Part shown: one piece after another, positions 1 to 64,000 of the stretch | How positions within the stretch are numbered: the stretch's first letter is position 1 | Layout of the letters: every line of letters begins with the position of its first letter | From: an uncultured Planctomycetia bacterium | GTDB lineage: Bacteria; Omnitrophota; Gorgyraeia; 2-02-FULL-51-18 | Direction of reading: 5' to 3' | Assembly (NCBI GenBank): GCA_964402785.1 | Contig: CAYODQ010000001.1 | Coordinates: forward strand, 18,124 to 82,123 | DNA: 64,000 nt | Position numbers and translations under genes: made by a program | Notes under the pieces: generated by a model | The model's database searches: none | Seen by the model: only the letters and a program-made list of their open reading frames with translations | What the model was told of the DNA's origin: nothing

Positions 1-974
1 ATCATACGGCGATCGCGGCTTTGGGTTCAGACACGGGTGGGTCTATCCGTCAGCCGGCGGCGTTTTGCGGCGTGGTGGGTATTAAGCCGACTTATGGCCG
101 CGTGTCACGTTATGGTTTGATCGCGTTTGCTTCGAGTTTGGATCAAATTGGCCCTATCACCAAAGATGTGCGCGATGCGGCGATGATCTTATCCGTGATC
201 GCTGGGCATGATCCGAAAGATTCGACGTCTGCGGATGTGCCGGTGCCGGATTATACGACTTTTTTGGGCAAAGATATCAAAGGGATGAAGATCGGTATTC
301 CCAAAGAATACGTGGCAGAAGGCTTGAGTCCGGAGCTTCAAAAAGTTTTCAAAGCCGCCTGTGAGATTTTCAAAAAATTGGGCGCCGAGCTGGTGGATGT
401 GTCGCTTCCACACACCAAATATTCGGTGAATGTGTATTACATTGTGGCGCCGTCAGAGGCCAGTTCAAATCTTGCGCGTTTTGATGGTGTGCGTTTTGGG
501 CATCGCACAAAAGAAGCCAAAAATTTGACCGAGATGTATGAGATGTCGAGAGGTGAGGGGTTTGGTGCCGAAGCCAAGCGTCGCATCATCCTCGGAACGT
601 ACAGCCTTTCCAGTGGATATTACGATGCGTATTATCTCAAGGCGATGAAGGTGCGCACCAAGATCAAACAGGATTTTGATGAGGCGTATAAAAAAGTGGA
701 CGCTATTTTGACGCCCACGGCGCCGAGCGGAGCGTTTAAATTGGGTGAAAAATCATCCAATCCGATCGAGATGTATTTGTCGGATATTTTTACGATCGCC
801 GCCAATCTTGCTGGTGTGCCGGCCATCTCATTTCCATGCGGCGTGACAGAGAAGGATTCGCTTCCGCTTAGCATGCAGCTCATGGGTAAACCTTTTGACG
901 AAGGCAATCTATTCCGGCTGGCGCATGCTTTCGAGCAATCCACGGATTATCATAAAAAATTGGGAAATGTGTGA
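1..974 (+). CDS. gatA: Glutamyl-tRNA(Gln) amidotransferase subunit A, 5'-truncated at window edge (reading frame continues upstream of the listed ORF start at 21)
   Basis: Amidase signature [32 protein letters not shown]; frame is open from nt 3; gatB immediately downstream. Confidence 0.93.
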
Positions 975-2416
975 TGGCTGAAAAGATTCTTGTTACCATC
1001 GGTCTTGAAGTGCATGTTCAGTTGGGGACGAAGACCAAGATATTTTGCAGCTGTGCAGTGGAATTTGGCTCAGCGCCAAACAAAAACGTATGTCCTGTAT
1101 GTCTTGGCCTTCCAGGGGCGCTTCCGGTGCTGAATCGCGAGGTTTTTGAGCTTGGTTTGAAAGGTGTCCTGGCTTTGGGCGGCACTCCTTCGAATTTAGT
1201 GAAATTCGACCGTAAGAATTATTTTTATCCGGATCTTCCCAAGGGCTATCAAATATCTCAGTACGATCATCCGATCGGCCGCGGCGGATTCATTGAAGTC
1301 ACGTCGCAGGACACTACCAAAAAGGTACGTATCAACCGTCTTCATTTGGAAGAAGACGCGGGGAAGCTTTTGCATGACCAAGTGCCGGATGCCAGTGTGG
1401 TGGATCTGAACCGTGCCGGCACGCCCCTGGCTGAGATCGTCAGCGAGCCGGATTTGGAGAGCGCGGAAGAAGCTTATGAGTATTTGAATTCATTAAAGGC
1501 CATCATGCGCGCCGCAGGCGTTTCGGATTGTGACATGGAAAAAGGCCAGCTGAGATGCGATGCCAATGTGTCGATACGCCGAAATCAATCGGATCCCTTG
1601 GGTCGCCGCGTTGAAGTGAAAAATTTAAATTCTTTTAAGGCTGTACGCTCGGCCATTTTATATGAGATCACTCGTCAGTCCGAAGTGATGGAGAGGGGTG
1701 AAGTATTGGCGCAGGAGACAAGGCTTTGGGATGACGCGAGGCAGAAAACGTTTTCTATGCGCTCCAAAGAAGAGGCGCATGATTATCGGTATTTTCCTGA
1801 GCCGGATTTGGTGCCGTTTTATATTAGCGCCGATAAAATAGAGCTTATCCGCAAAAATCTACCTGAGTTGCCAAAGGCGAGAGAAGAGCGCTTCGCGGCA
1901 GCCTACGGTCTGAGTGCATATGATGTCAAAATATTGAATTTAGACCCTGATGTTGCTGCGTTTTTTGAGTCTTGTGTCAAAAAAGGCGCCAAGGCCAAGA
2001 CGGTGTCCAATTGGCTGACGGGCCCCATAGCTGCTTTCTTAAATGCTCAAGGCTTGATATTTTCGGAGTGCAAACTCACGGAAGCACATCTCTTGGATAT
2101 GATCGCCTTGGTGGACGGGCAGAAGATCAGTTTCCAAGCCGCCAAAGAAAAGCTTCTGCCCGAAGTCCTCACACACCAAAAAGACCCTCAGGCCGTGATG
2201 AAAGAAAAAGGCCTCGAACAAGTTTCGGACTCCGGGCAAATTGACGGCTGGATATTGGAAGCCATACAAGCCAATCCCAAAGTCGTGGCAGATTTTAAAT
2301 CCGGCAAAGACACGGCCGCCATGTTTTTGGTGGGGCAGGTGATGAAAAAAAGCCAAGGCAAAGCCAATCCCATCAAAGTCAAAGAGCTGATGGTTGAAAA
2401 ATTAAACCAAGCATAG
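971..2416 (+). CDS. gatB: Aspartyl/glutamyl-tRNA(Asn/Gln) amidotransferase subunit B
   Basis: N-terminus [14 protein letters not shown] and C-terminal GatB/YqeY-like tail; GTG971 or ATG974 start overlapping gatA stop. Confidence 0.95.
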
Positions 2417-2427
2417 CGTTTCTTCTT

Positions 2428-3588
2428 GTGAAAAATAAAACATCCTATATTTTGATCGGCATTTCTCTTCTTTTCTTTCCCGTCATCTTGTTTTTGAGCC
2501 CATCTTTTGCCGGTTGGCAAAATGGTTTTGGATCCAAGACGGAAGCGGATCAGATCGGAACCGTGATCGCGATGGTCAAAGAAGGTTATGTTGAGCCGGT
2601 TGATAGTTCAAAATTGGTGGCGGGGGCGTTGACCGGCATGCTCAAGACATTGGATCCGTATAGCCTTTATTTGGATCCGGCCACCTACGAGGAATTTAAG
2701 CGTGACGCGGGCGGCGAGTTTGGCGGAATAGGCCTTGAGGTTAGTATCAAAGGCGGCCCTCTTCATGTATTGTCGCCATTGGATGGCTCTCCCGCAGCTC
2801 TGGCGGGCCTTAAGCCGGGTGACATGATCTTGAAGATCGACGGCGTCGCCACCAAAGATATGTCGATGTTGGAGGCTGTCAAAAAAATGCGCGGCAAGCC
2901 CGGCAGCCATGTCAAACTCACGGTGATGCGAGAGGGTGAAAGTAAGCTTTTAGAGTTCGATATCGAGCGCCAAAAAGTGATTGTGGAGGGCGTGCGTGAA
3001 GCCAAAGTGTTGGAAGGCCAGGTCGGTTATATTCGTATCGCGGAGTTTCAGCGCTCGACCTCGGCTGATTTCAAAAAAGCACTTCACGCGCTTTTGTCTC
3101 AAAATATCAAAGCTCTGATCATTGATGTGCGTAATAATCCCGGTGGTTTATTGCACAGCTCATTGCAAGTTTTGGAAAATTTTCTTCCTGAGAAACATTT
3201 GATGCTGGTGACCAAAGGCCGAGATCCCAAAAAGAATCGCAGCTATTATTCACCGCGTAAAAAAGCGGGTGCTATCGAATGGGGATCCAAGCCCATCGTT
3301 GTCCTGATCAATCGCGGCAGCGCCAGTGGTTCGGAGATCTTGGGAGGTGCTTTGCAGGATACGGGTTTGGCCAAGCTTGTGGGCAGTAGGAGTTATGGAA
3401 AAGGCTGTATTCAGACATTGACGGCCTTGGATAAGGGCGGGGCTGTGCGTATCACCACGAGCCGGTATTATACGCCCAATGGCCGTCTCATTCATGAAGT
3501 GGGGCTGGAGCCGGATGTATCCGTGCCTGATAATAAAGACAATGAGGATGCTCCGCTCAAAGAAGCGCTCAGGATATTAAACGCATGA
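2428..3588 (+). CDS. ctpA: Carboxyl-terminal processing protease (S41 peptidase with PDZ domain), secreted
   Basis: N-terminal TM/signal, PDZ region (GGIGLEVS..LKPGDMILKIDG), S41 catalytic region (LINRGSASGSEIL..GKG); GTG start. Confidence 0.9.
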   Translation: MKNKTSYILIGISLLFFPVILFLSPSFAGWQNGFGSKTEADQIGTVIAMVKEGYVEPVDSSKLVAGALTGMLKTLDPYSLYLDPATYEEFKRDAGGEFGGIGLEVSIKGGPLHVLSPLDGSPAALAGLKPGDMILKIDGVATKDMSMLEAVKKMRGKPGSHVKLTVMREGESKLLEFDIERQKVIVEGVREAKVLEGQVGYIRIAEFQRSTSADFKKALHALLSQNIKALIIDVRNNPGGLLHSSLQVLENFLPEKHLMLVTKGRDPKKNRSYYSPRKKAGAIEWGSKPIVVLINRGSASGSEILGGALQDTGLAKLVGSRSYGKGCIQTLTALDKGGAVRITTSRYYTPNGRLIHEVGLEPDVSVPDNKDNEDAPLKEALRILNA

Positions 3589-4466
3589 AGCGCACCTTAA
3601 GATCCGTATTATCCGTGCTGTTCGTCGTGTTGGTTGCTTATGCTGTGGCACGCGGTTGTATCCAGAAAAAGCCCTTATTCGATCACCGCTCATATGAGGC
3701 ACCGGCAAAAGCGATAAAGATCAAAAAAACATCTCCAAAAAGCGCGCCAAAGCCTGCGCCCATCGTAGCGAAGGCCGTCCCTAAGCCGGCGCCTGCCCGC
3801 AGCGCCTCGGCCAAAATGGCGATCATCCTGGATGATTGGGGTATGAGCACTTCTCTCATGAAACAAGCCATAGACCTAAAAAGGCCGATCACCCTTGCGA
3901 TCATTCCTCATCTTGCGCACAGCGCCGACATTGCCAAATCCGCCAAGGCCAATGGCTTGGGAGTTATGCTTCATATGCCCATGCAGCCCAAAAATCTAAG
4001 ACAGCCCAAAGAGCCTTATACGATCACGACCCAAACCTCCGAAGAAGAAATAAATAAGCTTTTGGGAGATGCTTTGGCAACGATCCCTCATGTGGAGGGC
4101 GTCAACAACCATCAAGGTTCTGCCGCGACCAGCGATTTGCGCGTCATGAAAGCTGTTGTGGCTTATCTTAAAAAAAGAAAATTGTTTTTTGTCGACAGCA
4201 ATGTCATCGCGACCACGGTTGGGTGGAAGGTGGCGCGCGATGCGGGATTGCCGTATGCCAAACGTGATGTATTCATAGACAACGAAGCCAATGTCGAGTC
4301 GATCCGCGCACAGCTTAAAAAAGCAGAAGATAAAGCTTTGGCCAATGGCTCCGTTGTGGTGATCGGTCATGATAAAAGGGCGACGCTTGAGGCGATCCGA
4401 GATGCGATCCCGGAGATCGAAAGCCGCGGGATCGAGTTGGTGTTGGCTAAGGAACTTTTGCAATGA
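3585..4466 (+). CDS. Divergent polysaccharide deacetylase family protein (YibQ-like), N-terminal TM, Ala/Pro/Lys-rich linker
   Basis: MAIILDDWGMS..NNHQGS motifs typical of the YibQ/DUF610 family; ATGA overlap with ctpA stop. Confidence 0.72.
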   Translation: MKRTLRSVLSVLFVVLVAYAVARGCIQKKPLFDHRSYEAPAKAIKIKKTSPKSAPKPAPIVAKAVPKPAPARSASAKMAIILDDWGMSTSLMKQAIDLKRPITLAIIPHLAHSADIAKSAKANGLGVMLHMPMQPKNLRQPKEPYTITTQTSEEEINKLLGDALATIPHVEGVNNHQGSAATSDLRVMKAVVAYLKKRKLFFVDSNVIATTVGWKVARDAGLPYAKRDVFIDNEANVESIRAQLKKAEDKALANGSVVVIGHDKRATLEAIRDAIPEIESRGIELVLAKELLQ

Positions 4467-5482
4467 TCACGCTTGGGATCGAAACGTCGTGTGATGAGAC
4501 ATCCGTCGCCCTCGTCAAAGACGGGCATAAGATCCTTTCCAACGTGATCTATTCGAGTCTCAAAGAGCATAAACCCTATGGCGGTGTGGTGCCGGAGATC
4601 GCGTCTCGCTCGCATGTGGAGACGATCTTGCCTTGCCTGGAAGCGGCTCTTAAAAAATCTAAGACATCTCTTCAACAAGTTGATCTGGTCGCGGTGACTT
4701 GCGGGCCGGGACTGATGGGTTCGCTGTTGGTGGGATTTTCGGCGGCCAAAGCATTGGCGTATGCATTGGACAAGCCATTTGTTGGGGTCGATCATGTGAT
4801 CGCTCATGTGTATGCCGGTTTCTTGGCGGATCCAAAGCTGAAATTCCCATGCCTTGGTTTGGTGGTTTCCGGCGGACACACGCTATTGCTTAAAATGAAC
4901 TCTCCACTAAAGGTGGAAGTTTTGGGCCGCTCGATCGACGATGCGGCTGGAGAGGCATTCGATAAAGTTGCCAAAATCTTGGGCTTGGGGTATCCTGGTG
5001 GTCCAGAGATAGATCGTTTAAGCCGGGGCATTGATCCAAAAAAAGTAGTTTTTAGCCGGCCCTTTCTTTCTAAGCAATCACTTGATTTTAGTTTTAGCGG
5101 GATCAAAACAGCTGTTTATTATCATGTGCTGAGATCCAAAAAAAAGCCTGCCCTGAAAGCCAAAAAAGAGATCTGTTCAGGGTTTCAGGAAGCTGTGTGT
5201 GAGGTTTTGGTCAAGAAAGCATTGATGGCGGCGGGCGCAGAAGGGCTCAAGACCATTATTGTGGGCGGCGGTGTCAGTGCTAACAGTCGTTTGCGGCAGA
5301 TGATGCAGCAAGCGGCCAAAAAAGAAGCGATACAGGTCATATTTCCTGATCTCATCCTTTGCCAGGACAATGCGGCCATGATCGCAGCGCTTGGTTCGGC
5401 CATATTCAAGGCCGGGCACAAGGACAGTTTATCGCTGGGTGCTTATGCCCAGTTTAGCGAAAGATCACAACATGCAAATTAA
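4463..5482 (+). CDS. tsaD: tRNA N6-adenosine threonylcarbamoyltransferase
   Basis: MITLGIETSCDETSVALV, Kae1/YgjD family signature; ATGA overlap with upstream gene. Confidence 0.95.
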   Translation: MITLGIETSCDETSVALVKDGHKILSNVIYSSLKEHKPYGGVVPEIASRSHVETILPCLEAALKKSKTSLQQVDLVAVTCGPGLMGSLLVGFSAAKALAYALDKPFVGVDHVIAHVYAGFLADPKLKFPCLGLVVSGGHTLLLKMNSPLKVEVLGRSIDDAAGEAFDKVAKILGLGYPGGPEIDRLSRGIDPKKVVFSRPFLSKQSLDFSFSGIKTAVYYHVLRSKKKPALKAKKEICSGFQEAVCEVLVKKALMAAGAEGLKTIIVGGGVSANSRLRQMMQQAAKKEAIQVIFPDLILCQDNAAMIAALGSAIFKAGHKDSLSLGAYAQFSERSQHAN

Positions 5483-5843
5483 AAAAGAAGAAATGAACGA
5501 GTTTTTGACAGAAGACCTGATCAGTCTCAAAGAGGCAGCCGGCCTTCTGGAAGTAACCGAGGCAGAAGTCAAAGAGCTGATCGAAAAACATCGTGTTCCG
5601 TCGCATCAAGTGGCGGGAGCCTTTTTGCGTTTCAAGCGCAAAGAGATCGAAGGCCTCAAGAATAAATGGCGTATCGAACGCGAACTTTTCCCCAAAAAAT
5701 CGGATCATTTTGTGCATGAGGCATCGCTGGCAAAGGCTAGTTTTTTTGACCGCATTGCGGATTTTTGGCATTTCAACGATTTTTATATCCTTTGTTCGAT
5801 CTTGATCATGCTGCTTTTGTATGTTGTTCTGTCCTACCAATAA
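5472..5843 (+). CDS. Excisionase-family (MerR-like) helix-turn-helix protein with C-terminal transmembrane helix
   Basis: Internal ATG at 5472 (11-nt overlap with tsaD); LISLKEAAGLLEVTEAEVKELIEKHRVPSHQVAGAFLRFKRKEIEGL resembles excisionase-type DNA-binding domains; C-terminal hydrophobic stretch ILCSILIMLLLYVVL. Confidence 0.55.
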   Translation: MQIKKEEMNEFLTEDLISLKEAAGLLEVTEAEVKELIEKHRVPSHQVAGAFLRFKRKEIEGLKNKWRIERELFPKKSDHFVHEASLAKASFFDRIADFWHFNDFYILCSILIMLLLYVVLSYQ

Positions 5844-5905
5844 AAAGGCCATAAAATAAAAAGTCACAAAGTCACACGTTACAAGGTCATAATAAAAAAT
5901 AATCG

Positions 5906-8608
5906 ATGAAATATATTTTGTTGGATGGTAATTCGTTCTGTTACCGCGCCTTTTACGCGATCCGCGATCTTCGCACATCCAAAGGTGAGCCCACCAACGC
6001 CATCTATGGCGTGATCGTGATGCTGGAGAAGATCGTTAAACATATCAAGCCGGATGGCGTAGCGGTCACTTTCGACTTAAAGGGCCCCACCCATCGCCAT
6101 GAAAAATTCGATCAATATAAGATCCACCGGGCACCCATGCCGGGTGACCTGGTGAGCCAGATGCCCAAGATCAAGGAAGTGATCGAGGCGATGAATATCC
6201 CCATTTTTGAAAAAGAGGGCTACGAGGCCGATGACATCATCGCAACGCTCGCAACCCATCTTGAAAAAAAAGGCCACGAGGTTTTTATCGTCACGGGCGA
6301 CAAAGATATGATGCAGCTTGTGACCAAGAAAGTAAAAGTGGTCAACCCGCAAAAAGATAATCTGGTTTACGATGCGGCAGAGGTCACCAAAAAATTTGGC
6401 GTGGGGCCCGATAAGGTAGTCGAAATATTGGCGCTCATGGGGGATGCCTCCGATAATATTCCCGGCGTGCCGGGGATAGGGGAGAAAACAGCGACCACCC
6501 TCGTGACGGAGTTTGGCTCCGTTGAGAATCTTCTTAAGAATTTAAATAAGTTCGACGCTCTTTCCAAGCGCTATCCCAGGGTTTTTACGGATAAGCTGAA
6601 AGAGAATTTACAGAAACACAAAGAAGACGCGGTTCTTTCCAAAGATCTTGCCACCGTGATGCGCGATGTACCGATAGACTTTGATGTGGAAGGTATGCGT
6701 ATTCAGGAACCCAATCAAAAGAAGCTCACGGATCTATATCAACAATATGAATTTCGCACGCTGCTTAGGCACGTGCCATCAACCGAGCCCAAGAATGCCG
6801 ATGACAAAGAGCTGTCGTACCATCTCATCACCAGTAAAGATGGTTTTGAGGCGCTCAAGAAAAAGCTTTCTTCGCATAAAAAATGGGCTTTTGATTTTGA
6901 AACCACGGATGTTAACCCCATGATCGCAAAGCCTGTGGGAGTCTCATTTTCTTTTAAAGCCAGAGAGGCATTTTTTGTTTCTTTTGCAGGAGAACTCAAA
7001 GCCAAAGATTGCCTGCATTCTCTTAAGAGTCTTTTTGAGGACAAACATTTCTTAAAAGTCGGCCAAAATATCAAATACGAGATCATGATCTTGAAGAATT
7101 TTGACATCGATCTACAGGGAGTAGATTTTGACACTATGGTGGCTTCTTATTGCCTCAATCCCGCTAAACCCAATCACAATTTGGATGATATTGCCATGGA
7201 GCATCTGGGTGTGAGGATCACCGATATCGTGGAGCTGATCGGCACAGGAAAAAGTCAGATCACCATGGATCAAGTCGATCTCGACAAGCTTTATCGATAT
7301 GGCTGCCAGGACAGCGATGTGACGCTGAGGCTTTCAGATGTGCTCTCCCAAAAACTCGAAGAAAAAGACCTGATGACACTTTTTAGGGAGATCGAGATGC
7401 CTCTTGTGAAAGTGCTGGCCGATATCGAGTTTGCGGGTGTGGCTATCGATACTCAGATGCTAAACGATCTATCTCGGGAGATGGAGAAGAGTTTGGCCGA
7501 GCTGACCAAGACCATCCACAAAGAAGCGGGGGGTGAGTTCAATATCAATTCGCCCAAACAGCTGGCAGAGATTTTGTTTGAAAAGCTGGGCCTTCCTATG
7601 GTAAAAAAGACTAAGACAGGCGCATCCACGGACGTGGGGGTTCTTCAAGAGCTTTCCGAAATTCATTCTCTTCCCAAGGAAATACTTAAATTCAGAGAAC
7701 TTTCGAAGCTAAAATCGACCTACGTAGATGCCTTGCCGGAGCTGGTCAATCCCCATACAAAAAGGGTGCATACCTCCTTCAACCAAACCGTGACGGCTAC
7801 GGGCCGGTTATCCTCGACGGATCCGAATCTTCAGAATATACCCGTTCGTACGGCTGAAGGACGAAAGATCAGGCGTGCATTTGTGGCGGGATCGCCGGGT
7901 GCCGTGTTGCTTTCGGCGGATTATTCTCAGATCGAGCTGAGGGTATTGGCGCATTTGTCGGGCGATGAGAAATTGATAGAAGCTTTTAAAAAAGGCGCGG
8001 ATATTCACCGGTTCACAGCGGCGCTCATTTACAATGTCGATATCAAGGATGTGACCGACACTATGCGGTCTTCGGCCAAAACGGTTAATTTTGGCGTGCT
8101 GTATGGGATGGGCGCTTTTAGCTTGGCCAAAAGCCTGGGTATCAAGAATGATGCCGCCAAAGATTTTATCAAAGCTTATTTTGACCGCTATCCGAGCGTG
8201 AAAGCGTATTTGGATAGCTCGATCGAAAAAGCGAAAAAAGACGGGTTTGTTTCAACGGCGTTCAAAAGACGCCGCTATATTCCTGAGATCCACTCGAGCG
8301 ACCCTAGGGTCAGGAGTTTTGCGGAACGCACCGCGATCAATGCTCCGCTTCAGGGTACGGCAAGTGACGTGATCAAGATCGCCATGATCCGTATCGCAGG
8401 ACTATTCGAGAAAAAGGGGATCAAGACCAAGATGATCTCTCAGGTGCATGACGAGCTTTTGTTTGAAGGCCCGCAAGCTGAGATCAAGCAGATCGCGGAT
8501 CTTGTCCGAAGGGAGATGTCGGGTGCTGCGGATTTTGTGGTGCCGCTTGATGTGTCAGTGAAGATCGGGCCCAATTGGCTGGATATGAAAGAGATTGATA
8601 ATAAATGA
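5906..8608 (+). CDS. polA: DNA polymerase I (5'-3' exonuclease, 3'-5' exonuclease and polymerase domains)
   Basis: 900 aa; N-terminal FEN-like region, polymerase motifs RRAAKTVNFGVLYG and QVHDELLFE. Confidence 0.97.
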   Translation: MKYILLDGNSFCYRAFYAIRDLRTSKGEPTNAIYGVIVMLEKIVKHIKPDGVAVTFDLKGPTHRHEKFDQYKIHRAPMPGDLVSQMPKIKEVIEAMNIPIFEKEGYEADDIIATLATHLEKKGHEVFIVTGDKDMMQLVTKKVKVVNPQKDNLVYDAAEVTKKFGVGPDKVVEILALMGDASDNIPGVPGIGEKTATTLVTEFGSVENLLKNLNKFDALSKRYPRVFTDKLKENLQKHKEDAVLSKDLATVMRDVPIDFDVEGMRIQEPNQKKLTDLYQQYEFRTLLRHVPSTEPKNADDKELSYHLITSKDGFEALKKKLSSHKKWAFDFETTDVNPMIAKPVGVSFSFKAREAFFVSFAGELKAKDCLHSLKSLFEDKHFLKVGQNIKYEIMILKNFDIDLQGVDFDTMVASYCLNPAKPNHNLDDIAMEHLGVRITDIVELIGTGKSQITMDQVDLDKLYRYGCQDSDVTLRLSDVLSQKLEEKDLMTLFREIEMPLVKVLADIEFAGVAIDTQMLNDLSREMEKSLAELTKTIHKEAGGEFNINSPKQLAEILFEKLGLPMVKKTKTGASTDVGVLQELSEIHSLPKEILKFRELSKLKSTYVDALPELVNPHTKRVHTSFNQTVTATGRLSSTDPNLQNIPVRTAEGRKIRRAFVAGSPGAVLLSADYSQIELRVLAHLSGDEKLIEAFKKGADIHRFTAALIYNVDIKDVTDTMRSSAKTVNFGVLYGMGAFSLAKSLGIKNDAAKDFIKAYFDRYPSVKAYLDSSIEKAKKDGFVSTAFKRRRYIPEIHSSDPRVRSFAERTAINAPLQGTASDVIKIAMIRIAGLFEKKGIKTKMISQVHDELLFEGPQAEIKQIADLVRREMSGAADFVVPLDVSVKIGPNWLDMKEIDNK

Positions 8609-8734
8609 AGAGTTCGGGGTCCTGCCGCTGCGCCAGCTCGTTTTTCAGCAAGTGCTTCGCCTTGCCGAAAAACAAGCACTCTGGCTCCGCGTCACCCCTC
8701 ACTGCTGCTATTGGCTATTTGACATCTTTATAAT

Positions 8735-10147
8735 ATGAAGAAAAAAATCAATACCAAGGTAAAGAGTAAGATAAAAGTGTTGTTTGTCGCTTCTGAAGTG
8801 GCGCCGTTTGAAAAAACGGGAGGACTTGCGGATGTAACGGGGTCTTTGCCCAAGGCGCTCGCCAAGCAAGGTGTCGATTTTTTGGTGGTGATGCCCAAAT
8901 ATCGTGGCATTCCATGGCCTTGGAAGCGGATAGCACCAGGCATCCAGATCTATTTCTCTGAACACGAGGAGTATTTTAACCGAGCCGGTCTTTACGGCAA
9001 TGATCGCGGCGAATATCCGGACAACTTGGCTCGTTTTTCGTATTTTTGCCATGACGCGCTTGCAGCTTGTAAGCGGATGGGGTTCAAGCCGGATATTGTG
9101 CACGCGCATGATTGGCAGGCGGCTTTATTGCCGGTTTTGCTTAAGACGCAATACGCCAAAGATCCTTTTTTTGAGAATACTCGATCTATTTTGACCGTGC
9201 ACAACCTGGCCTACCAAGGACAATTTGCGCATCGTCAATATGGCCATTTGGGTTTGGATCCATCTTTATTTTCGATCGATGGATTTGAGTTTTACGGCAA
9301 GATCAATTTACTCAAGGCAGGGCTTTTGTTTGCGGATCGTATCTCGACGGTGAGCCCCACGTATGCTGAGGAGATGAAGACGTCCGAATTTGGGTACGGA
9401 TTGGACGGAGTGGTCAGAAAACGAGAGGCAGATTTGACGGGTATCTTGAACGGGATCGATCTGGTGATGTGGAATCCACAAAAAGACAAAAAGATCCCTG
9501 TTAATTTTTCAGCGGTTAATCGTGCGGGTAAAGCAAAGTGCAAAGAAGCGCTGCAGAAAATGTGTGGTTTTGAAGTACATCCTGATGTGCCGGTGTTTGC
9601 GATCGTCAGCCGCCTAGCGGAGCAAAAGGGTTTGGATCTGTTATCTGAGATCCTGGATACACTTTTGCTGAGGCGCGTGCAGTTTGTGATTTTAGGGGAC
9701 GGCGAAGAAGCTTATAAAACTACTTTTCGTAACGTCGCCAAACGCCACCCCAAAAACGCAGCGGCGTTCATGGGTTTCCATGCCAAAGAAGCACATTCGA
9801 TCTATGCGGGGGCTGATTTTTTTCTGATGCCGTCTTATTTTGAGCCATGCGGACTGGGGCAAATGATCAGTATGCGATATGGCACTGTTCCTATTGTCCG
9901 CAAAACAGGTGGTTTGGCGGATACCGTGGTCGATGTGGACGCGGATACAGTTTCGGGCAACGGTTTAGTATTTAAGGAAAAATCACCGGAAAAGCTGTTG
10001 CATGCGTGCGAGCGTGCCATACGGCTATTTCAAAATAAAGAGCGCTATGCTTGGGCGCAAAAAAATGCTATGAGCGCAGATTTTTCTTGGGAGAAAAGCT
10101 CAGTGGCGTATAAAAATCTATATCAAGAACTTTTGAGGGCGGCGTGA
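8735..10147 (+). CDS. glgA: Glycogen/starch synthase (GT5)
   Basis: KVLFVASEVAPFEKTGGLADVTGSLPKAL N-terminal motif. Confidence 0.93.
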   Translation: MKKKINTKVKSKIKVLFVASEVAPFEKTGGLADVTGSLPKALAKQGVDFLVVMPKYRGIPWPWKRIAPGIQIYFSEHEEYFNRAGLYGNDRGEYPDNLARFSYFCHDALAACKRMGFKPDIVHAHDWQAALLPVLLKTQYAKDPFFENTRSILTVHNLAYQGQFAHRQYGHLGLDPSLFSIDGFEFYGKINLLKAGLLFADRISTVSPTYAEEMKTSEFGYGLDGVVRKREADLTGILNGIDLVMWNPQKDKKIPVNFSAVNRAGKAKCKEALQKMCGFEVHPDVPVFAIVSRLAEQKGLDLLSEILDTLLLRRVQFVILGDGEEAYKTTFRNVAKRHPKNAAAFMGFHAKEAHSIYAGADFFLMPSYFEPCGLGQMISMRYGTVPIVRKTGGLADTVVDVDADTVSGNGLVFKEKSPEKLLHACERAIRLFQNKERYAWAQKNAMSADFSWEKSSVAYKNLYQELLRAA

Positions 10148-10731
10148 TGCAGGTGATCGGGGTGACGGGGAGTCTGGCTTGTGGCAAGTCAGCTGTTTCA
10201 AGTTTCTTTAAAAAATGGGGCGCTCAGGTGATCGATGCGGATCGCTTGGCGGCCGATTTGACCCGCAAGGGGACGCCGATCTATAAGGCGATCGTCAAGA
10301 TATTTGGGAGCGAATTTGTCCAAAAAAACGGGCAGTTGGATCGGCGGCGCTTGGCGGAGCGTGTTTTTAGCCATCCCAAGGATCTCAAAAAACTCAATGT
10401 CTTGATACACCCGAGCGTGATCTTGGAAACGTACAAAATAATCGAGAAATTCAAAAACAAAGATGGCCTTATCGTATTGGATGTTCCTCTTTTGTTTGAA
10501 TCTAAAATGGAGAAGCTTGTAGAAAAGGTCATCCTGGTGAGCTCAAATCAGCCCATGATCTTGCGGCGCGCCGCAGCTCGTGGGATCCCTCCAGCACTGG
10601 CTAAAAAAATATTATCATCACAATGGTCTTTGGCTCGCAAGGCCAAGATGTCTGATTTTGTGATCCACAATAATGGAACCTTGGAAGAACTCGAAGCCAA
10701 GGCAAAAAAAATTTTCGAGAATATTAAGTAA
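10144..10731 (+). CDS. coaE: Dephospho-CoA kinase
   Basis: P-loop GVTGSLACGKS; 195 aa; GTG10144/ATG10147 start overlapping glgA stop. Confidence 0.9.
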   Translation: MMQVIGVTGSLACGKSAVSSFFKKWGAQVIDADRLAADLTRKGTPIYKAIVKIFGSEFVQKNGQLDRRRLAERVFSHPKDLKKLNVLIHPSVILETYKIIEKFKNKDGLIVLDVPLLFESKMEKLVEKVILVSSNQPMILRRAAARGIPPALAKKILSSQWSLARKAKMSDFVIHNNGTLEELEAKAKKIFENIK

Positions 10732-10759
10732 ATCATAGTTTAACGGAGGAAGATCGAAG

Positions 10760-12019
10760 ATGGATATAGATTTAGCGAAACTTAAGAAAATGAAAATGTC
10801 GGAGCTGAACGACATCGCCCATAAGATGAAAGTGAATGGTGTCAGCGGACTCAAGAAACAGGATCTGATCTTTAAGATCCTGCAGGCGCAGCCCGAACAG
10901 GATGGCGTCATGACGGGGGAGGGTGTACTGGAGATCCTGCAGGACGGCTTCGGATTTTTACGCTCACCCAATTACAATTATTTGCCTTGCCCGGATGATA
11001 TTTATGTATCTCCGTCTCAGATTCGCAAATTCAATTTGCGCACGGGTGATACTGTAGCCGGTCAGATCCGCCCGCCCAAAGAGGGTGAGCGTTATTTCGC
11101 CATGCTGATGGTGAACAAAGTGAACAATGAGTCGCCTGGTGATGTGCGCGAAAAGGTGCTGTTCGATGACCTGACGCCCATTTATCCAAACCATAAATGG
11201 CAGATGGAGACGGGCGGTTCCGACGTATCGACACGCATTTTAGATCTATTGGCTCCTATTGGTATGGGTCAGCGTGGTCTTATTGTGGCGCCGCCCTACA
11301 GCGGTAAAACCGTGCTGATGCAGAAGATCGCCAATAGCATCACCACCAATCACCCGGATGCGGTGATGATCGTGCTTCTCATCGATGAGCGCCCGGAAGA
11401 AGTCACGGATATGCAACGCCTGGTGAAGGGTGAGGTCATAAGCTCCACCTTTGATGAGCCGGCTGAGCGTCATGTGCAGGTGGCTGAGATGGTGTTGGAG
11501 AAGGCTAAGCGTTTGGTTGAATGCAAAAAGGATGTTGTGATCCTTTTGGACTCGATCACTCGTCTCGCACGTGCCTATAACACAACTGTCCCACATTCAG
11601 GTAAGATACTGTCAGGCGGTGTGGACTCGAATGCGCTTCACAAGCCCAAGCGGTTCTTTGGTGCTGCGCGCAGCATCGAAGAGGGCGGCAGTTTGACCAT
11701 CATCGCGACGGCTCTGGTGGACACGGGCAGCCGCATGGACGAAGTGATCTTTGAAGAATTTAAGGGTACCGGTAATATGGAAGTTCAGTTGGATCGCAAT
11801 TTGTTCCAACGCCGTATTTATCCGTCTATCGATATCAAGCGCTCCAACACAAGGCGCGAAGAGTTGTTGGTGGAAAAAGATGACTTGGCCAAGATATGGA
11901 TCTTGCGCAAAGTGTTGAATGAACTGAGTAGCGCGGAAGCGATGGAGCTTTTGATCGATAAGGTCTCAAAGACCAAAACGAACCGCGAATTTTTGAAAAA
12001 TATGAACAAGGTGTCATAA
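10760..12019 (+). CDS. rho: Transcription termination factor Rho (full length: N-terminal RNA-binding domain + ATPase domain)
   Basis: N-terminal Rho_N/CSD-like region; P-loop APPYSGKT; Q-loop and R-loop motifs ([20 protein letters not shown]). Confidence 0.97.
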
Positions 12020-12030
12020 AGGAGAAAGTC

Positions 12031-12237
12031 ATGAAAGAGAAGATACATCCCAAATACAACGAGACGACGATCACATGCAATTGTGGCAATGTGATCCACA
12101 CGCGCTCGACCAAGCCGAATATCCGCGTGGAGATCTGCGCCAACTGTCATCCGTTTTTCACGGGACAACATAAGCTTATCGACAGCGCCGGACGCGTCGA
12201 GAAGTTCCAAAAGAGATACAATAAGAAGGCAAACTAA
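12031..12237 (+). CDS. rpmE: 50S ribosomal protein L31
   Basis: [29 protein letters not shown] zinc-ribbon L31. Confidence 0.95.
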
Positions 12238-12384
12238 AAATCTGCTGAAAAAGCCTCATCTGCGTTGTTGTGCCACTCGTTCGCTTGTGCCTGCCTGCCG
12301 ACAGGCAGGCGACGCTATTCCCATAGCGCCTCCGCGCTCACTCGTGCACGCCTAGCATATGAGGCTTTTTGAGCAGATTTTTAG
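12238..12384. repeat. MITE-like palindromic intergenic repeat, copy A (terminal inverted repeats ATCTGCTGAAAAAGCCTCAT / ATGAGGCTTTTTGAGCAGAT), carrying a 22-nt near-perfect palindrome core GCCTGCCTGCCGACAGGCAGGC at 12289-12310
   Basis: Long hairpin directly after rpmE stop; the reverse complement aligns along its length with the element at 61664-61790 except for the core insertion. Confidence 0.7.
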
Positions 12385-12422
12385 TTTTCTCTATATATAA
12401 ATTTTTATAATCGATTGATCTG

Positions 12423-13484
12423 ATGAGATTTATCAAAAAAGTAGAAGAGAAGGTCAGGCGCTACGAAGAAGTTCGTAAGCTCCTAGAAGATCCCACGGTG
12501 ACGAGTGATCAAACCAAGTTGCGCGATCTGGGTAAGGAGTTCCGTGCCCTTGAGCCCATCACGTCTCTCTTTAAGAATTATCTCAAAGCCCAGGAAGAGA
12601 CCGAGGAAGTTCAAAAAATTTTAAATGACAAATCCCAGCCTGCCGACATGCTTGAGATGGCGAAGGCCGAAGCGGCTTCTTTGGAAACGCAGCTGAAGCA
12701 GATCACCAAAGACATTGAGGGTTGTTTGATTCAAGAAGACCCCATGCTTCAGAAAAACGTGATCCTGGAAATTCGGGCAGGAACGGGAGGTCTTGAAGCG
12801 GGTCTTTTTGCAGCTGAGCTGTTTCGTATGTACACCCGATTTGCTCAAAAGCTGGGTTTTAAAGTAGAGGTGTTGTCTAGCTCGCCCAACGAAGCGGGTG
12901 GCCTCAAAGAACTCATCGCCAATATTTCCGGCTCCGGCGCTTATGGTAAGTTTAAGTTTGAGAGCGGCACGCATCGTGTGCAGCGCGTACCCGCGACCGA
13001 AGCTTCTGGCCGTATTCACACATCCGCTGTCACGGTCGCTATTATGCCGGAAGCAGAGGAAGTCGAGATCGAGATAAAAAATGAAGATCTTCGCATCGAT
13101 GTTTTTCGCTCCGGCGGCCCTGGCGGTCAGAGCGTCAACACCACCGATTCAGCTGTCCGTATCACTCATATTCCTTCGGGTTTGACCGTCAGTTGCCAGG
13201 ACGAGAAATCACAACTGAAGAACAAACAAAAAGGACTCAAGATCCTTCGTGCACGTTTGTATGACAAGATCACTTCCGAGCGCAATGCTGAGCTGGCCAA
13301 ACAGCGCAAAGAGCAGGTGGGTTCGGGTGATCGCAGCGAAAAAATTCGCACCTACAATTTTCCTGACAGGCGCGTCACCGATCATCGTATCGGGCTGACT
13401 CTGTATAATCTTGAAGCCGTGATGGAGGGGGAGATCGGCGAATTCGTCGAAGCCCTCTTTCAGGCAGAGCTGGAGAAAATGTGA
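12423..13484 (+). CDS. prfA: Peptide chain release factor 1
   Basis: GGQ motif SGGPGGQSVNTTDSAVRITHIPSG; followed by prmC. Confidence 0.96.
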   Translation: MRFIKKVEEKVRRYEEVRKLLEDPTVTSDQTKLRDLGKEFRALEPITSLFKNYLKAQEETEEVQKILNDKSQPADMLEMAKAEAASLETQLKQITKDIEGCLIQEDPMLQKNVILEIRAGTGGLEAGLFAAELFRMYTRFAQKLGFKVEVLSSSPNEAGGLKELIANISGSGAYGKFKFESGTHRVQRVPATEASGRIHTSAVTVAIMPEAEEVEIEIKNEDLRIDVFRSGGPGGQSVNTTDSAVRITHIPSGLTVSCQDEKSQLKNKQKGLKILRARLYDKITSERNAELAKQRKEQVGSGDRSEKIRTYNFPDRRVTDHRIGLTLYNLEAVMEGEIGEFVEALFQAELEKM

Positions 13485-14335
13485 GAGAGCTCTTGAAGCA
13501 TATGGAAGAGCAGTTGGGTCGAGCCGGCGCTTTGTCTCCTCGCGTCGAGGCAGAGCGTATTCTGGAGCATTGCTCTGGTAAGGATCGCCTTAGTTTTTAT
13601 TTGGACAGTAAGACGCTTGCGCCCATGACACTCAAAAAAGTCAGCCGCATTTTACGGGCTCGCGAGGAGGGTATTCCGTTGGCGCATGTGATGGGTGAAG
13701 CTCCGTTTTATGGCCGCCTTTTTGCTGTATCGCCCGACACGCTGATCCCCAGGCCCGAGACCGAGGTGTTGGTGGAGGAAGTTTTGGCGCTTATGCGAGG
13801 ACGTTTTAAAGACAAGGCGCCCAAAATATTGGATTTGGGAGCCGGTACTGGTTGTATTGCCATAAGTTTGACAATAGACGGCCCCCCCTGTAGAATGACG
13901 GCTCTGGATGCTTCCCCAAAGGCACTTAAAATTTGTCGTAAGAATCTGAAACGCTTTGGGTTAGGTGAAAAGATAAAAGTTGTCGAAGGCTTTACTTTTT
14001 TGCCTTTCAAGAAGACAAAAGCAGTTTGGGACATTATTGTGTCCAATCCGCCGTATATACCCGACGAAGATTGGGCGGGTCTTTCCGGGGAAGTTCAGCG
14101 CGAGCCTCGGTTGGCACTTTTAGGCGGGTCGTTGGGACTGGATGTGATCAGGGAGATCTTATCCGAAGCTCCTTCGCGATTAAATTCGGACGGAGTACTG
14201 CTCATGGAGATAGGTCAGGGGCAATCCAAGATTTTGCAACAGGATCTAAAAATAAATAAACATTACAAAAATATCCGATTCATTCAAGATCTGAACGGCA
14301 TCGATAGAATTTTAATAGCGGAAAAAAATGGATAA
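13481..14335 (+). CDS. prmC: Release-factor glutamine N5-methyltransferase (HemK)
   Basis: NPPY motif (SNPPYIP), SAM-binding LDLGAGTGCIA; GTGA overlap with prfA. Confidence 0.92.
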   Translation: MRELLKHMEEQLGRAGALSPRVEAERILEHCSGKDRLSFYLDSKTLAPMTLKKVSRILRAREEGIPLAHVMGEAPFYGRLFAVSPDTLIPRPETEVLVEEVLALMRGRFKDKAPKILDLGAGTGCIAISLTIDGPPCRMTALDASPKALKICRKNLKRFGLGEKIKVVEGFTFLPFKKTKAVWDIIVSNPPYIPDEDWAGLSGEVQREPRLALLGGSLGLDVIREILSEAPSRLNSDGVLLMEIGQGQSKILQQDLKINKHYKNIRFIQDLNGIDRILIAEKNG

Positions 14336-15596
14336 ACTGGTCATTGAAGGCGGCCGAAGGCTGCAAGGCACGGTCGAAGTAAGCGGCGCCAAAAATTCTG
14401 CGCTGCCGATATTGGCCGCCGCATTTTTATCGCGCGAAAAATCAGTTATTAAAAATGTTCCGCAAGTTGCGGACGTCTTCACGATGGTGAAGATCATGCG
14501 GCAGCTGGGCGCCAAAGTGAATCATGCCGCGGATACGGTCGAGATCGATTCGGCGGCTGTGAAGAACCCCGTTCTTTCTTATAAGCTTGTCAGCACCATG
14601 CGTGGCTCTATTTGTTTTCTAGGCCCACTTTTGGCACGATTTGGACATGCGCAGGTGTCGTTTCCGGGCGGATGCGTGATCGGCCCGAGGCCTATTGATT
14701 TGCATATCAAAGGCATGAAGGCATTGGGCGCGGATGTGACATTGGAGCACGGATATGTATTGGCCAAAGCCAAGCAGCTCAAAGGTCGCCGTATATTTCT
14801 GGGCGGCGCGTTCGGATCCAGTGTTTTAGGAACCGGCAATGTGATGATGGCCGCGTGTTTGGCTAAAGGCCGCACCGTGATCGATAACGCTGCTTGTGAG
14901 CCTGAGGTCGTAGACCTTGGAAATTTTCTGAAGAAAATGGGCGCTAAGATCGAGGGGCTCGGTTCTCCGTCGATCGAAATCGAGGGTGTCAAAAAATTAC
15001 ACGGAGCCACGTATACCGTGATCCCGGATCGCATTGAAGCCGGGACGTACGTGATGGCCTCTGCGATGACCAAGGGCGACGTGACGCTTAAGAACATGAA
15101 TGCCAACATGCTCGGCGCCATGGTGGATAAATTAAGGGACGCGGGCGTTCATATCCTTGAGAAGAACGGGGATGTGCGTGTGCGTCGTGAAAGAGTTTTG
15201 CGGCCGGTGTCGGTGACGACACTTCCTTATCCAGGTTTTCCGACGGATTTGCAAGCGCAAATGATGGCACTTATGTGCATCGTGCCCGGCATCAGCGTGA
15301 TCACTGAGAAGATTTATCCGGATCGTTTTATGCACGTGGCCGAGCTCAATCGTATGGGCGCCAATGTGATGTTGGAGGGCAATAGTGCGATCGTCAGCGG
15401 AAAGAAGAAATTGTCTGGAGCGCCTGTGATGGCATCCGATTTGCGCGCAAGCGCTGCCTTGGTATTGGCGGGGTTAGTCGCCGAGGGAACTACGGAAGTT
15501 TCTCGTGTGTACCATCTCGACCGTGGGTATGAGAATTTGGTGGCCAAGCTTCAAAGCTTGGGAGCAAAAATAAGAAGAGAAAAAGATTTAAGATAA
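14328..15596 (+). CDS. murA: UDP-N-acetylglucosamine 1-carboxyvinyltransferase
   Basis: MDKLVIEGGRRLQGTVEVSGAKNSALPILAA canonical MurA N-terminus. Confidence 0.96.
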   Translation: MDKLVIEGGRRLQGTVEVSGAKNSALPILAAAFLSREKSVIKNVPQVADVFTMVKIMRQLGAKVNHAADTVEIDSAAVKNPVLSYKLVSTMRGSICFLGPLLARFGHAQVSFPGGCVIGPRPIDLHIKGMKALGADVTLEHGYVLAKAKQLKGRRIFLGGAFGSSVLGTGNVMMAACLAKGRTVIDNAACEPEVVDLGNFLKKMGAKIEGLGSPSIEIEGVKKLHGATYTVIPDRIEAGTYVMASAMTKGDVTLKNMNANMLGAMVDKLRDAGVHILEKNGDVRVRRERVLRPVSVTTLPYPGFPTDLQAQMMALMCIVPGISVITEKIYPDRFMHVAELNRMGANVMLEGNSAIVSGKKKLSGAPVMASDLRASAALVLAGLVAEGTTEVSRVYHLDRGYENLVAKLQSLGAKIRREKDLR

Positions 15597-15608
15597 AGGA
15601 GAAGTGAT

Positions 15609-15857
15609 ATGGCAGTTGTTATTCGTTTAAAAAATACCGGAACCAAGAAAAAGATCAAGCACCGCTTGGTCGTGACGGATTCGAAGTTTCCGCGTGATGG
15701 ACGTTTTATCGAAGAAGTGGGTTATTGGAATCCAGCAACCACTCCTGCGGACATGAAGGTCAACACCGAGCGCGTTACATTTTGGATGAGCAAGGGCGCA
15801 AAGCCATCTGAGACCGTACGTTCTATCCTCAAAAAAGCGGGGATGAAGCTCAGCTGA
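15609..15857 (+). CDS. rpsP: 30S ribosomal protein S16
   Basis: MAVVIRLKNTGTKKKIKHRLVVTDSKFPRDGRFIEEVGYWNP. Confidence 0.95.
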   Translation: MAVVIRLKNTGTKKKIKHRLVVTDSKFPRDGRFIEEVGYWNPATTPADMKVNTERVTFWMSKGAKPSETVRSILKKAGMKLS

Positions 15858-15868
15858 AGATCCATGTT

Positions 15869-16573
15869 TTGACGCTTTTCCCGGGGATGTTCGATTCGTT
15901 TTTATCGCATTCCATGGTGAAGCGGGCTCTTGAGAAGAAGGCTGTTTCGATCCAGATCCACAATTTAAGGGACTGGACGCATGACAAACACAAGACTTGT
16001 GATGACAAGCCTTTTGGTGGCGGCCCCGGCATGCTGATGAAGCCGGAGCCTATTTTCGAGGCCTATGATAGTTTGTTTGGCGGATCCACAAAGAAGCGCG
16101 GTTTGCGTTTTGTTTATCTGACACCGTCCGGAAAGCCATTTAATCAGGCTATGGCCACCGAGTTTTCGAAGGAAAAAGAGATCGCTTTCCTTTGTGGGCA
16201 TTATGAGGGTGTGGACGAGCGGGTTATTGAGGGATTGGTAACCGATGAGGTCTCTATCGGGGACTACGTGATGACGCAGGGCGAGACACCTGCCATGGTG
16301 GTGATGGATACGGTGATCCGGCTCTTGCCGGGAGTGCTGGGATGTGCAGATTCGAAGGAATTTGAAAGTTTCACCCTAAATCTGCTAGAATACCCCCAAT
16401 ACACTCGACCTGCCGTATACCGGGGTTTAAAAGTCCCTGACGTCTTGTTGTCGGGGGATCATAAAAAAATAGCCGATTGGCAGCAGAAACAGGCTCTTTT
16501 GAGGACGAAGAAAAGGCGGCCGGATCTGTTGAAAAAAGAGGCCAGGGTAAAAAGTAAAAAAAGTAAGACTTAA
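15869..16573 (+). CDS. trmD: tRNA (guanine37-N1)-methyltransferase (TTG start; no rimM between rpsP and trmD)
   Basis: [31 protein letters not shown] motifs. Confidence 0.92.
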
Positions 16574-16592
16574 GGCAGTCAGGAGTTTAAAA

Positions 16593-16967
16593 ATGCATCC
16601 GCTAGTCAAGGCTATTGAGGCCGAACAAACAAAAAAAGATGTGCCAGCATTCTCGATCGGAGATACGGTTCGGGTGTCGGTCCGCGTGGAAGAAGGCGAC
16701 AAGATCCGTACACAGGTTTACGAAGGAACCGTGATGCGTAAAAAGGGCTCAGGGATCCGCGCCACTTTCACAGTGCGCAGAGTTTCTTTTGGTGAAGGTG
16801 TGGAGCGCCATTTTCCGGTTCATTCACCCACAGTTCAGAAGATAGAGGTGGTTCGTAAGGGCAAGGTGCGTCGCGCCAAGCTTTACTATCTTAGAAAATC
16901 TACCGGAAAGAGAAATCGTATTGAGGAAGAAAAGCGAGAAGAGGCTCCAGCAGCTTCTTCTGCATGA
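16593..16967 (+). CDS. rplS: 50S ribosomal protein L19
   Basis: [35 protein letters not shown]. Confidence 0.95.
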
Positions 16968-17556
16968 TCTAAAGTTTCTCGATCAGGGGTTTAAGTCCCT
17001 GGCGGGCGTGGATGAAGCGGGTCGTGGCCCATGGGCGGGTCCAGTCGTCGCTTCAGCCGTGATCGTCAGGGACTTTTCATTTTTATCGGATATTGATGAT
17101 TCGAAGAAAATGACAGCTCGTACCCGTGAAGAGGCATACACGGAGATCCTTGCTAAGTGTGATGTGGGGGTCGGTATCGTGGATGCGGTATCCATTGATC
17201 GTTGGAATATTCTCCAAGCGACATTTCGTGCGATGGAGCTGGCGGTCTCTAAACTGCCCGCTCAGCCGGAATGTGTTTTGATCGATGGGGATAAAGTTCC
17301 GAAGTTGGAGGCGCGTCAATTTCCTGTTATCGGGGGAGACCGGATATCGTTGGCGATCGCCTGCGCTTCCATCGTTGCTAAAGTGACGCGTGATCGTTTG
17401 ATGGATACGTATCACAACCAGTACCCGGAGTATGGATTTGCTGATCATAAAGGTTATGGCACGGCACAGCACTCTGAAGCGTTGAAAGTTCACGGGCCCT
17501 GTGAGATCCATCGAAAAAGTTTTGCACCAATAAAGGTTTTATTGAATCCCAATTAA
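16921..17556 (+). CDS. rnhB: Ribonuclease HII (only in-frame ATG/GTG/TTG upstream of the GVDEAGRG motif is at 16921, giving a 47-nt overlap with rplS; true start uncertain)
   Basis: [23 protein letters not shown] catalytic motif. Confidence 0.82.
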
Positions 17557-17584
17557 TTCGAATCAACTCTAAAAGGATTTTTAT

Positions 17585-19123
17585 ATGGAAACTCTTTTAA
17601 TCATTGATTTTGGTTCTCAGTATAATCAACTTATTGCCCGCCGCGTCCGAGAAGCTAAAGTTTTTTGTGAAATTGTCCCTCCAACCATCTCCATCGACAA
17701 AATTTTATCCAAAAACGTAAAAGGGATCATTCTTTCCGGAGGGCCGGCGAGTATCTATCAAAAGAATTCACCCAAGCTTAACCCTGAGTTTTTGCAGCTG
17801 AAGGTGCCGGTGCTGGGTATTTGTTATGGTATGCAGGCTATTTCTCATCTACTGGGCGGTGAGGTTCGCAAGGCGCGGCATCGTGAATACGGCCGCGCGG
17901 ATGTATACACGGTTTCGGGTGGAGGTTCTCTTTTTAGGGGCACGCCTCGCCGATGGACATCTTGGATGAGTCATGGCGATTACGTCTCACGTGTGCCCAA
18001 AGGCTTTGTCCGCACCGCTTATACCAAAAATACGCATATGGCTGCTTTTGAGAATCGGGAGCAGAAGATATATGGTGTGCAATTCCATCCCGAAGTGATG
18101 CACAGTCAGTTCGGAACGAATGTCATCCAAAATTTCTTGTTCGGTGTCTGCCAATTCAAGAAAACATGGACCATGGATAATTTTATCCGTGAGACTGTGC
18201 TTAAGATCCGTGATCAAGTTAAGAATGACCGCGTGATCTTGGGTCTCTCCGGTGGAGTCGATTCTTCGGTGGCCGCCGCATTGCTTTCAAGGGCGATCGG
18301 AAAAAAGTTAACATGTATCTTTGTCAACAATGGCCTTCTTCGCAAAGACGAAGTGGATCAGGTGAGACAAGCTTTCAAAGGTAAATTCAATCTGAATATG
18401 CAGATCGTGCACGCTGAAAAACATTTTTTGAGAAAACTCAAAGGTGTCACGGATCCCGAGAGAAAAAGGAAGATCATCGGCCACGAGTTTATCTATGCGT
18501 TTGACCGCGAGGCCAAGAAGATCAAAAAAGTGAAATATTTGGCGCAGGGGACACTTTATCCGGACGTGATCGAGTCGCAGTCGGCGTTTGGCGGGCCAAC
18601 CGCCGTGATCAAGTCACATCACAACGTGGGTGGCTTGCCGGAAAAAATGAATCTCAAGCTCATCGAGCCGCTCAGGGAGCTTTTCAAGGATGAGGTTCGT
18701 GCGCTGGGCCTAAAGCTGGGCTTGCCTTCTTATTTGATTGGTAGGCACCCATTTCCGGGCCCCGGCTTAGCAGTGCGTGTGCTGGGAGATATCACCGAGG
18801 AGCGGCTCAGGATCCTTCGCGAGGCCGATGTGCGCTTCATAGATGAGATCCGCAAAGCGGGATTGTATGACAAGATTTGGCAGGCATTTGCTGTGATCCT
18901 TCCTGTCAAAACGGTGGGCGTTATGGGTGACGAAAGAACTTATGACAATGTGATAGCGCTTCGTGCTGTGACATCGGTGGACGGGATGACAGCCGACTGG
19001 TTTGAATTTCCTCGGGATGTGATGGCCAGAATTTCCAACCGAATTATCAATGAAGTCAAAGGTGTCAACCGCGTGGTTTATGATGTCAGCTCCAAACCAC
19101 CCGCCACCATCGAATGGGAGTAA
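17585..19123 (+). CDS. guaA: GMP synthase (glutamine-hydrolysing)
   Basis: GATase domain (ICYGMQ), ATP-PPase SGGVDSSV, C-terminal dimerisation domain ending IEWE. Confidence 0.97.
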
Positions 19124-19235
19124 GCGCCTGAGCTTTCGTATGCCCTGGAGGCTTAGGATCCTCTTAGCTGTGCTTCGGGGTTTCCTGAGAAACCCCCTTG
19201 TCGCGTTTGAGCGCGTTAGTCAAGTGACAATCGAA

Positions 19236-19811
19236 ATGAAATCCCTTTATAATTTCAAGCTCCATATTCATGGCGCTGATTTTTTACGCGATCTTGTTGA
19301 TGCATCTTCACAGCTTGGTATGAAGCCCTTTTTAATGTGGGGCACGCTTCTGGGTCAGGTGAGAGAGGGGCGGTTTTTGGAGCATGACTATGACATTGAC
19401 CTGGGGATGCTGGACGATGATTACGCCAAAAAGGACGAACTTATTCGTGCAATGAAAAAAAGAGGTTATAAGGTTAGGCATGACGTGCCCTACTCATTAT
19501 CTTTTGTAACGGCCGATGGATTGCTATATTTGGATATCGATCGTATTTACAAGCACAAGGGTAAAATGATTCAGTCCGCGCGATCGGAGCTCTCGGGCGA
19601 GATCACGGCATATCATTATCCAGACCATGTGTTCAATGAGTTCGTATCAAAGATTTTTGTCGCTGGGATCCGTGTGTGGGTACCGACGCGTGCGGAGGAT
19701 TTACTGGAGTCGATCTATGGCGATTGGCGAACCCCGGCCAAGGACTATAATTATATGACCGGCCCTCGAAACGCCATCACCGATCAGGATTTTTTGAAAA
19801 CATTAAGATAG
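19236..19811 (+). CDS. LicD-family (nucleotidyltransferase-fold) phosphotransferase; start trimmed to ATG19236 (the listed ORF start at 19050 overlaps guaA in another frame)
   Basis: MWGTLLGQVREGRFLEHDYDIDLGM matches the LicD DxD-containing core. Confidence 0.68.
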   Translation: MKSLYNFKLHIHGADFLRDLVDASSQLGMKPFLMWGTLLGQVREGRFLEHDYDIDLGMLDDDYAKKDELIRAMKKRGYKVRHDVPYSLSFVTADGLLYLDIDRIYKHKGKMIQSARSELSGEITAYHYPDHVFNEFVSKIFVAGIRVWVPTRAEDLLESIYGDWRTPAKDYNYMTGPRNAITDQDFLKTLR

Positions 19812-19862
19812 GGCAACAATGCCAGCTAGTGTGATATTATTAACAACAAATGGAGGGTTCGT

Positions 19863-20102
19863 ATGAAAAAGTTTATCACCGGTTTAATGATTCTAATGGT
19901 TTGCGCGGCTTCGTCGGGTGTCGCTTTGGCTCATTGCGGCAAGTGTGGTATGGATGGTGAGCATGGCGATAAAAAAGAATGCACTATGTCTGCCGACAAG
20001 AAGCAATGTTCGATGAAAAAAGACAAAAAGTCTTGCGAAACGCATTGCAGCAAGCCTTGTTGCAATAAAGCCAAGACGAATTTTGGCCCGAGAAAGAGAT
20101 AG
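19863..20102 (+). CDS. Small secreted Cys- and Lys-rich protein (79 aa)
   Basis: Signal peptide MKKFITGLMILMVCAASSGVALA followed by HCGKCG..C..C..C..CC pattern; good RBS GGAGGG upstream; own terminator downstream. Confidence 0.55.
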   Translation: MKKFITGLMILMVCAASSGVALAHCGKCGMDGEHGDKKECTMSADKKQCSMKKDKKSCETHCSKPCCNKAKTNFGPRKR

Positions 20103-20112
20103 TTTAAATAAA

Positions 20113-20152
20113 TGGGGATGGCGGCATATGCTGCCATCCCTCTTTTTTTACT
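20113..20152 (+). terminator. Rho-independent terminator (GGGGATGGCGGCA-TATG-CTGCCATCCC + T-tract)
   Basis: Perfect GC-rich hairpin followed by TCTTTTTTT. Confidence 0.8.
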
Positions 20153-20164
20153 GGGAATCCCTCC

Positions 20165-21361
20165 GTGTCCGACGATCGCTTTAGGCTTCTGTTTGAACAT
20201 TCCTCCGATGCGCATTTCATCATTATTGATGACGTTATTACTGATTGTAATCAAGCCACGGTTTCACTGCTGAACGCTAAAAGCAAAGAAGATGTTTTAA
20301 AGATCCATCCCGGACTGCTCTCTCCTGAGTTTCAGCCGGATGGAAGGTTATCGCGCGATAAACTGATCGAAATGGATTGGGTCGCAAGAGAAAAAGGGTT
20401 CCACCGATTCGAATGGGTCCATCGTAAGCTCACAGGCGAAGATTTTCCGGTTCAGGTAACGCTCAACACGCTGGAGATCGGCGGGCGGCCCGGCATGATC
20501 GCAGTCTGGCATGACCTGACGGAGCTCAAAGAAAAGGAATCCGAGCTCAGGCAAGCGCATGACAAGATGAGGGCGGATCTTGAAGCAGCAGCTGTGATCC
20601 AGCGGTCGCTTCTTCCGGTATCCTCGCCGCGCGTGAAGGGCCTTCGTTCGGGTTGGGCTTTCAAGCCTTCGGATGAATTGGGAGGGGATATTCTTAATAT
20701 TTTCCCTTTAGATGAAAAGCATGTCGGGATGTACGTGTTGGATGTGACCGGCCACGGAGTCGGTGCGTCGCTTTTGTCAGTGGCCGCCAGCCATTTTCTT
20801 TCGCCATTTTCAGAAGCTTCATTTATCCGCAGCAAACTAGGCAGTCAATCAGGCTTGGCGCGGCCTGCCGAAGTAGCTGAAAAATTGAACCGTCATTTTA
20901 CCGCCAATCCGGATCTACTTCACTTGTTTACGATGCTGTATGGCGTGCTCAATGTTCAAACGCTGGAGTTTTGTTATGTATGTGCAGGCCATCCTCTCCC
21001 AATCGTAGTCTCCAAAGAAGGAAAAGCTCAAGCGGCCGCCGGTTCCGGGATGCCGATAGGTGTGGATCAAAATTTTGAGTATTCGGAGCTTTGTATGAAA
21101 CTTAAACCGGGGGATCGGTTTTATTTGTATTCAGATGGCCTGACCGAAGCAAGGGGTCGCCGGCGTGAACAGTTCGGAGAAGAGCGTCTAATGGCTCATC
21201 TGTCCCAGATGCGGCGATCGTCGTTATTTGAAAGCGCCCAAAGTGTCATTCGCGAAGTTGAAAATTGGTGCTCACCATCAAAACCGGATGACGATATGAC
21301 TCTTTTAGCTTGCGAACTGGTGGAAGGATGTGATGGCAAGACTCTTGAGGAGTGTTTATGA
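20165..21361 (+). CDS. PAS-domain PP2C-type serine phosphatase (RsbU/SpoIIE family)
   Basis: N-terminal PAS-like region then PP2C core GGDILNIFPLDEKHVGMYVLDVTGHGVGASLL. Confidence 0.85.
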   Translation: MSDDRFRLLFEHSSDAHFIIIDDVITDCNQATVSLLNAKSKEDVLKIHPGLLSPEFQPDGRLSRDKLIEMDWVAREKGFHRFEWVHRKLTGEDFPVQVTLNTLEIGGRPGMIAVWHDLTELKEKESELRQAHDKMRADLEAAAVIQRSLLPVSSPRVKGLRSGWAFKPSDELGGDILNIFPLDEKHVGMYVLDVTGHGVGASLLSVAASHFLSPFSEASFIRSKLGSQSGLARPAEVAEKLNRHFTANPDLLHLFTMLYGVLNVQTLEFCYVCAGHPLPIVVSKEGKAQAAAGSGMPIGVDQNFEYSELCMKLKPGDRFYLYSDGLTEARGRRREQFGEERLMAHLSQMRRSSLFESAQSVIREVENWCSPSKPDDDMTLLACELVEGCDGKTLEECL

Positions 21362-21705
21362 AAAAATCCGAATTTCTAACCTATATCCTCGAAGATGCCA
21401 TGCGTGAGGTGAGGGGGATCACGGCGAAAGCCATGTTTGGAGGATATGGCCTCTATAAAAATGGGGTTATATTCAGCATCCTGGTCGAAGATGAGCTTTA
21501 TTTCAAAGTCGATGATAAAAATCGAGCTCAATTTGAAAAGCGAAAGTCATCACCATTTTCATATGAAACCAAAAAAGGCAAAAGAGTGGCCATGTCCTAC
21601 TGGAAACTCCCCGCCGATATCCTCGAAGACCCCTCCCAGCTAAGCATTTGGATAGACGCCTCCGTCCAGGCCACCAAACGTTCCACAGCCAAAAAGAAAA
21701 CATAG
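21358..21705 (+). CDS. TfoX/Sxy N-terminal-domain protein
   Basis: MFGGYGLYKNGVIFSILVEDELYFKVDD matches TfoX_N; ATG21358 overlaps phosphatase stop (ATGA). Confidence 0.68.
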   Translation: MKKSEFLTYILEDAMREVRGITAKAMFGGYGLYKNGVIFSILVEDELYFKVDDKNRAQFEKRKSSPFSYETKKGKRVAMSYWKLPADILEDPSQLSIWIDASVQATKRSTAKKKT

Positions 21706-21737
21706 CTCTTTTTATATTTCTCTCTCACGCCTATCAT

Positions 21738-22024
21738 GTAGTCGGTAACAGGTTTCGCTTTTGCCCACCCTTGCCCTTTTCCTCGCATAGCTTTGTCATA
21801 AATGGCATGGACCCCTGCCTGCCGGCAGGCAGGCTCGCCAAAAGTCCGTTGGCCTCGAAGGTACACTCGTGCGGTATGCCTAAAAGAGCCATGACGCACT
21901 CGCGCTATATTAAAGGCTCGGCCAATGGGACTTTCAAGTGGCGTCTCCATTGCCATTTATGACAAAGCTATAAGCGCTCGGAAAAGGCCGGGATTGGTCA
22001 AAAACGAAACCTGTTACCGACTAG
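21738..22024. repeat. Giant imperfect palindrome G1 (about 290 bp, nested inverted repeats) containing a perfectly palindromic 20-mer CCTGCCTGCCGGCAGGCAGG at 21814-21833
   Basis: Outer arms GTAGTCGGTAACAGGTTTCGCTTTTG / CAAAAACGAAACCTGTTACCGACTA; inner arms CTTTGTCATAAATGGCATGG / CCATTGCCATTTATGACAAAG. Confidence 0.65.
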
Positions 22025-22092
22025 ATGCTAGACGGGCACTCGGCTATTAATTGATCTATCAGGGCGAGTGCCAGTTTAGAGCCTAAGCCGTT

Positions 22093-22333
22093 GCTCGATC
22101 TTTGTTTTCTTTGTTCCCGGCCCTTTTGGAGCGCTTATGGTTTTGTTGTAAGTCGTTTGGAGACGGCACGAGCCCTGAGTTTAGAGTCTAGCGAGCTGGA
22201 AATCCACCGGACGCTTCGCCCTGTTGATATAGGACTACTACCGAAGCGTCTTGGATTTTGTCCGAGGATCCAAATGACTTACAACAAAACCATGCGAGAA
22301 AAGGGGTAAGGGCAAAGAAAATAAAGATCGAGC
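22093..22333. repeat. Giant imperfect palindrome G2 (about 240 bp), related to G1 (shared CCTTTTCCGAGCGCTTAT-like arm motif)
   Basis: Arms GCTCGATCTTTGTTTTCTTTG..CCTTTTGGAGCGCTTATGGTTTTGTTGTAAGTC / GACTTACAACAAAACCATGCGAGAAAAGG..CAAAGAAAATAAAGATCGAGC. Confidence 0.6.
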
Positions 22334-22378
22334 GACGGCTTGCATCTATGACTTAGAGAGATAATTGAAAGGTTCTTC

Positions 22379-22405
22379 TTGGATAAACGATATTTGCGTT
22401 ATAAT
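22379..22405 (+). promoter_or_regulatory. Putative sigma70 promoter for rarA operon (TTGGAT-15 nt-TATAAT) with SD-like AGGT before ATG22416
   Basis: Hexamers read from sequence; 15-nt spacer is short. Confidence 0.4.
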
Positions 22406-22415
22406 GAGGTACTGT

Positions 22416-23714
22416 ATGGATCTCTTCGAGTCGCGCTCTCAGGGTAGTTCTGGACATGAACCTCTTGCTGTTCGTATGCGGCCGTCTTTGTTGGCGGAAT
22501 ATACGGGGCAGGAGCATATATTGGCGCCGGGGAAATTGCTGCATCGCGCCATTATTTCGGATCGAATTTCATCGATCATTCTTTATGGACCGCCGGGTAC
22601 AGGCAAGACCACCCTCGCGACGGTTATCTCCAATGAAACCAAGTCACATTTTGAGGCGTTGAATGCGGTTTCCAGCAGCGTTGCTGAGATCCGCAAAGTC
22701 ATAGAGGGCGCCAAGCAGCGTATCGCTGTTAAAAAGCAAAAGACGATCTTGTTCATCGACGAGATCCATCGGTTCTCAAAGTCGCAGCAAGATGTTCTTA
22801 TGCCGGATGTGGAGAGGGGGAATCCGATCCTTATTGGTGCGACGACACAAAATCCATTTTTTTCGATCGTACCGGCGCTTTTGTCTCGATCGCTCGTGTT
22901 TGAGCTGAAGTCTCTCTCGGAAGCGCATATACAAAAAATCATTCTCAATGCTTTGCAAAATAAAGAGAAGGGGTTGGGAGCGTTCCCGGTCCAGTTGGAT
23001 ACAGATGCTCTGGAGCTGCTGTCGATCAAGTGTGATGGCGATGCGCGCCGGGCTTTAAATGCGTTGGAGATCGGGGTATTGACGACGCCCAGGAATGAGT
23101 CGGGGCAGATCGTTTTCACAAGAGATGTTGCGGAAGAGTCTATCCAAAAAAAAGCCGTTGTTTATGATGCGGATGGGGATGGGCATTATGATACGATATC
23201 TGCATTCATTAAGTCGATGCGCGGCTCGGATCCGGATGCGTCGCTTTATTATCTGGCCAAGATGCTGTATGCCGGCGAGGATCCAAGATTTGTCGCACGT
23301 CGTATCGTGATCTGTGCTTCCGAAGATGTGGGCAACGCTGATCCTAGGGCGCTCATGATCGCCAATGCTGCATTTCAGGCAGCGGAGTACCTGGGGATGC
23401 CGGAGGCTAGGATACCGCTGGCTCAAGCTGTGGTTTATATTGCATGCGCACCCAAATCGAATGCCAGCTATCTAGCCATCGATAAAGCTTTGAAGGATAT
23501 AGCCGAAAATAAAACACTGGAAGTGCCCAAGCATCTAAAAGATGCCAGTTATAAAGGGGCGCAGGTGTTGGGTCATGGTGAGGGATATAAATATGCCCAC
23601 GATTATGAGGGGCATGTCGTGGCGCAAGACTATCTTGAAAAGCGAATTCAATATTACTTTCCAACAGATCAAGGATATGAAAAAACTATGAAACAGAATT
23701 TGAGGAAGTCGTGA
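22416..23714 (+). CDS. rarA: Replication-associated recombination protein A (AAA+ ATPase MgsA/RarA); start trimmed to ATG22416
   Basis: LYGPPGTGKTTLA Walker A, FIDEIHRF Walker B, C-terminal MgsA helical domain. Confidence 0.92.
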   Translation: MDLFESRSQGSSGHEPLAVRMRPSLLAEYTGQEHILAPGKLLHRAIISDRISSIILYGPPGTGKTTLATVISNETKSHFEALNAVSSSVAEIRKVIEGAKQRIAVKKQKTILFIDEIHRFSKSQQDVLMPDVERGNPILIGATTQNPFFSIVPALLSRSLVFELKSLSEAHIQKIILNALQNKEKGLGAFPVQLDTDALELLSIKCDGDARRALNALEIGVLTTPRNESGQIVFTRDVAEESIQKKAVVYDADGDGHYDTISAFIKSMRGSDPDASLYYLAKMLYAGEDPRFVARRIVICASEDVGNADPRALMIANAAFQAAEYLGMPEARIPLAQAVVYIACAPKSNASYLAIDKALKDIAENKTLEVPKHLKDASYKGAQVLGHGEGYKYAHDYEGHVVAQDYLEKRIQYYFPTDQGYEKTMKQNLRKS

Positions 23715-24679
23715 GAGATTTTAGATCCCAAAGGCAAGGCGGCAACAATCATTGGCGCTCTCAGACGGCGCATGGCCGCAGACCGATGCATCAGCCTGCC
23801 GTTCGGCAAGCAGATGAGTTTGAGAAAAAATTTTATGCAGGCACCGCTGTAGATCCATCGCCGCGGATCCGGCTCGAGTCGGGCAGCTCGGAGCTGACGA
23901 TGCGCGCTATGGATCTGATCTGTCCGATAGGGATGGGGCAAAGGGGTTTGATCGTAGCACCGCCCGGTTCCGGAAAGACCACTTTTTTGAAGCATATTTG
24001 TCAGTCGGTCGCAAAAGGTTATCCGGATATCAAATTGTACTGCCTCTTGATCAATGAGAGGCCGGAGGAAGTTACGGATTTTAAACGCAGTGTGGCTGCG
24101 ACGGTTAAAGCATCATCATCCGACGAAAGTTACGAGCAGCATATTCGCGCTGCGGATGAATTATTGAGAGAGGCGTTTCGCGAGGTCTCGGAGGGAAAGA
24201 ATGTTATGATCGTGATCGATTCTCTGACGCGCCTTGCTCGCGTGCACAATGCCGAGCGCCATTCGAGTGGTCGCACGTTGTCAGGCGGTGTGGATGCGAG
24301 AGCTTTGGAGGCGCCCAGGAGGATATTTGGCGCCGCCAGAAAGATCGAGAACGGGGGATCGCTCACGATGTTGGCGACGATCCTGGTACAGACAGGTAGC
24401 CGTATGGACGATGTGATCTTTGAGGAATTTAAAGGCACGGGCAATATGGAGATCGTCTTGTCCAGAGAGATATCTGGCCGGCGTATTTTTCCGGCGATTG
24501 ACATTCCCAAGAGCGGTACCCGAAGAGAGGAGTTGTTGTTAGGCTCCGAAGAACTTCTGAAGGTGCGCAAGTTGCGCCGTACTCTGGCGGAATTGGGCGC
24601 AGTCGATGCGGCAAGGACATTGGTCGAACATCTAGAAAAACATCGGAATAATCAGGAATTATTGGACGCAATTCGATGA
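23711..24679 (+). CDS. Rho-like ATPase: paralogue of Rho comprising only the C-terminal RecA-like ATPase/translocase domain (no N-terminal RNA-binding domain), Arg-rich N-terminal tail
   Basis: [70 protein letters not shown] align along their length with Rho 10760-12019 from residue ~165; GTG start overlapping rarA stop. Confidence 0.8.
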   Translation: MRDFRSQRQGGNNHWRSQTAHGRRPMHQPAVRQADEFEKKFYAGTAVDPSPRIRLESGSSELTMRAMDLICPIGMGQRGLIVAPPGSGKTTFLKHICQSVAKGYPDIKLYCLLINERPEEVTDFKRSVAATVKASSSDESYEQHIRAADELLREAFREVSEGKNVMIVIDSLTRLARVHNAERHSSGRTLSGGVDARALEAPRRIFGAARKIENGGSLTMLATILVQTGSRMDDVIFEEFKGTGNMEIVLSREISGRRIFPAIDIPKSGTRREELLLGSEELLKVRKLRRTLAELGAVDAARTLVEHLEKHRNNQELLDAIR

Positions 24680-25080
24680 GCGATGGGGGATATACCATGA
24701 AAAAAAGGGCATGGCCCATATTGCGCAGCTTTTATAAAGCCAGTATTTTGTATTATCTTTGGTTGCTTGTTTTGATTGGTAAGAAGTTTTGGCCCCAGAT
24801 TGTGTTTTGGTATGAAAGTGGATTTTTGGTAGCGTATTTCTTTCTTCCCTGCGCTCAGCTTTTTCTTCTTTGGCTTCATTTGGCAATATTGCGAGGGATT
24901 GCCAAGGATCAGCCGTGGGCGCTCATGGGCAGTTTATTGGTGGCCGGCACTCACACAATGTGTGCGATAGCTTTGCCGGGGCTAGATATTTACACAAGGT
25001 ACTTTTTGATCGCATCCGCAGCTGTATTCCTTTCAACTCTCACTCAGTTTTTCCTCCGTCTGGCCGAACTGCGTTCATAA
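24676..25080 (+). CDS. Small polytopic membrane protein (hypothetical)
   Basis: About 4 hydrophobic helices; ATGA overlap with upstream gene. Confidence 0.5.
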   Translation: MSDGGYTMKKRAWPILRSFYKASILYYLWLLVLIGKKFWPQIVFWYESGFLVAYFFLPCAQLFLLWLHLAILRGIAKDQPWALMGSLLVAGTHTMCAIALPGLDIYTRYFLIASAAVFLSTLTQFFLRLAELRS

Positions 25081-25083
25081 TCC

Positions 25084-25953
25084 ATGAAGAAATGCGTTTA
25101 TTTTGCTTTTCACGGTGGTTTGAACGAATATTTCGAAAAAGGGCTTGAAGTAGCCGTTCGTAGTGTGCGCTTTACCAACCCGCATTTGCCGGTTTTTGTT
25201 CTCCATGATGGGTTTTCGGATGAGCAAAAAAGAAAGCTGAATGGATGCGAATTCATAAAAATAGATCCTTCGTATCTCACCAATGATCATCGCGGGGATC
25301 TTACCGTGGGTGCTTATTTTAAGTTATTCGTTGAAAAACTGACCGATTTTGACCGGGTTCTTTATTTGGACAGCGATCTAGTCGTTTTGGATGATCTTGA
25401 GCCGATCTTCTCGTATCGAGGGCCCGTCGCTGCTAGGCGAGAGATGTATACCCTTGCACACGAATTTTCAGACCCTGAGTCCGTCAAGCGCCGCGAAGGT
25501 TTGACAGATCAAAGTTTTTTTCTGAATAGTGGTGTGATGCTGCTGGATCCCCGTTATTGGGCGGCCGAAAAGATACTGGATCAATGTTTTGAGATCGCCC
25601 GATCTTATGGGTGGGAGTTTTTTAAAAATGCCGATCAAGGGATCTTGAATATTTTGTTTCATCGTTATGGTCGTTTTACCGAACTTCCGAGAGAATACAA
25701 TTATTGTCTTTGGCCGGATATGGCGTGTAGTCTTTACTCACATACCATTAAAAACAAAAGGAATTTGCGGGCTCCCGTTATTTTGACGCGAACCCAGCAG
25801 CGATTGGCGGCGATGGGCCTGCCGGGGCCCTGGAAGAGAGGGGTTTCGGCTCGTGTGGTTCATTGGAATGGTCGCGAGAAGCCTTGGAAGAATGAATCGT
25901 TAGAAGACAAAAAAGTTAAATATTATAGATCGGTGTACGAGCAGTTTTTATAA
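25084..25953 (+). CDS. Glycosyltransferase family 8 (LPS glucosyl/galactosyltransferase-like)
   Basis: DxD (LYLDSDLVVLDD) and NSGVMLLD motifs. Confidence 0.85.
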   Translation: MKKCVYFAFHGGLNEYFEKGLEVAVRSVRFTNPHLPVFVLHDGFSDEQKRKLNGCEFIKIDPSYLTNDHRGDLTVGAYFKLFVEKLTDFDRVLYLDSDLVVLDDLEPIFSYRGPVAARREMYTLAHEFSDPESVKRREGLTDQSFFLNSGVMLLDPRYWAAEKILDQCFEIARSYGWEFFKNADQGILNILFHRYGRFTELPREYNYCLWPDMACSLYSHTIKNKRNLRAPVILTRTQQRLAAMGLPGPWKRGVSARVVHWNGREKPWKNESLEDKKVKYYRSVYEQFL

Positions 25954-26001
25954 AGACCTCGACTTGACTAATCAAATCCCGTCATCCATACTCTGCTACC
26001 T

Positions 26002-26814
26002 ATGACCACCCGCGTGGAATTCAACCAAAATGGCTATATCGCGCTAAGGAACTTTTTCACCCAAGACGAGGTAAAAGAACTCCACGAAGAGATTAAAGTC
26101 ACCTCACATTATTATGATAAGCCAGCCGACGAAGATACAAATCGGATGCATTTTTTTCACAATCTATACCGCCGTAGTAAAAATCTTCAAAATTTCTGCA
26201 GCCAGCCAAAACTCATCCGTCTTTTGAGACAATTTGCCGGTTCGTCTTTTTGGATAAGATGGGATCATGCGGTGCTTAAAAATTCTGGCGGAGAAGAATA
26301 CCCATGGCATCAGGACAATGGATACAGCAAGGTCAAGGACGCATCCTTTCAATTATGGGTGGCTTTGACGGATGCCGATGAGAAAACGGGTGGGTTGCAA
26401 TTTCAAAAGGGCAGCCATCTCAGGGGACATCAACTTCATAAGCCGCACAAGGGACGACATATCATTTGTGACGCCAAGGTGGGTGAAGAGGTATTGGTTC
26501 ACGCCAAGGCGGGGGATGTGGTCATTTTTTCATCGATGATCTTGCATCGTAGCGAGTCCAATAAGTCTGACGGGGAAAGATGGGTTTATATTGTGGAGTA
26601 TATGAAGTCAAAACACTATGATCCTACCATCAAGCCGCCGTATTTCATGGTGGCAAAAAATGGTGAGCCCAAACCAAGATTTGTATCTACGTTTCGGGGT
26701 AAATTAAGCCCACTCAACCAACTTAAATATTATCGCTACATTCCAGCCGTTCAAAAGGCTCGTCATTTTGGGCGGCAAACGTTGAATGCGCTGACCGGCC
26801 ATTCTAAGGGATGA
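26002..26814 (+). CDS. Phytanoyl-CoA dioxygenase (PhyH) family Fe(II)/2-oxoglutarate oxygenase
   Basis: WHQDNGY (HxD) ... ILHRSESN second His, PhyH-like spacing. Confidence 0.78.
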   Translation: MTTRVEFNQNGYIALRNFFTQDEVKELHEEIKVTSHYYDKPADEDTNRMHFFHNLYRRSKNLQNFCSQPKLIRLLRQFAGSSFWIRWDHAVLKNSGGEEYPWHQDNGYSKVKDASFQLWVALTDADEKTGGLQFQKGSHLRGHQLHKPHKGRHIICDAKVGEEVLVHAKAGDVVIFSSMILHRSESNKSDGERWVYIVEYMKSKHYDPTIKPPYFMVAKNGEPKPRFVSTFRGKLSPLNQLKYYRYIPAVQKARHFGRQTLNALTGHSKG

Positions 26815-27686
26815 GTCGCCCTCACATTTTATTTGTTTCCCTCAATAAACGGTTCTTGGATTATGCGAACTGTTTTCTTAAGTCTCTGGATAAGGCGTAT
26901 CCTGATCACCCGGAGCTCATTATTTATCACACGGATCTGAGTGAAGAAGAGTGTGCCGGGTTAAGGAGATTTGCCCGTGTCACAACCGTCCAAGTAGGTT
27001 TTGAAGAATTTAAAACCGGTCCTGCGATGGCCAGCCATCATCCCAAATTTGCCGACCCACGGATCAGCTATTCACGATTTTTGATATGGACACGGCGTTT
27101 TGACGCTTATGAAACCGTGGTGCATTTGGACACCGATATTATCGTGCGGGGCTCGCTTGAGCCTCTTTTAAACACGGATAAATTTTTGATCTATCCTGAA
27201 ACATACACAGGGGATGATGCTATTTTTTATAACAGGAAGGATCCAAAGCTGATCAAGCTTTTGAGCGAAGATGGCATCGCGATGCCCACGCGTGCCGCCA
27301 ATGCGGGTATTTTTGCGATCCCCAGATCGCTCCGAACGCAGGAGAATTATGAACTATTGAATCATCTGATCGATCGGTACGATGAACATATCAAATGGTC
27401 AGATCAGTCCATCCTTAATCTTTGGATGGCCAAAAAAGGCATCCCGCTCACCGAGGACTTCACGTTCAATTTTCAGAACAGATTGTTATACAAGGATAAG
27501 GCTAGAGAAGTTCAGCATGCAAAAATATTCCATCTGAATGGTGTTGATCTGGCTTATCGTCTATTTCTCATGCAAACTCTCTCGCAAATCCACCGCTGGC
27601 CCGGTGGATGGATCCTTTACCGCTCTCTAGAAAAGATCTGCCAACGCCTCATCAAAATCTGGCGCTCACGCCCACGCCTCACCTAA
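26811..27686 (+). CDS. Glycosyltransferase family 8-like protein
   Basis: HLDTDIIVRGSLEPL DxD region and NAGIFAIPRS; ATGA overlap with PhyH gene. Confidence 0.72.
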   Translation: MSRPHILFVSLNKRFLDYANCFLKSLDKAYPDHPELIIYHTDLSEEECAGLRRFARVTTVQVGFEEFKTGPAMASHHPKFADPRISYSRFLIWTRRFDAYETVVHLDTDIIVRGSLEPLLNTDKFLIYPETYTGDDAIFYNRKDPKLIKLLSEDGIAMPTRAANAGIFAIPRSLRTQENYELLNHLIDRYDEHIKWSDQSILNLWMAKKGIPLTEDFTFNFQNRLLYKDKAREVQHAKIFHLNGVDLAYRLFLMQTLSQIHRWPGGWILYRSLEKICQRLIKIWRSRPRLT

Positions 27687-27820
27687 ATTAAGCAAGATCC
27701 AATTGCCGGAAATTCCCAAGGGCGCTTCTGGATTTTTGTGGCGTGGTATTGATAAGTAGAATTGTATGATGTATAATATTGATAAGATATAGTAATTATT
27801 GATAATTGTGGAGACGGGTT

Positions 27821-28198
27821 ATGAGGAAGAGAATTCTCGTGGTGGATGACGAGAAAAATATCACAATTTTTTTAAGAAGCTATTTAGAGGATACCGGTCA
27901 TTACACGGTCATGACTGAAAATGTTGGTTTGAATGCGATCGAAACAGCCAGGAAGTTTAAGCCGGATCTGATTTTGCTGGATATTATGATGAAGGACGTG
28001 AGTGGTGATAGCCTGGCCGACGAGATCAAGAACGACCCGGATCTTCATAATGTCCCTATAGTTTTTTTGACAGGTATCGTCACCAAGGAAGAGGTAGAGG
28101 CCAACGGTGGTATTATTGGTGGTTACACCTACATCGCAAAGCCCATATTGGCCATGCATGAACTTATCGATTGCATAGAAGCCAACCTTATCAAGTGA
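27821..28198 (+). CDS. Single-domain response regulator (REC only)
   Basis: ILVVDDEKN..LILLDIMM..FLTG receiver motifs; ATG27821 chosen over TTG27806. Confidence 0.85.
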   Translation: MRKRILVVDDEKNITIFLRSYLEDTGHYTVMTENVGLNAIETARKFKPDLILLDIMMKDVSGDSLADEIKNDPDLHNVPIVFLTGIVTKEEVEANGGIIGGYTYIAKPILAMHELIDCIEANLIK

Positions 28199-28208
28199 GC
28201 CATTTTCT

Positions 28209-30176
28209 GTGAATTCTCCCGTAAAGGTCCTGCTGTTGGAAGACATGCAATCCGATGCGGATCTTATTTTCAATGAGCTGAAGGCATCCGGAATCTCATT
28301 TGATTTTAAGCATGTTGAATCGAAGTCGGATTTTGTAAAAGCTCTTATATATTTCAATCCACAACTTGTTCTCTCAGATTATATGGTGCAAGGCTACAGC
28401 GGTTTGGATGCTTTGCATGAGGTTCAAAAAAACTGTCCACTTTGCCCATTTATTTTTATTTCTTGGGAAATACATCAAGACTCTGTAGTGGAAGCACTCA
28501 AGGCAGGTGCCACAGATCACGTTTTTAAAGAAAGGATCGGGCGGCTAACATTTTCTGTACATCGCGCCCTTCGCGAAGCCAAGGAGAGGCAAGCTCTTGA
28601 GGCGGCGCACCGTGCGCTTCAGATCAGCGAGGAGTATTTCCGTTCTCTCATCGAAAATTCAAGCGATATCATCACCGTTATTGATCAAGCCGGGAAAATT
28701 TATTATGCCAGCCCATCCGTCGAGAAGGTTTTGGGCTACGATACCGCGGAATTTATCGGCCATCATTTATATGAATTCATACACCACGAAGACCACGAAA
28801 ATGCAAAATTCATCCTAAACGAGGAAGGCCAGAAGAAAGACGTGTCTCTGGAATTCCGTTTCCAGCATCATGATGGATCTTGGCGTGGTTTGGAGGCGAT
28901 TGGAAAGCGCGTAACGGTGGAGGGTGAGTCGCGAGTGATCTTGAACGCTCGGGATGTCACGGATCGTCTTTTGGAGCAAGAGGCGTTGCGTGAAAGTATT
29001 ATCCGACATCTCAAAACACAGACTGAGCTTCAGAAAACACAGCAGAGGATCATCCAGCAAGAGCGCTTGGCGGCGATTGGACAGATGGCCAGTGGTATTG
29101 CCCATGACTTTTCTAATGCTCTAATGCCTGTTCTGGGTTTTAGCGAGATCTTAATGAATCAACCAGAAGCGCTAAAAGACCTGACGAAAGTAAAAAAATA
29201 CCTAGAGATGATCAATACTTCCGCCAGAGACGCTATGCATATCGTAGGTGGTTTGAGAGATTTTTATCGCACCAAGGAAAAGAATGAACATTTGGTAGCG
29301 ACCAATGTGAATAAAGTGGTTGAGCAAGCTGTGATGTTGACGCAACCCAAATGGAAAGAGGAGAGCCGTGCCAAAGGGATAGAGATTGAAACGAAGATGG
29401 AGCTCAAAAATGTTCCGGATATGATCGCGAATGAATCTTCTCTTCGCGAGGCTTTGACCAATCTTATTTTTAATGCCGTAGATGCAATGCCGGAGGGCGG
29501 GAAGATCATTTTTAGGAGCCGAGAGGAGGATGGATACGTTCTTCTGGATGTCTCAGATACAGGGCAGGGTATGCCGGAGGATGTAAGAGAGCGCTGCTTT
29601 GAGCCTTTTTACTCGACCAAAGGAAAAGGTGGAACAGGTTTGGGATTGGCGATGGTGTACGGTGTTGTTCGTCGGCATGACGGGGCTATCGATGTCAAAA
29701 GTATTCAGGGGGTTGGAACCACGTTCATGATTCGTCTGCCTGTCAAACAAGTCAAAGGCAAGGACGTTGGTGTACCCGCTCCGGCGACCTTAGAAATGAG
29801 CCGAAAACTTTGGGTGCTTGTGGTGGATGATGAGCCCATGGTTCGCGAAGTCATGACCGAATATCTAAAAGGGGACGGCCATTCGGTGGACACGGCCTGC
29901 AATGGTGTCGAAGCGCTCAAAATATTCAAGGAAAAAAAATTCGACCTTATGATCACCGATCGCGCGATGCCTGAGATGAGTGGTGATCAGTTGACTCAGG
30001 AGATCAAAAAAATTTCTCCGCATATTCCGGTTATTATGTTGACAGGATTTGGCGAATTGATGAAAGCTAAAGGCGAACAACCCCAGGGAGTGAATTGTCT
30101 TTTAAGTAAACCGCTTACTTTTGAAGCCTATCGAAATGCGCTTTTGCGTGTTTTCCCACATGTTAAAAATGCTTAA
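28209..30176 (+). CDS. Hybrid sensor histidine kinase (REC-PAS-HisKA-HATPase_c-REC), cytoplasmic
   Basis: N-terminal REC (VLLLEDMQSD..LSDYMV), PAS, H-box IAHDFSNAL, G-boxes, C-terminal REC (LVVDDEPMV..LMITDRAMP). Confidence 0.9.
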   Translation: MNSPVKVLLLEDMQSDADLIFNELKASGISFDFKHVESKSDFVKALIYFNPQLVLSDYMVQGYSGLDALHEVQKNCPLCPFIFISWEIHQDSVVEALKAGATDHVFKERIGRLTFSVHRALREAKERQALEAAHRALQISEEYFRSLIENSSDIITVIDQAGKIYYASPSVEKVLGYDTAEFIGHHLYEFIHHEDHENAKFILNEEGQKKDVSLEFRFQHHDGSWRGLEAIGKRVTVEGESRVILNARDVTDRLLEQEALRESIIRHLKTQTELQKTQQRIIQQERLAAIGQMASGIAHDFSNALMPVLGFSEILMNQPEALKDLTKVKKYLEMINTSARDAMHIVGGLRDFYRTKEKNEHLVATNVNKVVEQAVMLTQPKWKEESRAKGIEIETKMELKNVPDMIANESSLREALTNLIFNAVDAMPEGGKIIFRSREEDGYVLLDVSDTGQGMPEDVRERCFEPFYSTKGKGGTGLGLAMVYGVVRRHDGAIDVKSIQGVGTTFMIRLPVKQVKGKDVGVPAPATLEMSRKLWVLVVDDEPMVREVMTEYLKGDGHSVDTACNGVEALKIFKEKKFDLMITDRAMPEMSGDQLTQEIKKISPHIPVIMLTGFGELMKAKGEQPQGVNCLLSKPLTFEAYRNALLRVFPHVKNA

Positions 30177-30185
30177 ATACGTTTG

Positions 30186-30214
30186 TTGACACTCGCTTCC
30201 AGCGGGAGTATACT
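30186..30214 (+). promoter_or_regulatory. Sigma70-type promoter TTGACA-17 nt-TATACT upstream of lipoprotein gene
   Basis: Consensus -35 and near-consensus -10 with 17-nt spacer. Confidence 0.55.
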
Positions 30215-30271
30215 CCATTTCAGTTTGAAATTTCGCTCACAAATTGACCCCGAAAAAAGGAAGGAAATGCG

Positions 30272-30802
30272 ATGAAGCATTGGAAAGTTGGATCAGTTGC
30301 GTTGCTAGTCATTATTTTTGCAGCCAGTGGTTGTGCCAAGAAGTCAACAGAGCAGGCAAGTATCGCGGGAACGGGTTTTGACTCGCTTTCCTCCACAGAA
30401 GAGTTGGCACAGTTGCCATCGACTTCTACTGCCAGCCAACAGGGCGCCGTTGAGGTGCTTCCGATCGAAACATCGCCCATTACTCAGGGTGTTCCTCCGA
30501 TCGCGGGACCCACATCCTCTCAAGCCACTTTGTCAGCTGGGACCGTGACAGAAGCGGTATCCGCTGTTGCTGGTTCACTGACTCGTGATCAGCAAATTCA
30601 AACCGCACTTAAGAACGCTGGTTTGTACGCCGGAAATATTGACGGAAAGATCGGCCCTGCATCCAAGCGTGCTATCCAAGAGTTTCAACGTCAAAATAAT
30701 TTAAAAGCAGACGGAAAAGTCGGCCCCAAGACTTGGGCTGCCATGGAACACTACTTGCAGGGTGCTCCCGAAACACAGACTCAGCAAAGCGTCGATCAGT
30801 AA
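30272..30802 (+). CDS. Lipoprotein with C-terminal peptidoglycan-binding (PG_binding_1) domain
   Basis: Lipobox ASGC; LKNAGLYAGNIDGKIGPASKRAIQEFQRQNNLKADGKVGPKTWAAM. Confidence 0.75.
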   Translation: MKHWKVGSVALLVIIFAASGCAKKSTEQASIAGTGFDSLSSTEELAQLPSTSTASQQGAVEVLPIETSPITQGVPPIAGPTSSQATLSAGTVTEAVSAVAGSLTRDQQIQTALKNAGLYAGNIDGKIGPASKRAIQEFQRQNNLKADGKVGPKTWAAMEHYLQGAPETQTQQSVDQ

Positions 30803-30821
30803 CAATACTTGGTTCGAATCT

Positions 30822-30873
30822 CCGCCCTTTCTTGGCTCCGCGCGAGCTTGGAAAGGGCGGTTTTTATTTGTTT
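30822..30873 (+). terminator. Rho-independent terminator (CCGCCCTTTC...GAAAGGGCGG + TTTTTATTTGTTT)
   Basis: 10-bp GC-rich stem with internal GCTC/GAGC sub-stem, U-tract. Confidence 0.75.
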
Positions 30874-30896
30874 AAATCCTCAGTCCTCTATATAAT
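30868..30896 (+). promoter_or_regulatory. Putative sigma70 promoter TTGTTT-17 nt-TATAAT for the sodC operon
   Basis: Hexamers and spacing read from sequence; followed by TTCGTAA direct repeats and a GGAG RBS. Confidence 0.5.
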
Positions 30897-30938
30897 AAAC
30901 TTTCGTAATTTTAATGTTCGTAACGGATCGGAGTATCT

Positions 30939-31457
30939 GTGATCAGAAGAGTTTTGATCGTAACTTTTTTGTTTTTGGCGTATCTTGTTTCGCCGGCATT
31001 TGCAGAGAAGGGTGTGGCTCGTATTCGTGCAACACAGGAAGGTAAGAGTTACACGGGCAATGTTTTGTTTGAGGACACGGATAACGGTCTTAAAGTATCG
31101 GCTGAGCTGCAAGGATTTGTTCCAGGCGACCATGGATTTCATATCCACCAGTTTGGCGACTGTTCCGACACCGGCAAAGCAGCCGGAGGCCACTACAATC
31201 CAGATGGAGCACCGCACGGACTCATCACCAAAGATGGTGTTCAGCACGCCCATGCCGGCGATATGGGCAATGTGACCATCGGGCCGGATGGAACAGGTAA
31301 GGCAGTGGTGGTGATCCCAGCTCTCAGCCTGCTGTCGGGACCATACGCTGTTGCGGGCCGCAGTGTGATCGTACACGAGAATAAAGACGACTTTAGCCAA
31401 CCCCTCGGAAATGCGGGCTCCCGTGTTGGTTGCGGAGAGATCGTTATTTCATCATGA
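30939..31457 (+). CDS. sodC: Periplasmic Cu/Zn superoxide dismutase
   Basis: Signal peptide; GFHIHQFGDCS, HYNPDGAPHG, HAGDMGN metal-ligand motifs; GTG start. Confidence 0.93.
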   Translation: MIRRVLIVTFLFLAYLVSPAFAEKGVARIRATQEGKSYTGNVLFEDTDNGLKVSAELQGFVPGDHGFHIHQFGDCSDTGKAAGGHYNPDGAPHGLITKDGVQHAHAGDMGNVTIGPDGTGKAVVVIPALSLLSGPYAVAGRSVIVHENKDDFSQPLGNAGSRVGCGEIVISS

Positions 31458-32968
31458 ATTTGATATTTCCGTTTTTGTTATCTCAAACGGAATCCACTTC
31501 GGTTGTTTCCCCGACAGCCGTGATCGTTATTCTGTCCTCCATTTTCGTTGCTATTGTGACCGCGTTTGCGCTAAATCGCGCAGCTCATTCTAAAAAAGAA
31601 ATTCGTATTGAAAGCGGATCTATTCCCAAAAAAGAATTTGTGGCTGAAAACCCGGCCACAACAACCGCCCTCAAAGAAAAATTAGCCAGGCTTCCTGTTC
31701 GAATACCCGACCGTGACAATACGATCCAGGAAATATCCAAGATAATCGAAGAGGAGACCGAAACGCGCCTGAAAGAAGTGAAACAAGAATATTCCGTCAA
31801 ATACCAGGTCATGGTCCAGGAAAAAAATAAAGAAGTGGAAGGTGTCCGGCGTGAATTCAATAAGACGGTCGAAAAATACGACGAGGTGAAGCGTCTTTAT
31901 AAACGCACCGAGATCGAAAAAAAGAATACAGAAGCAGTTGTGAAGAGTATTGCGGATGGGCTAGTGGTGGTCAATGACAAAGGTGAGGTTTTGTTGATGA
32001 ATCCAGCCGCCGAGAAGATACTTGGCACGCAAAGCCAAAAAAAAGTTGGAAAAAATGTGATGGAGGGGCTGGGTTCTGAGCATCTTGTATCCATGAGCCG
32101 CCAGTTGGACGAGAGCGGGGAGAAGGTGGTGGAATACACCTCCAAAGATGAGAATGTCAAAAAAGTGATACGCTCTTCAAGTGCCGTGATCCAGAACGAG
32201 GACGGACAAACGATAGGTATGGTCAATGTGTTGACGGATGTGACCAAACAAAAAGAGTTGGATGAGATCAAAACACGTTTTGTTTCCAATGTCACCCATG
32301 AGCTTCGTACACCGATCGTGGCCATGCAAAAGGCGATCGAGATCCTGATGGACAAAAAAGGCCCTCCGCTTAGTGATATGCAGCAAAACTTTTTGGGGAT
32401 TGTGCAGCGCAATATGGCAATGCTTTCACGTTTGGTGGAAGATCTGCTGGATATGGCTAAGATCGAGTCCGGTAAGATGCGCCTTAAGTTTTTGCCGGTC
32501 AGGATCGATAAAGTGGTGAGCGATGCCTGCGAAGCGCTGGTGACTTGGGCCAACTCCAAAGAAATCCAGCTCGAGAAGGACATTGATAAAAGTTTACCCG
32601 AATTGACCGTGGATTCTGTTAAAATAACTCAGGTATTGAATAACTTGATAGGAAATGCTATCAAGTTTACGCCCAAGACGGGCAAAATATTCGTCAGTTG
32701 TGGCTGGCATGATGCTCAAAATGTTAAAATAGCGGTTCGCGATACGGGTGTTGGTATCGCAAAAGAGAATATCGCTAAGTTGTTCGGGCGCTTTGAGCAG
32801 TTTGGTGATTTACAAGGGATCAGTGGTACGGGGCTCGGTTTATGCATCTCCAAGGAGATCGTGGAGAGGCATGGCGGCAAGATTTGGGTGGAAAGTGAAG
32901 AAAAAAAAGGGGCGACGTTTACGTTTACGCTCCCCATTAAGCAGCAAGCAGTGATAGGAGGCGTTTGA
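31454..32968 (+). CDS. Membrane sensor histidine kinase (TM-coiled coil-PAS-HisKA-HATPase_c)
   Basis: H-box VTHELRTPI; N/G boxes [21 protein letters not shown]; ATG31454 overlaps sodC stop (ATGA). Confidence 0.9.
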
Positions 32969-33363
32969 TGGCGAAGGAAATTTGTATTTTATTTGTCGAT
33001 GATCAGCCGGATTTTTTGGAGACGATGACGTATTGGATGCGTAATCGTGGCTATCAAGTGATCACTGCTGGTGGCGGCCCCGAGGGTATAGATCTTCTCA
33101 AGAAAAATGAACAAGTAGATATCGTTTTCGCCGATTTTAAAATGGAAGGCATGAACGGTATCGAAATGATCACCAAGATCCGAGAGTTCAATAAAACGAT
33201 CCCGATCGTGATGGTCACGGCGCATGCAGACGATGCCATGATCCATAAGACCAAAGACCTCAATATCTCAGGTTTCTTCTCAAAAATGGGTGGTTTTGAG
33301 GATCTGGAACAGGTGATCGAAGTGGTGCTTCGCAGCATCAAGCGATCGAAGGGCAACGCCTGA
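32965..33363 (+). CDS. Single-domain response regulator (REC only)
   Basis: [25 protein letters not shown]; ATGA overlap with kinase. Confidence 0.85.
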
Positions 33364-33373
33364 GGTTTTTTAC

Positions 33374-34507
33374 ATGAATCTCAAAGCAGCTATTTTTTTT
33401 CTACTCTGCTTTACTATTACTACATCTCTCCTGGCCGAAGACAATGATGTTGTTTTGGGTTTGGTAGCGCCGCTTACGGGTGACCAGTCGTTCATTGGCA
33501 TTGGTATGAGGCAGGGCGCCGAGCTCGCTATCGAAGACGCCAATATCAAGGGCCCTATTTTTGGGGCATCCAAGATCAAGCTTCAAGCCGAAGACGACCA
33601 GCACAACCCAACCCAAGCTGTTCTAGCCGCCAATAAACTCATCGCCAATCCGGATGTGATGGCAGTTGTCGGACATTTTAATTCCAGCTGCACGAAAGCC
33701 GCCTCCACGATCTATCATGAAGCGCGGCTGACTCAAGCAACACCCGCCTCCACCAACCCCGAGATCTCGCAGCAAGGATTTGATACTTTTTTTCGTATGT
33801 GTGCGACCGATGATGTGCAAGCGCCCGCTGCAGCTGAGTTCGTCAAAAATGATCTGCATGTATCGGAGATCGTGGTCATCGATGATCAAACCACTTATGG
33901 CCGAGGGCTGGCGAACGAGTTCGAAAAAAAATTCAAATCAATGGGCGGTGTTGTGCTTCATCGGGATGGTATTACTCAGGGAGATAAGGATTTTATGTCT
34001 CTTTTGACCAAGGTCAAATCCAAAAAACCGCAGGCTGTCTTTTTTGGTGGCATCTATCCTGAGATGGCTTTGCTGTTGAAACAATCCAAAAAGGTGGGCC
34101 TCAAAGCTCCTTGGATAGGGGGCGATGGGATCTATGATGCGACACTTATTCAGCTGGCCTCACCCGAACTTGCTGAGGGCACCTACGCCACGATGTTGGG
34201 GGTAGATCCTAAAAGTTTGCCTGCCGCACAGGATTTTGTGACGCGTTACGAAGCGAGGTTTGGGGCGTTGGGGTCGTATTCCGCTTACGGTTATGATACG
34301 GCAGCGATCCTGATCGAAGCTATTCGCCGCGCGGGTAAAAAGGATCGTGAGGCTGTATTATCCGAGATGAAAAAAATGAAAGATTTCCCCGGGATCCTGG
34401 GTGCCGTCAATTTTGACGCCAAGGGTGATGCGATCGGGCGAAGTGTGGGTGTGTTCAAGGTCGAAAACGGCAAGTTCATTTTTATCAAAGAAATGAAATC
34501 CAATTAG
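33374..34507 (+). CDS. Branched-chain amino acid ABC transporter substrate-binding protein (LivJ/K family)
   Basis: Signal peptide, type I periplasmic binding fold motifs, followed by livHMGF. Confidence 0.9.
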   Translation: MNLKAAIFFLLCFTITTSLLAEDNDVVLGLVAPLTGDQSFIGIGMRQGAELAIEDANIKGPIFGASKIKLQAEDDQHNPTQAVLAANKLIANPDVMAVVGHFNSSCTKAASTIYHEARLTQATPASTNPEISQQGFDTFFRMCATDDVQAPAAAEFVKNDLHVSEIVVIDDQTTYGRGLANEFEKKFKSMGGVVLHRDGITQGDKDFMSLLTKVKSKKPQAVFFGGIYPEMALLLKQSKKVGLKAPWIGGDGIYDATLIQLASPELAEGTYATMLGVDPKSLPAAQDFVTRYEARFGALGSYSAYGYDTAAILIEAIRRAGKKDREAVLSEMKKMKDFPGILGAVNFDAKGDAIGRSVGVFKVENGKFIFIKEMKSN

Positions 34508-35413
34508 TTGCAGCTTTTTTTTCAGCAATTATCCAACGGCCTTACGGTAGGCCTTATATACGCGCTGATCGCTCTGGGTTACACCATGGTGTACGGCGTT
34601 CTTCAGCTTATCAATTTTGCGCATGGTGAAGTGTTCATGGTGGGTGGTTATTTAGCGCTCACTGCGATAGCCTTGACCACATTTCTTTGGCCCAACCTAC
34701 CATTCTGGCTGGCTATTCCATTGGTTGTGATCTTTACTGTCCTTGGAACCTCTTTTTTGGGAGCTCTGATTGAAAAGACGGCTTACCGGCCTTTGCGCGG
34801 TTCTCCCAAGTTGACCGCATTGATCAGCTCTATCGGAATATCATTTTTTCTTCAGAACATCGTAATGCTGATCTATGGTTCTAAGGAACAGGTGGTGCCT
34901 GAAATTCTTCCTTCATGGCAGGTCGACGTGGGTGACGTCACGATCACGCTAGTACAGGTGATCATTTTGATCATATCGGTCAGCCTCATGGTTTTTTTAA
35001 ATTGGTTCATACGTTCCACACGAACCGGCCGGGCGATGCGGGCTGTGTCTGAGGACACAGAAGCGGCTTATCTTATGGGAATATCAGTGAATCGCGTTAT
35101 CCAAGCTACATTTGTATTGGGCTCAGCGTTGGCGGCTGTGGGAGGCACTCTTTTTGCTATGAATTACGGAAGTCTCAATTTTCACGATGGCTATATGGCA
35201 GGGCTCAAGGCGTTTACGGCGGCTGTTTTTGGCGGCATCGGATCCATCTCAGGCGCTATGCTGGGCGGCGTATTATTGGGAGTTTTTGAGGTTTTTGGAG
35301 CGGGTTATATTTCATCCGAATGGAAAGATGTTTTTGCATTTGTTCTCTTAGTGGTCATGCTGCTTTTTAAGCCATCCGGTATTTTGGGTGAGCCTACTTC
35401 GGAAAAAGTTTAA
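34508..35413 (+). CDS. livH: Branched-chain amino acid ABC transporter permease
   Basis: Polytopic; LivH-like. Confidence 0.9.
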   Translation: MQLFFQQLSNGLTVGLIYALIALGYTMVYGVLQLINFAHGEVFMVGGYLALTAIALTTFLWPNLPFWLAIPLVVIFTVLGTSFLGALIEKTAYRPLRGSPKLTALISSIGISFFLQNIVMLIYGSKEQVVPEILPSWQVDVGDVTITLVQVIILIISVSLMVFLNWFIRSTRTGRAMRAVSEDTEAAYLMGISVNRVIQATFVLGSALAAVGGTLFAMNYGSLNFHDGYMAGLKAFTAAVFGGIGSISGAMLGGVLLGVFEVFGAGYISSEWKDVFAFVLLVVMLLFKPSGILGEPTSEKV

Positions 35414-36379
35414 GTGAAATTTTTTAAACATCCCATTCTAAGATATCTACTTCCTTTTGCGCTTATCCCGCTCGTCGATCACAACCGTTATCACCTCGAC
35501 GTGCTGACCGGCGTGGGTTTGTATGCGTTATTGGCAGTGGGACTGAATGTTGTTGTCGGGATGGCGGGATTGCTTAATTTAGGATATGCCGCATTTTTTG
35601 CCATCGGAGCCTATACGTGTGCTTTGGCCAATTTGCATTGGCATTGGAATTTTTGGCTTAGCCTGCCGCTTGCCGGACTTGTTTCTATGTTGTTTGGGTT
35701 TCTGATCGGGCTTCCATCTATTCGCGTGCGTGGAGATTATCTTGCGATCACGACGCTGGGTTTTGGGGAGATCGTCAGGATCTCTTTCAATAATCTAGAC
35801 ACCTGGACCGGCGGCCCCAATGGTTTGCTGGGAATATCCCGCCCGACCGTTTTTGGTTACACTTTTTCTGTGAATCCCGAGCCATATTATTATCTGATCT
35901 TATTTTTGTTGGCCAGCACGATCTATTTTCTATTGCGATTAAGTGACTCCAAAATGGGGCGGGCTTTGGTGGCGATCCGCGAGGATGAGCTGGCAGCTTC
36001 CTGTATGGGTATTCCCGTTGTACAGGTGAAGCTGGTGGCATTTGGGATCAGTTCTTTTATTGCCGGGATGGCGGGCGCTTTTTTTGCATCCAAACAAACG
36101 ATGATCACGCCTGATAGTTTTGATTTTGTGTTCTCTGTTTTGATCTTGGCGATGGTGGTGTTGGGCGGTATGGGCAATATTTGGGGCGCGGTTCTGGGGG
36201 CGCTGGTTCTAGGTTTATTGCCTGAGCTTTTGCGTAGTTTTGCAGCGTATCGCATGCTCATTTTTGGGGTGCTCATGATCGTGATGATGATCTTCCGGCC
36301 TCAAGGGATATTGGGAAATCACATTATTAGCCGGGAGCTTAGATCCAGAAAATCCGAGGTTGAAGATGCCTCTTCTTGA
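35414..36379 (+). CDS. livM: Branched-chain amino acid ABC transporter permease
   Basis: Polytopic; LivM-like. Confidence 0.88.
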   Translation: MKFFKHPILRYLLPFALIPLVDHNRYHLDVLTGVGLYALLAVGLNVVVGMAGLLNLGYAAFFAIGAYTCALANLHWHWNFWLSLPLAGLVSMLFGFLIGLPSIRVRGDYLAITTLGFGEIVRISFNNLDTWTGGPNGLLGISRPTVFGYTFSVNPEPYYYLILFLLASTIYFLLRLSDSKMGRALVAIREDELAASCMGIPVVQVKLVAFGISSFIAGMAGAFFASKQTMITPDSFDFVFSVLILAMVVLGGMGNIWGAVLGALVLGLLPELLRSFAAYRMLIFGVLMIVMMIFRPQGILGNHIISRELRSRKSEVEDASS

Positions 36380-37133
36380 AGTGGAGTCCGTTTCCAAACG
36401 GTTTGGCGGTGTCCAGGCGCTCAAGAATGTCAGCCTGACGATCTCCGAGGGGGAGATCGTGGGTTTGATCGGACCCAACGGTGCCGGAAAAACCTCATTT
36501 TTTAATTGCATCACCGGGCTTATGCCGATCGATGAGGGGCAGGTTTTACTCATGGAGAGGAGTATTTCTCTCAAGTCTCTGGCACCTCATCGGATTCTTG
36601 AAAGTGGCGTGGCGCGCACTTTTCAAAATTTAAGGATATTTAAGAATATGACTGCGCTGGAGAACGTGGCAGTTGGTTTTCATTCACGTATTCGGTATGG
36701 GATCTGGGAATCCACGATTCGTTCCAAAAGGTTCGCAGAAGAGGAGAAGATGATCTTTCAGAGAAGCCATGATCTTTTGAAGTTGATCGGGCTGGAGAAT
36801 AAGGGTAATGAGATCGCTGGCAATCTATCCTATGGCGGCCAAAAGCGCCTTGAGATAGCGCGCGCATTGGCGTCCGAGCCCAAACTGCTGCTTTTGGATG
36901 AGCCGGTGGCGGGTATGAACCCAACCGAGAAAGAAGAGCTTTCGGATCTGATCCGTAAGATCCGGTCGCGCAATGTTGCTATTCTACTCATCGAGCATGA
37001 TATGAAGGTCGTAATGCCTTTGTCGCAGAGGATCGTGGTCTTGGATGAAGGACAAAAGATCGCCGAAGGCACCGCCGATAAGGTCAAGAACGATCCTCGT
37101 GTTATCAAGGCTTATCTGGGAGAGTCGCTCTGA
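36360..37133 (+). CDS. livG: Branched-chain amino acid ABC transporter ATP-binding protein
   Basis: GPNGAGKTS Walker A, LSYGGQKRLEIARAL signature. Confidence 0.92.
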   Translation: MKMPLLEVESVSKRFGGVQALKNVSLTISEGEIVGLIGPNGAGKTSFFNCITGLMPIDEGQVLLMERSISLKSLAPHRILESGVARTFQNLRIFKNMTALENVAVGFHSRIRYGIWESTIRSKRFAEEEKMIFQRSHDLLKLIGLENKGNEIAGNLSYGGQKRLEIARALASEPKLLLLDEPVAGMNPTEKEELSDLIRKIRSRNVAILLIEHDMKVVMPLSQRIVVLDEGQKIAEGTADKVKNDPRVIKAYLGESL

Positions 37134-37840
37134 TGCTAGAGATGAGGCATGTTTATACACGGTATGGCCAGGTGGAGTGCCTGAAAGGCATTAACTTTAA
37201 GGTTCAAGAAAATGAGATCGTTGCACTCCTCGGAGCCAATGGTGCCGGAAAGACCACGGTTCTCAAAACTCTTTCTGGTTTAGTACGTCCCACGGCCGGC
37301 GAAGTTCTATTTCAGGGTAAAAAAATATCTTCATTATCACCGGAGACGATCGTGCGGGTTGGCATCTCACATGTACCTGAAGGCCGCAAAATTTTTCAAA
37401 AATTGACCGTGTTGGAAAATCTGGCTTTGGGGGCTTACACAAGGCGCGATGCCGCACAGATCAAAAAGGACATGGAGAGCAACTTTGAACTTTTTCCCAT
37501 TTTAGAAAATCGCAGACATCAGAAAGCCGGGACATTGTCTGGGGGTGAGCAGCAAATGCTGGCGCTGGCCAGGGCGCTGATGGCACGCCCATCTGTGCTT
37601 TTGTTGGACGAACCGTCGCTGGGGTTGGCTCCCATATTTGTTTCCACGATCTTTAAAATGATCGAAACTATCCACCGCCAAGGCAAAACGATCTTGATCG
37701 TGGAGCAAAATGCGAGCATGGCGCTAAAGATCGCCAGTCGCGCGTATGTTCTGGAGATAGGGCAGATTGTTTTGGAGGGAGATGCAAAAACGGTGAAGAG
37801 CAGTGCTGCGGTTCAAGAAGCTTACCTGGGTGGCTCTTAG
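37133..37840 (+). CDS. livF: Branched-chain amino acid ABC transporter ATP-binding protein
   Basis: GANGAGKTT, LSGGEQQMLALARAL. Confidence 0.92.
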   Translation: MLEMRHVYTRYGQVECLKGINFKVQENEIVALLGANGAGKTTVLKTLSGLVRPTAGEVLFQGKKISSLSPETIVRVGISHVPEGRKIFQKLTVLENLALGAYTRRDAAQIKKDMESNFELFPILENRRHQKAGTLSGGEQQMLALARALMARPSVLLLDEPSLGLAPIFVSTIFKMIETIHRQGKTILIVEQNASMALKIASRAYVLEIGQIVLEGDAKTVKSSAAVQEAYLGGS

Positions 37841-37847
37841 AGTATTT

Positions 37848-38057
37848 TTAGATCGCCTTTTTCTTCAAGACAAAACAAAGGTTCTTCTTTTCATCCATGG
37901 TGATATCCAGCGTGCGATCCTGAAGCGCTTTTTTATGCTGCCTGCAGAGTAGGACAGGGAACATGTCATCCGGCTGCGGCATCACATTGGTCACCGTTTC
38001 AATGTCCACGTGTTCTTCGGTACCGCACACTGAGCATATTTTTTCGAGCTTGGGCAT
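37848..38057 (-). CDS. Small hypothetical protein (69 aa) with CxxC...CxxH zinc-ribbon-like pattern
   Basis: CSVCG ... LLCRQH; SD-like AAGAGG 5 nt upstream of ATG on minus strand; convergent with livF. Confidence 0.45.
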   Translation of the reverse strand: MPKLEKICSVCGTEEHVDIETVTNVMPQPDDMFPVLLCRQHKKALQDRTLDITMDEKKNLCFVLKKKAI

Positions 38058-38158
38058 CTATAACCTCTTAAGGAGAGCTATCTTAACACAAAACACTGAT
38101 TTTCATCCACCACTTAAAGATGCTTAATCTTGATGAACGTTTATGCTAGAATACCGCC

Positions 38159-38548
38159 ATGACAACGCACAGATCTCTCAATAAATTAGAATTCAAGGCT
38201 CATATGAGCATTCACGATATGGTGGATGTGAAAGAGGGCGAGACCCATGAAACCAATTACACGCGTGATCGGTTTGGGAGGACTCATCGTTTAGCCAATG
38301 AAGATGGGTCTAAGCGAATACAGATCTTGCGCCACATGGTATTGGCGGGATTTTTCGTGTCATCACTATTGGCGGGTTCATTTGCGACGGCAAGCCCCAA
38401 CACTAAGGTTTCGAGTGACGATATGTCGAGTTTTTGGGGAATCGGTTTCAATGAAGAAAAAGAAGAGCCGTTCAATTTTTTAAAAAACGGGGACACCGCC
38501 TTGGGCTTCAATGAAGATGGTGACCCTAGTTTGAGCACTCGGTTTTAG
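38159..38548 (+). CDS. Hypothetical protein (possibly a shorter secreted peptide starting at ATG38336)
   Basis: ORF only; weak RBS; internal signal-peptide-like MVLAGFFVSSLLAGSFATA. Confidence 0.3.
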   Translation: MTTHRSLNKLEFKAHMSIHDMVDVKEGETHETNYTRDRFGRTHRLANEDGSKRIQILRHMVLAGFFVSSLLAGSFATASPNTKVSSDDMSSFWGIGFNEEKEEPFNFLKNGDTALGFNEDGDPSLSTRF

Positions 38549-38554
38549 AGAGGC

Positions 38555-39415
38555 ATGATAAAAAAGAAGTCTCGGTTTCGGATCCTTCCGATTTTTGCAG
38601 TATTGGTGTCTCTTATATTTGCCCATCCGTGCGCTGAAGCTAGAACGCGCTCTAAATCAAGATCCAAATCAGTCAAACCTTATTTAACAGCCAAGTCTTA
38701 TGCGGTTGTGGATGTTGATGATGGGCGGATATTGCATTCCAGGCTTCCGCATTTGAAGCTGCCTCCAGCATCGACCACCAAAGTAATGACAGCGCTTCTT
38801 GTGTTGGAGTATTTGCCGCTAGAGATGCCGGTTGTGGTGAGTAAGCGCGCTGCCAATGCTGCTCCCAGCAAAGCTGGGCTCAAAGCAGGTGTCAAATATA
38901 CGGTCAAGGATCTACTCAGAGCGACCGTTGTATCTTCTTCAAATGACGCAGCGGTCGCTCTCGCTGAGACGGTGGCCGGATCTGAGAGCGAGTTTGTCAA
39001 CCTGATGAACAAAAAAGCACGCCAGCTCGGTATGATGGAGACGAAATTTGTGAATGCTACAGGGCTGCCCATAAAAAATCAAAAACAATACACCACAGCC
39101 TATGACCTGACGCGGCTTATGAGAGTCGCTATTAAAGATAAGCGCGTGGATGAGATGATGGCTATTGTGAATACCAGCATCACGGGGAGTGACGGCGTGG
39201 TGCTGCCGCTCAAAGCGCATAATAAAATGCTCTGGAAAAAGCCCAAATGGGTCAAAGGCAAAACAGGTTGGACGCAGGCTTCGCGACACACATTTGTGGG
39301 CACCAATTACGAAAGAAACAAATCGATCGCGTTTGCCATGTTGTCTTCTCAAAAACCTTGGACGGATATCGAGCGGTTGGCTTCTTTCGGAATTATCCTT
39401 GAGCGCAGACGGTAA
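38555..39415 (+). CDS. Low-molecular-weight penicillin-binding protein, D-alanyl-D-alanine carboxypeptidase/endopeptidase (S11)
   Basis: Signal peptide; SxxK (ASTTK), SxN (SSND), KTG (KGKTGWT) motifs. Confidence 0.88.
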   Translation: MIKKKSRFRILPIFAVLVSLIFAHPCAEARTRSKSRSKSVKPYLTAKSYAVVDVDDGRILHSRLPHLKLPPASTTKVMTALLVLEYLPLEMPVVVSKRAANAAPSKAGLKAGVKYTVKDLLRATVVSSSNDAAVALAETVAGSESEFVNLMNKKARQLGMMETKFVNATGLPIKNQKQYTTAYDLTRLMRVAIKDKRVDEMMAIVNTSITGSDGVVLPLKAHNKMLWKKPKWVKGKTGWTQASRHTFVGTNYERNKSIAFAMLSSQKPWTDIERLASFGIILERRR

Positions 39416-40676
39416 TTCGCGTATAGCCGTCGTTGGTGCAGGAGCGGCTGGTTTGATGGCGGCCATTTCAGCAGGCATGGAGAGAGAGGGTCGGTATCAG
39501 GGTAATTTAAATCCCACCATTTTTTTACTGGATAGCCGAAAAAAGATCGGCGCCAAGATCCTTGTCTCAGGCGGTACCCGCTGCAATGTCACCAACACCA
39601 AAGTTTCTGAGTTGGATTATCAGACAAGCTCGCGCCGCTTTGTGAAGCAGGTGCTGCAGTCGTTCACATCCGAGCGAACGATCTCATTTTTTGAGTCCAT
39701 AGGTGTTGATCTGGTGCTTGAGCCCACTGGCAAATACTTTCCAACGACACATTCGGGGCGCACCGTATTGGATGCGCTTGTGAATGAGACGGAACGCCTC
39801 AAAATCCATCGCCGCTATGGGTGCAAGGTGATCGCTATTCAAAAAAAAGCCAAACATTTTGAGCTGAAATTAAGTACAGATGCGGGTGAAGAAGTCTTGT
39901 TGGTTGACAGAGTGATCCTGGCGACAGGGGGCTTATCTTATCCAGAGACCGGGAGTGATGGCACAGGTTTAAAGATAGCAGCCGCGTTGGGACACAAGAT
40001 CCTGCCCACGAGCCCTGCTTTGACTCCTTTTACGACGATGGACAAGGATTGGCCATCTTTGAGTGGAGTGGCTTTTCCGGTCAAATTAACTTGCTTTTGG
40101 GATGGACGATCGGCAGCTGAGTTCAAAGGCGCCATGCTTTTTACTCACACAGGTTTTAGCGGGCCAGTGGCTTTGGATATCAGCCGATTTTTTACAAATC
40201 CCCCAAAAGGTATCAAGCCAACCATTCGGGCTAGTTTTCTGCCGGATGAGAATGATGATTCGCTAAGACAAGCATTCATGGAAACGCCTCAAAAAAATCT
40301 TACACTCCTTAAATTTATCAGCAAACGATGGGATTTGCCTGAACGATGGGTGACGGTATTTCTTAAAAAAACAAAGATCCGGCCCGATGTATCGTTGGGC
40401 CAATTGACGATCAAAATGCGCACGGAACTTATACAGAAATTGTTGCATTATCCTCTTGAGGTGTCCGGTGTCATTGGTTATAAAAAAGCCGAGGTGACGG
40501 CGGGAGGGGTGGATCTAAACGAGATAGATCCTAAGACCATGCAATCCAAAAAAGTGCCTGGTCTTTATATGTGCGGAGAGGTTTTGGATGTGGATGGACG
40601 TATCGGGGGTTTTAATTTTCAATGGGGCTGGTCCAGCGGGCGCTTGGCGGGCATGTCTGCGGTGAGGTCTTTATGA
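39399..40676 (+). CDS. HI0933/BaiN-family FAD-dependent flavoprotein (aminoacetone oxidase family); TTG39399 start proposed
   Basis: RIAVVGAGAAGLMAA dinucleotide-binding motif at N-terminus; KILVSGGTRCNVTN; listed ORF start 39189 lies inside the PBP gene. Confidence 0.82.
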   Translation: MSADGNSRIAVVGAGAAGLMAAISAGMEREGRYQGNLNPTIFLLDSRKKIGAKILVSGGTRCNVTNTKVSELDYQTSSRRFVKQVLQSFTSERTISFFESIGVDLVLEPTGKYFPTTHSGRTVLDALVNETERLKIHRRYGCKVIAIQKKAKHFELKLSTDAGEEVLLVDRVILATGGLSYPETGSDGTGLKIAAALGHKILPTSPALTPFTTMDKDWPSLSGVAFPVKLTCFWDGRSAAEFKGAMLFTHTGFSGPVALDISRFFTNPPKGIKPTIRASFLPDENDDSLRQAFMETPQKNLTLLKFISKRWDLPERWVTVFLKKTKIRPDVSLGQLTIKMRTELIQKLLHYPLEVSGVIGYKKAEVTAGGVDLNEIDPKTMQSKKVPGLYMCGEVLDVDGRIGGFNFQWGWSSGRLAGMSAVRSL

Positions 40677-41242
40677 TCTTGTATCTTGCATCCACATCTC
40701 CTCGCAGGATTTTTTTGCTCAAACAAGCGGGATTTAAGGTTCAAAAAATAAAACCCGTCTACACCGAGGTGGATCACAAACATTTATCCACACAAGAGCT
40801 GATCAAAAAGCACGCACTGGGCAAAGCGTTGTCGGCTGCTCATCAGGTCAAAGAGGGTATCCTGGTTTCTGCGGATACGCTGGTGGTTTTTCAGGCTCGC
40901 CGCATTGGGAAACCCAAAAATATAAAAGATGCTTATCGCATCCTATCCATGCTTCAGGGCCGCACGCATGTTGTGTGGACGGGTGTAGCGGTGCTGAAGA
41001 TCTTGGGAGGCAATATCCAGGCGCAAAAATATTTTGTGGTAAAAACTAAAGTTAGTTTAAAGCCCGTCGGAAGAAGTCAGATGAAAGCCTATTTTAAACG
41101 TATCAACCCGCTCGATAAGGCGGGCGCCTACGCGATCCAGGCCCAAAAAAATAGTATCGTTTCTAAGGTGATTGGCTCATACACCAATGCGGTGGGTTTG
41201 CCGATGGAGAAATTGAAAAAAGTGCTGGATATGCTAGAATGA
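40673..41242 (+). CDS. maf: Maf-like nucleoside triphosphate pyrophosphatase
   Basis: MILYLASTSPRR; ATGA overlap with upstream gene. Confidence 0.9.
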   Translation: MILYLASTSPRRIFLLKQAGFKVQKIKPVYTEVDHKHLSTQELIKKHALGKALSAAHQVKEGILVSADTLVVFQARRIGKPKNIKDAYRILSMLQGRTHVVWTGVAVLKILGGNIQAQKYFVVKTKVSLKPVGRSQMKAYFKRINPLDKAGAYAIQAQKNSIVSKVIGSYTNAVGLPMEKLKKVLDMLE

Positions 41243-41261
41243 GTTTTTGCTAGAGGAGATT

Positions 41262-41738
41262 ATGTCCGACGAAAGAATTCCGATGTCCCATGAGGGGCAT
41301 GCCAAGATGTTAAAAGAGCTCGAGTATCTCAAGACGGTCAAGCGTCGCGAGATAGCCGAGGATATCGCACGTGCCCGCGCGTTTGGCGATCTCAAAGAAA
41401 ATGCCGAATACGACGCCGCCAAGAACAATCAGGCATTCAACGAAAAGCGTATCTCCGAATACGAAGATAAGCTTTCCCGTATCCAGCTTTTTGATGAGTC
41501 CAAACTCCCCAAAGACCAGGTTGTGGTGGGGGCGCACGTTCTTCTGAAGGATCTAAAAACCCAAGATGAGTTCACCTATATCATGGTCACTCATGATGAG
41601 GCCAATTTTGATGAAGGTAAGATCTCGATCTCTTCGCCGATTGCCAAAGGTTTGCTGGGTAAGAAGGTGGGGGAGTTTGCTGAGATCAAGATCCCTGCAG
41701 GGATCCTAAAATACAAGATCCTTAAAATTTCACGCTGA
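41262..41738 (+). CDS. greA: Transcription elongation factor GreA
   Basis: REIAEDIARARAFGDLKENAEYDAAK coiled-coil finger; FKBP-like C-domain. Confidence 0.95.
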   Translation: MSDERIPMSHEGHAKMLKELEYLKTVKRREIAEDIARARAFGDLKENAEYDAAKNNQAFNEKRISEYEDKLSRIQLFDESKLPKDQVVVGAHVLLKDLKTQDEFTYIMVTHDEANFDEGKISISSPIAKGLLGKKVGEFAEIKIPAGILKYKILKISR

Positions 41739-42710
41739 AGGCCGGTAAGCTCCGAAGTCCTCTATAATTTTTCGCATCTCGTCCGCTTTTTTGCACACAT
41801 TGATCTTGCCGCGAAATTCGTTGGCGCCGGGTACGTTCTTAAAATACCAGCAGGCGATGCGCCGCATGTGCAGTACAGCGGTATACTCGTCGCGATAGGC
41901 CAGCTCCAAATCGAAATGCCTGAGAAGTACTTTCTTTTTTTCTTCGATGGAAGGCGCTTCGTATTGCGATCCTCCCTTTAAAGCGCTGGCCACTTCTTTG
42001 AAGATCCATGGATTGCCTAATCCACCTCGGCCAACCATAACGCCGTCCACACCGGCAATTTCTTTCATGCGAAGCGCATCTTGTGCGGAGTTGATATCGC
42101 CGTTGCCAAACACGGGGATCTTCACGGCATTTTTCACTCGGCGGATAGAATCATAATTGGCTTGCCCGGAATAACCTTGCTCACGCGTGCGGCCATGCAC
42201 GGTGACGGCATCAAGACCGCAGTCTTCTGCGATCTTAGCGATCTGCGCGGCTTCTTCACCGGAGTTATCTTTGATGCCGAGGCGCATTTTCACGGTCACC
42301 GGGATCGTTTTAACCGCATTTCGAATGGCTGTAAAGATCTCTCGTGATTGTTGTGGCCGGCTCAGCATGGCAGAGCCCGCACCGAGACCAAATATTTTGG
42401 GGACGGGGCATCCAAAATTGATATCAATGAGATCATATCCCATATCCTCGATCATGCGAGCCGCTTCACCCATCGCTTCCGGGCGGCAGCCGACGATCTG
42501 CGCACCTAGCGGCTTATCCTTGACCGTGGTTTTCATGATCTCATGCGTATTGTCATTGCCGCGCACCAAAGCCTCCGCCGAGACCATCTCAAGGAAACAA
42601 AACTCCATCCCATACTCTCTCGAGAGCAGCCGATAAGCCAGATCCGTACACCCCGCCATCGGAGACTGGATAACAGCATCGTTGAGCACCAAAGACTTAA
42701 GCTTTACCAT
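41730..42710 (-). CDS. dus: tRNA-dihydrouridine synthase
   Basis: SPMAGCTDLAYR FMN-binding/catalytic Cys motif; start trimmed to ATG at 42710. Confidence 0.9.
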   Translation of the reverse strand: MVKLKSLVLNDAVIQSPMAGCTDLAYRLLSREYGMEFCFLEMVSAEALVRGNDNTHEIMKTTVKDKPLGAQIVGCRPEAMGEAARMIEDMGYDLIDINFGCPVPKIFGLGAGSAMLSRPQQSREIFTAIRNAVKTIPVTVKMRLGIKDNSGEEAAQIAKIAEDCGLDAVTVHGRTREQGYSGQANYDSIRRVKNAVKIPVFGNGDINSAQDALRMKEIAGVDGVMVGRGGLGNPWIFKEVASALKGGSQYEAPSIEEKKKVLLRHFDLELAYRDEYTAVLHMRRIACWYFKNVPGANEFRGKINVCKKADEMRKIIEDFGAYRPSA

Positions 42711-42966
42711 GGCCGTATTGTAACACGGTAATGGTTCAAATGCCGGAAACCACCCTCTCCAGGACCGTCTGATTTCTCCCACCGAGAGAAATCAGACTCG
42801 GAAATCTCCTCGCTCGTCTTTCTGTATAAATAGCTAAAAAAGAATGCAAAACCTAGAGGTGACACCTGGCCGCTCGTCGATTTAACGTCCCTCCGAGGGC
42901 GCTTTCCGGCATTTGAGCCATCCAGAAAAAATATTCCAAGTTCCTGCCAAATACTGGAGTTCCGAT

Positions 42967-42995
42967 TTGGCTAGTTTGCAGAAGAAGAGTAAAAT
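42967..42995 (+). promoter_or_regulatory. Sigma70 promoter TTGGCT-17 nt-TAAAAT, -10 ends 6 nt before ATG43002 (leaderless or near-leaderless transcript)
   Basis: Hexamers and spacing read from sequence. Confidence 0.5.
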
Positions 42996-43001
42996 AGAAC
43001 G

Positions 43002-43574
43002 ATGCTCATTAGCTATCCTGATAAGGTTATGTACTATAGCGGACACCCATTGATGCCGAGACTGGAGGAGGGGAGGTTGCGCCCTATCGGAGCCGAGCTA
43101 GTTTTTTTTAGTAAGGATATGAAGCAAAAGTTTTTTACGATACCGCTTAGCCAAATACAAAGTGTGGTTGTCGAGCAGCAGAAACTGAGCGCATCTCAAA
43201 AAAGAGGCGGTTTTTTTGGCAGCTACGCAGCACCGTCTCTTGCTTTCTTTGCGGAAGATAATATTTATGTGAGTTATTTAGATAGTTCTGATCTGCTGCA
43301 CAAAATACATTTTGCAACAAAATATGATGACGGAGCCTCGCTAAAATTAGAGATAGAGGATCGAATATCAAGATCCAGCGGTTTAAACTCATCACCTTTA
43401 GATATTGCACGAGGAAATCTTATATATGTTTTGTTGCAAAGCGCTGTAAATAGCAAGCTTCGCCCTTTGAATTCATACTATCGGTTCAATATGCCATGGG
43501 GAGCTAAAATTCTTTTAGCGCTCTCTATTGCTATTATTTTAGGCATATATTTTGTGTACGCACTTCCCAAGTAG
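43002..43574 (+). CDS. Hypothetical protein, low-GC gene, C-terminal transmembrane anchor
   Basis: 190-aa ORF; AT-rich codons (tta, ata, agt) versus ~50% GC neighbours; C-terminal AKILLALSIAIILGIYFVYAL. Confidence 0.55.
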   Translation: MLISYPDKVMYYSGHPLMPRLEEGRLRPIGAELVFFSKDMKQKFFTIPLSQIQSVVVEQQKLSASQKRGGFFGSYAAPSLAFFAEDNIYVSYLDSSDLLHKIHFATKYDDGASLKLEIEDRISRSSGLNSSPLDIARGNLIYVLLQSAVNSKLRPLNSYYRFNMPWGAKILLALSIAIILGIYFVYALPK

Positions 43575-43599
43575 GCTCGCATCGCGCCAAAACCACACA

Positions 43600-43860
43600 T
43601 GGTTATCACGTAAATCAAATCTTAGCCTCTATTTCTGTGGAAACAAGTCACGCATCTAGCCTCCATAAATAAGCACCTAAGCCGGCAAGGGGTGGCCTTC
43701 GTACGACCTCCGCGACCCCCGAGCCGCACGGAACATAGCTCTATTTTAAACATGGGCGAGGGGGCAAGAAGAGCGAGGTGCCTCGCAGGGGCACCGGAGC
43801 GTGTCGGTAGAAGGCTGCCCCTTGCCGGCTTTTACGTAAAATCATTTAGGCTAGATTCTT
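43600..43860. repeat. Structured inverted-repeat element upstream of bipA (arms CCTAAGCCGGCAAGGGGTGGCC / GGCTGCCCCTTGCCGGCTTT; flanking ACGTAAA(A)TCA..TTAGCC direct-repeat-like ends)
   Basis: Read from sequence; overlaps the spurious N-terminal extension of the bipA ORF. Confidence 0.45.
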
Positions 43861-43889
43861 GGGGAGTATATGGTATACTTCTCGGCTCT

Positions 43890-45704
43890 ATGAAAAACAT
43901 ACGTAATGTCGCTATTATCGCTCACGTTGACCATGGCAAGACGACCCTTGTGGACGCCTTGCTCAAGCAGTCCAACGTCCATCGCAATATCAATGAGATG
44001 GGCGAGTGCATCATGGACTCCATGGATCTTGAAAAGGAACGTGGTATCACGATCCGCGCCAAGAACGCCAGCGTGGAGTACAAAGGCCACAAGATAAACA
44101 TTATTGATACCCCGGGCCACGCAGACTTTGGTGGCGAGGTGGAGCGCACGCTTCGTATGGCGGATGCTGCTCTTCTGGTGGTGGATGCCAAAGACGGTCC
44201 TATGCCTCAAACCCGCTTTGTGCTTCGCAAGGCTCTCGAGCAAGGACTCAAGATCATCGTTGTGGTCAATAAGGTCGATCGCAATGACTCTCAGATCGAT
44301 GATGTCATGAATCGCACATTTGACCTTTTTTGTGAATTAAACGCCACCAGCGATCAGCTGGATTTTCCGACGGTGTTTGCGTCTGCGCTCAAAGGCACGG
44401 CGACCTTGGATATGAAACACCCCAATGACAATATTTTCCCGCTTTTAGACCTTATCATTGAAAAAGTGCCCGAGCCGCAGGGTGACGAAAAGGCACCGCT
44501 TCAGATACTGGTGCTTTCGCTGTCTCAAGACTCTTATAAAGGAAAGATGGGTATCGGAAAGCTTTCCAATGGCACGATCGAAAAGAATCAAAATGTGGCA
44601 TTGATCCGCCGAGACGGCACACAAGTGAATTCAAAAGTGATCGGTCTTTTGACCTATCGCGGTCTTGAAAGGGTCGAAGTTGAGAAGGCGGTCGCAGGCG
44701 ATATTGTGTCCGTGGCCGGTTTTCAGGAGATCGGTATTGGTGAGACCATCACGGATGCCTCCAATCCCATGCCGCTTCCGACGCTTAAAATTGACGAGCC
44801 CACCGTTCAGATGACATTTGGTGTCAATACCAGTCCTTTTGCCGGGCGTGAGGGTAAATTCGTGACGTCACGCATGATCCGCGACCGTCTATTTAAAGAG
44901 TTGGAGACCAATGTTTCTCTTCGCGTGGACGAGACCGACAGTCCCGATACTTTTTTGGTATCAGGCCGCGGCGAGTTGCACCTTTCTATTTTAATTGAAA
45001 CAATGCGCCGCGAGGGTTTTGAGTTGCAGGTGTCGCAGCCTGTTGTTATATTTCACGAAGAAAACGGCGTAAAAATGGAACCATTCGAGCTTTTGATCAT
45101 AGACGTGCCGGCCGAATATCAAGGCACGGTGCTCGAAGAGATAGGCCGCCGGCGCGGTGTCATGAAGAATATGTCCCAAACGCCGACAGGTGAATTGCAT
45201 TTGGAATATCAAATCGCCACGCGGGGCGTGATCGGTCTCAAAGGTTTGTTCATGACCAAAACGCGCGGCACGGCGATTGTCCATCATGTATTTGATGAAT
45301 ATAAACCGGCTATCGATGCGTCCTGGAATACTTTTCCTCATGGCTCGCTCGTGGCTTGTGAAACGGGCACGGCGACATCGTATTCGCTTTGCAGCTGCCA
45401 AGAGCGCGGTGATCTATTTATCAAGCCGGGCATCGAAGTGTACGACGGCATGATCATTGGCGAGAATTCTCGTGGCGAAGATCTTGAGATTAGTCCTTGC
45501 AAAACCAAAAAAATGTCCAATATGCGTTCGGTGAGCGCGGATGATGCGTTGGTTTTGACGCCTCCACGCGAGCTGACGCTTGAGCTCTCCATTGAATTCA
45601 TCGGCCCTGATGAGCTCGTCGAAGTGACTCCCAAAAATATCCGGTTGAGAAAAAGGCTTCTCGACCCACTCCAAAGAAAACGCGTCAAACGCCAAACCGC
45701 CTAA
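43890..45704 (+). CDS. typA: Translational GTPase BipA/TypA; start trimmed to ATG43890
   Basis: NVAIIAHVDHGKTTLVDALL G1, DTPGHADFGGEVER G3; EF-G-like domains. Confidence 0.95.
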   Translation: MKNIRNVAIIAHVDHGKTTLVDALLKQSNVHRNINEMGECIMDSMDLEKERGITIRAKNASVEYKGHKINIIDTPGHADFGGEVERTLRMADAALLVVDAKDGPMPQTRFVLRKALEQGLKIIVVVNKVDRNDSQIDDVMNRTFDLFCELNATSDQLDFPTVFASALKGTATLDMKHPNDNIFPLLDLIIEKVPEPQGDEKAPLQILVLSLSQDSYKGKMGIGKLSNGTIEKNQNVALIRRDGTQVNSKVIGLLTYRGLERVEVEKAVAGDIVSVAGFQEIGIGETITDASNPMPLPTLKIDEPTVQMTFGVNTSPFAGREGKFVTSRMIRDRLFKELETNVSLRVDETDSPDTFLVSGRGELHLSILIETMRREGFELQVSQPVVIFHEENGVKMEPFELLIIDVPAEYQGTVLEEIGRRRGVMKNMSQTPTGELHLEYQIATRGVIGLKGLFMTKTRGTAIVHHVFDEYKPAIDASWNTFPHGSLVACETGTATSYSLCSCQERGDLFIKPGIEVYDGMIIGENSRGEDLEISPCKTKKMSNMRSVSADDALVLTPPRELTLELSIEFIGPDELVEVTPKNIRLRKRLLDPLQRKRVKRQTA

Positions 45705-45707
45705 GCT

Positions 45708-46439
45708 GTGGAGAGGCTGCAGGTTTTCCTAGCCCGGCACGGGATCGCCAGTCGTCGCGGAGTCGTCCAAAGCATCGAGTCCGGTGATGTCAAAGTAAAC
45801 GGCCAGGTTGTCCGCGAAAAAGGTTTCCGTGTAGATCCTCTGAAGGACAAGGTCGAATATCAAGGCAAGCTTCTCTCTGCCAAAAAACCCGATTTTGTGT
45901 ATTACCTTTTTTACAAACCCCTGGGCGTCACCACAACTTTATCCGATCCTCATGCCAAAAATATGGTCTCCGATTATTTTAAGGATGTGCCGGAGCGTGT
46001 CTATCCTGTGGGCCGTCTCGATCGAGAGACGACAGGTGTGCTTCTTATGACCAACGATGGCGAGCTTTCGTTTCGGCTGGCGCATCCCAGCTACGGTATC
46101 GATAAAACATATTTTGCGCGTGTCATGGGGATCATCACGGATGATAAAAGAGATTTTTTGCAAGAAGGTGTTCAATTGGAAGAGGGGATCACAGCACCTT
46201 GCAAAGTGGAGATCCAGCAGATCTTGAAGAATGAGACCGAGATCGTCATGACACTTCACGAGGGGAAAAAACGTCAGATCAGACGGATGTTGGATTTGAT
46301 CGGCAATCCTGTTATAAAGTTAGAGAGGATACAGTACGCCAATTTGACTCTCGGGAGCCTCATGCCAGGCCAGAGGCGGGAGTTGACGGCAGATGAAGTG
46401 CGGACGCTAAAACGAATGGTTCAATTGGAGAAGACTTGA
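45708..46439 (+). CDS. rluB: Pseudouridine synthase (RsuA/RluB family) with S4 domain
   Basis: S4-like N-terminus RLQVFLARHGIASRR; catalytic VYPVGRLDRETTGVLLMTNDG. Confidence 0.88.
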   Translation: MERLQVFLARHGIASRRGVVQSIESGDVKVNGQVVREKGFRVDPLKDKVEYQGKLLSAKKPDFVYYLFYKPLGVTTTLSDPHAKNMVSDYFKDVPERVYPVGRLDRETTGVLLMTNDGELSFRLAHPSYGIDKTYFARVMGIITDDKRDFLQEGVQLEEGITAPCKVEIQQILKNETEIVMTLHEGKKRQIRRMLDLIGNPVIKLERIQYANLTLGSLMPGQRRELTADEVRTLKRMVQLEKT

Positions 46440-46681
46440 TGGACCCCGGTGTAGTTATCTACACAACCAATTATTGCCCCTATTGCCACGCCGCCAAGGA
46501 ATTCCTCAAGTCCAAAAAAGTTCCCTTTAAAGAAGTCGATGTCTCCACGGATGAAGTCATGCGTCAAAAATTAGTTGAGTTATCCGGGCAGGAGACGGTG
46601 CCTCAGATCTTCAGTGGTGGCCGCTCCATAGGAGGGTATCAGGATCTGGTGCGATATTATCAAGAGGGGCATCGGCTATGA
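46436..46681 (+). CDS. grxC: Glutaredoxin
   Basis: CPYC active site, TVPQIF, GG motif. Confidence 0.9.
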   Translation: MMDPGVVIYTTNYCPYCHAAKEFLKSKKVPFKEVDVSTDEVMRQKLVELSGQETVPQIFSGGRSIGGYQDLVRYYQEGHRL

Positions 46682-47040
46682 CGGGAGACTCTTGGGCCGA
46701 GAAAAGACGCCACAAGCGTTTCCCTAAAACTCTGATCGTTAAATGGCAACCCGAAGGCTCGGGTGCTTCCAATGCTTGGAAAACAGCTTTTTTGAAAGAT
46801 ATTAGCCGTGGTGGATTGGCTATGCAATGTGGCGAAGCAGTGACCATGGGTGATAAACTAAGATTTCAGGTGACGGTGGATCTTGAGACGCCTCCATTTA
46901 CTTGTGTGGGCCAGGTGGTGCGTGTTCGCCGGATCGCGTCGCCTGCCGGATACGATGTTGGTATATTTTTTACGGCCATCGATCCGCGGGATGCAGATTG
47001 TATTGATATGCTTGCTGAGGGCCACGACAGAAATATTTAA
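46678..47040 (+). CDS. PilZ-domain protein (single domain) 1
   Basis: RRHKR (RxxxR) and DISRGG (DxSxxG) c-di-GMP motifs. Confidence 0.8.
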   Translation: MTGDSWAEKRRHKRFPKTLIVKWQPEGSGASNAWKTAFLKDISRGGLAMQCGEAVTMGDKLRFQVTVDLETPPFTCVGQVVRVRRIASPAGYDVGIFFTAIDPRDADCIDMLAEGHDRNI

Positions 47041-47051
47041 GCAGGAGGCTT

Positions 47052-47438
47052 ATGGGTTATTTTGGTCAGGAACGAAGAAAAAATAAAAGGCTGCCTGAGC
47101 TTTTTTTTGTCAAATGGCAGCAGGATTCAAAAGAGTCTCCGAAAAATTGGACAACAGCTTATCTTAAGAATATTAGTCGCTCAGGCCTAGCTATGCAGTG
47201 TAGCCAAAAGCTTGTGGTCGGCGACAAGCTGAATCTTTTGGTCACTGTTCATGTCGAAACGGCTCCGTGCATGTGTGCGGGTCAAGTTATTTGGATACAA
47301 AAAACACCTGACAAGCTTGGCTATGAGGTTGGGGTGGCTTTTACCAGTATTGATAACAAAGATGCGGATTGGATCGATGTATTGGCGGAGGAATTTGAGC
47401 GCAGAGCTGAGCGAGAGAGAGGGGAGACTGCTACTTGA
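47052..47438 (+). CDS. PilZ-domain protein 2
   Basis: RRKNKR and NISRSG motifs; paralogue of 46678-47040. Confidence 0.8.
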   Translation: MGYFGQERRKNKRLPELFFVKWQQDSKESPKNWTTAYLKNISRSGLAMQCSQKLVVGDKLNLLVTVHVETAPCMCAGQVIWIQKTPDKLGYEVGVAFTSIDNKDADWIDVLAEEFERRAERERGETAT

Positions 47439-47794
47439 GCTATACGGGACCGGAGCGCCGCAAGTCGGATCGCATTCGTAAACAATTTACTATTCGCCTA
47501 AGAAGGATCTCAAACAGCTTTGCGGGTGATTGGGATATCGTCTTGTTGAAAGATATATCTAGGAGTAGTTTATCATTCCAGCATGATCGTCCTTTTGGTG
47601 AAGGGGATTTGCTAGATTTAAAGATCAGCATTGGTTCGGATGCCACGCCTATTAGTTGCCGCGGCGAGGTCGTTCGTGTCGAAGAAGCGGGCATTTCAAG
47701 AGCACATGAAATTGCCGTAGTTTTTGTCGATATTCAGCCGAATGATATGGAGCGCATCCAGAAGACCATTGACGAGCTCAGGAAGACGCTGTGA
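47435..47794 (+). CDS. PilZ-domain protein 3 (second motif degenerate: DISRSS)
   Basis: RRKSDR present; Gly of DxSxxG replaced by Ser. Confidence 0.75.
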   Translation: MSYTGPERRKSDRIRKQFTIRLRRISNSFAGDWDIVLLKDISRSSLSFQHDRPFGEGDLLDLKISIGSDATPISCRGEVVRVEEAGISRAHEIAVVFVDIQPNDMERIQKTIDELRKTL

Positions 47795-48585
47795 GTCAGG
47801 CCAACAAGGCTCGTTTTGCTCTCATTACCGGGGCTTCTAGCGGTATCGGGTATGAGCTTGCACATGTTTTTGCAAAAAACGGATGGAACCTAGTGCTTGT
47901 CGCCAGGCGCTTGGATAGGCTTTTAGCGTTGTCGCAGCAACTTTCCAAATCATTTGGTGTGTCCGTTTTTGTGATCGAAAAAGATCTGACGAAGCCCCAA
48001 GCTTCCGAAGAGTTATTCCGAGAAACCAGCTCCAAGAATTTAGTGATCGATGCTTTGGTGAATAATGCCGGAGTGGCTACCTACGGGATGTTTAGCCGAA
48101 CGGAACTGAAAGCCGAAACGGATCTGCTTGAGATCAATATAGGAGCGCTTACAAAATTGAGTAAGTTTTATTTACGTCCAATGCTGGAGCGAAAAAAGGG
48201 ATGGATCTTGAATGTCGCATCCACCGCCGCTTTTCAACCGGGCCCGCTCATGGCTGTGTATTACGCATCAAAAGCGTATGTGCTTTCCTTTTCCGAGGCG
48301 CTAGCCAATGAGCTTGAGGGAACCGGTGTTTCTGTCACTGCTTTGTGTCCAGGCGCTACCAAAACAGAATTTAAAGATGCGGCCAAGATGGGGGACTCCA
48401 AATTATTCCAAAAACAGGTGATGTCCGCCGAACGGGTTGCCCAGGAAGGGTATCGAGGTATGATGCGGCGAAAAACCATTGTTATTCCGGGTGTCAAAAA
48501 CACGATCATGGCTTCGTCGGTGAGATGGGCTCCCAGATGGCTCGTTCCCAGGGTCGTGAGAAGATTGCAAGAAACCCGATCTTAA
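47791..48585 (+). CDS. Short-chain dehydrogenase/reductase (SDR)
   Basis: TGASSGIG cofactor motif, YxxxK (YASKAY). Confidence 0.9.
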   Translation: MSQANKARFALITGASSGIGYELAHVFAKNGWNLVLVARRLDRLLALSQQLSKSFGVSVFVIEKDLTKPQASEELFRETSSKNLVIDALVNNAGVATYGMFSRTELKAETDLLEINIGALTKLSKFYLRPMLERKKGWILNVASTAAFQPGPLMAVYYASKAYVLSFSEALANELEGTGVSVTALCPGATKTEFKDAAKMGDSKLFQKQVMSAERVAQEGYRGMMRRKTIVIPGVKNTIMASSVRWAPRWLVPRVVRRLQETRS

Positions 48586-49232
48586 AAGGTCGAGCGAAGC
48601 AGCGCCCAAGGGTTATAGGTTGCTTTGATGCTGTCTTTGACCTTTCCTGTTTTATCGATCACCAGACCACCCTCCAAGTGCAGCATGTCTGATTCACAAT
48701 CCAGGATATTCAGCCGGGTGAATTCGCGATTTTGAACGACATTCAGCCGGATATCTTTTATTGCTATCGGCTTATGCATAAGATATCCCCATTTCTTGAG
48801 CGCGGGCTGATCTTTATAGTATTCCTTGGTGAAAAAAACATTTTTTAAGTTGATCTCCGTCTCGAAGACGGCTTGTTTTTTGAGCTCCATTTTCCTTAAT
48901 TTAAAACTACCTTTTGAGCCATAAATAAGTTCACGGCCTGCTTTGGATCGGATGCGGATCGATGCAAAATGAATCTCTGACCAATTTTTAAAGACGACGC
49001 GAGAGACGCGTACGGGGCAGTCATAGCGTTCGGACAAAATATCGGAAAAAGCCACATCCACCCAATTTCCTCGTATTTGCTGCAGCGCCACATCGGAGAG
49101 ATTTTTGGACCAGCATGGAAGGGAGGCAGCGATCCATGTGATAAAAAAAAGAAGAATCAGTTTTTCGGGTAGCGTATACAGCGCCCCCAATATCTGAAAT
49201 TCATTTCTACTAACAACGGCCTTTTTGTCCAT
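48582..49232 (-). CDS. Hypothetical protein with N-terminal membrane anchor
   Basis: ORF with hydrophobic LILLFFITWIAASL; start chosen at MDKKAVV; convergent and 4-nt overlapping with SDR gene. Confidence 0.5.
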   Translation of the reverse strand: MDKKAVVSRNEFQILGALYTLPEKLILLFFITWIAASLPCWSKNLSDVALQQIRGNWVDVAFSDILSERYDCPVRVSRVVFKNWSEIHFASIRIRSKAGRELIYGSKGSFKLRKMELKKQAVFETEINLKNVFFTKEYYKDQPALKKWGYLMHKPIAIKDIRLNVVQNREFTRLNILDCESDMLHLEGGLVIDKTGKVKDSIKATYNPWALLRSTF

Positions 49233-49344
49233 ACTAAAAATATACATTACACTTAATAAGTATTCAATTTTAACTAAAATATATATAATATTAATTAATA
49301 ATTAGTACTTGAGGGGAAAAACGGCTGTGGTAAACTAACTAGTC

Positions 49345-49869
49345 ATGAAGAAGCAGCTATTGTGGGTTGTCCTGATCATCTTTTTTTGCCCAAATTTTTC
49401 TGGCGCATCCGAAACAGCCACGTTCACACACAAGCATTTTCTGTACACCATGGATTACCCAGCTGCTTGGCACGTGAGAGAATTGAACAAAATAGCGTCA
49501 TTTTACTCGCCTTTGGACTCCCCGCAGGATAAGTTCGCTGAAAATGTGAGCGTGGTGGTCGAAGATCTGAGCCATGTGGAAGAGGATGTGCAGCTTATCG
49601 ATTATCATCGCAAAGGGATGGCTTCTGCAAAAAATAGCCTTCGAGATTTTAGAGTGCTGGAAGAAGCCAAGACAGATTTTAAGGGGCGCGAGGCTATTGT
49701 GGTCTTATACACCATGACTGACCGGGGCGTTGCCTTCAAGATCCGTTCGCTCACTTTTTTTGTGGATAAAGAAGTGTATGTGTTGACATATAGCGCAACG
49801 CAAGCGGACTACGATAAATATTTCAAAGCAGCTGAAAATTGTATTCGATCCATACGGGTCAGCCCTTGA
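49345..49869 (+). CDS. Hypothetical secreted protein
   Basis: Signal peptide MKKQLLWVVLIIFFCPNFSGA; AT-rich divergent promoter region upstream. Confidence 0.55.
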   Translation: MKKQLLWVVLIIFFCPNFSGASETATFTHKHFLYTMDYPAAWHVRELNKIASFYSPLDSPQDKFAENVSVVVEDLSHVEEDVQLIDYHRKGMASAKNSLRDFRVLEEAKTDFKGREAIVVLYTMTDRGVAFKIRSLTFFVDKEVYVLTYSATQADYDKYFKAAENCIRSIRVSP

Positions 49870-51161
49870 CTCGGTCCGAAAAAAATCTGGGAGTATTATT
49901 TGTATTTTTTACGGCCTGCTGTGTTATGGCCAGGCTCCTGTCTCAATGGAGTTACAAAACAGCCGCGATTCTTTGTTTGTTCGTTTGGATCTATTTTTTT
50001 TATGAGACCATCCTAAGAAAAAGATCGGCCATCTACGGCCCGCGAGATGAAAGGCTTTTTTTGTTGTTGCTGGTGTTGTCGGGCACATTGGTGCGTTTGA
50101 TGGTGTCGATCGAAGGATACGGCAACTACGATAGCGTTTCCTGGGAACAGGTGGGGGATATCCTAGCTCGGGGTGAGAATGTTTTTAATAACACGACCCG
50201 GTACAACACGAGCCCTGTTTGGTTCTGGATCTTGGGCACACTCAAAAAAATATCCGCCATCTTTACTTGTATTTCATATCGATCCTGGATACGCGTATTT
50301 TTAAGCGTTGTGGATCTTGTGACGTTGGGGGTGCTTTGGCGGAAGGCCGGGCATTTTTTAATGCCGCGGACCACACTGGTGGTCTTATTTTATTTGAACC
50401 CCGTTTCTATTCTTTTGTCTAGCTATCATGCGCAGTTCGAGAACCTAGCTATTCTTTTTTTGCTGATAGGAATCGCTGTTTTTTTGAGTGGCCCGACGGA
50501 TTCTCGCCGTCATCAATGGGCATCGTGGGCGTGGGTTACTCTGGGGCTGGTCACCAAGCACAACATTTGTTACGAGATCCCTATATTTCTAAGATTTGTT
50601 TATGGTAAGTTTCAGAAATGGGTCTTGTGGTTTGCGCTTTCTTGTCTAGTTTTCTTTATTTTCTTTTTGCCATACTGGAAAGAGTCGCATGAAGCGATCA
50701 TCAAAAATGTATGGCTGTATGGTTCCTACCCAATGAAATACGGTATTAGCACGTTCGGTGGTTGGCAGCACGCCAAGTATATTTTTTTGGCAGCTCTTTT
50801 TTTGTATGCTTTTATCCAAAGATCGCGCGATCTAGTGATCCGATGTTTGCAGGGAGTGTTGTTCTTTTTGACGTTTACGCCGGGTTTTGGGCATCAATAC
50901 TTGGCGCTTCCCGTGGCGCTAGGCGCTTTGAGGCCTTCACGCGCTTATTTCGCCTTTACGATGATCGCTTCGCTGGCCATCATGGGAAGCGATCGCAACA
51001 TTTACATCAAAGCACTTTCATGGATCCCTCTCAATGCGGTGTGGTTGGCGATATTCATCTGGTTCATCTTAATCCATGCCCAAGCGACCCAGGCGGCCGG
51101 ATCTCTGGGAGGAGCGGTACATGGTTCCAAAAAAGATCCCAGCTCCGATAAAATAAACTAA
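49839..51161 (+). CDS. Polytopic (about 12 TM) integral membrane protein, possibly GT-C-fold glycosyltransferase-like
   Basis: Many hydrophobic helices; no confidently recognised motif; 3' end overlaps convergent ABC-2 permease gene by 93 nt. Confidence 0.55.
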   Translation: MYSIHTGQPLTRSEKNLGVLFVFFTACCVMARLLSQWSYKTAAILCLFVWIYFFYETILRKRSAIYGPRDERLFLLLLVLSGTLVRLMVSIEGYGNYDSVSWEQVGDILARGENVFNNTTRYNTSPVWFWILGTLKKISAIFTCISYRSWIRVFLSVVDLVTLGVLWRKAGHFLMPRTTLVVLFYLNPVSILLSSYHAQFENLAILFLLIGIAVFLSGPTDSRRHQWASWAWVTLGLVTKHNICYEIPIFLRFVYGKFQKWVLWFALSCLVFFIFFLPYWKESHEAIIKNVWLYGSYPMKYGISTFGGWQHAKYIFLAALFLYAFIQRSRDLVIRCLQGVLFFLTFTPGFGHQYLALPVALGALRPSRAYFAFTMIASLAIMGSDRNIYIKALSWIPLNAVWLAIFIWFILIHAQATQAAGSLGGAVHGSKKDPSSDKIN

Positions 51162-51875
51162 ATTAAGCGCCAGTCCCGTCCAAAAGAATTGGGCCGGCAT
51201 TTGCTTTTCGGAGACGACAAGGCGGATCCCCTCAAAAACATAGGTGCTCGGAAGGCACCAAGAGATCGTTTGCAGCCATTTGGGCAGGATCTGAACTGGG
51301 TAATAGATAGCCGAGATGGGTTGCAGTAGATAAGGGATGCCCCACACCAACGCTTCGGCGGCGTGCCCCCATCGAATGATAAGTCCGGATGTAAATATAC
51401 CAACAGCCCAACCAAAAAGTAGTAAATTAAGTGCTAGTGGTATCAAATAAAATCCAAGACTGCTGATCAAGCTGTATTGATAGAGTCCAAAAGCGATCAA
51501 GGACAAAATAAGCACAATGACAGAAATTTTGAGAAGGCCATAAAGGCATGTGGCTAAGAGCCATTCCCATATCTTGAGGGGCGACACAAGAATATTCACG
51601 ATATTTTGCGTCCAAATATCCTCTACGATGGCGATGCTCACTGCTTGCTGGCTGCGATACAGTACATCCCAAAAGATCATAGCGCTCACGAGAGCATAGA
51701 CGATATGGGACAATGTTCCCGGTGATAGGCTCTGAATGTACAGCGATACGAATCCCCACACTAGAAGCTCCATGACGGGCCAGAACACGATCTCCAGGGC
51801 GCGGGGTAAGCTTCTCTTGTGCAGAAAAAGATAGCGCAAGATCATAGCCTGGATGCGGCCTAGACTATTCTGCAC
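51069..51875 (-). CDS. ABC-2 family transporter permease
   Basis: 6-TM ABC-2 architecture; adjacent to ABC ATPase. Confidence 0.82.
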   Translation of the reverse strand: MQNSLGRIQAMILRYLFLHKRSLPRALEIVFWPVMELLVWGFVSLYIQSLSPGTLSHIVYALVSAMIFWDVLYRSQQAVSIAIVEDIWTQNIVNILVSPLKIWEWLLATCLYGLLKISVIVLILSLIAFGLYQYSLISSLGFYLIPLALNLLLFGWAVGIFTSGLIIRWGHAAEALVWGIPYLLQPISAIYYPVQILPKWLQTISWCLPSTYVFEGIRLVVSEKQMPAQFFWTGLALNLVYFIGAGIFFGTMYRSSQRSGRLGRLGMD

Positions 51876-52635
51876 GACGCCTCACTAGGTCCCCGGAGCG
51901 GACGATCTTGATGAAGACTTGATCCAATGATGAGCTGTTGAAGTGGGCGAGTATTTCTTTGGGGGAGCCTTGCGCGATCATCTTACCGTCATTGATAAAA
52001 TAGATGCGATCACAAATTTCTTCCACCTCAGGCATATTGTGAGAGGTGTAAAGTATGCCGATATTCCTTTCCCGCCGGATCTTTTTTAGTACTTGTCGAA
52101 CCGTATCAGCCATCTCGGGATCCAGACTTGCCGTGGGTTCATCCAAAAGCAAGAGTTCGGGATCATTGAGTAGGCATTTCACCAGATTGAGCCGTGTTTT
52201 TTCTCCGGCAGATAAGGCGCCGCATTTACGGTTGTAAAGTTTCGCGATATCGAATAAAGATAAAAGCTCTCTGATCTTATCGGAAACTTTTTTAACGCCA
52301 TAAAGCTTTGAAAAAATAAAAAGATTTTCTGATACGGTCAAATTTGACGGAAGCTGAACATACGCTGAACAAAAATTGATCCGCTGAGAAATGGCGTGGC
52401 GATGGTGAAGAGGATCCAGTCCCAACACGCGGGCTTTGCCGCTGGTGGGGGAAAGAAGGCCCAGAAAAATATGGATAGCCGTTGTTTTTCCAGCGCCATT
52501 AGGACCCAAGAGGCCCACGATTTCTCCTGCGCGCGCTTGAAGCGACAGATCATTCAGAGCTGTCGTATCATCATAGACTTTACAAAGCGCTTGCGCATCC
52601 AAAAGTGTATTGATCATGAAGTTATTATACGACAC
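51865..52635 (-). CDS. ABC transporter ATP-binding protein (ABC-2 exporter partner)
   Basis: GPNGAGKTT, LSAGEKTRLNL, LLLDEPTASLD. Confidence 0.92.
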   Translation of the reverse strand: MSYNNFMINTLLDAQALCKVYDDTTALNDLSLQARAGEIVGLLGPNGAGKTTAIHIFLGLLSPTSGKARVLGLDPLHHRHAISQRINFCSAYVQLPSNLTVSENLFIFSKLYGVKKVSDKIRELLSLFDIAKLYNRKCGALSAGEKTRLNLVKCLLNDPELLLLDEPTASLDPEMADTVRQVLKKIRRERNIGILYTSHNMPEVEEICDRIYFINDGKMIAQGSPKEILAHFNSSSLDQVFIKIVRSGDLVRRRAE

Positions 52636-52653
52636 TTTAGAGAGATTTTTTCA

Positions 52654-52681
52654 TTGCATCATGAGAATCCGAGGGTATAAT
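52654..52681 (+). promoter_or_regulatory. Putative sigma70 promoter TTGCAT-16 nt-TATAAT
   Basis: Hexamers read from sequence; GGAGG RBS before ATG52734. Confidence 0.5.
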
Positions 52682-52733
52682 CATCTCAAAGTCCACGTGA
52701 ACCGAAATTATTTATGGAGGAAAAAGCTGCAAT

Positions 52734-53183
52734 ATGAAGCAAGCACTCATCCGATTTAGTCTACTTCCGATCCTAACTATTTTTGTCGTCTCAGGTTGTG
52801 CTACGACGCGTCCCAAGAGAGTGGATGCACAAGATCCCAACGCACAGATCTCCGCCTTACAAAATGAATTGATGGCGAAAGATCAACAGATACAGGATCT
52901 TCAGTATCAGCTGAACAATGCACAAGCTCCCGTGCCCAGCACCAACTTCACATCCGGTTCATCCAGTGACTCCTCCGATAAATACAATCTTTTGCGCGTT
53001 TCTGGGGTGAGCGGTACGGATGTTCAAAAGGCTTTGAGACGTGCCGGATTTGACCCCGGGCCTATCGATGGGCGCCTTGGCAAAAAAACCAGATCTGCGA
53101 TCAAGGCATTTCAAAAAAGAGAAGGCCTTACCGCTGATGGGATCATCGGGGAGAAAACCTGGTCTGCCTTGCGGTCCGCTTGA
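52734..53183 (+). CDS. Lipoprotein with coiled-coil and C-terminal peptidoglycan-binding domain
   Basis: Lipobox VSGC; VQKALRRAGFDPGPIDGRLGKKTRSAIKAFQKREGLTADGIIGEKTWSAL; paralogue of 30272-30802. Confidence 0.75.
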   Translation: MKQALIRFSLLPILTIFVVSGCATTRPKRVDAQDPNAQISALQNELMAKDQQIQDLQYQLNNAQAPVPSTNFTSGSSSDSSDKYNLLRVSGVSGTDVQKALRRAGFDPGPIDGRLGKKTRSAIKAFQKREGLTADGIIGEKTWSALRSA

Positions 53184-53196
53184 TCTAAGGTCGTTT

Positions 53197-53475
53197 GTGT
53201 TTATACATCAAGTACTTTTTAAGATCAAAAAAAAAGACGTAAAGATTTACAAGGCCGATTGCAAGATCTGGCGCCAAGAAGCGAAAAAGCATGCCGGTTT
53301 TTTGGATTGCCGTACATTGACACGCACCAACGCCAAAGATCAGTACGCATCGTTTTATGTATGGAAAAACGAAGGGTATCACAAACGGTTTATGGATAAG
53401 CACCATGACAGATTGGTGGGTTTGTCTAAATGCCCTGTGGAGGTTCTCGGTTACTATAACTTCAGTGTCATCTAA
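53197..53475 (+). CDS. ABM-domain (antibiotic biosynthesis monooxygenase-like) small protein, GTG start
   Basis: VLFKIKKKDVKIYKADCKIWRQEAKKHAGFL...ASFYVWKNEGYHKRFMDKHH pattern; the listed ORF start 53041 overlaps the lipoprotein gene. Confidence 0.55.
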   Translation: MFIHQVLFKIKKKDVKIYKADCKIWRQEAKKHAGFLDCRTLTRTNAKDQYASFYVWKNEGYHKRFMDKHHDRLVGLSKCPVEVLGYYNFSVI

Positions 53476-53499
53476 AGTGAGTTCAAGTGATCCCGCCTT

Positions 53500-54879
53500 A
53501 TGAATGAGCAGCCCCAATCGATAGCTCTTTTTTTTCCCGAAATAAGAGAGCTCTTAAATGAAAAAAATTTCGCTCTTCTAAAGCAAGTCCTGAAAGCTTG
53601 CAGCCCGCTTGATTTTGCGGATGTTTGGCGCAAATTCACCGAGGAAGAGCGTATTCAGATCTTCAAGCTCTTACCTTCTAATTCCGCTTTGAAATTATTT
53701 GAAATTTTAGATCTTGAGGATCAACGCTTTCTGCTGGGCAAGCTCAATGAAGAGAATGTGACGCCTATTTTGGAAAATATGGACTCCCCGGATCTGGCAA
53801 AGTTATTTCACAAGATGTCACCGCGATCCGTGAAAAAAATGACCAGTTTGATCAAGCGCCAGGAAGCTTTGGCCCATATTGATATTGTGATGAAATACCC
53901 AGAGAACACGGCGGGTAGTCTTATGCATCCTGAGTTTGTGAAGCTAACGCCGCGTATGACGGCCAAGCAGGCGCTTTTGAGGCTGCAAGCGATCACTCGT
54001 CCTGGGCAAAAAGAACATTTATACGCTCTTTATGTCACCGAGGATAGTGGAAAGGTGCTGGGAACTTTGACGCTTCAAGATCTGGTCAGCGCTCCTCCGG
54101 ATGAGCAGCTTTATGAAATGATGAATTCGGTTGAGATGATCAAGATGAAGCCCGAAACAGATCAAGAAGAAGTATCAAAGCTTTTTGCCAAATACCAGAT
54201 CAATACGGCGCCTGTCGTCGATGAATCCAATCGGTTGATAGGTGTGCTGACGGTAGGGGATATCATAAGTGTCGTTCGCCAAGAGGCTACCGAAGACATT
54301 GCCAAGATGGCCGGTACGCGTGCATCGGATATTGCTGAGCATTCCGTATTTCGTATCGTTCGCTACCGCATGCCTTGGTTGGTGATCACCTTGTTGGGTG
54401 GTCTTGTGATCTCTCAGATCATTCGTTCTTTCGAGCCCTTGATCCAACGCATTGTTGCTCTAGCTTCTTTTTCGCCTTTGATCGCCGGCATGGGCGGAAA
54501 TGTAGGCTCTCAGTCCGCCACGATCATTGTTCGTGGTTTGGCGCTTGGTCAAATATCGCCCACTCAGCAGTTTAAGGCGGTTTTTCGTGAGGCGCGCGTA
54601 GGGATGTTACTAGGACTTTTGTACGGAACATTGTTGGGATGTTTGGCATTTGTTATTTATGGTGATAAATATGGGGCAGCGTTTGCGATATGCGTATCTG
54701 TGGGCATGATGACCTCTATGACGATCGCGGCCACAATGGGTGCTATTGGACCGCTTTTATTGAATCGGTTCGGTGTGGATCCTGCGACCGCGACAGGCCC
54801 GCTTATCACGACGACAACCGACATCATCAGCAATTTCACCTATTTTATTCTAGCAACAATCCTTTTGGCCTCATTCTAA
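53500..54879 (+). CDS. mgtE: Magnesium transporter MgtE (MgtE_N, tandem CBS, TM domain)
   Basis: Domain order and conserved TM segment with GNVGSQSATI. Confidence 0.93.
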   Translation: MNEQPQSIALFFPEIRELLNEKNFALLKQVLKACSPLDFADVWRKFTEEERIQIFKLLPSNSALKLFEILDLEDQRFLLGKLNEENVTPILENMDSPDLAKLFHKMSPRSVKKMTSLIKRQEALAHIDIVMKYPENTAGSLMHPEFVKLTPRMTAKQALLRLQAITRPGQKEHLYALYVTEDSGKVLGTLTLQDLVSAPPDEQLYEMMNSVEMIKMKPETDQEEVSKLFAKYQINTAPVVDESNRLIGVLTVGDIISVVRQEATEDIAKMAGTRASDIAEHSVFRIVRYRMPWLVITLLGGLVISQIIRSFEPLIQRIVALASFSPLIAGMGGNVGSQSATIIVRGLALGQISPTQQFKAVFREARVGMLLGLLYGTLLGCLAFVIYGDKYGAAFAICVSVGMMTSMTIAATMGAIGPLLLNRFGVDPATATGPLITTTTDIISNFTYFILATILLASF

Positions 54880-55347
54880 ATGCCGCATATCCATAAGTTG
54901 TATGATTTTGTGGTCTCGATCTTTATATGTCACAAGGATCGAGTACTTCTTATTTATCACAAAAAATACAATGAATGGCTGCCGATCGGTGGACACATAG
55001 ACTTGAACGAAGATCCTGAAATAGCCCTTCTTAAAGAGATCGACGAGGAAAGCGGCCTTACGGTCAAGATCCTGGCCGACAAGCCCAAGATCGCACATCC
55101 CGGCGTTAAACCCATATGGACACCGTCGTATGTGGATGTGCATCGTATAACGGATGTCCATAAACATATTGCTTTCATTTATTTTGGTATAAGCCGGTCA
55201 GACAAGGTCCGGCTGTGCGAAAGAGAACATCGGGAGTTTCGTTGGCTGACCGAAAAGGAGATCGATAGCCCCAAATACGCACTCACGCGTTCCATCCGGT
55301 TCTATTGCTGCAAAGCGCTCCAGGCAGCCGCGCGCGCCAAACGATGA
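54880..55347 (+). CDS. NUDIX hydrolase
   Basis: Nudix box GGHIDLNEDPEIALLKEIDEESGL. Confidence 0.85.
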   Translation: MPHIHKLYDFVVSIFICHKDRVLLIYHKKYNEWLPIGGHIDLNEDPEIALLKEIDEESGLTVKILADKPKIAHPGVKPIWTPSYVDVHRITDVHKHIAFIYFGISRSDKVRLCEREHREFRWLTEKEIDSPKYALTRSIRFYCCKALQAAARAKR

Positions 55348-56012
55348 GAACAAGATCTTTTTTTATATTAGCCCTGTTTCCTTTGCTTTTTTATTCTTCC
55401 TCCGCTTCCGCCGAGATCGATTTTATTAAAGTAGTTGAAATACAAGGCCGAGCGGATGTATATGACCCAAAATCATCGCAATGGATCCTTCAAACCGCCA
55501 CGCCCGTTCGTTTGAAAGCGGGTTCGCGGCTACGTACTTATCCCGACAGTTCGGCTGAGATTGTGATGAGCAATCATTGGGACAGGCTTGTTTATTTGGC
55601 GGAAAACTCCAGGATCAGCGTTTTGGACGACGGCTTGAGCCGCTTTGCGCTGGACGAGGGCCATGTGTATGTTTTATGCGAAGACGACAGTTGCTTGGCA
55701 AAGCCACTTAAATTTCTAACCAAAGACGCTCTCGTGGAGTTGAGCGTGGCGGGAGCCGGTATTCGATCCGATGCCACAGGCACTCACGTGCAGGTGTTTG
55801 CCGATTTTGTTACCGTTTTTCCCAAAAAAAGTGGAAAATATGGGCTTTCGGGTGCATCTCTACAAGAAGGATTTCAGGCGGCGTATGTGTCTGACGCTGA
55901 AACAAATACGCCGACCCGGATGACGTTTGATGACTATTGGAAATGGCAGGCATGGCTTAAGGCTCGGTATGCTAAAAAAGATAAACTCCTCTCAAAACGC
56001 GCCAACCGATAA
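55344..56012 (+). CDS. Hypothetical secreted protein
   Basis: Signal peptide MRTRSFFILALFPLLFYSSSASA; ATGA overlap with NUDIX gene. Confidence 0.5.
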   Translation: MRTRSFFILALFPLLFYSSSASAEIDFIKVVEIQGRADVYDPKSSQWILQTATPVRLKAGSRLRTYPDSSAEIVMSNHWDRLVYLAENSRISVLDDGLSRFALDEGHVYVLCEDDSCLAKPLKFLTKDALVELSVAGAGIRSDATGTHVQVFADFVTVFPKKSGKYGLSGASLQEGFQAAYVSDAETNTPTRMTFDDYWKWQAWLKARYAKKDKLLSKRANR

Positions 56013-57690
56013 CAAGACCTTTTTTTGGTTTTGCTTAGTACTGGTTTTTAGTCTGACGCTTTTCTTTTTCCGCCTGGGCGAGCGGCCTTTGCGTAATCCT
56101 GATGAGGGACGTTATGCGGCCATTGCAAAAGAAATGGTCGTGAGTGGTGATTGGGGTGTGCCGACCTTATTTGGTTTGGCTTATCTCAAAAAACCGATTT
56201 TGTTTTATTGGCTAACCGCCGGCTCTTTTCGGTTTTTGGGTTTTAGTGAGTGGGCTGCGCGTGCAGTACCGGCGCTTTTTGGTGTGCTGGGTGTACTTCT
56301 TGTCTTTTTATTCTGTCTAAAGCACTTCGGAAGAAAAACAGCGGTCACCGGCTGTCTTTTATTGGCTTCCAATTTTTGGTATTTGCAGACCGGGCGTTAT
56401 CTTGTGATCGATATGGTGTTTAGTTTTTTTCTCGTCGCTGCTGCGTTTTCGTTTTACGTGGCCCATGCTTCGACCTCTAAAGGCGCAAAGCGCGTATATT
56501 GGCTATTTTTTGCGCTTTTAGGATGCGCTGTCCTGACCAAGGGGCCTGTGGCAATCGCGGTGTCCGGTAGCTCCATTTTGGCATATTTGGTTTTGACCAG
56601 GCAATTGGGCCGCGCATTGTCGGAGATCAATTGGGTCGTCGGGTTTTTGCTATTTGGACTCATAACGCTGCCATGGTTCATGTGGATCAGCCAAAAGGAG
56701 CCGTTTTTTTTAAAACTTTTTTTTGGGCACGAGAACTGGAATCGTGTTTTTTCATCCGGTTTTGAGCATCAGGAGGGTTGGTATTATTATTTCATGCTGA
56801 TGATTCCAATGTTGATGCCGTGGATCTTGTTTGCGAGGCCTTTCAAATTTTCTTGGCAGGCCGTGGCTCGCGAAAATCGGACGGGTGGGCCACTTTTTTT
56901 TCTTACCGTGTGCGGTGTTGTGACGATCTTATTTTTTTCTTTGGCGAAAGCCAAGCTTGCAACCTACATCTTGCCTAGTGTTGTTTTTCTGTTGATCCCA
57001 CTGGCTCGTGGTTGGGAGCTTTGGCTTGAAGACATGGACGCAAAAGGATCATGGCTCGATTTTTTTCCGATCGTTCTTTTGATGTTGGCGGGGATCGGCT
57101 TGATCGTTGTGTCACCATGGTATGTGCTGGAGCGATCCGCCGGTAAATATCCCGCACAGATTGCAAGTGATTTTCAGTTTATGGGAGGGGTGTTGCTTGC
57201 GGGCGGAGTGTTTGGCATCAAATCCTTGCGGCAAAAGCGCCGAGCAAAGTTGATGTATTCGTTGATAGCTGTATGGGCACTGATCTCGATGATCTTTCCC
57301 GGCGTCATGGAAGCCATGAATCCCAATTATTCCACAAAAGCCTTTGCCAAGGAATTATCTCCCAAGATCAGGCTATCGGAGGACATATATGTGTATGATC
57401 AGCCCGGAGCGTTTTATGATTTTGGATTTTATCTGGATCATCCTGTTAAATTAGTAGGCTTGGAAGGGGAGATGGAGTTTTCCCGCATGGATAAAAAAGC
57501 ATCCAGCGTCTCCGTGACTCGTGATCGGTTCCAAGAGATGCTTGCGGGCAACGAGAAATTCTATTGTTTGATCCGGAAATCAGATTTTATTGATCTACCG
57601 CCTGACATTCAGTCCAGGTTGCGAATCTTGAGAGAAGATAAGCGTAAGGTACTGTTTCAATCGGGAGTACACGAAGGAGCGATGCAATGA
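55969..57690 (+). CDS. ArnT/PMT-like GT-C glycosyltransferase (GT39/GT83 family; undecaprenyl-phosphate sugar dependent)
   Basis: RNPDEGRYAAIAKEMVVSGDWGVPTLFGLAYLKKPILFYW signature loop; about 11 TM; start 55969 overlaps upstream gene by 44 nt. Confidence 0.85.
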   Translation: MLKKINSSQNAPTDNKTFFWFCLVLVFSLTLFFFRLGERPLRNPDEGRYAAIAKEMVVSGDWGVPTLFGLAYLKKPILFYWLTAGSFRFLGFSEWAARAVPALFGVLGVLLVFLFCLKHFGRKTAVTGCLLLASNFWYLQTGRYLVIDMVFSFFLVAAAFSFYVAHASTSKGAKRVYWLFFALLGCAVLTKGPVAIAVSGSSILAYLVLTRQLGRALSEINWVVGFLLFGLITLPWFMWISQKEPFFLKLFFGHENWNRVFSSGFEHQEGWYYYFMLMIPMLMPWILFARPFKFSWQAVARENRTGGPLFFLTVCGVVTILFFSLAKAKLATYILPSVVFLLIPLARGWELWLEDMDAKGSWLDFFPIVLLMLAGIGLIVVSPWYVLERSAGKYPAQIASDFQFMGGVLLAGGVFGIKSLRQKRRAKLMYSLIAVWALISMIFPGVMEAMNPNYSTKAFAKELSPKIRLSEDIYVYDQPGAFYDFGFYLDHPVKLVGLEGEMEFSRMDKKASSVSVTRDRFQEMLAGNEKFYCLIRKSDFIDLPPDIQSRLRILREDKRKVLFQSGVHEGAMQ

Positions 57691-58625
57691 TCGGCACGAT
57701 TACTTTGAACCCATCCATCGACCAACACATCCTTGTTCCTGATTTTGTCAAAGATGATGCCAATCGAGCGACCAAGATCATTGAGACGCCGGGCGGCAAG
57801 GGGATCAATGTTTCAAAGGTGATCCGTGAGTTGGGCGGACAAACGCATGCGTTTGCGCTTTTGGGTGGTTTGACGGGTCAGCGCATACGCGAATTGGTCA
57901 AGAAATTGGATTTTCCTTTGACGTCGGTCGCCATCAAGGGTAATACGAGGGTTAATACTGTTATTTCTGACCTCAAAGATAAAACCCAGTCACGCATCAG
58001 CGCGCCTGGGCCCGAGATGCAAACGCGCGATATTTTGAGATTGGAGCGTGTGTTGTGCCGGTTTCGTCCCAAGCCACGTTTTTGGGCTTTTGGAGGCAGC
58101 TTAGCACCCGGTATGCCTGTCTCAACCTATCGAGATCTGATCCGTTGTCTTCAGAAAAGAGGCGTTCCTTGCATCTTGGATGCGGATAATGAGGGTTTGA
58201 AAATCGGATTGTCGGCAAACCCCTTTATGATCAAGCCCAATGAATTTGAGCTCGAGCGGCTGGTGGGCCGCAAAATGCATTCTATGAAAGATTTTCTGTC
58301 GGCCGCCAGGCATTTGGTGGATCTATATCGCATTCACTTGGTCAGTGTGTCTCTTGGGGCAAAAGGTGCGTTATTTGTTACCTCTGAAGAGGCATTTCAC
58401 GCTTCTGCGCCCGTGGTCAAAGTACGCAGCAAAGTCGGTGCGGGAGACTCGTTGATCGGGGGGGTGCTTTGGGGGTTGGCGAAACGCAAGACACTCAAAG
58501 AAGCCGCCAAGATCGGCATTGCCGCTTCCACGTCGGCGGTCAACCGTGAAGCGCCCCGGTTGTGCCACAAGGCTGATATTTCAGGTCTAGCCCGAAGGGT
58601 TGTTATTCGCGACCTAAAGGTGTAA
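57687..58625 (+). CDS. PfkB-family carbohydrate kinase (1-phosphofructokinase/tagatose-6-P kinase-like)
   Basis: TLNPSID N-terminus, GGKGINVS, C-terminal GAGDS ATP motif; ATGA overlap. Confidence 0.88.
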   Translation: MIGTITLNPSIDQHILVPDFVKDDANRATKIIETPGGKGINVSKVIRELGGQTHAFALLGGLTGQRIRELVKKLDFPLTSVAIKGNTRVNTVISDLKDKTQSRISAPGPEMQTRDILRLERVLCRFRPKPRFWAFGGSLAPGMPVSTYRDLIRCLQKRGVPCILDADNEGLKIGLSANPFMIKPNEFELERLVGRKMHSMKDFLSAARHLVDLYRIHLVSVSLGAKGALFVTSEEAFHASAPVVKVRSKVGAGDSLIGGVLWGLAKRKTLKEAAKIGIAASTSAVNREAPRLCHKADISGLARRVVIRDLKV

Positions 58626-58666
58626 AATACGCTTTCTAAAATTTTCCCTAAGGAGGAATCTTAACC

Positions 58667-59215
58667 ATGTCAGCAGTCGAAACAAAGAACGGAAATTCGC
58701 TTCAAGTAGGTCAGTCTGTGCCTAATTTTGCCGCACAAGCTTTGATGGGTGATGGAAGCTTCAAAGAAGTGAAGTTGTCGGATTATAAAGGAAAATGGGT
58801 TGTCCTTTTCTTCTATCCGCTGGACTTTACCTTTGTTTGCCCCACTGAGATCCAGGGTTTCAACAAGAACTATCAAGAATTCAAAAAGATGAACACCGAG
58901 ATCCTTGGCGCATCCACGGACAGTGTTTATTCTCACAAAGCATGGACCGAGCAGGCGCTTGGGAAGGTCCAGTTCCCGATCTTGGGAGACACTAGCCACT
59001 CTGTCGCGCGCTGTTTCAATGTTCTCTTGGAAGACAAGGGAATTGCGCTTCGCGGGACATTTGTGATCGATCCCAACGGTATTTTAAAGTCAGCCGTTGT
59101 CAATGACCTGCCCGTGGGTCGCAGCATCGAAGAGACTCTGCGCACGGTTCAAGCTTTGCAAACCGGCAAGCTTACGGGTTGTGGTTGGAAGCCCGGCGAA
59201 AAAACCCTAAACTAG
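58667..59215 (+). CDS. Peroxiredoxin (AhpC/TSA 2-Cys type)
   Basis: FYPLDFTFVCPTEI peroxidatic Cys motif; resolving Cys near C-terminus. Confidence 0.93.
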   Translation: MSAVETKNGNSLQVGQSVPNFAAQALMGDGSFKEVKLSDYKGKWVVLFFYPLDFTFVCPTEIQGFNKNYQEFKKMNTEILGASTDSVYSHKAWTEQALGKVQFPILGDTSHSVARCFNVLLEDKGIALRGTFVIDPNGILKSAVVNDLPVGRSIEETLRTVQALQTGKLTGCGWKPGEKTLN

Positions 59216-59248
59216 TTTTTGGGTTTGTATTGACCGGATAATAATTGT

Positions 59249-59287
59249 GTAGGGGCACGGCATATGTCGTGCCCCTACTTCGTTTAG
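59249..59287 (+). terminator. Rho-independent terminator (GTAGGGGCACG-GCATATGT-CGTGCCCCTAC + TTCGTTT)
   Basis: 11-bp perfect stem, short U-rich tail. Confidence 0.72.
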
Positions 59288-59290
59288 AAA

Positions 59291-60616
59291 ATGTCTGATA
59301 AAAAACTCATCGCACTCACGATTTTAAACCGCCTGCGCTCCCAAGGCTACGAAGCCTATTTTGTAGGCGGCTGTGTGCGGGATCTTCTGCTTAAAAAAAC
59401 TCCCAAAGATTTTGATATCGCTACCAATGCCACTCCAGACGTGGTGCAAAAATTATTTACCAGGACAGTGCCTGTGGGCGTGCAATTTGGTGTGGTCTTG
59501 GTGATGGAGGAGGGCTTGTCTTTTGAGGTCGCTACTTTTCGATCCGACAAAGGCTATCAGGATGGGCGTCATCCCAGCAAGATCGAATTCACCAATGCAA
59601 AAGAGGATGCGGTCCGTCGCGATTTTACGGTCAACGGCTTATTTTATGATCCGATCGGGAAAAAAGTTTTGGATTGGGTGGGCGGCGAGAAAGATCTGAA
59701 AAAGAGACTCATTCGTGCGATCGGGGATCCGAAGAAGCGATTTTCTGAGGACAAGCTTAGGATGTTGCGTGCTGTGCGTTTTGCCAGCGTCCTGGGATTT
59801 AAGATCGATCCAAAAACCATGGCATCCGTGCGCGCTTTAGCGCCACAGATCAAAGTGGTTAGCCAGGAACGTATTCGGGAAGAGCTTGTCAAAATGTTCA
59901 CAGGCCCTGATCCTGGCGGAGCACTTCGTCTCTTGGATAAGTCGGGTCTTTTAAAAGAGGTGCTTCCGGAAGTTGAGAAAATGAAAGGCGTGCAGCAGCC
60001 GAGGCAATTTCACCCCGAAGGTGATGTGTTTAAGCATACTTTGATGTTGATGGATCAGCTTAAGAGCCCAAGCGTTGTTTTGGCGTTTGGCTGTCTATTA
60101 CACGATGTGGGAAAGCCTGCCACTTTCAAGCGTCTAGACCGGATACGATTCAATGGCCATGATCGCGTGGGCGCTCGCATGACGGAGACGATCCTGACCC
60201 GTCTGCGTTTTTCAAATGATCTCAAAGAGCAGATCGTGGCTTGTGTCGACGGGCATATGCGATTCAAGGATGTAAAGCAGATGAAGCAAAGCACACTCAA
60301 GAAGTTCATGCAGCGGCCTACCTTTGATACCGAGCTCACTCAGCACAAGATAGATTGTCTTGCTAGTCATGGCGATATCTCGAACTGGCGTTTTTTAAAG
60401 AAGAAGCTCAGCGAATTCAGCGCAGAGCAGATCAGGCCTATTCCGCTCTTGAACGGTAAGGACCTGATCCAGTTGGGCTACAAAGAAGGGCCTCAGATCG
60501 GACAGATCTTAAAAGCGGTCGAAGAAAGACAATTGGAAGGACAGTTGGACAAAAAAGAAGATGCGACTGCGTGGGTTCAGAAACAATATAAAAGAGTTAA
60601 ACCAAGCGGGGGATGA
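59291..60616 (+). CDS. cca: CCA-adding tRNA nucleotidyltransferase with HD domain
   Basis: YFVGGCVRDLLL..DFDIAT polymerase beta head; HD motif LLHDVGK. Confidence 0.9.
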   Translation: MSDKKLIALTILNRLRSQGYEAYFVGGCVRDLLLKKTPKDFDIATNATPDVVQKLFTRTVPVGVQFGVVLVMEEGLSFEVATFRSDKGYQDGRHPSKIEFTNAKEDAVRRDFTVNGLFYDPIGKKVLDWVGGEKDLKKRLIRAIGDPKKRFSEDKLRMLRAVRFASVLGFKIDPKTMASVRALAPQIKVVSQERIREELVKMFTGPDPGGALRLLDKSGLLKEVLPEVEKMKGVQQPRQFHPEGDVFKHTLMLMDQLKSPSVVLAFGCLLHDVGKPATFKRLDRIRFNGHDRVGARMTETILTRLRFSNDLKEQIVACVDGHMRFKDVKQMKQSTLKKFMQRPTFDTELTQHKIDCLASHGDISNWRFLKKKLSEFSAEQIRPIPLLNGKDLIQLGYKEGPQIGQILKAVEERQLEGQLDKKEDATAWVQKQYKRVKPSGG

Positions 60617-61239
60617 TGATGCCAAGGATTATTTTGCAGGGCGGATGGGTGATGATCCCTATTATTTTGGGGTCGGTCGTGGCGTTGGGTTTTGTGCTGG
60701 AAAGAGCCTGGTATTTCTCTTCGATCCGGTTGAATCTTCAGAGATTTACAGATGAAATTTTTTCATCTGTAAAACAGGGGCGATTGGATGATGCGGTAGA
60801 ACTTTGCCGGAAGACAAGGCATCCATTGGGCCGCGTATTCGAGCAAGGCCTAGCGTACGCTGATGAAGATCGGGATGAGATCGAACGGATCATGGAGCGC
60901 GAAGGAAACCGCCAGATCTTGCTGGTCGAAAAAAACCTGACTTCCCTTGTGGTGGTGATCGGCGTTGAGCCCCTGCTGGGGTTTTTGGGCACTATCCTGG
61001 GTTTGATCCAGGCTTTCATGGTTTGGGAGAAATTCTCAACCTCGGTCACCGTGAGTACACTCGCTGCCGGTATCTATCAGGCCATGATCACAACAGCGGC
61101 CGGACTCATCGTGGCGATCCCGTATTACGTGATCTACAATATTTTTCTCTCCAAGGTGAATTCTACGGCTCGCGATATCAATCATTATGGTGATGAGCTG
61201 ATCAGTGTTCTTGTGAAACTTAAAAAGGTATCAAAATGA
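60613..61239 (+). CDS. exbB: MotA/TolQ/ExbB proton-channel family protein
   Basis: 3-TM architecture, conserved TTAAGLIVAIP segment. Confidence 0.88.
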   Translation: MMMPRIILQGGWVMIPIILGSVVALGFVLERAWYFSSIRLNLQRFTDEIFSSVKQGRLDDAVELCRKTRHPLGRVFEQGLAYADEDRDEIERIMEREGNRQILLVEKNLTSLVVVIGVEPLLGFLGTILGLIQAFMVWEKFSTSVTVSTLAAGIYQAMITTAAGLIVAIPYYVIYNIFLSKVNSTARDINHYGDELISVLVKLKKVSK

Positions 61240-61658
61240 AGGTTCAGGTATCCAAAAAATCGTTTCTATCCCTCGAATCGGTTGCCATGACGGATATCGT
61301 GATGAATTTATTCATATTCTTTTTTATCAGCTTTAGCTTGCTTTACACATTCAATCCCAACAAAGAATCCAAGATCGAGGTCAAGCTTCCCGAGGGCGTC
61401 ACTCAAAAGGAAGGGAAATCGGAAGAGCCTCTTGTGATATCGATCACCGCAGGAAACGAGATCTTTGTGGGGTCTACCCGCGTATTGCCCGACGCCATCA
61501 AAAAAGAAATAGAAAAAAGAAGTCCTTCCGAAAAAAAATCAGGGGTCCTGGTCAAATCCGATAAATCCGCCTCGGTGGATTATCTGGTCAAAGCTCTGGA
61601 CGCCGCCAAACAAGCCGGAATTCAGAAGCTAGGCGTCGCCATCCAACAGCAAGGGTAA
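61236..61658 (+). CDS. exbD: ExbD/TolR biopolymer transport protein
   Basis: N-terminal TM MTDIVMNLFIFFFISF, periplasmic ExbD fold motifs. Confidence 0.85.
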   Translation: MKVQVSKKSFLSLESVAMTDIVMNLFIFFFISFSLLYTFNPNKESKIEVKLPEGVTQKEGKSEEPLVISITAGNEIFVGSTRVLPDAIKKEIEKRSPSEKKSGVLVKSDKSASVDYLVKALDAAKQAGIQKLGVAIQQQG

Positions 61659-61663
61659 CAGAT

Positions 61664-61790
61664 AATAATCAGCTTAAAAGCCTCAGATGCGAGGCGCGAG
61701 AGAGCGAGCGAGGAGGCGCTATGGTAATAGCGTCGCACAAGCGAACGAGCTGTGTAACGACGCAGATGAGGCTTTTTGAGCTGATTATTA
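61664..61790. repeat. MITE-like palindromic intergenic repeat, copy B (same family as 12238-12384, opposite orientation, lacks the palindromic core insert)
   Basis: TIRs ATCAGCTTAAAAGCCTCAG / AGATGAGGCTTTTTGAGCTGAT; internal GAGGAGGCGCTATGGTAATAGCGTCGCACAAGCGAACGAG matches reverse complement of copy A. Confidence 0.7.
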
Positions 61791-61897
61791 AGATTTGTTA
61801 AAAATTAGTGTAAATCTGTTAAAAGATATGGTAGAATTCTGAAGATATAGGAAGCCAGCTTGGTCACGGCAAACTTTTAGGAGAAAAGAGGAACCAT

Positions 61898-62131
61898 ATG
61901 CCAGAAGACAGAGAGAGTAAGGATAAGAAACCACAGCGTACCCAGATCATGACGCTCAAGGAAGTGGCGAAATATTTGGGCGTTCATTCGATGACGGTGT
62001 ATCGCCTTTTAAAAGAAAAGAAGTTGCCTGGATTCAAAGTGGGCGGCCAATGGCGCACCAAGAAAGAAGTGCTGGATAATTACCTGCTTCGGGAAATCGA
62101 AAAAAACCCGCAAGAATTCAAAAAAAAGTAA
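61898..62131 (+). CDS. Excisionase-family (MerR-like) HTH DNA-binding protein
   Basis: MTLKEVAKYLGVHSMTVYRLLKEKKLPGFKVGGQWR. Confidence 0.7.
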   Translation: MPEDRESKDKKPQRTQIMTLKEVAKYLGVHSMTVYRLLKEKKLPGFKVGGQWRTKKEVLDNYLLREIEKNPQEFKKK

Positions 62132-62143
62132 TATAGCTCTTCT

Positions 62144-63052
62144 ATGGAAGTTCGCATGAAGTCACCTCTGACTTCAGCGGAGAGGATCCGTCGAGTCAAG
62201 GTCATCCTATGGGTGACTCTGATCCTCAACTGGGGCACCGCTCTCCTGAAGATCACTTATGGGTGGGCGACTCATACCATGGTCATCACGGCTGACGGAT
62301 TTCATTCCTTGTCGGATGGCACTTCGAATATCATCGGGCTTATTGCGATCGCGATATCCGGCCACCCAGCTGACGAAAATCATCCCTATGGCCATGAAAA
62401 GTACGAGACCATGGCGTCTATTGTTATTGCGATGCTGCTTCTGGTGGTTTCTTATGGCATTTTTTATCAGGCGTTTTTGGGTCTTCAAAATCCTCGTCAA
62501 CCGGAAGTAACCCCGCTTAGCTTTATCCTGATGGGCGGTACTTTATTGGTGAATATCTTGATCGTTTGTATGGAGAGATGGGGAGCCAAGGAATTCCAGA
62601 GCGAGATCTTGCACAGCGATTCATGGCATACCCTGACAGATATTTTTATTACGATGGGTATTTTTGTAGCGCTGGCAGCTATACGTTTCAATATACCCAT
62701 CCTTGACCCGCTTTTCTCAATGTTGATAGCTGGGATCATTGCGTATGTCGCTTTTCGTATTTTAAAGCAAAGCTCCGATGTGTTGTGCGATAAGGCTGTG
62801 TTTTCGACGGACGACATCGAGACAATAGTTCGGAAAGTGCCAGGTGTTTCGGATTGCCACGAGATACGGACTCGAGGGAAAAATCACGCCGGTTATGTGG
62901 ATCTGCATGTTTTGGTCGACCCCCACATGTCGGTGCAAGAATCTCATCGCTTGGCAAATATCATCGAGCGTGATATTAAAGAGGGACTGCCGGGCGTGCT
63001 GGATGTGGTGGTGCATATAGAACCCACCACGCACGACCATGATGAGCTATAA
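62144..63052 (+). CDS. Cation diffusion facilitator family metal efflux transporter
   Basis: HSLSDGTSN..HxxxD metal sites, 6 TM + cytoplasmic domain. Confidence 0.92.
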   Translation: MEVRMKSPLTSAERIRRVKVILWVTLILNWGTALLKITYGWATHTMVITADGFHSLSDGTSNIIGLIAIAISGHPADENHPYGHEKYETMASIVIAMLLLVVSYGIFYQAFLGLQNPRQPEVTPLSFILMGGTLLVNILIVCMERWGAKEFQSEILHSDSWHTLTDIFITMGIFVALAAIRFNIPILDPLFSMLIAGIIAYVAFRILKQSSDVLCDKAVFSTDDIETIVRKVPGVSDCHEIRTRGKNHAGYVDLHVLVDPHMSVQESHRLANIIERDIKEGLPGVLDVVVHIEPTTHDHDEL

Positions 63053-63081
63053 TAAGTAACATTCTAAATATTAGGGAACTT

Positions 63082-63450
63082 ATGACAGAAAAAAAGCTTT
63101 TAGTGATCGATGATGAGCCCAATTTTGCCGAGATGATATCGGAGTATTTCAAGTCAAAGGGTTATGATGCGCGCATGGCACTCAATCTGGAAGATGCGAT
63201 CAATGTATTTCGCACTCTGAAGCCCAAGGTTGTGCTGCTGGATTTCAATATGCCCATGGTGACGGGTGACAAATTTTTACCCATTCTTCAGACCATGAAC
63301 CCGCTTGTGAAGATCATCGTCGTGACGGGCATGATCCAAGAAGAGGTAGAGGAGAAATTCAAAGGCCTGGGGTATTATGGTTTTTTTGAAAAAGGAACCA
63401 CGCCCTTGGAAAAAATGCTCCAGAAGGTCAACGAGGCTTTGGAGGCCTAG
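63082..63450 (+). CDS. Single-domain response regulator (REC only)
   Basis: LLVIDDEPN..VLLDFNMPMV..VVTG. Confidence 0.85.
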   Translation: MTEKKLLVIDDEPNFAEMISEYFKSKGYDARMALNLEDAINVFRTLKPKVVLLDFNMPMVTGDKFLPILQTMNPLVKIIVVTGMIQEEVEEKFKGLGYYGFFEKGTTPLEKMLQKVNEALEA

Positions 63451-63453
63451 TCT

Positions 63454-64000
63454 ATGAAGAGGCTTGGGATCATTCTATTTGTTGTTATCGTGGTTTTTTT
63501 TACTTTCCTGGTTGGCAAAAATCTGCTTGCCAAGTCTTTACTGGCAGGCGGCCTCTCACAAGCGGCTCATGTGCCGGTTAGCATCGGAAGCACTCGTGTT
63601 GAGCTTAAAAACGCAAAAATTAGCCTAAAAGATCTTCGTGTTAAGAATCCTCGCGGCTTCCATGAGGATTTGATGCTGGATGCGCCCGAGATAGCCATTG
63701 ATTTTGATCTGAAAGCGTTTTGGCAGGGGAAAACCCATTTTCAAGAAGTCCGGCTGGACTTGTCGGAGCTTGTGGTGATCCGTAACCGTGATGGGCAGCT
63801 CAATGTGGATGCATTGAGGCCTAAAGATACATCTCGCAAAGAGTCAGGGCAACAGGCCTCTTCCGCTAAGACCGCAACGCCCAAATTCCTTATCGATAAG
63901 CTCATTTTGACGGTCGGCAAGGTGACCTATAAAGATTATTCGGTGGGTCCCGAGCCGGCTATTCAAGAGTTCAATGTGGGTATCCGGGGTCGTGAATACA
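63454..64000 (+). CDS. AsmA-like outer-membrane assembly family protein, 3'-truncated at window edge (open frame not in the ORF track because no stop is reached)
   Basis: ATG63454 then uninterrupted frame to nt 64000; N-terminal TM + SIGSTRVELKNAKISLKDLRVKNPRGF typical of AsmA N-termini. Confidence 0.5.
   Translation, partial: MKRLGIILFVVIVVFFTFLVGKNLLAKSLLAGGLSQAAHVPVSIGSTRVELKNAKISLKDLRVKNPRGFHEDLMLDAPEIAIDFDLKAFWQGKTHFQEVRLDLSELVVIRNRDGQLNVDALRPKDTSRKESGQQASSAKTATPKFLIDKLILTVGKVTYKDYSVGPEPAIQEFNVGIRGREY

Follow-up and report, generated by a model that had tools for sequence, protein, structure and literature searches.

What occupies the spacer between rpmE and prfA in the stretch of DNA studied here, and why does a second, much smaller palindrome lie inside it? 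The stretch of 64 kb, which we call the window, encodes rho (10760–12019; assigned from its open reading frame and Pfam), rpmE for ribosomal protein L31 (12031–12237; PF01197 on the orthologue), prfA for release factor 1 (12423–13484; PF03462 and PF00472), and prmC, all on the + strand. Nearly all named homologues of the PrfA and ExbD proteins of the window belong to Omnitrophica/Omnitrophota, the phylum to which we assign the window. The spacer between the rpmE stop codon TAA (12235–12237) and the prfA start at 12423 is 185 nt long and is occupied by a long hairpin, element A, which abuts the rpmE stop and has prfA on its 3′ side. An earlier note on this DNA had described the hairpin as a miniature mobile element that had itself received a smaller palindrome. 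Our best explanation, which we consider probable, is that element A is a copy of a MITE-like family of ~130 nt, and that the nested 20 nt is a separate palindromic unit inserted into it. We regard the spread of this 20-nt unit as the most interesting part of the finding.

Two copies of one palindromic element in the window

Element A (12233–12384, + strand) is a 152-nt family member in the 'forward' family orientation, recognized by its hairpin, a profile match, and its orthologue in a relative. Its inverted arms (12231–12263 and 12355–12387) are 33 nt each and 94% complementary, and the MFE of its RNA is −78.7 kcal/mol, compared with −41.7 ± 3.4 for shuffles (z = −10.75), so that the long palindromic hairpin claimed downstream of rpmE is borne out. 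The rpmE stop codon falls inside the TA-containing terminus of the element.

Element B, the second copy, is located directly after exbD on the − strand (61662–61792, with the hairpin at 61664–61790; MFE −62.1, z = −7.56). The exbD stop codon TAA (61656–61658) also lies within the TA terminus at the element, and an outer inverted pair, TAACAGAT (61656–61663) and ATCTGTTA (61814–61821), encloses element B. Element A on the + strand and element B on the − strand align from end to end, with 20 additional bases in A. After removal of these 20 nt, A and the reverse complement of B are 83.1% identical over 130 nt, whereas the same-strand comparison gives 74%, and the nhmmer E-values for the similarity are ≤1e-30. 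The likeness that had been noticed between the reverse complement of A and 61664–61790 therefore extends beyond short GC-rich stems and spans the whole element. A search with the family profile found only A and B in the window. In size and non-coding character they resemble MITEs, which measure ~50–500 bp, being 130–152 nt long, having 33-nt inverted ends that are 94% complementary, and containing no ORF.

Members, spread, and termini of the family

We scanned one representative genome per species with the pattern AAAAGCCTCA-N75-105-TGAGGCTTTT and obtained 99 loci, about a third of which are clear homologues of A and B rather than hairpins with just those two words in common. The profile search yielded 33 full-length members together with fragments. 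The Omnitrophota assembly JACPAX01 holds at least 13 copies on different contigs, and the mean mutual identity of eleven JACPAX copies is 87%; the 'Deltaproteobacteria' assembly JACRNL01 holds at least seven. With the two copies in the 64-kb window, the family is thus multi-copy, as a MITE should be. It also occurs in five Planctomycetia-type assemblies (four Planctomycetia and one Planctomycetales), in one Bdellovibrionota assembly, and in further delta-type assemblies, and a longer variant matching the family weakly is present in Woeseiaceae and other Gammaproteobacteria. The earlier description as a MITE-like repeat holds for a non-coding sequence that is bounded by inverted repeats and dispersed in this way over several phyla. 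The copy number and the dispersal suggest that the family is, or has been, mobile. No autonomous insertion sequence or transposase gene with the family ends was detected, since no pairs of ends 0.7–2.5 kb apart occur in the fetched loci.

The forward-strand profile scores exceed 100 bits compared with ~25 bits on the reverse strand, indicating that the element is polar; its ends are inverted, its interior is asymmetric, and a small hairpin forms the apex. The two ends of the family are RCAGNCTGNTGAAAAAGCCTCA; the termini read YTAR followed by CAG.CTG..., and their consensus is YTAR + CAGTCTGCTG-AAAAAGCCTCA ... TGAGGCTTTTT-CAGCAGACTG + YTAR. The members are intergenic. A gene stop is found no more than 61 nt away in ~20 of ~30 cases, and in 11 cases the stop of the upstream gene shares bases with the start of the element. 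Forward orientation with respect to that gene is seen in ~11 copies and reverse orientation in ~9. The flanks are often YTAR or TA, many copies having the motif on one side only. Identical flanks on both sides occur at four loci (L032, L096, L079, and L080), among which only L080 (TTAG/TTAG) discriminates a direct from an inverted repeat; the flanks of element A, CTAA/TTAG, are an inverted-repeat extension rather than a direct repeat. These placements fit insertion at TA or YTAR targets, of which stop codons would be the commonest.

Rfam has no match at the gathering score in the whole window, and at E ≤ 10 the sole match on the locus is a chance SAM-VI hit inside rpmE. In the literature searched, we found no published counterpart of the family ends and nothing relevant on MITEs of Omnitrophota.

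Comparison with a close relative

The relative GCA_021733565.1 provides orthologous loci for both copies, L226 for the rpmE–prfA site and L264 for the exbD site. PrfA of L226 is 89% identical to that of the window, and the L226 rpmE–prfA spacer carries an orthologue of element A that is 90.8% identical to A and lacks the palindrome. Where the window reads ...CGCTTGT[GCCTGCCTGCCGACAGGCAG]GCGACGC..., L226 reads ...CGCTTGTGCGACGC.... The palindrome of element A is therefore an exact insertion of 20 nt without target duplication, its boundary being ambiguous by one or two bases (G/GC). With the same element at the same place in the relative, free of the 20 nt, the proposal of a secondary palindromic insertion into the element is confirmed. 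The extra palindrome had been placed at 12289–12310; the 22-mer GCCTGCCTGCCGACAGGCAGGC is indeed there, and just its inner 20 nt (12290–12309) are additional relative to B. The outer G and C of the 22-mer belong to the host element because the L226 orthologue shows them, and the 20-mer CCTGCCTGCCGACAGGCAGG fits between this G and C. Neither B nor 32 other family members nor the L226 orthologue has the 20 nt, which in A fold as a separate 9-bp side hairpin.

The same comparison documents how resident copies change. In the outer stem, TCTG/CAGA in the window corresponds to TTCG/CGAA in L226, a double compensatory change implying that the stem was kept paired in place. At L264, whose ExbD is 94% identical to that of the window, element B sits in the same spacer between exbD and the HTH gene with its asymmetric interior inverted, while the inverted ends and the flanks have not moved. 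The simplest reading is that the ~22-bp inverted ends recombined, or that a template switch took place between them, and that the interior of B was flipped thereby. Such flipping in place explains both the equal frequency of the two orientations and the tolerance of Watson-Crick pairs only. Two further loci, L227 and L228 (PrfA 78–80% identical), have rpmE–prfA spacers without the family and with other palindromes, which are AT-rich and cannot be aligned. Because A and B are orthologous in the relative at the same loci, and the spacers of L227 and L228 are without the family, A and B are old residents common to the window and the relative and not recent arrivals. None of the comparisons with L226, L227, L228, and L264 offers an alignable empty site for the ~130-nt element.

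Could element A instead be a mere lineage-specific terminator hairpin of rpmE, its likeness to B a coincidence of GC-rich stems, and its inner palindrome a product of local slippage? The unrelated palindromes in the same spacer of L227 and L228 do speak for it, as some hairpin seems wanted between rpmE and prfA. However, A shares 83% identity with B over 130 nt, both have dozens of homologues elsewhere, and the 20-mer is identical to copies in at least 120 metagenome and 35 viral stretches. The exact presence or absence of 20 nt between the window and L226 also argues against a stepwise local origin of the palindrome. Coincidence and slippage are thus refuted by the family homologues, by the spread of the 20-mer, and by the comparison with L226, and we consider this account practically untenable.

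Conserved folding and a putative terminator role

The consensus fold of the family has 37 pairs, of which 22 show changes on both sides. Paired cells amount to 95.5% compared with 82.5% in column shuffles, and double-change cells to 156 compared with 48.6, a value reached by none of 500 shuffles. The covariation score is 0.359 for the structure and at most 0.075 for slid-register controls. Invariance of the 11 innermost stem pairs was imposed by the search pattern. One-sided changes of the G-U type are nearly absent from the stems, and this restriction of the variation to Watson-Crick pairs is expected where each of the two strands has to keep its pairing. All 33 members share a T-G wobble, and two interior motifs, GCGTTGC and GCGCCTTG, are kept from phylum to phylum; neither is predicted by a purely selfish repeat.

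The strong covariation, the wobble and the conserved motifs, and the retention of orthologous copies with compensatory change are what one would see if the family were a structured RNA maintained by the host, either a cis-regulatory element or a small RNA gene, with the copies as functional paralogues. This explanation seems unlikely to us. With respect to the upstream gene, the copies point either way (~11 forward and ~9 reverse), and one was flipped in place between close relatives. The neighbouring genes are mutually unrelated, with at least 13 copies in one genome; members overlap stop codons, and no Rfam family matches. The near absence of G-U pairs also fits a constraint on both strands.

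A MITE-like family, which we prefer, might nevertheless have acquired a role in transcripts. All 33 members have TTTTT (AAAAA on the other strand) after GCCTCA...TGAGGC, a feature that the search pattern fixed. A terminator scan called neither A nor B, because the enclosed 'loop' of ~100 nt exceeds the rule of the scan. The arrangement A5-stem...stem-T5, which reads the same on both strands, suggests a putative bidirectional terminator-like or RNA-stabilizing hairpin at the 3′ ends of genes. This reading draws on the architecture, the placement at 3′ ends, and the pairing preserved in place, the last of which such a role would explain. A terminator-like role has been deemed plausible for elements like SPRITE (PMC10969869).

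The nested palindrome is a unit of its own

The palindrome nested in A, CCTGCCTGCCGACAGGCAGG at 12290–12309, departs from the perfect form CCTGCCTGCCGGCAGGCAGG at one base, the centre A. The perfect form itself occurs a second time in the window, at 21814–21833, in the left arm only of an unrelated palindrome, where it makes an unpaired side branch; no copy is expected in shuffles of the window. Its host there, 'F2a', is a palindromic element of ~300 nt and of a different family (21728–22034; DNA MFE −94.4 kcal/mol, z = −11.6), located between a gene with a TfoX_N domain and an mgsA/rarA-like gene. The 20-mer is thus a unit independent of the ~130-nt family.

A scan of metagenome contigs with the pattern CCTGCCTGCCGNCAGGCAGG found the 20-mer in at least 120 contig stretches with mutually unrelated flanks. 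Among the matches listed, the hosts have a GC content between 0.29 and 0.71 (median 0.42); by our estimate, a handful of matches in very GC-rich contigs could be due to chance and those in AT-rich contigs could not. It is also present in 35 viral contig stretches, with up to six copies in one contig of 29.5 kb. The earlier note had not recognized the small palindrome as a very widespread unit. Apart from a weak partial match at L110, the ~130-nt family was not found in the 120 listed metagenome loci of the 20-mer, nor was it found in viral contigs; one Planctomycetia contig (L096) holds both.

The flanks of 116 copies reveal neither a target duplication nor a target motif, and no flanking position has any base in more than 35% of the copies. 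The same base stands on both sides in 42 of 116 copies, compared with ~27 expected, and this excess could reflect a 1-nt duplication in some events. That both copies in the window sit in large palindromes had raised the idea of a preference for hairpin-prone targets. We rejected it: the joined flanks (40 + 40 nt) have an MFE of −18.3 compared with −18.05 for random positions (p = 0.40). There is a weak excess of complementarity in the immediate flanks, with at least 8 of 12 bases paired in 9.5% of copies compared with 5.4% of controls. Tolerance of the site, rather than targeting, is the simpler reading of where the 20-mer is found.

The palindrome within genes and a tRNA

Among the matches listed, 23 reading frames stay open through the 20-mer for at least 60 codons on either side, a number larger than that of the copies because several frames remain open per site in very GC-rich contigs. 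In AT-rich hosts, the 20-mer is always read in one frame, C/CTG CCT GCC GGC AGG CAG/G, giving LPAGRQ. This peptide occurs in SecA, the ATP synthase alpha subunit (AtpA), PheS, LysS, PurH, a CopA-type ATPase, and a GH115-like enzyme. The SecA host is of Nomurabacteria/Paceibacterota, within the candidate phyla radiation (CPR), so at least some of the proteins bearing LPAGRQ come from CPR bacteria. Such in-frame insertion into housekeeping proteins is a feature of the Rickettsia palindromic elements.

We compared SecA with 120 homologues of 78–82% identity. The site is empty (RLAK/GETLDDIL) in many of them and filled by an intact LPAGRQ in five; some contain decayed inserts (LPAGKQ, LPAGSQ, and LSAGRQ), many have a 7-residue AT-rich filler at the same spot, and one has LPAGRQ at another position. 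At the DNA level, the filled alleles carry a near-consensus GC-rich 20-mer within AT-rich genes, in at least two to three junction arrangements with a net gain of 21 or 18 nt. As these gains differ from 20 nt, the insertion product is not always the same.

In a viral tRNA-Met (L253), the 20-mer is located at position 45, where it makes a long variable arm. ARAGORN calls this tRNA-Met with and without the 20-mer, and it is the only complete tRNA found. Four other candidates (L180, L189, L139, and L260) that might have been insertions in the D-loop or T-loop were rejected because ARAGORN finds no complete tRNA in them with or without the 20-mer. They are tRNA fragments, as no complete tRNA is called and one side is not tRNA-like. 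The literature searched contains no description of the 20-mer, of the LPAGRQ insert, or of palindromic in-frame insertions in Patescibacteria.

An identical, perfect 20-bp palindrome in very different organisms recalls conserved binding sites like parS and CIRCE, and one might ask whether the 20-mer is an operator-like or parS-like protein-binding site that arose or was selected in place rather than DNA that was copied. We find this very unlikely. At the orthologous site, all 20 nt are present or all are absent; the 20-mer lies within protein loops, a tRNA variable arm, and other palindromes without any recurring gene context. It forms a GC-rich island in genomes of 30–40% GC, and it decays after insertion, as LPAGKQ and LPAGSQ illustrate.

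How the 20-mer might move

If the 20-mer is inserted DNA, its counterparts in size might be the repetitive extragenic palindromes (REPs), which are 21–65 bp long and have been described among the smallest repeats (PMC3184786), and whose defining tag is a GTAG or CGTC tetranucleotide (PMC3733652). The 20-mer resembles REP/REPIN sequences mobilized by RAYT in being a very small GC-rich palindrome that is mostly extragenic and inserts without target duplication. An ordinary REP element is on these grounds conceivable, yet on balance improbable. Over the 116 copies, neither a GTAG or CGTC head nor any flank is conserved, and the copies are single instead of inverted doublets. Some copies are in frame within essential genes. 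REPs are lineage-specific, whereas the 20-mer is identical across phyla and viruses. Ten ORFs beside multi-copy loci of the 20-mer contain no transposase domain, including Y1/HUH and RAYT.

Single-strand hairpin transposition of the REP/RAYT or IS200/IS605 type, which leaves no duplication, is our leading guess for the movement of the 20-mer, held with low confidence. IS200/IS605- and REP-type elements use a conserved adjacent tetranucleotide or pentanucleotide, and the lack of a conserved flanking target makes the 20-mer a poor fit to them. It might be that CCTGCCTGCCGGCAGGCAGG is an undescribed ultra-small mobile unit, identical across Omnitrophota, Planctomycetia, CPR Nomurabacteria/Paceibacterota, and viral contigs. 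Such a unit would insert without target duplication and independently of the target, would persist in selfish palindromes, tRNA arms, and LPAGRQ protein loops, and would be driven by a widely shared, possibly phage-borne, palindrome-recognizing enzyme. We are evenly divided on this proposition as a whole.

Taken together with the comparison of the two genomes, a probable history of the locus can be proposed. The ~130-nt family has spread among Omnitrophota and several further phyla, most of them associated with groundwater, and its copies typically settle on the stop codon of the upstream gene and then persist. Resident copies evolve as hairpins through compensatory Watson-Crick substitutions in their stems, through inversion of the asymmetric interior, as at B, and through the arrival of small palindromes, as at A. 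The 20-mer CCTGCCTGCCGGCAGGCAGG entered A after the lineage of the window split from its closest sampled relative. It probably survives wherever a GC hairpin is tolerated, be it between genes, within other selfish palindromes, as the variable arm of a tRNA, or in surface loops of proteins; in these loops it is carried as an in-frame insert of 6–7 codons, LPAGRQ.

Significance and comparison with known systems

The family adds an ERIC/SPRITE-like repeat for phyla without such an element in Rfam or in the literature searched. Two genomes suffice to show the life of a resident palindrome, with compensatory stem evolution, in-place inversion, and secondary invasion. There is also a warning for annotation, as many stop codons in the genomes bearing the family sit in repeat termini. 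In size, the 20-mer stands at the lower bound of what is thought to be mobile. Any enzyme that drives it would recognize a palindrome of 20 bp and insert it footprint-free, and such an enzyme would be interesting for its mechanism and possibly for practical use. A further use of the 20-mer would be to flag recent DNA exchange between groundwater lineages that have not been cultivated.

In being MITE-like and bounded by inverted repeats, the ~130-nt family behaves like the ERIC, Correia, and SPRITE elements. It is related in sequence to none of the three and is thus a new family of a known kind. Similar in size is ERIC/IRU (enterobacterial repetitive intergenic consensus, ~127 bp), including the ERICs of Yersinia, which is likewise an imperfect palindrome with inverted ends. 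Like the family, ERICs are intergenic, often placed within transcripts at the 3′ end of a gene, in both orientations, and largely old residents; in Yersinia they affect the fate of mRNA (PMC10969869). They differ in sequence and in being hosted by Enterobacteriaceae and Vibrionaceae, whereas the family described here spans several phyla. The Correia elements of Neisseria (CREE/NEMIS) are similar in their length of ~100–200 nt and their TA-containing inverted ends, and they are known for in-place inversion and for an RNA hairpin that undergoes processing (PMC10969869). This inversion has a parallel in the flipped copy of element B. Correia elements are nonetheless unrelated in sequence and host, and their promoters and IHF site are not seen in the family. 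The pneumococcal repeats resemble element A as small repeats with a terminator-looking fold, and insertions of one such repeat into another have been reported (PMC10969869, PMC3184786). What is seen in A and at another locus, L014, is the same phenomenon of nesting, although the sequences are unrelated and the hairpin of A is far longer than a canonical terminator.

For the 20-mer, the Rickettsia palindromic elements provide a precedent of palindromic selfish DNA tolerated in frame in housekeeping proteins (PMC10969869, PMC3184786). The two are alike in this tolerance and differ in size and host range: the Rickettsia elements are ~105–150 nt long and confined to Rickettsia, whereas the 20-mer is 20 nt (6–7 codons) and crosses phyla, being found in Omnitrophota, Planctomycetia, CPR, and viral contigs. 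The small dispersed repeats of cyanobacteria, reportedly termed 'very small mobile repeated elements' by Elhai et al. in 2008, have a length of 20-odd nt and insert themselves into other repeats, and the GC-cluster palindromes of yeast and algal mitochondria are GC-rich sequences that invade AT-rich genomes including coding regions. The 20-mer resembles both, although sequences and hosts differ; to our knowledge, sequence identity across phyla is not a described feature of either. Nesting, inversion, and compensatory change are known behaviours of bacterial palindromic repeats, and all three are documented here directly.

Nesting and partial ends in the 130-nt palindromic family

One member of the dispersed, approximately 130-nt palindromic repeat family, found in the Omnitrophota assembly JACPAX01 (locus L014, 3927–4176), carries a further palindromic insert in each of its arms, the two measuring about 53 and 70 nt. 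Both inserts start with TCCGCC, end with GGCGGG, and have GGACGGACCCG in common. The nesting of small palindromes is thus not confined to the window. Behind several other copies of the family lies an extra partial right end, CATGAGGTTTTTCAGCAGACTG, as seen at 3552–3580 in L088 and at about 3035–3065 in L022, two of the loci retrieved from elsewhere. In the 'Deltaproteobacteria' assembly JACRNL01, a conserved tail of about 25 nt, CGCGAGTATATTAGTTTTTCAGCGCC, follows the family copies. These additional right ends and tails suggest either double insertions, tandem or deleted, or a subfamily of greater length.

The spacer between rpmE and prfA is also occupied by palindromes in two more distant Omnitrophota loci, L227 (890–1000) and L228 (850–1000), where they are different and AT-rich, and L228 has a further palindrome between rho and rpmE (520–643). 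On the contig of P0124, the gene calls abut prfA without any spacer. The site behind rpmE seems to have been repeatedly refilled with hairpins.

Further sites of the 20-nt palindrome

The separate 20-nt palindrome was found repeatedly in tRNA-like fragments, in L180 (641–700 and 815–880), L189 (1–60), L260 (about 490–560), L139 (325–385), and L230 (about 8590–8660). It lies in the variable region, where the D-loop meets the D-stem (between GGTA and GAGC), or where the T-loop begins. The fragments adjoin intact tRNA genes; those in L180 also adjoin a small ORF that is putatively GIY-YIG-like, judging from its sequence. In the CPR secA gene of L192, GGCAGGAAGG-CG stands just upstream of the in-frame 20-mer, at about 1170–1200, and is nearly a copy of the right half of the palindrome. 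It may be a leftover of an earlier or rearranged insertion.

Other palindromes and gaps in the window

A second family is represented by two large palindromic elements, F2a (21728–22034) and F2b (about 22088–22345), which are adjacent within a single spacer (21706–22364) that separates a gene with a TfoX_N domain from an mgsA/rarA-like one. Their arms are mutually related, and no homologues of either element were found in the fetched loci, except for the embedded 20-mer.

A third long inverted repeat (42731–42921), with 27-nt arms that are 89% complementary and 137 nt apart, lies upstream of a minus-strand dihydrouridine synthase gene or overlaps the gene's start, and a 48-nt piece of it matches L136. 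Two unusually long gaps between larger called ORFs, of 739 nt (19124–19862) and 570 nt (40677–41246), contained no Rfam matches and no long hairpin. Following a 900-residue ORF that ends at 8608, a compact 17-bp hairpin at 8636–8677 (GCTCGTTTTTCAGCAAG / CTTGCCGAAAAACAAGC) includes the word TTTTTCAGC, which recalls the ends of the 130-nt family. This hairpin is an ordinary terminator-like stem.

Follow-up and report, generated by a model that had tools for sequence, protein, structure and literature searches.

A lineage-specific foldback element between tfoX and the rarA–short-Rho operon of an uncultured Omnitrophota bacterium

What is the large non-coding island that separates tfoX from rarA in a 64-kb stretch of DNA (the window) from an uncultured Omnitrophota bacterium, and does it act as DNA, as RNA or not at all? 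An earlier note on this DNA had called the island the largest intergenic region and no mere filler, and our measurements agree: among the window's 15 intergenic gaps of 90 nt or more, the tfoX–rarA gap is the longest, at 710 nt, and a clear folding outlier, with a z score of -16.4 versus -5.5 and -5.1 for the next gaps. As + strand RNA, positions 21706-22364 are predicted to fold at -333.9 kcal/mol compared with -199.7 +/- 6.4 kcal/mol for dinucleotide shuffles (z -21.1), and the - strand RNA at -314.0 kcal/mol (z -15.4, likewise against dinucleotide shuffles), while BLAST of the island against itself returns reverse-complement matches at E = 2e-26 and 4e-23. Inverted-repeat search and this fold place the two giant palindromes that the note had reported, G1 and G2, where it had seen them, with slightly wider bounds (Table 1). 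The window's other large hairpins likewise lie between co-directional genes, and one of them, 149 nt long (12236-12384), is flanked by terminator-like runs of A and U.

The genes on either side are readily assigned. The short-form Rho paralogue that follows rarA scores 388 bits against NCBIfam NF006886 (Rho; cutoff 315), aligned to Rho positions 131-412 only, and 325 bits against NF041509 (paralog_Rho2). A TATAAT stands 10 nt before the rarA ATG and is kept in the related loci L081, L083, L218, L219, L082 and L095, in the last two in the form TGnTATAAT; with an upstream TTGGAT it would make a promoter. A consensus promoter scan picked TTGAAA-18-GATATT (22365-22394) instead of the TTGGAT/TATAAT site, and this sole + strand promoter-like match in the island region again lies 3' of G2. 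If the TTGGAT/TATAAT site is used, its position downstream of G2 leaves G2 outside the rarA mRNA. The whole island can also be closed by a weak outer inverted repeat, whose halves pair in the + strand fold; the repeat is window-specific, and its right half lies inside a stretch, AGAGATAATTGAAAGG, that is missing in L081, L083 and L218. No tRNA or tmRNA was found, and PADLOC, run for defence-system context, gave weak generic AAA matches only.

Table 1. Features of the tfoX–rarA island and its flanks (positions in the window)
Feature	Position	Strand	Basis or remark
Upstream gene, TfoX_N-only protein (tfoX)	21358..21705	+	Pfam PF04993, E = 1.5e-29
Weak outer inverted repeat, left half TTTTATATTTCTCTCT	21710..21725		75% complementary to right half
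G1, inverted paralogue	21728..22034	- (sense)	Inverted repeats, fold, family-profile match
G1 stem arms; branched apex	~21728-21812 and 21946-22034; 21813-21945	-	Fold
20-nt perfect palindrome CCTGCCTGCCGGCAGGCAGG, side hairpin of G1 apex	21814..21833		Alignment of copies
Small hairpin between G1 and G2, GGGCACTCGG ... GCGAGTGCC	22028..22079	+	Arms 22028-22042 / 22065-22079
G2, conserved family member	22085..22341	+	Inverted repeats, fold, orthologues, covariation
G2 apex module	22159..22268	+	Alignment of copies and consensus fold
Weak outer inverted repeat, right half AGAGAGATAATTGAAA	22355..22370		Pairs with 21710..21725
Promoter-like site of rarA, TTGGAT-15 nt-TATAAT (TATAAT 22400-22405)	22379..22405	+	Read from the sequence; putative function
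Downstream gene rarA/mgsA	22416..23714	+	Pfam MgsA_C, E = 1.3e-70
Short-form Rho paralogue	23711..24679	+	Start overlaps rarA stop codon

One lineage-specific foldback element of 260-310 bp accounts for both G1 and G2, which are diverged copies of it in opposite orientation. The earlier note had assigned them to a single family, which alignment bears out as homology, and the motifs it quoted as common to their arms are correct; its tandem arrangement does not hold, because it is the minus strand of G1 that matches the plus strand of G2 in alignment, asymmetric bulges in register, which makes them an inverted, head-to-head pair. A profile of the family recovers G1 on the minus strand with nhmmer at E = 8e-54. 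The general plan of a copy is a stem of about 80 bp with two almost perfect helices and three conserved bulges, topped by an exchangeable apex of 100-130 nt. In G2, arms 22085-22127/22299-22341 are 81% complementary and arms 22137-22161/22269-22293 are 96% complementary; its ~80-bp stem has near-perfect helices at 22087-22112/22314-22339 and 22137-22161/22269-22293 and is interrupted by three bulges of conserved sequence: UU together with U.G pairs (22113-22114), GCUU (22133-22136) and one of UAA type (22307-22309). The G2 apex runs from GGAGACGGCACGAG through an 18-nt variable loop to the core GCGAGCTGGAAATCCACCGGACGC (22191-22214), a covarying helix GGACGCUUCG/CGAAGCGUCU and UUGGAUUUUG. The 24-nt core is identical in five copies, and the apex helix at alignment columns 64-66/92-94 has both sides changed in the window copy.

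The outer arms of G1 (21728-21782/21980-22034) measure 55 nt and are 82% complementary, and its inner pair (21787-21807/21951-21971) is a perfect 21 bp. The 20-nt palindrome at its apex reads as a clean insertion in GGCGAG^GGTCC, in that the columns between a run ending in TTTTGGCGAG and GGGTCC are filled only in the G1 of the window; the same 20-mer occurs at window position 12290 and recurs widely elsewhere. Mirror-image ORFs at 21648-21962 (+) and 21597-21956 (-), which the note had explained as by-products of the symmetry, are just that, and have no Pfam match. The smaller hairpin that it saw between the palindromes is also present, with predicted folds of -22.9 kcal/mol (+ strand) and -16.1 kcal/mol (- strand); since the stem-base motif GGCACTCG/CGAGTGCC of the relatives' G2-type copies recurs in its own stem (compare L083 and L081), this hairpin may be the stump of a third copy of the element. 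The stem-base 8-mers AGCCGGCA/TGCCGGCT are found once each in the window, at another hairpin (43680-43830). A super-palindrome, in which the arms of G1 cross-pair with those of G2, is present in the window; we set it aside, as it is not kept in L218 and L219, which have different helix types there.

Loci of relatives, drawn from GCA_021733565.1, JGI 3300038404, SRR30363346 and SRR21802942, separate a fixed copy from a labile one. Immediately upstream of rarA, and oriented as in the window, G2 orthologues are found in L081, L083, L218, L219 and, in part, L095, which represent five other lineages of the same Omnitrophota genus; G2-type copies adjoin rarA in every lineage seen. The element stands 40-75 bp upstream of the rarA -10 box in the window and its relatives, and the distance from G2 to the rarA promoter varies by lineage from ~24 to 66 nt. 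G1 copies with the same position and sense are found in L218 (3236-3485) and L219 (1203-1462), and the head-to-head layout is accordingly seen in three lineages (window, L218 and L219). In L081 and in L083/L221, G1 is replaced by an unrelated hairpin element, X, which we encountered at three different loci in different genomes; L083 and L218 are 92.7% identical next door, yet L218 has G1 and L083 has X. A contig from the same sample as L095 (L222) carries tfoX with a different downstream neighbour, so that, if both come from one genome, the element is linked with rarA and not with tfoX.

The copies also exchange modules. L081 shares 53 + 49 identical nt with the G1-type copy of L218, and in L219 the copy at the G2 position has a foreign apex, the conserved core being confined to the inverted copy at the G1 position. 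This excludes a requirement for the core in the + orientation; every genome keeps the core in one copy or more, in either orientation.

Outside this locus the family was not encountered. The family profile, run over 2.5 Mb that included the window and covered ~100 kb of the host genus, found no further copy; 84 more distant Omnitrophota and related loci lack the element upstream of rarA, and the rarA loci of 80 GTDB species showed no synteny and no similar element save the 20-mer. Long hairpins often lie upstream of rarA in other Omnitrophota, and because these are unrelated in sequence and no commoner there than in other intergenic DNA, we dropped the idea of a phylum-wide rarA leader. A scan of JGI metagenome contigs with the motif GCGCTTATN{15,25}TGGAGACGSCAC gave 11 loci, all unrelated, from a collection that also missed the known JGI copy L083; a looser motif scan of viral contigs gave 79 loci, none resembling the family profile, and BLASTN against plasmids and phages gave no match. 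A truncated covariance model of the outer stem (R1) was uninformative, returning generic hairpins only and scoring the true copies poorly. Concatenated translations of the element's spurious ORFs drew no hit among the candidates listed from a collection of 5.8 billion proteins, which is not evidence of absence.

The stems are maintained by compensatory change. In an alignment of four copies with 89 pairs, 95.2% of cells are paired versus 83.1% in shuffles and 37-45% when the registers are slid; double changes affect 37 of the 89 pairs, compared with 16 in shuffles and 4-7 in slid registers. For both measures, none of 500 shuffles attains the observed figure. With seven copies, 42 of 84 consensus pairs carry double compensatory changes, as a structured RNA should, although arm-to-arm correction in a DNA palindrome would yield the same pattern. 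Covariation across homologous loci was a check that the earlier note had itself proposed, and the loss of element or pairing in relatives that it would have held against its claim did not materialize, the relatives keeping both. Sequence constraint points the same way: between L083 and L218 the element differs by 1.2%, rarA by 8.3% and third codon positions by 20% (P = 8e-7), and between the window and its relatives the element differs by 24% and third codon positions by 50%. Pairing and loop sequences both appear to be under selection, a pattern that fits an RNA or a selected hairpin.

The strand bias is modest. All five copies at the G2 position are predicted to fold better as + strand RNA (by 21.4, 7.6, 2.7, 8.9 and 11.9 kcal/mol), copies at the G1 position show no strand preference (+4.9, +1.1 and -1.1 kcal/mol), and the consensus folds at -127.3 kcal/mol in the sense and -113.4 kcal/mol in the antisense. 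Eight copies together hold 30 G.U against 12 A.C oppositions, and most of this asymmetry comes from one conserved internal loop, which has two U.G pairs per copy; U.G pairs occupy columns 44:281 in 7 of 7 copies and columns 43:282 in 6 of 7. The helices are otherwise almost free of G.U, with perfect duplexes of 17-28 bp, which are unusual for structured RNAs, and DNA-level arm-to-arm correction fits them equally well. An antisense-target search found no consistent complementarity between the variable apex loop and neighbouring sequence.

The element matches no described RNA or mobile-element family. Rfam, with its models for 6S, SRP, RNase P, HEARO/omega RNA, ROOL, GOLLD, OLE and other RNAs, gave no match for the whole window at gathering thresholds or for 21500-22600 at E <= 10, and none of the 68 ORFs in the 64 kb encodes a transposase, RAYT, TnpB, IscB, integrase or reverse transcriptase. 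By consensus scan there is no terminator-like site (stem plus T run) in 21706-22364; the G2 stem is followed by GCAUCUAUGACUUAG, with no U-tract directly after it, so it is not a canonical intrinsic terminator. Nor was a promoter for a transcript of its own recognised in the island, or a conserved one in the 45-70-bp spacer between G1 and G2 of the window, L218 and L219. Like a MITE, the element is small and noncoding with terminal inverted repeats, the whole of it being inverted repeat and its ORFs lacking a family match. In the window, L218 and L219 alike, G1 and G2 are bordered by no direct repeat of the target-site duplication kind, and because G1 is lost only by a swap for another element, the relatives offer no empty site for comparison.

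We tentatively favour, with less than even confidence, a lineage-specific and selected foldback element that would be transcribed and serve as a hairpin barrier separating the tfoX unit from the rarA–short-Rho operon. G2, in its + sense, would be the member under selection, held in fixed orientation before the operon's promoter, and G1, in - sense, a dispensable inverted paralogue that would recombine with G2 and donate helix and apex modules to it. Transcription leaving the tfoX unit would copy G2 into + strand RNA, presumably the active form, which would snap into a ~260-nt hairpin of great stability. A double-strand RNase or an RNA-binding protein, for example, might recognise the conserved bulges or process the RNA at them, and the hairpin would end or cut the upstream transcript and thereby insulate rarA, which would start from its own promoter. 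The placement of the element between one unit's stop codon and the conserved TATAAT before rarA argues for such a barrier; a 260-nt hairpin with a conserved apex, far in excess of what a barrier needs, argues against it. More speculatively, and with little probability, G2 could represent a structured RNA of a new class, ~260 nt long and working together with the operon for RarA and a Rho paralogue lacking its own RNA-binding domains, for instance as a partner or decoy loaded by the truncated Rho-type motor, with G1 as a reservoir of modules.

Much of what the relatives show would also suit a low-copy selfish foldback of MITE or REPIN type, that is, non-autonomous palindromic DNA that spreads, nests and recombines with no function for the host, and this we consider unlikely but deserving of real weight. 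Arm complementarity would then persist because a transposase encoded elsewhere acts on the hairpin in single-stranded DNA, or because one arm is corrected against the other by template switching. The wholly palindromic build with very long, near-perfect arms, the clustering of copies in alternating orientation, the module exchange seen in L081 and in the foreign apex of L219, the mini-palindrome inserted into G1 and the 8-mers shared with the hairpin at 43680-43830 are all in keeping with it. So are the patchy occurrence of G1, present in the window, L218 and L219 and swapped for X in L081 and L083/L221 despite the close identity of L083 and L218 nearby, and the presence of X at three different loci; REPINs, too, show hairpins, compensatory changes and adjacent insertion (PMC3116915). 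Against it stand the lack of a target-site duplication at G1 or G2, of any transposase, RAYT, integrase or reverse transcriptase gene in the window and of a dispersed copy in the window or the other loci searched; moreover, G2 keeps its site, orientation and loops across 50% third-position divergence, whereas transposition relics decay. The IS200/IS605-type relic that the earlier note had entertained, as hairpin ends or as a TnpB/IscB omega RNA, fares far worse and is disfavoured as very improbable: the resemblance is general only (DNA hairpins and structured RNAs do occur in such elements), and the 68 window ORFs include no TnpA (Y1 transposase), TnpB, IscB or RAYT, Rfam with its HEARO/omega RNA models is blank at E <= 10, and the element is conserved at one chromosomal site. 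Subterminal hairpins of IS200/IS605 are, moreover, ten times shorter than those described here, which also speaks against a relic.

An independent structured RNA gene would make G2 a trans-acting RNA of ~260 nt, a scaffold or decoy possibly working with the rarA–short-Rho operon, and G1 a divergently transcribed paralogue. The strong covariation, the invariant loops, bulges and 24-nt core, the better folding of the sense strand at every G2 position with its U.G pairs kept, the head-to-head layout kept in three lineages and an element more conserved than rarA between L083 and L218 would all follow from it, and a core carried by at least one copy per genome in either orientation fits a gene with its own promoter. 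We nonetheless think such a gene unlikely: the 45-70-bp spacer has no conserved promoter that we could recognise and the scan no terminator, the helices are long, perfect and nearly G.U-free, the variable loop lacks complementarity to neighbouring sequence, Rfam holds no similar family, and the element is restricted to one genus and absent from the 84 more distant rarA loci. Purely Watson-Crick arms, the occurrence of both orientations, copies that demonstrably recombine and a location 40-75 bp ahead of the -10 box of rarA, which encodes a recombination/replication-fork protein, could instead suggest an element that works as DNA, be it a double-stranded or cruciform binding platform, a supercoiling-sensitive structure by the rarA promoter or a recombination substrate with the inverted copies as partners. 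We hold this to be improbable, given a promoter distance that varies from ~24 to 66 nt between lineages, asymmetric bulges and a strand bias at G2 positions that are unexpected for a symmetric DNA site, and no recombinase gene nearby.

Whichever reading applies, the locus presents a well-defined, strongly covarying element of ~260 nt that has stayed at one chromosomal site of uncultured Omnitrophota over long evolutionary time. If it acts at the RNA level, it would be either a novel structured RNA or a transcript barrier that is unusually elaborate; if at the DNA level, it would offer a clean example from nature of concerted evolution between the arms of a long palindrome. Such palindromes also break short-read assemblies and draw spurious gene calls in public MAGs.

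No described non-coding element of Omnitrophota was found in Rfam or the literature searched; the closest known systems come from elsewhere. REPINs, which are doublets of REP sequences, form hairpins in single-stranded DNA or mRNA, commonly show compensatory changes and insert next to or within one another in alternating orientation (Bertels & Rainey 2011, PMC3116915). The present element resembles REPINs and BIMEs in its noncoding extragenic inverted halves, its hairpin, its compensatory changes and its clustered alternating copies; it differs in that REPINs number tens to hundreds of dispersed copies tied to a RAYT, whereas here two or three copies share one locus and the window holds no RAYT. 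In REPINs the REP ends are conserved and the spacer least so, whereas here the apex core and bulges are the most conserved parts. REPINs measure ~100 nt, compared with 260-310 nt per element here.

The ERIC/IRU elements of enterobacteria and MITEs such as the Correia/NEMIS elements of Neisseria are imperfect palindromes in transcribed intergenic regions that occur in either orientation, have size variants through internal insertion and vary in presence among related genomes, and some of them affect mRNA processing or termination. Palindromy, both orientations, size variants from insertion and variable presence are common to them and to our element; the sequences are dissimilar, the stems here are several times longer, and neither the dispersal of ERIC and MITE families nor the target-site duplications of MITEs were found in the window or the other loci searched. 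6S and other long-hairpin regulatory RNAs share the long irregular intergenic hairpin, covarying helices and conserved internal loops, but 6S RNA is near-universal, is ~150-200 nt long and has a large central bubble, whereas the element is confined to one genus, measures 260 nt, has three small bulges and lacks an Rfam match. Intrinsic terminators have a hairpin about ten times smaller and a U-tract, whereas the element has a conserved apex and an inverted paralogue; with terminators and RNase III-processed stem-loops it nevertheless shares a very stable stem and a position at the end of one unit and before the next promoter, and it contains long perfect duplex stretches such as RNase III cuts.

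The 710-nt gap between tfoX and rarA is the longest in the window and holds two giant imperfect palindromes, G1 and G2, which the earlier note had recognized and which the inverted-repeat arms and the predicted fold bear out. Folded as RNA, this island reaches -333.9 kcal/mol on the plus strand (z = -21) and -314.0 kcal/mol on the minus strand (z = -15), both against dinucleotide shuffles; the gap scores z = -16.4, while the next intergenic gaps of the window reach only -5.5 and -5.1. The palindromes, previously read as tandem, instead form a head-to-head inverted pair: G1 read on the minus strand aligns with G2 read on the plus strand, which brings the asymmetric features (a longer GAGCGCTTAT side and a shorter TCGCAT side) into register (alignment A1, compared with A2). 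The small hairpin between them shares its stem-base motif with G2-type copies and, on this resemblance, may be the stump of a third copy.

Coordinates of the palindromes, neighbouring genes and other hairpins (window positions unless a fetched locus, L, is named)
Feature	Position	Remarks
TfoX_N-only gene	21358-21705	stop codon is left border of gap
G1 outer arms	21728-21782 / 21980-22034	plus perfect 21-bp inner pair
20-nt palindrome CCTGCCTGCCGGCAGGCAGG	21814-21833; 12290-12309	first site in G1
Small hairpin	22028-22079	between G1 and G2
G2 arms	22085-22127 / 22299-22341; 22137-22161 / 22269-22293	
rarA promoter-like site	22379-22405	TTGGAT-15-TATAAT, 10 nt before ATG, downstream of G2
rarA	start at 22416	right border of gap
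Short-form Rho paralogue	23711-24679	start overlaps rarA stop codon; NCBIfam Rho 388 bits, paralog_Rho2 325 bits
Full-length rho	10760-12019	
149-nt hairpin	12236-12384	between rho region and prfA; A-run and U-run flanks
Element X	42739-42913; L081 4985-5200; L221 2600-2707 with L083 1-74; L082 5327-5397	
Hairpin of ~200 nt before typA/bipA	43653-43857	gap z -5.5
Stem-base 8-mers of that hairpin	43680; 43823	AGCCGGCA; TGCCGGCT
157-aa "gene" called across G1-type copy	L219 1186-1659	
tRNA-Met (ARAGORN)	L205 2239-2330	
Long Omnitrophota palindromes, examples	L035 3451-3662; L049 14024-14261; L034 128-357; L017 9806-9982; L014 9597-9738	

Related contigs with RarA at 89-90% identity, taken from that value to be of the same genus as the window, carry the element. 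At 78% identity it is absent, a GGDEF gene or a toxin-antitoxin pair lying upstream of rarA, and the rarA neighbourhoods of 80 species-level Omnitrophota genomes showed neither synteny nor anything like G1/G2. Two loci (L218 and L219) repeat the full window layout of tfoX, inverted G1-type copy, short spacer, plus-sense G2-type copy and rarA; in L081 and the JGI copy L083, the G2-type copy directly upstream of rarA is preceded by an unrelated hairpin, X. Contig L095 starts 88 nt upstream of rarA, within the right arm of a G2-type copy, and L220 ends inside a G1-type copy. In L222, a contig of the L095 sample, tfoX has a different gene behind it; if these two represent one genome, rarA is the constant partner of the element. 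A seven-copy profile run over 2.5 Mb of sequence (~100 kb from this genus) matched only copies at this locus; a motif scan of JGI contigs missed even the known JGI copy.

Public short-read contigs of the genus begin or end inside the palindromes (L095 1-52, both ends of L082, the start of L083 and the end of L220), and a spurious gene is called across one in L219; such palindromes thus break assemblies and create false ORFs. Many Omnitrophota genomes are rich in long intergenic palindromes (100-250 nt): loci L001-L080 hold roughly one per 12 kb fetched, each with a lineage-specific sequence and several with A/U-rich flanks.

RNAalifold analysis of four copies gave 89 pairs, with 95.2% of cells paired versus 83.1% in shuffles, and double-sided changes in 37 pairs, where shuffles gave 16 and slid partner columns 4-7; with seven copies, 42 of 84 pairs show double changes. 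The two long helices vary freely among copies while staying nearly perfectly Watson-Crick inside each, one outer helix, for instance, taking the forms GATCTTTGTTTTCTTTG, GACTTATATTTTAATCG, GACTTCGATTCTCCTCG and GGTTTCGTTTTTGACC. Three stem irregularities are conserved in sequence in every copy: a UU bulge that includes two U.G pairs, facing it a bulge of UAA, UAC or GAAA, and a GCUU bulge. At the apex an invariant GCGAGCTGGAAATCCACCGGACGC sits beside a variable loop of 18 nt and a helix that covaries. Between L083 and L218 the element diverges by 1.2%, rarA by 8.3% and third codon positions by 20% (P = 8e-7); between the window and its relatives the element differs by ~24% and third codon positions by 50%. 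Taken together, pairing, sequence and rate show that the element is constrained in shape and loop sequence.

G1-type copies, which the window shares with L218 and L219, are dispensable: X takes their place in L081 and L083/L221, even though the sequence neighbouring the element in L083 and L218 is 92.7% identical. Modules are also exchanged. The L081 copy has a G2-type stem base and apex and middle helices identical over 53 + 49 nt to the G1-type copy of L218, and the inner helix occurs in two forms, GCTTTGTCATAAATGGCA and GGTTTTGTTGTAAGTSGT, scattered over positions and lineages. L219 bears a foreign apex hairpin in its G2-position copy, leaving the canonical apex only in the inverted copy, and G1 of the window has received a precise 20-nt insertion, CCTGCCTGCCGGCAGGCAGG.

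Copies of this perfect palindrome, set in unrelated flanking sequence, are also present in distant Omnitrophota genomes (L005, L012, L031, L038, L047, L049, L051) and in 39 IMG/VR stretches (viral loci L179-L217), as many as six on one contig, against an estimated chance expectation below one. In L205 it supplies the long variable arm of a tRNA-Met, L180 shows the same tRNA context, and in L212 it lies within the D-loop-like GCTCAGTTGGTA^GAGC. In its behaviour it resembles a very small insertional hairpin; it was not found in the literature searched. A variant of it forms the apex of the 149-nt hairpin, which resembles a giant bidirectional terminator. Element X (~180 nt), unrelated to G1/G2 and without an Rfam match, has the conserved core AATCTCCTCGCTC...TATAAA...TGGCCGCTCGTCGATTTAACG and sits at three distinct loci, in different genomes within the genus, lying in the window upstream of dusB on the minus strand; in both full copies the minus strand folds ~17 kcal/mol better, with 8-10 G.U pairs. 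The typA/bipA hairpin was not detected by the G-family profile; its two stem-base 8-mers, each occurring once in the window, also occur in the G2-type copies of L083, L218 and L219, and the pair is absent from all other loci examined.

The rarA gene, 60-75% identical to those of Candidatus Omnitrophota MAGs, is followed by a Rho paralogue reduced to the ATPase part, without the N-terminal RNA-binding domains. This pairing is kept in L081, L082, L083 and L095, but in the rarA loci fetched from more distant genomes no such paralogue adjoins rarA. A promoter of its own seems to serve rarA, located downstream of G2; its TATAAT is kept in six of six relatives. The 68 sizeable ORFs of the window are all housekeeping or regulatory (including gatAB, polA, rho, prfA, trmD, rplS, guaA, greA, dusB, typA and ABC transporters).

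Our tentative first choice is a resident, selected foldback element, in which read-through from the tfoX unit would transcribe G2 into a very stable plus-strand hairpin that would terminate the upstream transcript, or be excised from it, and would insulate the rarA-short-Rho operon. The sequence comparisons show the structure, the homology, the position, the constraint and the module exchange; we infer both this transcription and the barrier role. In favour of RNA, the plus strand folds better in all five G2-position copies, by 2.7 to 21.4 kcal/mol, the consensus fold favours sense over antisense by 14 kcal/mol, and the U.G pairs are kept in 6-7 of seven copies; against it, G.U pairs are rare outside one conserved loop, G1-position copies show no strand preference, and the 24-nt apex core occurs in either orientation (L219). 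Covariation alone does not discriminate between RNA and DNA, because arm-to-arm correction of a DNA palindrome gives the same "compensatory" pattern; a role at the DNA level is improbable. That the element is an independent trans-acting RNA gene seems quite unlikely; no promoter was recognized in the G1-G2 spacer, and a consensus scan found no terminator after the stem, which also speaks against an intrinsic terminator.

A selfish palindrome of low copy number, akin to MITEs (already raised in the earlier note) or REPINs, is unlikely but the nearest competitor to the foldback element: the G1/X turnover, the nesting of elements and the stem-base 8-mers common to another hairpin fit it, whereas G2 has been long retained with conserved loops, target-site duplications were not found, the 2.5 Mb of loci yielded no dispersed copies, and no transposase, RAYT, TnpB/IscB, integrase or reverse transcriptase occurs among the window ORFs. 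At gathering thresholds Rfam returned no match anywhere in the window, nor did it for the island region at E <= 10; 6S RNA was rejected on this result, and the IS200/IS605 ends or omega-RNA relic also proposed earlier are extremely improbable. We give little credence to the proposal that the element is a truly novel structured RNA associated with the rarA-short-Rho operon.

We file the element with the palindromic intergenic elements, as a new variant; the most similar kinds are REPIN/BIME clusters, ERIC elements and MITEs. Hairpins, compensatory changes and side-by-side insertion are features that it has in common with REPINs (PMC3116915). Unlike these families, the present element is 260-310 nt long, is seen in few copies, all at one locus and with no RAYT nearby, conserves its apex and bulges rather than its ends, and is fixed in its linkage to rarA.

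Follow-up and report, generated by a model that had tools for sequence, protein, structure and literature searches.

An ATPase-domain-only paralogue of transcription termination factor Rho with a basic N-terminal tail in uncultured Omnitrophota

Introduction

In current models, the N-terminal domain (NTD) of Rho is responsible for C-rich rut recognition, allosteric ring closure, and docking to RNAP, NusA and NusG (the RNAP-centric model). Bacterial DEAD-box helicases carry basic, unstructured, Arg/Gly/Pro-rich C-terminal tails that tether RNA unspecifically to an RNA-dependent ATPase core.

In surveys of Rho diversity (PMC11347177, PMC13613805), functional Rho is defined as an RNA-binding domain plus the ATPase, and ATPase-only forms are discarded because the NTD is deemed necessary. 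Proteins with one detected Rho domain are set aside there as "Rho-like" (PMC11347177; PMC13613805 applies this criterion too). This bin is non-functional by definition and is described only in the supplement, with no Omnitrophota sampled. Shorter forms are known that lack less of the protein. "Group B" Rho consists of short-form paralogues (D'Heygere et al. 2013, as cited in PMC11347177, ref. 23). "Type 4" lacks only the Rho_N helix bundle and is counted as functional Rho because the RNA-binding CSD is retained (PMC11347177). Atypical Rho proteins of Bacteroides, Mycobacterium and Micrococcus (Type 2, PMC11347177) instead have R/Q/N/G-rich disordered insertions, which reportedly raise RNA affinity or drive condensation.

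The protein described here is encoded on contig CAYODQ010000001.1 of an uncultured Omnitrophota bacterium, within a stretch of 64,000 nucleotides that was analyzed as a whole and is referred to as the window. By the single-domain definition of the surveys, it would be placed in the Rho-like bin.

Results and Discussion

The gene for the NTD-less Rho paralogue (hereafter short rho) occupies positions 23711..24679 of the window, stop codon included, and the open reading frame list gives a product of 322 aa from a GTG start; this and all other features below are on the + strand. Inspection of the sequence revealed that the GTG shares GTGA with the stop of rarA, that an AGGA Shine-Dalgarno sequence lies 6-9 nt 5' of the GTG, and that the stop of short rho shares ATGA with the ATG of an ORF for a 134-aa hydrophobic protein. 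Both overlaps are as described in an earlier reading of the DNA made without database searches (the sequence-only reading). The GTG start is supported by the closest relative (locus L006), in which an ATG occupies the same position and the orthologous protein begins MRDFRYQ. Promoter and terminator scans around short rho gave counts not above those of shuffled sequences, and neither Rfam nor tRNA scans gave a match anywhere in the window. The GC and GC3 of short rho are close to those of host genes, providing no clear signal of horizontal acquisition. A phage or defence origin was rejected: no copies of the family were found on viral contigs, and a PADLOC search with short Rho returned only a 30-bit, P-loop-level match (mad8) and no full-length match to a defence model.

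The window also encodes a canonical full-length Rho of 419 aa (10760..12019) that contains Rho_N, Rho_RNA_bind and ATP-synt_ab and scores 702 bits with TIGR00767. Residues 45-318 of short Rho align by BLASTP with residues 139-412 of this protein without a gap (142/274 identical, 52%; 72% positives; E=2e-100), which bears out the proposed residue-for-residue match to the C-terminal part of Rho. Pfam recognizes ATP-synt_ab alone in short Rho; neither Rho_N (PF07498) nor Rho_RNA_bind (PF07497) has a Pfam match, whereas the canonical copy matches both. NCBIfam Rho profiles match short Rho solely over profile positions 131-413. Over these positions PRK09376 scores 388 bits (cut-off 315), which accounts for the database name "Rho" for the short protein, and TIGR00767 scores 371 bits, below its cut-off of 509. 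Profiles for F1/V1 ATPases and FliI/SctN type III export ATPases gave at best 91 bits against cut-offs of 380-750.

The sequence-only reading had also held that the N-terminal primary RNA-binding domain is completely absent, and this agrees with the missing Pfam NTD matches and with profile matches that begin at 131. A search of every frame of the window and of 91 loci from relatives revealed no homology to the NTD. The possibility of a split Rho, with the NTD encoded by another gene nearby, was rejected, since the window and the 10 kb around each of the 91 loci contain no NTD-like ORF; small ORFs upstream of short rho in one locus (L001) have no Pfam domain. Alignment, Pfam content, reading frames and dN/dS (see below) agree that short Rho is a genuine Rho paralogue consisting of the ATPase/translocase domain only, with a basic, disordered N-terminal replacement.

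Residue conservation was scored over 119 family members using E. coli Rho numbering, and the P-loop, Q-loop, R-loop and arginine finger were all found at the motifs proposed earlier. The Walker A motif (P-loop) APPGSGKTT (23957..23983, residues 83-91) has K184 and T185 invariant in the 119 members, all of which have G in place of K181. The segment INERPEEV (24050..24073) provides the catalytic Glu, E211, and the Arg valve, R212; both are 100% conserved, as is E215, while position 210 is D in 61% of the family and N in 38%. D265, R269 and R272 of the Walker B region VIDSLTRLAR (24212..24241) are all 100% conserved. The secondary (pore) RNA-binding site comprises the Q-loop NAERHSSGRTLSGG (24248..24289, residues 180-193), in which S286, G287 and G288 are conserved and K283 and V284 are replaced in 100% of the 119 members by R and T, respectively. 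In the R-loop TGSRMDD (24392..24412, residues 228-234), T323, G324, S325, M327 and D328 are invariant, and K326 is R in 99% of the family, as it is in canonical Omnitrophota Rho. Both loops align gaplessly with canonical Rho, and the two pore-loop Lys to Arg replacements are conservative and common to other NTD-less Rho-like sequences. R366 in the arginine-finger region SGTRREE (24512..24532, residues 268-274) and the E334-E342 motif are likewise 100% conserved in the 119 members. Judged by these residues, the catalytic and pore machinery of short Rho is intact. An AF2 monomer model of the 322-aa protein has a pLDDT of 88, and Foldseek ranks chains of E. coli Rho as its best matches, over 282 columns and with an rmsd of 2.2 A. 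The pLDDT is low in the Q-loop, as expected of a flexible pore loop.

The proposal that about 60 disordered residues replace the NTD stands only in part. Residues 1-33 (MRDFRSQRQGGNNHWRSQTAHGRRPMHQPAVRQ, 23711..23809) form a basic tail, including a conserved M-[RK]-[ND]-F tip, that is modelled with low confidence (pLDDT ~50) and predicted to be disordered. Residues 34-71 (23810..23923), in contrast, are conserved and structured, with a mean column identity of 82% over 50 members. This segment is the family signature, and its consensus, DEAExRFxAGTAVDPSPRIRLEDGSxELTMRAMDLIC, is the counterpart of the connector between the Rho NTD and CTD. Between the window protein and its L006 ortholog, dN is 0.49 in the tail and 0.093 in the core. 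Tails across the family range from 2 to 84 aa (median 27) and are rich in R (19%) and P (14.5%), plus S, H, N and Q. F is found at position 4 in 41 of 72 long tails, against an aromatic background of 4.4%. In about a quarter to a third of the members the tail really is short (2-14 aa), which means that it cannot be the sole route to RNA.

The NTD-less Rho family is widespread in Omnitrophota. More than 120 protein clusters at 67-95% identity contain ATP-synt_ab only. When GTDB was searched with the motifs [VI]DP[ST]PR[IL]RLE and G[SC]xE[LF]T[MV]R[AV]M of the signature segment, 170 species representatives were recovered. Clusters and representatives alike have the 285-340 aa architecture, and nearly all come from Omnitrophota MAGs. 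The dN/dS ratio is 0.025-0.07 where dS was measurable (four comparisons, dS being saturated in most pairs), indicating that the family is under strong purifying selection.

In a bootstrapped NJ tree (supports per 100), the Omnitrophota short family is monophyletic (100/100), and canonical Omnitrophota Rho forms a separate clade (100/100). The short family joins P0121 and P0125 with a support of 93/100, and a second family without the NTD, found in Binatia/Methylomirabilota MAGs, groups with it at 75/100. P0132, P0145, P0183 and P0222 branch outside the clade that has 75/100 support. The NTD-less clade, as defined here, comprises the Omnitrophota short family, the Binatia-type family, and P0121, P0125 and P0194. 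The window protein has the marks of this clade: its length, the start at the connector, DPSPRIRLE and ELTMRAMDL, C192, S231, H274, and the basic disordered tail. The Kimura distance of the short family is 0.79 to Omnitrophota Rho and 0.79 to the Rho of other phyla, compared to 0.56 among canonical Rhos. A recent duplication of the resident rho was rejected, because the short family does not branch as the sister group of Omnitrophota Rho and lies equally far from every Rho. The within-group distance is 0.26 for the short family versus 0.13 for canonical Omnitrophota Rho; the short family evolves about twofold faster. The second NTD-less family also carries a disordered R-rich tail (R 23%, Q 13%, G 12%), and R-rich tails of this kind are present on other NTD-less singletons.

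Like canonical Rho of the E. coli type (TIGR00767/PRK09376; Type 1 of PMC11347177), short Rho has a C-terminal RecA-type ATPase, 49-52% identical, with Walker A and B, catalytic Glu, Arg valve, Arg finger, Q-loop and R-loop in common. Unlike canonical Rho, it lacks the N-terminal 130 residues (the Rho_N helix bundle and the OB/CSD primary site), and therefore has no rut-recognition site and no NTD contacts to RNAP or NusA; the family is further distinguished by the substitutions A192C, T231S, A273V, Y274H, K298R and F300I. The short-form paralogues (Group B, Type 4 and NF041509 paralog_Rho2) resemble it as a second, shorter rho beside the full-length gene with conserved ATPase residues. However, those forms are missing just the Rho_N helix bundle and keep the CSD, which the window protein also lacks, and NF041509 matches the window protein only over profile positions 78-359 with 325 bits, below its cut-off of 628. 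In contrast to the Rho-like bin of the surveys, the ATPase-only form described here makes up one coherent clade that has a signature and tail of its own and is under strong purifying selection. Atypical Rho has in common with short Rho a basic, disordered segment of biased composition N-terminal to the motor, but there the insertion is added to an intact NTD, whereas the far shorter tail of short Rho replaces the NTD. DEAD-box helicases likewise have an unstructured Arg-rich tail on an ATPase core, and the DEAD-box neighbor of short rho in locus L012 ends in SRPGQRPYGGGQRSHGPSRSHGDFSRRPRR; they differ in having an SF2 monomer fold instead of a RecA-type ring and the tail on the opposite terminus.

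On balance, short Rho is probably a functional though divergent Rho-family protein that acts as a rut-independent ring RNA translocase, with RNA captured by the basic tail. The RecA-type ring ATPase, presumably a hexamer with RNA as its substrate, would move on RNA via the central-pore (secondary) site. The Arg/Pro-rich disordered tail with its conserved M-R-N-F tip fills the place of the primary RNA-binding domain and may serve as a sequence-unspecific RNA tether or loading device, by analogy to the basic extensions of DEAD-box proteins and to the insertions rich in R, Q and N that atypical Rho proteins carry. Short Rho may then operate next to the cell's canonical Rho as an RNA translocase or RNP remodeller. 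Possible tasks include the clearing of RNAs or R-loops, or action on ribosome-associated or rRNA substrates, the latter hinted at by recurrent neighbors (see below). A classical role in termination is uncertain, since loss of the NTD removes both allosteric ring-closure activation and RNAP contacts.

A broader reading is held more tentatively. The Rho motor without a rut site or NTD-RNAP contacts may be an ancient, multi-phylum clade that loads RNA by Arg tails and constitutes a second, sequence-unspecific ring translocase system; it could partner with ABC-F proteins and rRNA modifiers, or co-assemble with canonical Rho. The lineages concerned would be Omnitrophota, Binatia/Methylomirabilota and others. 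Co-assembly would set the specificity of canonical Rho, and the ABC-F/rRNA-modifier option concerns ribosome-associated RNA.

Alternatively, although this seems unlikely, short Rho could be a modulator that mixes with canonical Rho, one of the two roles suggested by the sequence-only reading. Hetero-hexamers containing NTD-less protomers would have fewer primary sites per ring, tuning rut affinity, ring closure, or dependence on NusG or RNAP. Canonical Rho is present in every genome where co-residence could be checked, and in three genomes (the window, L012 and CAYSKO010000007.1) both genes are on one contig. The ATP site spans subunit interfaces, both paralogues have the same trans-acting residues (R366, R212 and R269), and superposition of the predicted fold on the Rho CTD gives 2.2 A. 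However, the paralogues are only 52% identical, and a distance of 0.79 to the co-resident Rho that equals the distance to Rho of other phyla is unlike that expected of co-evolving ring subunits; obligatory mixing is mildly disfavored on this ground. Moreover, the two rho genes are never adjacent nor co-oriented in one operon, with 12 kb between them in the window and a distance of about 40 kb in CAYSKO010000007.1, and the conserved basic tail with its MRNF tip suggests an independent device for substrate capture. The context of canonical rho, GlgA-CoaE-Rho-...-PrfA, is kept in relatives.

The genes around short rho bear on a further explanation, that it remodels ribosomes or rRNA together with ABC-F ATPases and rRNA-modifying enzymes, in biogenesis or rescue, and does not act on nascent transcripts. 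An ABC-F, RlmI-like, RluA-like or DEAD-box gene is found within three genes of short rho in 31/74 loci. ABC-F genes from 3-4 different orthogroups are found within three genes, on either side, in about 20/74 loci. In 8 loci the next gene downstream encodes an RlmI-like methyltransferase, in 4-5 the gene immediately upstream encodes an RluA-like pseudouridine synthase, and 3 loci have a DEAD-box helicase nearby. Yet over half of the loci, the window among them, are without any such neighbor, much of the signal is synteny inherited inside sub-clades with no universal partner, and loose clustering of housekeeping information-processing genes is common anyway. Ribosome remodelling as the dedicated function is rather improbable. 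The neighbor association in general is partly inherited synteny and may include coincidence; canonical rho is itself located beside translation genes.

The sequence-only reading had further proposed a partnership with the RarA AAA+ ATPase, in which short Rho would be a DNA or RNA motor acting with RarA. The rarA gene (22365..23714; MgsA_C, AAA_assoc_2 and AAA domains) is context only and not a conserved partner, and translation of rarA probably begins some 13-17 codons downstream of the TTG: the profile alignment begins at residue 18, and the L006 ortholog has 436 aa. The GTGA overlap in the window is kept in L006. However, in a synteny survey of the 91 fetched loci, about 86 of them distinct, rarA adjoins short rho in L006 only (1/~86) and lies within 10 kb in just two more (L090, where it is 2.4 kb upstream, and L053, where it is 5 kb downstream), for three in all. 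The adjacency in L006 is plain recent synteny, because the entire neighborhood is shared with the window. The 134-aa hydrophobic ORF (24676..25080; context only), which has no Pfam, NCBIfam or PADLOC family, likewise has a homologue only in L006. In relatives at 76-81% identity, the upstream genes are unrelated: O-antigen ligase-like, UDG (on the other strand), histidine kinase and rotamase. With linkage to rarA not conserved, the RarA partnership fails, a RarA-Rho(CTD) two-gene module was rejected, and coupling to RarA is very improbable. The start and stop overlaps of short rho reflect compact operon packing with unrelated genes.

Finally, short Rho resembles a truncated Rho and four or five loci look shortened (L013, L034, L038, L058; MAG errors or occasional decay are possible), yet a decaying remnant of a duplicated rho, be it a pseudogene, frameshifted copy or annotation artefact, is scarcely credible and was rejected, given the low dN/dS, the uniform stop-to-stop frames of 292-421 aa at relatives' loci, the checked catalytic and pore residues conserved across 119 members, a truncation that falls precisely at the domain boundary, and uniformly so, across 170 species, family-specific invariant signature residues, and no NTD trace in any frame.

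Conclusions

ATPase-only Rho is not debris, but a coherent paralogue clade that hundreds of uncultured species retain in addition to canonical Rho. The Arg-rich tail is found in at least two well-populated NTD-less families and is either convergent or ancestral. The annotation "transcription termination factor Rho" overstates what is known of these proteins and inflates the count of Rho per genome. If short Rho is active, it would reveal what the Rho motor is capable of without the primary site, and would provide a natural test bed for tethered-tracking versus allosteric termination. If the reading as an ancient clade is true, it would be a natural separation-of-function variant with which to distinguish RNA-centric from RNAP-centric models of termination. 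An active short Rho may also point to a second function for ring RNA translocases in bacteria.

Results

The gene for the NTD-less Rho paralogue (short rho; 23711-24679, + strand) has a GTG start and encodes 322 aa, exactly as the sequence-only reading had it. In BLASTP, residues 45-318 of short Rho align without gaps to residues 139-412 of the canonical Rho from the same genome, with 52% identity and 72% similarity over 274 residues (E = 2e-100). Canonical Rho (10760-12019, 419 aa) is a textbook Rho that contains Rho_N, Rho_RNA_bind and ATP-synt_ab domains and scores 702 bits with TIGR00767. The only domain matched by short Rho is ATP-synt_ab, and Rho profiles are matched from position 131 on, confirming the claimed absence of the N-terminal RNA-binding domain. 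Short Rho scores above the cut-off of PRK09376, one NCBI Rho model (388 versus 315 bits), and below those of TIGR00767, the other (371 versus 509) and NF041509, a model for a "short form" paralogue (325 versus 628). This explains why relatives of short Rho are named "transcription termination factor Rho" in databases. Both claimed gene overlaps are present: the start of short rho, preceded by an AGGA Shine-Dalgarno sequence, overlaps the rarA stop (GTGA), and a 134-aa hydrophobic ORF begins with an ATG that overlaps the short rho stop.

The short family is widespread and conserved. A search of 5.8 billion proteins found more than 120 clusters at 67-95% identity, all 285-376 aa in length and with the ATPase domain only. 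Clusters that carry a name belong to Candidatus Omnitrophota MAGs or to bins with an Elusimicrobia or Verrucomicrobiae label. Two family-specific peptide motifs identified short rho in 170 species (one genome per GTDB species), and the best 80 of the 170 are nearly all Omnitrophota MAGs, some labelled Planctomycetales, Elusimicrobia or Deltaproteobacteria. A few truncated or contig-end cases aside, the stop-to-stop frame is 292-421 aa in the 91 fetched loci. In these loci no frame has similarity to the Rho NTD, save for one genuine full-length rho located at the L012 edge, and no extra Rho NTD was found in the window. Pairs with unsaturated synonymous divergence have dN/dS values of 0.025-0.07. 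Residues invariant in 119 members (E. coli Rho numbering) include Walker A K184/T185, E211, R212, Walker B D265, R269, R272, G287/G288, the T323-D328 R-loop core, the E334-E342 motif and the arginine finger R366; arginine takes the place of the pore lysines K283 and K326. The AlphaFold2 model, for which 67 family members were used, has a mean pLDDT of 88, and Foldseek ranks E. coli Rho chains as the best matches to it (282 aligned columns, rmsd 2.2 A, TM 0.83). The possibility of an artefact or a pseudogene, such as a frameshifted remnant of rho, is rejected because the frames, selection, catalytic residues and model all agree with a real gene.

Short-rho frames are truncated or interrupted (198-275 aa) in L013, L034, L038 and L058, which could be due to assembly error or occasional gene decay. 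MAG JANNFA01 (isolate OTE_75_metabat_350) has a short-rho copy on each of two contigs (L014 and L017; dN 0.013, dS 0.52), reflecting either two co-binned strains or a recent duplication.

The short family is monophyletic (support 100/100) in a neighbour-joining tree of 192 C-terminal domains, and is separate from the clade of canonical Omnitrophota Rho (100/100). The mean Kimura distance of the short family is 0.79 to both Omnitrophota Rho and Rho of other phyla, versus 0.56 among canonical Rhos, and the within-group distance is 0.26 for the short family versus 0.13 for canonical Omnitrophota Rho. Since it is equidistant from Omnitrophota and other Rhos, short rho is an old, fast-evolving paralogue rather than a recent duplicate. 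An exhaustive search of 1.84 billion cluster representatives revealed more Rho-like proteins without the RNA-binding domain. A second large NTD-less family, headed by P0135 (320-330 aa; gene at 6001-6987 in L009-L011), is found in MAGs labelled Binatia, Methylomirabilota and Deltaproteobacteria, including closed genomes of 4.4-4.9 Mb. The Omnitrophota family, the P0135 family and the singletons P0121, P0125 (from a Sericytochromatia-labelled MAG) and P0194 form a purely NTD-less clade (75/100), which has in common the derived residues C192, S231 and H274 in place of A, T and Y in canonical Rho. P0132, from a Hydrogenedentes-labelled cluster, P0145, P0183 and P0222, which like P0194 belong to other uncultured lineages, also lack the NTD and are placed outside this clade; they may represent independent NTD losses or long-branch effects. 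Three further proteins, P0157, P0166 and P0214, have a Rho-like CTD followed by 90-340 extra residues, which in P0214 consist of a glycosyltransferase-like region and low-complexity read-through. These look like frameshift or read-through gene calls and not true fusions.

The sequence-only reading had about 60 probably disordered residues replacing the NTD. A disordered tail is indeed predicted, but it is confined to residues 1-33 (pLDDT about 50), and residues 34-71 are a conserved, structured counterpart of the Rho connector. Across the Omnitrophota family, the tail ahead of the conserved core is 2-84 aa (median 27); R (19%) and P (14.5%) are its most frequent residues, with S, H, N and Q next. 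Tail sequence changes at about five times the rate of the core (dN 0.49 versus 0.093), with its composition nonetheless retained. Tails frequently start with M-[RK]-[ND]-F (P0001-P0120; 23711-23722 in the window), and 41 of the 72 long tails have Phe as their fourth residue, compared to an aromatic background of 4.4%. This suggests that the tip is a candidate short docking motif on a flexible linker. Some apparently short tails are start miscalls, as in L012, where MRNFRFEKK... lies upstream in frame; genuinely tail-less members also occur. The P0135-family tail is uniform (about 39 aa; R 23%, Q 13%, G 12%), and singleton NTD-less proteins, including P0132, P0145, P0183, P0194 (with GGGQ repeats) and P0222, have RGG-like or R/K-rich tails of 30-110 aa.

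A functional RarA-short Rho pair, as had been proposed, is rejected on the basis of synteny: rarA is directly upstream only in L006, the nearest relative (short Rho 84% identical), and is within 10 kb in only 3 of 91 loci. L006 preserves the block SpoIIE-phosphatase, TfoX, RarA, short Rho, TM ORF, GT8, PhyH and GT8; relatives with 70-81% identity have unrelated neighbours. The canonical rho context, PolA-GlgA-CoaE-Rho-L31-PrfA-PrmC, is preserved. Both rho genes are on one contig in three genomes, those of the window (12 kb apart), CAYSKO010000007.1 (about 40 kb) and CAYZGM010000014.1 (L012). The base composition of short rho is close to that of neighbouring genes, and neither viral copies nor a defence-system match were found.

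Clustering of three genes on each side of short rho in 74 loci revealed ABC-F ATPases in about 20 loci (3-4 different orthogroups, either side), an RlmI-like SAM methyltransferase directly downstream in 8, an RluA-type pseudouridine synthase directly upstream in 4-5 and DEAD-box helicases in 3. At least one of these is present in 31 of the 74 loci, among them L022, L025, L031, L042, L043, L045, L049, L054, L056-L059, L062, L067, L076, L083, L084, L087 and L089. The neighbourhood has an RNA/ribosome flavour over DNA repair, which is only suggestive because it is partly inherited synteny. In L004/L005, from a Verrucomicrobiae-labelled MAG, a giant gene (1-5606) closely precedes short rho; its product has at least 5700 aa and includes an FHA domain.

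Other features of the window were observed. The tfoX-rarA spacer contains two adjacent, mutually related long imperfect hairpins, at 21725-22038 (~310 nt) and 22080-22345 (~265 nt), comprised of nested inverted repeats with arms of up to 55 nt, including one 21-nt arm pair with 100% complementarity. The predicted RNA folds have energies of -164 and -139 kcal/mol (z = -12.9 and -13.9). The second hairpin is 72% conserved over 265 nt in L006, despite saturated synonymous sites between the genomes. Neither an Rfam match nor additional copies within the 64-kb window were found; a structured RNA or leader and a MITE-like element are both possible. The rarA ORF (22365-23714) is listed from a TTG. 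RarA profile alignments start at residue 18 and the L006 orthologue has 436 aa; the true start probably lies 13-17 codons further on, at one of the ATGs there (22365-22420). RarA matches only the first 432 of 736 positions of PRK13341 "RarA/unknown domain fusion" models. The product of ORF 19863-20102 (79 aa) has an N-terminus resembling a signal peptide and a body rich in Cys, Lys and His (CGKCG..., CSKPCC), and is possibly a small secreted metal-binding protein. In L006, a gene of 79 aa occupies the corresponding position (2258-2497).

Discussion

The sequence-only reading holds in part: it describes a genuine paralogue, and the link to RarA is incidental. Short Rho differs from known "short" Rho paralogues (Group B, Type 4, NCBIfam paralog_Rho2), which lack only the Rho_N helix bundle and retain the CSD, and it falls below the paralog_Rho2 cut-off. 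The most recent survey of Rho diversity (NAR 2024), covering 2730 RefSeq genomes and making no mention of Omnitrophota, defines functional Rho by the presence of RNA-binding and ATPase domains and relegates single-domain "Rho-like" sequences from 421 species to supplementary material (PMC11347177). The same criterion is used in PMC13613805, and a 2025 review of Rho makes no mention of paralogues or truncated forms (PMC12360218). ATPase-only Rho-like sequences have thus been seen already and set aside. The literature searched contains no description of a conserved ATPase-only clade that has a signature, tail and selection pattern of its own.

The best-supported reading is that short Rho is a Rho-type ring motor that acts on RNA alongside canonical Rho. 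As such, it would form a ring of the Rho type, hydrolyse ATP and pass RNA through its intact pore. Loading would occur without rut recognition, via the basic tail or via partners. The main argument for the tail as a substitute RNA binder is that a basic disordered tail recurs wherever the NTD is missing, in both families and in the singletons; the tail may therefore be a sequence-unspecific RNA-binding device that replaces the NTD. In structures of E. coli pre-termination complexes, the Rho NTD contacts RNA polymerase and NusA. Since such contacts are impossible for short Rho, any termination by it must be RNA-tracking.

The main rival is that short Rho and canonical Rho form mixed rings, which is possible because all trans-acting active-site residues are common to both paralogues. 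However, the deep divergence of the two proteins and the lack of linkage between their genes argue against obligate mixing. Short Rho as a motor that would operate beside canonical Rho is the preferred reading, and the recurring neighbours suggest a narrower version of it, in which short Rho has a ribosome- or rRNA-directed role.
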